Notes under the pieces: model-generated
Told to the model about the DNA's origin: nothing
What the model saw: only the letters and a program-made list of their open reading frames with translations
The model's database searches: none
Made by a program: the position numbers and the translations under genes
From: an uncultured archaeon
GTDB lineage: Archaea; Asgardarchaeota; Heimdallarchaeia; Heimdallarchaeales; Heimdallarchaeaceae
Assembly (NCBI GenBank): GCA_964549075.1
Contig: CAZJUB010000061.1
Location: 4,458-16,073 of the forward strand
Length of the DNA stretch: 11,616 bases
Direction: 5' to 3'
Part shown: positions 1 to 11,616 of the stretch, in pieces
Position numbering within the stretch: position 1 is the stretch's first letter
How the letters are laid out: the number at the start of each line of letters is the position of its first letter

Positions 1-384
1 GTTTTAGGAATTGTACCTGAAGAGATACAACTCCCCTTTGTAATTGTAGGTATAATAATTATGTCTATAGGTCTGATAGTAGGTTGTTTAGGTAGAATAG
101 GACGTGGAATTTATCTAGCAAGAGATAAAGCTAAACTTTCAACAAATTGGGGTCATGCAATAGTTAGACATCCTTCCTATTTCTTGTATATTACTGGTTT
201 TATCGGAATACCATTTGTTGCCTTTTCTCCCTATCTATTTATATTCTATCTAGGAATACCTGGATATATATTAACTACTAAGTCTGAAGAAGAAGTCTTG
301 ATAGAAACTTTTGGTGAAGAATACATAAATTATCAAAAAAAGGTAGGGAAACTGTTTATAAAAATAAGAAGGAAGAAAAAATAA
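1..384 (+). CDS. Isoprenylcysteine carboxylmethyltransferase / phospholipid methyltransferase (ICMT/PEMT) family membrane protein, 5'-partial
   Basis: The frame is open from base 1 (VLGIVPEEIQLPFVIVGIIIM...), so the true start is probably outside the window. Family motifs: 'GHAIVRHPSY' (cf. GPYxxVRHPxY) and C-terminal 'EEEVLIETFGEEYINYQKKV' (EExxLxxxFGxxYxxY). Hydrophobic segments; TAA stop at 382-384. Confidence 0.8.
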   Translation, partial: VLGIVPEEIQLPFVIVGIIIMSIGLIVGCLGRIGRGIYLARDKAKLSTNWGHAIVRHPSYFLYITGFIGIPFVAFSPYLFIFYLGIPGYILTTKSEEEVLIETFGEEYINYQKKVGKLFIKIRRKKK

Positions 385-1743
385 TTACTTAAACGGCCAT
401 TTCTCTAGTAACTTTAAGTTATCTTCTAATTTCGCTTCTTGAAGAATTTCAATTACTCTACTCTCTTTTAGTCTCATAGGCATCCTATCAACTTTACTAA
501 ATGAATCGATAAATGTAAAAGCAAACGCTGTAGATATCTTAGCATCTAGTTTACTTATTTTATCAAAGGTGTCAGCTGATGTGTGACCATATCCTCTCCC
601 TACTGTTGGATCTGGTTTTTCTCCAAATATACAGACATTCGGGATTCCCTTCAAGAAAAACGGATAATTATCGCTTGCTGTAATGATACTTTTAGAGATT
701 CTGGATTCATACAATAATTCATTCTGTAGTTCTTTTATTATAACATACAATTCTTCAATTCCACTGCAAGGAATGTGTTTAGGAGTGTAGCCAATTAATC
801 CATCAAGATTGATCATAGCAACAACATCAGAGATATCAATGTTGTCCACATAAATAGTCGAACCCACTACACCAAATTCTTCAACACCAAAAGCAATAAA
901 CCTTAAAGTTCTCTCTGGAGTATAATTGAATTCTTTCATCAATTTAGTTATCTCGAGCATTGCAGCAACAGATGCAGCATTATCAGTCGCACCTTGTGCT
1001 ATATCATGACCATCATAATGTCCCCCTATGACAATAACCTCATCTTTTCGTCTTCCTAGTATTTCCCAAATTATGTGTTTAGAAGTCAACTTTGGAGTAT
1101 CGTTGGAAACTTTAATTTTACATGTAATTGCATCATCGTCTTTCAGAAGCTCTTTAATGTGTTCATAAGATTCTTTGGAAATACCTATTGCTATTATCTC
1201 ACCTATTCTGTTTGATCTAACAGATCCCGTTGGAAAAAGTTGTCCTGGATTGTGGTTTGCAAAAATAAAAGCTTTAGCTCCAAATTCGTACGCATTTGCA
1301 TATTTAATGCGTCTATGTAACCATCCTTCTTCAGTGTCTCCTGAATGTATCATAACAGCTTTTCCAGGAATAGTGCTTCTTAATCTATTTAGTTCAGTCT
1401 CAGAACCACCCACACCATCTATTATATTCATCTCTAGAGTTTCATTATTAGTTGATGGTGCTAAAACAAGTGAAATAGCTGGAAAATTGTATTCCTTCTT
1501 TTTAGTTTTTATTTTAAAATCACAGTCTCCCCTTATCCAACCTTGATATTCAAATTCAAATTTTTCTACTTCTATATTAATTTCATCTAAATACTTTTGA
1601 ATATATTCTTGAGCAAGTTTCTCACTTTCAGTACCTGCAAATCTGCTACCCATTAGGCATAAATCTTTAATTGTTTCATAAATCGAATCTCTAGCAAGAA
1701 GTCTCCCAATGATTTTTTCCTTTAAATCTCCGATTTCATACAT
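385..1743 (-). CDS. M28 family zinc aminopeptidase with protease-associated (PA) domain
   Basis: Metal-ligand motifs GGHYDG, GATDNAASVAAMLE, FGVEEFGVVGS, MINLDG, SDNYPF and GHTSADT. PA insert 'PGKAVMI...KYANAYEFGAKAFIF'. No obvious signal peptide. Confidence 0.9.
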   Translation of the reverse strand: MYEIGDLKEKIIGRLLARDSIYETIKDLCLMGSRFAGTESEKLAQEYIQKYLDEINIEVEKFEFEYQGWIRGDCDFKIKTKKKEYNFPAISLVLAPSTNNETLEMNIIDGVGGSETELNRLRSTIPGKAVMIHSGDTEEGWLHRRIKYANAYEFGAKAFIFANHNPGQLFPTGSVRSNRIGEIIAIGISKESYEHIKELLKDDDAITCKIKVSNDTPKLTSKHIIWEILGRRKDEVIVIGGHYDGHDIAQGATDNAASVAAMLEITKLMKEFNYTPERTLRFIAFGVEEFGVVGSTIYVDNIDISDVVAMINLDGLIGYTPKHIPCSGIEELYVIIKELQNELLYESRISKSIITASDNYPFFLKGIPNVCIFGEKPDPTVGRGYGHTSADTFDKISKLDAKISTAFAFTFIDSFSKVDRMPMRLKESRVIEILQEAKLEDNLKLLEKWPFK

Positions 1744-1773
1744 AACAATGAATTATCTTTAGAATTTTTAAAA

Positions 1774-2037
1774 CTAACTCCCTAACGTTAAAAAGAAATC
1801 CATTTGTTCCCTAATAAATCCTTCATCCGCACTTCCAATTATTCTTTGATTATTTGGAAGGACAATTGTTGGAATAGCGACTATCTCATACTCTCCAGCT
1901 TTTGTAATATCTTTAGTTACGTCAATAACTTCGAGTTCTAAATGATCCACTCCTTTTATAATCTGTCTTAAAATACTTTCTAAATATGGACACCAGCTGC
2001 ATGTTGGGCTTGTAAAGAATAATATTTTAAGACTCAT
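1774..2037 (-). CDS. Small thioredoxin-fold protein with CxxC (CSWC); KaiB-like C-terminal segment
   Basis: 'FFTSPTCSWCP' active site, cis-Pro motif 'IVAIPTIV' and 'IIG'. SD-like AGGTGAT 6 nt upstream of the ATG. Confidence 0.88.
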   Translation of the reverse strand: MSLKILFFTSPTCSWCPYLESILRQIIKGVDHLELEVIDVTKDITKAGEYEIVAIPTIVLPNNQRIIGSADEGFIREQMDFFLTLGS

Positions 2038-2043
2038 TAGATC

Positions 2044-2050
2044 ATCACCT
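2044..2050 (-). promoter_or_regulatory. Shine-Dalgarno (AGGTGAT) for the thioredoxin gene, overlapping the stop codon of the KaiC-like gene
   Basis: The + strand ATCACCT at 2044-2050 reads AGGTGAT on the - strand. Spacer to the ATG at 2037 is 6 nt. Confidence 0.7.
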
Positions 2051-3455
2051 AATCAACTATCTCAATTAATGGCATTTTATCTTTATATCTTACAACTTTT
2101 GGTAGAAAAGTTGCTCCTGCCGAGCTTTTCATACATTCAATGTAAGTTGTATAATCTTCTCTTGAAAAGCGGATGATTATGTCTGCAGTTGTTCGTAATC
2201 TTGCTAACATTTCTCTGCTAATTGCATTAAAATTAATGAAAGAATAACCAATTGATCTTTTCTCTTTTATATTGAAAGACTGTAAAGCAAAATATCTGAG
2301 AAATTCTGATTCATTTAGTATGTTTGCATCATCAGTCAAATCCCCATATATAACAACTTTTTGTTTCGATTTCTGGAACGCTTCCATCAATTCAACAGTA
2401 ACAGAAATCATATCATCAGTAGTCATCAACTGACTCATCTCTCTAGCTTCTACTGCAGTAACTGATCGATTGTATTTGTCAATAAAAACAATGTTTCCTT
2501 TATTCAAGAACGGTTCTATGTTAAAATCAGCTTTATTAAAATCTTCAACTATTCTAGATGAATACATATGAACATTAGAGTGAATAATAACTCCTTTATC
2601 ATTTTCGAGATGATAACAGAGGGTAGTTAAAAATAAGGGGAAGTAATTAGTTTCTCCATCTACTTCTACCAAAACTACACTACCAGAAGGAATACCTCCA
2701 CCAAGTAATTTATCAAGTTTTTCTATACCCGAGGATTCTTCTTTGATGTGTGATGTCGGAGGTTGTTCAGATCTAAGAATTGAAATACCATCTCTATTAA
2801 TGATAAATCTATTTTCGAAGTTTATTGGTTTAGCTGAGCGAAGTTTAGGAATTGAAATTCGTTTAATTATTTGATTATTTTTGAGTTCAGTCCGAATCTT
2901 GATCACTCCATCAACTAGAAATTCTTCTATTGTGGAGTACTCTTCAGTTGGTTGAGACTCAGCTGTTAAAACAAGCACAGCATCTTCATTTGTAATTTCC
3001 CTAATGAAATCCATGAAATTACTTCTTGCAGTTTTTTCATATTTGAAATCAGCAAAAAAAGCTGAGATTGAATCAAAGATAACCATTTTTGCTTTGATAG
3101 ATTCCATTTTGTCCTTTGTTCGTGCAATAATCGCAGACAAGTTGAATTGATCAGTTTGAACTAAATTTGTTCCTAAAGGTTTTAAGGACATTTTTTCAAA
3201 GTGTAATAATCCTTTATTGACATAAGATTCTAAATCCATGTTAAAGGATTGACCGTAAGTCATCAATTTTTCAATGTCAACTTCCGTTGAGATAAAGAGA
3301 ACTGGAATATTTGCTTTCAAGGCTCCAACTGTCATGAAAAGAGATAGAACTGTTTTCCCTGAACCTGCAGATCCTTTAATTGCATAGCAGAAGCTTGTTC
3401 TCAAACCTCCGTCTATCATTTTATCAAGTTCTTCTATGCCAGTAGAAATAATCAT
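2049..3455 (-). CDS. KaiC-like / RAD55-family RecA-superfamily ATPase with two domains; N-domain intact, C-domain degenerate
   Basis: N-domain: STGIEELDKMIDGG, Walker A GSAGSGKT, FISTE, Walker B VIFDSIS, EEFLVDGVI and KLR (Arg finger). C-domain begins SSGIEKLDKLLGGGIPSGSVVLV, but Walker A is replaced by EVDGETNY and KxR by KSS. Confidence 0.88.
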   Translation of the reverse strand: MIISTGIEELDKMIDGGLRTSFCYAIKGSAGSGKTVLSLFMTVGALKANIPVLFISTEVDIEKLMTYGQSFNMDLESYVNKGLLHFEKMSLKPLGTNLVQTDQFNLSAIIARTKDKMESIKAKMVIFDSISAFFADFKYEKTARSNFMDFIREITNEDAVLVLTAESQPTEEYSTIEEFLVDGVIKIRTELKNNQIIKRISIPKLRSAKPINFENRFIINRDGISILRSEQPPTSHIKEESSGIEKLDKLLGGGIPSGSVVLVEVDGETNYFPLFLTTLCYHLENDKGVIIHSNVHMYSSRIVEDFNKADFNIEPFLNKGNIVFIDKYNRSVTAVEAREMSQLMTTDDMISVTVELMEAFQKSKQKVVIYGDLTDDANILNESEFLRYFALQSFNIKEKRSIGYSFINFNAISREMLARLRTTADIIIRFSREDYTTYIECMKSSAGATFLPKVVRYKDKMPLIEIVD

Positions 3456-3540
3456 CTTGTTTCATTTAAGAGATGGTTTTACTTCTATAAAATGGTATTG
3501 AAAGTTGTAGTTGAAACCTTCTTTCTCTAAAATAACTCAA

Positions 3541-3552
3541 TATATATATATT
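3541..3552 (+). promoter_or_regulatory. Putative archaeal TATA box for endA (probably a leaderless transcript) in the divergent intergenic region
   Basis: TATATATATATT lies about 23-34 nt upstream of the ATG at 3575, the expected spacing for a TSS at or near the start codon. Confidence 0.5.
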
Positions 3553-3574
3553 AAGGAATGAAAAATAGTTTGTT

Positions 3575-4126
3575 ATGGCTCCTGAATTTCAAGCTCAGAC
3601 AGTAGGAACACGAATTATCGTGTGGGACATCGATCAAGGTATGGAACTCTATTCAAGTGGTTTTTATGGGAAACCAATAGGTGTTAGAAAACCTCAACTA
3701 GGCGATGAATTTAGAGACCCATCAGAGATTTCCCCTTTTGAGGCAATGTATCTGTTAGATCAAAAGAAAATTAATATTGTCGACGAGCAAAATAAGAGTT
3801 TAACTAAAACAAAATTCAGGGAAAGATGTTCAACAAATTTCCAAAATTTTGATAGCAAGATGCAAGTATACAAATATTTGCGGGATTTGGGGTATGTTGT
3901 TCGACCAGGTTTGAAATTTGGTGTGGATTTTGCTGTTTACACAAAAGGTCCAGGTTTAGAACATAGTCCATATATGATTCAGATAATTGAAAAAAATGGC
4001 AAAATTGATCCAATAGAATTGGTAAGAGCGGGGAGATTAGCAACCACTGTTAGAAAGAATTTTGTTATCGCTACAACAATCAAAAATAAATTACACTTCT
4101 TTACTTTTGGCAGATTCAAACCATGA
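3575..4126 (+). CDS. endA: tRNA-intron (splicing) endonuclease, single-unit catalytic subunit
   Basis: 'SPFEAMYL', 'VYKYLRDLGYVVRPGLKFGVDFAVY', 'GPGLEHS' and 'GRLATTVRK' supply the Tyr-His-Lys catalytic triad. The 183-aa size is typical of the alpha4 type. Confidence 0.95.
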   Translation: MAPEFQAQTVGTRIIVWDIDQGMELYSSGFYGKPIGVRKPQLGDEFRDPSEISPFEAMYLLDQKKINIVDEQNKSLTKTKFRERCSTNFQNFDSKMQVYKYLRDLGYVVRPGLKFGVDFAVYTKGPGLEHSPYMIQIIEKNGKIDPIELVRAGRLATTVRKNFVIATTIKNKLHFFTFGRFKP

Positions 4127-4273
4127 TGTTCAAACTAATTCTACGTAAACTTAATATGATTGCATGACAAAACCTTTTCATAAGATATTATTTATAACAT
4201 TCAACTTACTTGTTCTTTACTAGTTTTCCTACCATAAAAGATTAAAGGAGTTATTAATATCCGTTAAATAATC

Positions 4274-5461
4274 ATGAGTTCCTCAACTGATTGGCAAGTA
4301 GATGTATTAGAATATGCCCAGAAATGTATCTATTGTGGATATTGTTCACTCTGCCCAACTTACAAAGAACTTAAGTGGGAAATTTATCATCCTAGAGGAA
4401 TTCTTGAACAAATAAAATTGTATTTTGATGAAGGGACCAAAGAAAAAACAAAACTTGAAGCTTCTAAAACGTTATTTGATGCAATATTTGCTTGTACTAT
4501 GTGTAAAGCTTGTGAGAACATCTGTTTAGTTGACATCCCCTTATTAAAAATCTGGGAACAAGTTCGACAAGAATCGTTCAAAAAAGGTCGATGGAATCCC
4601 TTAATGCTTTCTTTGTATAATAAAGTAAGAGATACACATAATATTTTTGGGCTTCCTCCTGACGAAAGGTTGACTTGGGCAAAATTAAAAGGTCTGGTCA
4701 TGACCCGCAGAGTCAAGAAGAAAGCTCCTTTAGCTTATTTTATAGGTTGTCAAGCATCTTACTCTGGTAAAATGAGTGAAATAGCTCCCAGTGTAGTAAC
4801 AATTTTAAGAAAAACTAAAACTAATTTCACTATCCTTGGAAATGATGAGTGGTGTTGTGCATCTCCTATATTTTTAGCTGGTGGTTATTCAGTCGGAAAA
4901 AATTTCGCAAAACACAATTTGGAAGAATTGAAAAAATTAGGTGTAAAGAGATTAGTTACAGCTTGTTCAGGTTGTTATCGTACCTTTAAAATAGTCTATC
5001 CCAGAGTTTTAGGCGATAGTTGGGATATAGAAGTTCTGCATATCTCTGAATTAGCAAATGAACTAATTAAGGAAGGAAAAATTAAATTTAAAAAGCAATT
5101 TAAAGAGAAAATAACTTTCAAAGATCCTTGTGAATTAGTGAGGCATTGTGGTTTAATAGAAGCTCCACGTGAAGTAATAAATAGCATATCTAATGTAAGA
5201 TTTGAAGAATTACCGTCCAACAAAGAAGAAGCACTTTGCTGTGGTGGAGGGGGATTATTAAAGCTTAATAATTCTGAATTAGTCGATAATGTTAACACAA
5301 AATTGATGGCAGAAATAAAGTATTCAGAAGCAAACATTGTCGTTAATGGGTGTCCTACTTGCTTAGATACAATCCAATCAGGAGTAAGAAAAGAAGACTT
5401 AGATATTGAAGTTATAGATATCTCTGAATTGATTCTAAGAGCTATGGGTGAAAAGAAATGA
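4274..5461 (+). CDS. Fe-S oxidoreductase with ferredoxin-type clusters and two CCG domains (GlpC/GlcF/HdrD-like)
   Basis: CIYCGYCSLCP and CTMCKACENIC cluster motifs. CCG-domain motifs FIGCQAS...WCCASP...ACSGC and KDPCEL...LCCGGGG...GCPTC. Confidence 0.9.
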   Translation: MSSSTDWQVDVLEYAQKCIYCGYCSLCPTYKELKWEIYHPRGILEQIKLYFDEGTKEKTKLEASKTLFDAIFACTMCKACENICLVDIPLLKIWEQVRQESFKKGRWNPLMLSLYNKVRDTHNIFGLPPDERLTWAKLKGLVMTRRVKKKAPLAYFIGCQASYSGKMSEIAPSVVTILRKTKTNFTILGNDEWCCASPIFLAGGYSVGKNFAKHNLEELKKLGVKRLVTACSGCYRTFKIVYPRVLGDSWDIEVLHISELANELIKEGKIKFKKQFKEKITFKDPCELVRHCGLIEAPREVINSISNVRFEELPSNKEEALCCGGGGLLKLNNSELVDNVNTKLMAEIKYSEANIVVNGCPTCLDTIQSGVRKEDLDIEVIDISELILRAMGEKK

Positions 5462-6870
5462 CACTAAAGAAAAAAGCAAGATCAAGATTTGTTAGATTCA
5501 TTGGTAAAAAACTTCGCGAGGATACACCAACTCTTCAGGTTTATTCCAGAGATATGGCCGATCTTCCTTCACTTGTAAGTATATTCTTCAAGAACAAACC
5601 TGATGGTGTCATTTTAGTTAATACAGTAGAGGATATCCAGACAATCTATGCTATTGCCAACGAAACTAAAACTCCCATAACTCAAAGAGGAGCTGGAACT
5701 GCGGGATTAGGCGGAAGTATTACTTATAACGGTGGTTTAGTTATCGATACTAAGGGTATCGAACAGAAATTTTTCTTTGATCCATTGGAGCAAACAGTAA
5801 CAGTTAATCCTTCTTATGTGTTCTCAGATTTACAACGAGAGTTAAAATTACAAGGTCTTTCATTATGCGCTTATCCATCGAGTTATCATTCAGCTACAAT
5901 TGGTGGTTGGATTGCTCATGGCGGTCATGGAATTGGAAGTGCACAGTACGGAGGAGCTTTAGATCAAATTGTGGAATTAGAGGTCGTGTTACCAACAGGT
6001 CACCTTGTAAAATATACAGAAAAAGATCATATCTCACTTTTTGTAGGATCTCATGGAACACTTGGAACTATAACTGAAGTAACTTTGAAAGTGAAGTTTG
6101 ATATCCCACTGAAACATCAAGGATGTACTTTTGATTCTCCTGAAGAACTCGTAAGAGGTCTTAAAGATCTTAGTTTAACATTCCCATATTCAGTTTGGTT
6201 TCTAAATCCAAAACATGTAGCTTTATTTAATGAGACCTTCGGATACAATTTGCCCAATAGATATGTAGCGATAATCTCAAAGGAAGTTAGTTTTGAAGAG
6301 GAAGAACAAGAATTTAATAGAATCTTTAATAATGCTATAAGGAACTCAGGTGGTCAAATCCTTGATCGAAGATACACCGAAGATATCTGGAAATTCCGAT
6401 TTAGATCTCTTTCAATGCTAAAACATTGCAGTGATTATGTTGTATCAGAAGTTATACTGCCAATTGAGAATAGTGATAAATATTTACGCAAATTAATCAC
6501 TAAATTCAAAGGGAATATTCATCTGGAAGGTGAGTTTATCTCTCCTACTCATTATGCTTTACTTATGTACATACTTTCGGATGAGAAAATGTCTCCTCTT
6601 AAGAAAACACTACTGAATTTAAAATTATACAATGTTTCTCTAAAGAGTAAAAAAGTCAAAGGACATCCTTATTCGACAGGATTGTGGTTTGCAGGTTACT
6701 ACAGTCAGATATACGGAAAAGATGAATTTCGAAGATATAAGGAATTTAAGAAAAGTGTAGATCCTAAGAATATTAGTAATCCAGGAAAAGTATTATCTCC
6801 CAAAATAAGATTTTTCCCAGTAGTAAGTCTAAAATTCGCAGTGAAATTAGCAAGTAGGTTGATGTTATGA
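5458..6870 (+). CDS. FAD-binding oxidoreductase, VAO/PCMH superfamily (GlcD / D-lactate dehydrogenase-like)
   Basis: PITQRGAGTAGLGGS, YPSS...ATIGGWIA..G.G....YG, LFVGSHGTLGTITEVTLK and C-terminal DPKNISNPGK. ATGA overlap with the upstream gene. Confidence 0.9.
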   Translation: MTLKKKARSRFVRFIGKKLREDTPTLQVYSRDMADLPSLVSIFFKNKPDGVILVNTVEDIQTIYAIANETKTPITQRGAGTAGLGGSITYNGGLVIDTKGIEQKFFFDPLEQTVTVNPSYVFSDLQRELKLQGLSLCAYPSSYHSATIGGWIAHGGHGIGSAQYGGALDQIVELEVVLPTGHLVKYTEKDHISLFVGSHGTLGTITEVTLKVKFDIPLKHQGCTFDSPEELVRGLKDLSLTFPYSVWFLNPKHVALFNETFGYNLPNRYVAIISKEVSFEEEEQEFNRIFNNAIRNSGGQILDRRYTEDIWKFRFRSLSMLKHCSDYVVSEVILPIENSDKYLRKLITKFKGNIHLEGEFISPTHYALLMYILSDEKMSPLKKTLLNLKLYNVSLKSKKVKGHPYSTGLWFAGYYSQIYGKDEFRRYKEFKKSVDPKNISNPGKVLSPKIRFFPVVSLKFAVKLASRLML

Positions 6871-7304
6871 AAATTAAAGAATATGAGTTTCCAGATAATT
6901 TGTTATATGTAACAGGAGAACCAGGTCACTTTTGGGTGGAACAGATTTCTGAAAAGAGAATCAAATTAGGAATAGATCATTATGCTTCTTCAAGAGCAGG
7001 TACAATAGAATATGTTATGACAATGAAGATTGATAAAAGCATAAAGAAAAATGAAACAATAGGCACAATTGAAAGCGGGAAATGGGTGGGACAACTCAAA
7101 TCACCTATTGATGGAAAAATTGTTGAGAAAAACGAGAATTTACGTAAAAATCCAAGTCTTATTAATAAAGATCCTTATGGTGAAGGCTGGATTTTAATTT
7201 TAGAAGGAAATGATTTGGAAACTCAATTTGAGGAGAATGAGTTAATAGTACCTGCTGGGGAAAAACTTGAGGAATATATATTGTGGAGAATTAATCAAGA
7301 GTAA
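6867..7304 (+). CDS. Lipoyl carrier protein, glycine cleavage H-protein family (GcvH/LbpA-like)
   Basis: HFWV...IKLGIDHYA...G, lipoyl-Lys motif GTIESGKWVGQLKSP (K72) and NPSLINKDPYGEGWI. ATGA overlap with the upstream gene. Confidence 0.9.
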   Translation: MKIKEYEFPDNLLYVTGEPGHFWVEQISEKRIKLGIDHYASSRAGTIEYVMTMKIDKSIKKNETIGTIESGKWVGQLKSPIDGKIVEKNENLRKNPSLINKDPYGEGWILILEGNDLETQFEENELIVPAGEKLEEYILWRINQE

Positions 7305-7351
7305 ACTAAAGGTAAAAAGATAGATTTTTAATTTAACAGAATCTCCTAAAC

Positions 7352-8254
7352 TTGTTTATGACAAGCTGGTTTATACTTCTATTTGCACTTTTACAAGGTA
7401 TTTTAGAATGGTTACCAGTTAGTTCTCAAGGTCAAACTGTTTCCTTATTAATTGCAGTTGTACATCTAAATCAAGAATTAGCTTTTCAGATAGCAATTTG
7501 GCTTCATTTAGGAACCTTGCTCGCTGTTTTAATTAAATATCGTAAAGAAATATTTCAATATCTTAATCTTAAAAACAAAGATCCTAGTGTGGTTCAGTGG
7601 AGGAATTTCTTAATTTTTAGCACATTAGGTACAATAGTAACTGGTGTTCCTTGCTTTCTGTTAGTTCGATATTTAATAAAAGATAACACCAATTTTGGAG
7701 AGTATGTTATGCTACTGATAGGTATTGCACTTATAGTTACTGCAATATTATTGTTCTACTCTGAAAGAAAGAAAAGACAATTAGAAGCACAAGAAGAAGA
7801 AATTAACACAGAAAGTTCAGATAAGAGAGATTTCTTCAAATATAATGCAATTGAAAATCTCTCTAAATTACAAATGACAGTTAGTGGATTGTTTCAAGGA
7901 TTCTCAATTATACCCGGTATCAGTAGATCGGGTGTTACTATGAGTGGATTGCTTTTTATGGGAACAAAAAAAGAAGATGCCATTAAAGGAAGTTTTCTCA
8001 TGAGTATACCAGCTGTAATTGGAGGTTTTATCCTTGACTTAACATTTACAGCTATACAAGTTTCTCAAGAAGGCGGAACAATAATTCCAGTTGATTGGTG
8101 GCAGCTTTTAATCGCTTTAGCTATTACTGCAGTAGTTGGTTATCTTACAATGGAAATATTCCTATTTGTAGCAAGAAAATATAATTTCTCAATCATCTGT
8201 CTGATTTTAGGAATTGTTACAATAATCTTATTTGCTGTACGTTTCGCTGCTTGA
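7352..8254 (+). CDS. uppP: Undecaprenyl/polyprenyl-diphosphate phosphatase (BacA/UppP family); real start may be the ATG at 7358
   Basis: QGILEWLPVSSQGQ, LHLGTLLAV, GLFQGFSIIPGISRSGVT and SFLMSIPA motifs. Multiple transmembrane segments. Confidence 0.92.
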   Translation: MFMTSWFILLFALLQGILEWLPVSSQGQTVSLLIAVVHLNQELAFQIAIWLHLGTLLAVLIKYRKEIFQYLNLKNKDPSVVQWRNFLIFSTLGTIVTGVPCFLLVRYLIKDNTNFGEYVMLLIGIALIVTAILLFYSERKKRQLEAQEEEINTESSDKRDFFKYNAIENLSKLQMTVSGLFQGFSIIPGISRSGVTMSGLLFMGTKKEDAIKGSFLMSIPAVIGGFILDLTFTAIQVSQEGGTIIPVDWWQLLIALAITAVVGYLTMEIFLFVARKYNFSIICLILGIVTIILFAVRFAA

Positions 8255-8263
8255 AAGTAAATC

Positions 8264-8288
8264 TAGAAAAAGAATATTTTTTTCTCTC
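8264..8288 (+). terminator. Putative T-rich terminator after uppP
   Basis: An A-tract, then a T-run and CT-rich tail, about 10-35 nt after the TGA stop. Confidence 0.4.
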
Positions 8289-8289
8289 T

Positions 8290-8306
8290 AAAAGAATTTT
8301 TATATA
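8290..8306 (+). promoter_or_regulatory. Putative BRE/TATA element (AAAAGAA...TTTATATA) for the GTPase operon
   Basis: A purine-rich tract followed by TTTATATA, about 130 nt upstream of the ATG at 8439. The downstream gene carries an SD, consistent with a leadered mRNA. Confidence 0.4.
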
Positions 8307-8428
8307 ATCAGATAGGAAATAACATTAAAAATCATGTAATTAAATTACAGTTAGCGAAAACATTAAATTAACCATAGTGATTATAGAATTGTTTAGACTT
8401 ACCGTACTCCAGCTCAATTAGGTAAAAA

Positions 8429-8434
8429 AGGTGA
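8429..8434 (+). promoter_or_regulatory. Shine-Dalgarno AGGTGA for GTPase gene 1
   Basis: AGGTGA ends 4 nt before the ATG at 8439. Confidence 0.6.
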
Positions 8435-8438
8435 ATGA

Positions 8439-9449
8439 ATGTCTTTCTATGAGTTTCGAAAACGTATTCTAGAAGAAAAACAAAAGCGTGAACAGCAACA
8501 AGTTAAACCAGTTGGAACAGATGCATCAAGACAAGAAACCGTTATTGGGAGAAACAAGTTTAGTGTAGCATTACTAGGTCTAGAAAGAGCTGGAAAAACT
8601 TCTTTAGTTAAAAAATTATTAAAACAAGAAGATATTGTAGTGCGACCAACTTATGGGGTTAACCTCGAAAATTATCAATATCGAGATTTGAACTTCACAT
8701 GTTTTGATTTGGGAGGTCACCAACCTTTCCGTCTTAGTTTATGGAAAAAGTTTATTGAAAGAGCAGATGGAGTGATGTATCTTGTAGATTCTGCAGATCA
8801 TGCTAGATTTGAAGAATCTAGACAAACTTTTTGGCACTATATTAATTTTGCAAAACAAAATAGCCCTGTACTGTTTTTAGCAAATAAAAGTGATTTGCCA
8901 AATTCTAAAGAACTATCTGAGATAAATGAAAAATTTGAATTAGATAAATTTCTGAGAAATCTTCGACCATTCAACATCAAAAAATGTTCAGCTCTAACAG
9001 GTCAGGGAGTATACGAAGCTTGGGATTGGATGGTAGATGTTCTTTGTGGTGCTCAACAATGGAAAGTAAAAATAGGTGCTGCAGTTTTAGCTGATGTTGA
9101 AGGTAATATCCTCTCTGAAGCTATTTTTGGTAGACCTAGTGATCAAGCTATTATTGCTAATGACTTCAAGAAATTAAAAGAGTTAACTCGTTTATTCGCC
9201 ATTGAGTCAAAGGAGAGTATTCAGTCTGTTAAACTTGAAAGTCTCTTTAAAAAGCATGTAAGTCATGTTAAACGCGGTGCATATTGTTTGTCAGTTATGA
9301 TTGATCCTATAGATCCAGTTACAAGAGCACAACAAATTCAATTGAGAATACTTGAAAACTTCAGTCGTAATCCTATTGACGTTCAGAAAAACTTAGGTGA
9401 AGTTTTCGAAAGCAAGTTCCCATTAGAAGTAGAAGGAGGACGTAGATAA
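8439..9449 (+). CDS. Arf/Sar1-related small GTPase fused to a C-terminal longin/roadblock-like domain
   Basis: G1 GLERAGKT (47-54), G2 PTYG (T71), G3 FDLGGH (89-94), G4 NKSD, G5 CSAL, and Arf-type 'LW..F...ADGVMYLVDSAD..RF' and 'W(D)WM'. The C-terminal ~125 aa 'IGAAVLADVEGNIL...' shows a beta-beta-alpha-beta-beta-beta-alpha pattern. Confidence 0.88.
   Translation: MSFYEFRKRILEEKQKREQQQVKPVGTDASRQETVIGRNKFSVALLGLERAGKTSLVKKLLKQEDIVVRPTYGVNLENYQYRDLNFTCFDLGGHQPFRLSLWKKFIERADGVMYLVDSADHARFEESRQTFWHYINFAKQNSPVLFLANKSDLPNSKELSEINEKFELDKFLRNLRPFNIKKCSALTGQGVYEAWDWMVDVLCGAQQWKVKIGAAVLADVEGNILSEAIFGRPSDQAIIANDFKKLKELTRLFAIESKESIQSVKLESLFKKHVSHVKRGAYCLSVMIDPIDPVTRAQQIQLRILENFSRNPIDVQKNLGEVFESKFPLEVEGGRR
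9433..9440 (+). promoter_or_regulatory. Shine-Dalgarno AAGGAGGA for GTPase gene 2, embedded in the 3' end of gene 1
   Basis: Ends 9 nt before the TTG at 9450. Confidence 0.6.
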
Positions 9450-10445
9450 TTGAGTGGTTACTTATCCTTCATCCGTGATAAACTTATTTCTTCTCAAGAA
9501 CAGAAGATACCTCAATGTGCTATCTTGGGATTAGAAGGATCAGGCAAATCCAGTGTAGTGAGTCGTCTGTTATATGGAACTGTCTCAGAAGATCAACCGT
9601 TACAACAAACATGCTATATTAATGTAACATACGGAAAATCAACTATAACAGTTCTTGAAGCAGATGAAGAAACTTCTCGTGAAAGTCCTTATTTCCAGGA
9701 TATTCTTGGAAAGATTGATGGTATCGTTTTTGTGATTGACACACAATCGATGAGGCACGTTGAAGCTTCTTTCGAATATATCTTCAGTTTGTTTGATAAA
9801 ATTCCTCAAAAAACCTCAATTTTATTTTTAGCAAACAAAACTGATCTTCAGGATAGTGTACCATTTCCTGATTTACTTCAGGATCCAGCTTTTCAAGTTA
9901 TTATGGATGATATCAATAGATCTGTGTCCATTTATCCAGTAAGTATCAAAACTGGAGAAAACTTTTACACAGCTTTTGATTGGATAATATCAAGAATGAC
10001 TGGTAGAACTCCTTTGAGAGAAGAAGTTACACCTAAAAGAGTAATTATTCTTCAAGAAGGTGGAGTTCCAGCTTTTGACCATATTTTTGATACTTCTATA
10101 GAAGAACATGATAGCACACTTCTAGGAGGGCTGATAAGCGCTTTGAACATTATGGCTTCTACAATTTTCGAATCTGAATCTGTGATGGATGTAGTGAAAC
10201 TAGGTGGAGTCAAAATGGTTATAAGAAAAATGGGAGGGTGGAGTATTGTACTATTTGTTGATCGAGACGATAGTGAATCGAAAGCTCAATCTCTCGCAGA
10301 AGAGATTCTTAATGCATTTCAGGAAGAAAAAGAAAGAGATCCATCCAAGGATCTTCCCAAACAGATTAAATATGAATTTCTAACCAAGATACCTGAAATT
10401 GCTATACTTTTAGATCAACAACCAGATAGAAAAGATGAGTATTAA
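9450..10445 (+). CDS. Arf-related GTPase paralog with degenerate switch motifs (probable pseudo-GTPase) fused to a longin-like domain
   Basis: G1 GLEGSGKS, G4 NKTD, G5 VSIKTG and 'FDWI' are retained. G2 PT is replaced by PL and G3 DxxG by EADEE. C-terminal 'VIILQEGGVPAF...DSTLLGGLISALNIMA...VKLGGVKMVI...SIVLFVD...LAEEILNAF' is longin-like. TTG start with SD. Confidence 0.82.
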   Translation: MSGYLSFIRDKLISSQEQKIPQCAILGLEGSGKSSVVSRLLYGTVSEDQPLQQTCYINVTYGKSTITVLEADEETSRESPYFQDILGKIDGIVFVIDTQSMRHVEASFEYIFSLFDKIPQKTSILFLANKTDLQDSVPFPDLLQDPAFQVIMDDINRSVSIYPVSIKTGENFYTAFDWIISRMTGRTPLREEVTPKRVIILQEGGVPAFDHIFDTSIEEHDSTLLGGLISALNIMASTIFESESVMDVVKLGGVKMVIRKMGGWSIVLFVDRDDSESKAQSLAEEILNAFQEEKERDPSKDLPKQIKYEFLTKIPEIAILLDQQPDRKDEY

Positions 10446-10449
10446 GGAG
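10444..10449 (+). promoter_or_regulatory. Shine-Dalgarno AAGGAG for gene 3 of the operon
   Basis: Overlaps the TAA of gene 2 and ends 10 nt before the ATG at 10460. Confidence 0.55.
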
Positions 10450-10459
10450 AAAACAGCAA

Positions 10460-11230
10460 ATGATAAACCCAAATGTAACAAAAGAACCATCGCTGGTATT
10501 CAGTATTTTCAAGGATTTTGGACCCGATATCCTCTTCAATAATTCGACTTTAGATGAGAATACTGCACTAACTTTAGTTATGAGTGGAATGACAATTGTA
10601 GAGATGGATAAAACTTCAATAGGAAGGTTAGATGGTTCAAAAAATCCAAAAATGCTTGGACCTATTCCTGTTCCAGAGCATGAGCAATTGAAAGCAATAG
10701 CTATTCCTTTTGAGACTGAAATCACTTCATCAACTGATGAAAGAATAGTAGCAGCTGGTCACCGCTTATGTGTTGCTTATTTCCTTTTTGAGGGCATAGC
10801 AGTAAGAGATGTTTTGGATAGTTATGGTTTAATTGAACCATACTTTACTATGATTGGTAGAGGATTACAGAAAGAATCTGATATCAATCCAACTACTATC
10901 AAACAATTATATACAAGAATGGTAGATATGTTCTCTGGAAAGATTCCGAGAATTTTTGCTATAAATCCAGATAATTCTCTAAAAGAGATGATAGGTAAGA
11001 GACTTGAGTATGCTGACACTTACCTGCTTTGCGATTTAAACAAGAATGTTATGTATATCCTCTTATATAATCCTTCAATGGATGTATGGCGAAGAAGAGA
11101 TATCTATAAAGTAGCATCTGAATTAAATTCTAATATGTTTAGAAGCTCTATGAGAATAAAAACTATTGAAGATGTAAAAGAGATGGTCAGAATATTAGAG
11201 ATTCTAAATATTGAAATAGCTCCAGTCTAA
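10460..11230 (+). CDS. Hypothetical protein: putative uDENN/longin domain (aa ~10-135) plus gelsolin-like domain (aa ~163-251)
   Basis: The ORF itself is solid (SD, operon context, 256 aa). Domain calls are from motif resemblance only: 'LVFSIFKDFGPDIL' and 'DERIVAAGHRLCVAYF' for uDENN/longin; 'PRIF...L...DTYLLCD....MYI....R...A.EL...IKTIED..E...LEIL' for a gelsolin repeat. Confidence 0.6.
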   Translation: MINPNVTKEPSLVFSIFKDFGPDILFNNSTLDENTALTLVMSGMTIVEMDKTSIGRLDGSKNPKMLGPIPVPEHEQLKAIAIPFETEITSSTDERIVAAGHRLCVAYFLFEGIAVRDVLDSYGLIEPYFTMIGRGLQKESDINPTTIKQLYTRMVDMFSGKIPRIFAINPDNSLKEMIGKRLEYADTYLLCDLNKNVMYILLYNPSMDVWRRRDIYKVASELNSNMFRSSMRIKTIEDVKEMVRILEILNIEIAPV

Positions 11231-11234
11231 ACAA

Positions 11235-11264
11235 TTTTTTAACATACGAGAGATCTCTCTCTCG
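11235..11264. terminator. T6 tract plus 7-bp hairpin between convergent genes (putative terminator)
   Basis: TTTTTT at 11235-11240. CGAGAGA-TCTC-TCTCTCG stem-loop at 11247-11264, between the stops at 11230 and 11275. Confidence 0.5.
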
Positions 11265-11274
11265 ATTTCAATTT

Positions 11275-11616
11275 CTAAGGTACGTAACTCATCATCATTA
11301 AATCGTCGCGTACATGCCAACCCATCTTGAGATAAAATTCTTTAACACCTACATTATCAACTTCAATAAAAAGATGCACCTTTTTAACGTCTTTGAGTTT
11401 AAATCTATGATGCAATTCTTCCATCATCAATCTCCCGTAGCCTTTGTTCTGATATTCTGGATCTACAGCAAGGTGATGTACATAACCTCTTCTTCCATCA
11501 AATGCTCCTAATACAACTGCAACTATCTTCTCATCTACTAATCCGACTAGAAATAAATCTTTACTATATTCTAGGGATCTTTGTACTTGTTCTTTTGTAT
11601 CCGAAACTGTAAGGGT
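11275..11616 (-). CDS. GNAT family N-acetyltransferase (YpeA-like), 5'-partial; not in the ORF track
   Basis: Manual translation: ...DLFLVGLVDEKIVAVVLGAFDGRRGYVHHLAVDPEYQNKGYGRLMM...KKVHLFIEVDNVGVKEFYLKMGW...VP*. Acetyl-CoA motif A (LAVDPEYQNKGYG) and motif B (N..V..FY.K.G) are present. TAG stop at 11277-11275. Confidence 0.92.
   Translation of the reverse strand, partial: TLTVSDTKEQVQRSLEYSKDLFLVGLVDEKIVAVVLGAFDGRRGYVHHLAVDPEYQNKGYGRLMMEELHHRFKLKDVKKVHLFIEVDNVGVKEFYLKMGWHVRDDLMMMSYVP

Follow-up and report, generated by a model that had tools for sequence, protein, structure and literature searches.

A longin-gelsolin protein encoded behind a Rag-like GTPase pair in Heimdallarchaeaceae is a candidate regulator of that pair

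The stretch of DNA analyzed here (the window, 11,616 nucleotides from an uncultured archaeon of the Heimdallarchaeaceae) carries a three-gene unit in which the genes of two Rag-like GTPases, G1 and G2, are followed directly by a gene, LG, for a two-domain protein made of a longin domain and a gelsolin-fold domain (Table 1). By its modeled fold, its GP motif and its loop arginine, the N-terminal half of LG appears to be a longin domain of the folliculin/NPRL2/SMCR8 GAP class, with a predicted GAP activity, and the C-terminal half belongs, in diverged form, to the Asgard gelsolin-like family. We favor, and judge moderately probable, an explanation in which LG serves the co-encoded GTPase pair as a longin-type GAP or regulatory subunit, with the gelsolin-fold domain as an accessory module.

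Table 1 Features of the three-gene unit (positions are those of the window).
Feature	Position	Strand	Basis and remarks
G1, GTPase of the Arf family, 336 aa, extended by ~130 aa at its C terminus (Rag-like layout)	8439..9449	+	Pfam, alignment
G2, divergent GTPase of the Arf family, 331 aa, also extended at its C terminus	9450..10445	+	Pfam, alignment
Candidate ribosome-binding site GGAG, 10 nt 5' of the LG ATG, inside the 14-nt spacer	10446..10449	+	Sequence; putative ribosome-binding role
LG, 256-aa two-domain protein (longin and gelsolin-fold), final gene of the three-gene unit	10460..11230	+	ORF
Longin domain, residues 1-160 (strand-strand-helix-strand-strand-strand-helices)	10460..10939	+	Model
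G21-P22, GP motif, start of strand 2	10520..10525	+	Alignment, model
D93-E94-R95, β4-β5 loop (flanked by strands 74-87 and 101-111), with R95 as candidate arginine finger	10736..10744	+	Alignment, model
Gelsolin-fold domain, residues 163-256	10946..11227	+	Model, structure search, HMM, hhalign
R244, Sec23-like finger proposed earlier, codon AGA	11189..11191	+	Poorly conserved
Hairpin resembling a terminator, with a T-rich tail, 17 nt past the LG stop	11247..11264	+	Consensus scan; putative role in an archaeon

Several components of this arrangement are already known, as described in the accessible text of the studies concerned: Asgard gelsolins (PMC7444086), Rag-like GTPase pairs (PMC10933270), NPRL2-like and folliculin-like longins (10.1101/2020.10.19.343400), and Heimdallarchaeia longins with a GP motif (PMC12290439). 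Searchable full text yielded no description of a longin-gelsolin fusion, nor of a Rag-like GTPase operon with a GAP-type longin gene as a fixed member. The available sections of PMC12290439 report one class of Heimdall longins with both a GP motif and an arginine finger and ask which GTPases are their partners; for one family, in which LG is fixed behind a Rag-like pair, the genome suggests an answer.

The peptide that the first-pass annotation had quoted as gelsolin-like is present in the window, where nt 10946 starts the codon of P163 and positions 10946-11212 encode residues 163-251 of the 256-aa ORF. The gene 3' of LG is convergent, and the scan for terminator consensus sequences over positions 8200-11616 returned five sites, where 1.1 were expected. 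No family was assigned to the full protein by Pfam or NCBIfam, and neither half matched a Pfam family even at E ≤ 10. Likewise, 43 distant relatives gave only sub-threshold matches to Pfam, a profile search of the PDB returned no gelsolin and three irrelevant matches (E 0.028-0.16), and the whole protein had no usable match in the ESM Atlas.

LG nevertheless belongs to a recognizable family. Its close homologues (61-99% identical, plus near-identical copies) are proteins of 250-256 aa from Candidatus Heimdallarchaeaceae or Heimdallarchaeota that are labeled hypothetical. Run exhaustively over 1.84 billion representatives, phmmer retrieved 45 relatives at E ≤ 0.001, 16 of them at E ≤ 1e-10, and by their source names all come from Asgard archaea, bar one that carries a 'Zixibacteria' label. 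A profile of the family found a match in 60 of the 201 genomes sampled from the phylum and in every sampled genome of seven taxonomic families (f1, 21/21; f2, 7/7; f3, 1/1; f4, 2/2; f5, 10/10; f6, 3/3; f8, 2/2). Longer fused forms of 530-2000 aa were sought among 7,995 candidates and none was found at E ≤ 0.001, a result that is weak evidence. The conservation of individual residues was evaluated on 25 non-redundant members (<60% mutual identity) filtered from the 45 aligned sequences.

To model LG, AlphaFold2 was supplied with a diverse alignment of 34 sequences that are 19-92% identical to the query, and the resulting model has a mean pLDDT of 86.0 and a pTM of 0.71. It replaced an earlier model built from 17 close orthologues, in which the longin half was poor (pLDDT 63.2). 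The strands of the longin domain run through residues 11-18, 21-27, 66-71, 74-87, and 101-111. When the model was compared with 48,161 PDB representatives by VIA-align, residues ~4-162 matched the longin fold, and the best-scoring eukaryotic matches came from GAP complexes; the structure search thus bears out the first-pass proposal that the gelsolin-like domain is fused to a longin domain. The nearest solved relative is 8yqg, an entry whose title describes a dimer.

The residues of this domain that the family keeps are also those expected of a GAP longin. According to the text available from PMC12290439, GAP longins carry an arginine finger and a GP motif that either closes the β1-β2 loop or opens β2, and both features are described there as absent from FNIP2, NPRL3, and the non-GAP longins. 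In LG, G21-P22 is invariant in the alignment of 34 sequences, and both residues are present in 24/25 non-redundant relatives, where the single miss is an N-terminally cut ORF. D93 is kept in 25/25 and R95 in 24/25, and two further positions, G67 (25/25) and P70 (24/25), are conserved to the same extent. The top conservation of G21-P22, D93, and R95 means that the most conserved residues of the LG family coincide with the signature predicted for a GAP longin. The location of R95 agrees with the placement of the finger in folliculin and SMCR8, as the accessible part of 10.1101/2020.04.16.045708 gives SMCR8 R147, in the longin βL4-βL5 loop, as the equivalent of folliculin R164; the comparison is one of loops and not a residue-level superposition.

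The first-pass annotation had also read the C-terminal ~95 residues of LG as gelsolin-like, and here the model, the structure search, and the profile comparison agree with it. In the model, residues 164-248 fold into four strands followed by a long helix (209-227), another strand, and a short helix (239-248), giving a mixed β-sheet packed between the long and the short helix that VIA-align superposes on solved gelsolin domains from the same 48,161 PDB representatives. The structural comparison that had been proposed as a check, against gelsolin, Sec23/24, and ADF-H proteins, returned matches to all three. With the first LG model, from which the low-confidence longin half had been trimmed, rows 1-23 of the structure search were all gelsolin-family or Sec23/24 proteins and rows 26-41 were ADF-H/cofilin-type proteins. 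By VIA-align, the fold is closer to the actin-binding gelsolins than to Sec23/24. Foldseek alone was marginal, its best gelsolin row (ProGel) having an E value of 1.1e-3 to 1.4e-3. Its long alignments to Sec23/24 and GATOR1 chains were set aside as they have an rmsd of 13-18 Å and are not rigid matches. We do not equate the C-terminal domain with any part of NPRL2, as the GATOR1 alignments are non-rigid; the search with the first model returned no NPRL2 row for this domain.

An HMM of the C-terminal domain, run against the 13,083 stop-to-stop frames of its own genome, found one other protein (E 2.5e-6, model positions 4-90 of 97). This protein has 315 aa and is encoded on the minus strand at L036:817-1764. 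With phmmer, its N-terminal domain hit ProGel (E 1.5e-5) and two 2DGel entries (E 0.005-0.006), and that domain is present in 78 of the 81 genomes sampled from the class. Aligned by hhalign with 30 such Heimdall gelsolin-like domains, the LG domain scored a probability of 97.0% (E 9.6e-11 over 85 columns). Other comparisons were negative: a pairwise BLASTP between the LG domain and the gelsolin-like domain of the same genome gave no match, and Pfam Gelsolin (PF00626) matched neither residues 161-256 at E ≤ 10 nor the whole protein. The likeness to gelsolin far exceeds what chance would give, and it reflects homology and not topology alone.

Within the domain, the family conserves E176 (21/25), D192 (18/25, with N in 5 others), N223 (22/25), and E241 (20/25), as well as L246. 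D192 is the aspartate that ends the central strand. The available portions of PMC7444086 name DWG as a motif common to ProGel and 2DGel, and the W and G that would follow D192 are missing from the LG family. The W position is occupied by L or I in 21/25 members and the G position is variable, whereas the Heimdall gelsolin-like domains have the W in 29/30 and the G in 30/30. The LG domain has kept the fold of the Asgard gelsolin-like family and lost the W and G of DWG. The domain is kept in every LG relative examined, which indicates that it matters to the protein.

In agreement with the first-pass annotation, LG lies directly after small GTPase genes, and G1, the first of these, has a Sar1-like DLGGH switch II. 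In both proteins, as in Rag GTPases, the GTPase domain is extended at its C-terminal side, here by about 130-140 residues, although by Pfam they are Arf-family rather than Rag-family proteins. G1 has a complete set of GTPase motifs, among them GLERAGKT (P-loop), DLGGH94 (switch II), and NKSD, matches Arf with an E value of 1.3e-39 (135.9 bits) and Gtr1_RagA with 23.7 bits (cut-off 22), and has Arf1 as its best PDB matches. The histidine of its switch II is of the Sar1 type; H94 is replaced by K or A in 3/12 orthologues. G2 is more divergent: it keeps the P-loop (GLEGSGKS) and NKTD, LEADEET replaces DxxG in its switch II, Arf is matched at E 2.1e-15 and Gtr1_RagA at 20.7 bits, below the cut-off of 22, and its best PDB matches are Arf and Arl8. 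The C-terminal parts of G1 and G2 had no match among PDB sequences. Against the Atlas they reached Robl_LC7 and Gtr1_RagA clusters with scores of 0.79-0.81, which are leads only, and they are weakly alike between themselves (hhalign E 0.0017, probability 15.7%).

The G1 stop abuts the G2 start, and the G2 stop lies 14 nt from the LG start codon. This order, G1-G2-LG, is intact in 16/16 Heimdallarchaeaceae loci with extended flanks. Among 22 orthologous LG loci (62-100% identity, 1.5-kb flanks), G2 is directly upstream in all 22 and a G1 fragment precedes it in 21, the remaining locus being cut short by a contig end. Since the LG gene directly follows those of two Rag-like GTPases and its product is of the longin class, LG is probably a regulator of this pair.

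More distant relatives were followed in 12 loci that were hand-picked and are not a random sample, with Pfam run on 38 selected neighboring ORFs. Both LG domains are kept in 12/12. In this hand-picked set, a Gtr1/RagA-family GTPase gene adjoins LG in four loci (L107, L108, L109, and L113). At L107 and L108, both from another taxonomic family (f5), a Gtr1_RagA GTPase gene (E 1e-33 to 1e-34) is followed by one for a degenerate GTPase (Gtr1_RagA E 3e-5 to 5e-4), then by LG and a further Gtr1_RagA GTPase gene (E 4e-31 to 4e-32), with an M50 peptidase gene one or two genes past the last GTPase. L109 has a convergent Gtr1_RagA gene next to LG (E 7e-37), and at L113, which comes from another class of the phylum, LG has a Gtr1_RagA gene (E 1.5e-32) directly downstream, while the gene upstream is divergent and of the Ras family. 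A Ras-family fusion lies 2.2 kb from LG at L116. In the other seven loci, no GTPase gene was present in the fetched stretch, as judged from the selected ORFs, and one of these stretches is a contig of 2.8 kb. The succession of a canonical GTPase, a degenerate GTPase, and LG is thus repeated in two taxonomic families, although the GTPases of the two share only about 27% identity, which argues for a functional unit.

A complex of G1, G2, and two GTP with LG as the partner was predicted alongside three controls. The prediction was graded 'weak support', with a score of 0.47 against 0.00 for the best of the three controls, and no interface was returned; when G1 was swapped for an unrelated protein, the score was 0.00. 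The runs showed at least 46% contact agreement and a partner pLDDT of at least 75. The mark for such scores is reached by 116/157 solved complexes and by 2/215 mismatched pairs, and at scores ≤ 0.60 it is reached by only 18/157 solved complexes and by both of the passing mismatches. With synteny and motifs already favorable, a score of 0.47 makes LG binding slightly more likely but falls short of establishing it.

If LG is indeed a regulatory subunit of the GAP type, its longin domain would dock on the G1-G2 pair, with G1 (DLGGH switch II) and its divergent partner G2, which lacks DxxG, as the GTPases acted on. R95 would be inserted from the β4-β5 loop, next to G21-P22, and would stimulate GTP hydrolysis, and G21-P22 would contribute to the catalytic surface. 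The gelsolin-fold domain would probably be an accessory binding module, for which the GTPase pair, actin, or another protein are candidate partners. Two points of background count against the GAP reading. Longin domains act as exchange factors or platforms more often than as GAPs, and the eukaryotic longin GAPs are heterodimers of two longin proteins, but the G1-G2-LG operon contains no second longin gene.

The first of these points suggests another role, in which LG would not be a GAP but a platform or a nucleotide-exchange factor for the GTPase pair, and for which the longin and roadblock proteins of Ragulator, Mon1-Ccz1, and TRAPP are precedents. We regard this role as unlikely, because the best-scoring eukaryotic structural matches of the LG longin come from GAP complexes and because the GP motif and the loop arginine, which the available text of PMC12290439 reports as absent from non-GAP longins, are what the LG family conserves most. 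The emphasis could also be placed on the C-terminal domain, which might bind archaeal actin, so that LG would couple the GTPase pair to the cytoskeleton or its GAP activity would be made actin-dependent. An actin (448 bits; G000:C18:14983-16092) is indeed encoded in the genome, as is another member of the actin family, but the loss of the W and G of DWG, nearly universal in the Heimdall gelsolin-like domains, lowers the odds of actin binding, and the LG domain has no Pfam Gelsolin match; we give this link, too, a low probability.

Very improbable, in our view, is the proposal of the first-pass annotation that the gelsolin-fold domain is a Sec23-like GAP element that offers R244 as an arginine finger to the Sar1-like G1. 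A likeness to Sec23/Sec24 (COPII inner coat, Sar1 GAP) lies in DLGGH of G1 and in a gelsolin-fold domain inside a putative regulator of Arf/Sar-family GTPases. R244 did not hold up as a finger: it is Arg in 14/17 close orthologues (D, Q, and H in the other three) and in only 4/25 non-redundant relatives, where K (6) and P (5) are more frequent. Across residues 163-256, every Arg stays below 70% conservation, with R164 (15/25) and R213 (12/25) ranking highest; the conserved arginine of the family is R95, in the longin domain. The fold is also nearer to the actin-binding gelsolins, as noted above, and LG has only its two domains in 256 aa, without the trunk, β-barrel, zinc-finger, and helical domains of Sec23/24, whose chains align rigidly to LG over their gelsolin-like part only (chain ranges 620-742).

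Returning to LG as a longin-type regulator, its resemblance to folliculin/Lst7, NPRL2, SMCR8, and the Asgard longins with a GP motif lies in the longin fold, the GP motif at strand 2, the arginine of the β4-β5 loop, and the genomic association with GTPases, Rag-like here and Gtr1/RagA-family at distant loci. It differs from folliculin and NPRL2 in its C-terminal domain: the gelsolin-fold domain takes the place that is occupied in these proteins by a DENN domain or by the C-terminal domain of NPRL2. It differs from the known longin GAPs further in having no second longin subunit alongside and no Pfam family, in that the adjacent GTPases are Arf-family in Pfam, and in that its GAP activity is a prediction. 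As for the Asgard gelsolins described in the accessible text of PMC7444086 (Thorarchaeota ProGel and 2DGel, Heimdall and Loki 2DGel), they stand alone or in tandem, whereas the LG domain, which lacks the W and G of their DWG motif and a Pfam Gelsolin match, is fused behind a longin.

The G1-G2 arrangement has a parallel in strain MK-D1, for which the available sections of PMC10933270 describe Rag-like GTPase pairs encoded by two adjacent genes, each with a GTPase domain and a C-terminal extension, as in G1 and G2. The same sections state that, as a rule, GTPase genes of MK-D1 do not share an operon with genes for longin or roadblock proteins. Asgard archaea are also reported, in the accessible text of 10.1101/2020.10.19.343400, to have abundant NPRL2-like longins fused to two-component domains, along with folliculin-like longins. 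Fusions of NPRL2-like longins to two-component domains were found in the genome that encodes LG as well.

A broader proposal, to which we give a low probability, is that already in Heimdallarchaeia a gelsolin-fold domain had become part of a regulator of Arf/Sar/Rag-type GTPases, where it would contact the GTPase pair or actin and couple nucleotide state and cytoskeleton within one complex. If true, this would be an archaeal precedent for gaining a gelsolin domain for GTPase control, and LG would be the first longin GAP whose GTPase partners are named by the genome itself. Asgard Sec23-like proteins are described, in the part of PMC11914678 that was accessible, as still lacking a gelsolin domain for GTPase control. 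The longin-gelsolin architecture bears on the reuse of cytoskeletal domains in GTPase regulation and on the origin of the gelsolin-like domain of Sec23/24, and with LG, a connection in archaea between a cytoskeleton-type domain and the control of GTPases becomes testable. G1, G2, and LG together are a small, expressible three-protein system with which to ask if GTPase control in the style of folliculin/GATOR1 predates eukaryotes.

Finally, 22 public runs contain part of the window, and in one of them, a metatranscriptome run, LG is represented. This gives only a hint of transcription, since DNA carry-over is possible in such libraries, and the rest of the operon is uncovered in that run. The LG signal consists of two 151-nt contigs that are identical to the window at positions 10748-10898 and 10874-11024 and together span the boundary between the two LG domains (10748-11024).

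G2, the second of the two Arf-family GTPases encoded directly upstream of the longin and gelsolin-fold protein (LG), keeps the P-loop and the NKTD motif without any DxxG, and it may act as a nucleotide-binding pseudo-GTPase partner. The switch II of G1, the first GTPase, reads DLGGH and is of the Sar1 type, but 3 of 12 orthologues have K or A instead of the His. Two genes upstream of the pair, on the same strand, encode a glycine-cleavage H protein and an undecaprenyl-diphosphatase (see table), and approximately 185 nt separate G1 from the second of them.

LG relatives are also found amid GTPase genes in another Heimdall-class family. At loci L107 and L108, the relative is part of a gene run with three GTPases of the Gtr1/RagA type. 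One of the three is degenerate, having a P-loop but no DxxG, and NRGH in place of NKxD. The run is followed by an M50 peptidase gene, with a 183-aa ORF in between in L107 only. In one family, the gene after the LG relative lies close to CheR and MCP genes and encodes a ~200-aa protein that weakly matches Fuz_longin_1 (E 1e-4 to 0.011) and Robl_LC7 (E 0.048); this protein may be a second longin subunit. In another lineage, three genes lie 3′ of the LG relative on its strand: an overlapping or abutting small unannotated ORF of 130–141 aa and the genes for a GCD14-type methyltransferase and a JAB/MPN protein.

Some LG paralogues, those of L110 and L109 and similar ORFs of 344–358 aa, carry ~90–100 extra C-terminal residues, and one of these extended paralogues gave a sub-threshold PCI/winged-helix match (E 0.0031; 18.1 bits, cut-off 22). 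All named LG relatives are from Asgard archaea except P0089 (266 aa, 34% identical), whose source is labeled "candidate division Zixibacteria bacterium", a label that may reflect a binning error or a transfer.

Location of the genes and profile matches discussed in the text
Feature	Location	Strand	Remark
Glycine-cleavage H protein	window 6867-7304	same as G1	Pfam GCV_H, E 2.9e-29
Undecaprenyl-diphosphatase	window 7352-8254	same as G1	BacA, E 7.5e-48
G1 and G2	window 8439-10445		
315-aa gelsolin-like protein	L036:817-1764	-	G000:C14
265-aa frame	L038:1001-1795	+	G000:C2:35671-36465
LG relative amid GTPase genes	L107:1511-7191	+	other Heimdall-class family
LG relative amid GTPase genes	L108:1331-6450	-	other Heimdall-class family
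~200-aa protein after LG relative	L115:2741-3340	-	one family
~200-aa protein after LG relative	L027:2361-2951	+	one family
Genes after LG relative	L105:4212-6338	same as LG relative	another lineage
Genes after LG relative	L106:4300-6395	same as LG relative	another lineage
Longer LG paralogue	L110:3288-4325	-	
Longer LG paralogue	L109:3679-4590	+	
LG longin-HMM match	L032:1531-2394	-	own genome, C1
LG longin-HMM match	L031:970-1869	+	own genome, C10
LG longin-HMM match	L035:1474-2811	-	own genome, C15
Longin-half match at start of long frame	G074:C1:1918656-1919111		
Longin-half match at start of long frame	G026:C1:1791069-1791524		
Longin-half match at start of long frame	G003:C19:38117-38551		
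Longin-half match at start of long frame	G086:C26:5419-5814		

The organism's own genome (G000) encodes a 315-aa protein (L036) whose N-terminal gelsolin-like domain, present in 78 of 81 sampled genomes of the class, matches the Thorarchaeota gelsolin ProGel (7c2f_B, phmmer E 1.5e-5); a long acidic linker leads from it to an uncharacterised C-terminal part. No Pfam family was found for this protein. A 265-aa frame (L038) weakly matched positions 4–64 of the HMM for the gelsolin domain of LG (E 0.0029), with no match in Pfam or among PDB sequences.

In the same genome, the LG longin HMM matched the C-terminal parts of three proteins (L032, L031, and L035) that carry at the N-terminus a response-regulator receiver domain (Pfam E 1.1e-15) or PAS domains (E 1e-6), the PAS match in L031 being weak (Pfam E 8e-4). 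Fusions of NPRL2-like longin domains with two-component modules are known, and these architectures agree with those described in 10.1101/2020.10.19.343400. In related genomes, matches to the profile's longin half lie at the start of far longer open frames (621–864 aa), which may represent larger folliculin-like architectures.

Two 151-nt contigs from a salt-marsh metatranscriptome run match the window with full identity within the LG gene (10748-11024). The whole stretch was found in DNA runs of salt-marsh metagenomes, and a marine-sediment run contained the whole operon in a variant of ~95% identity.
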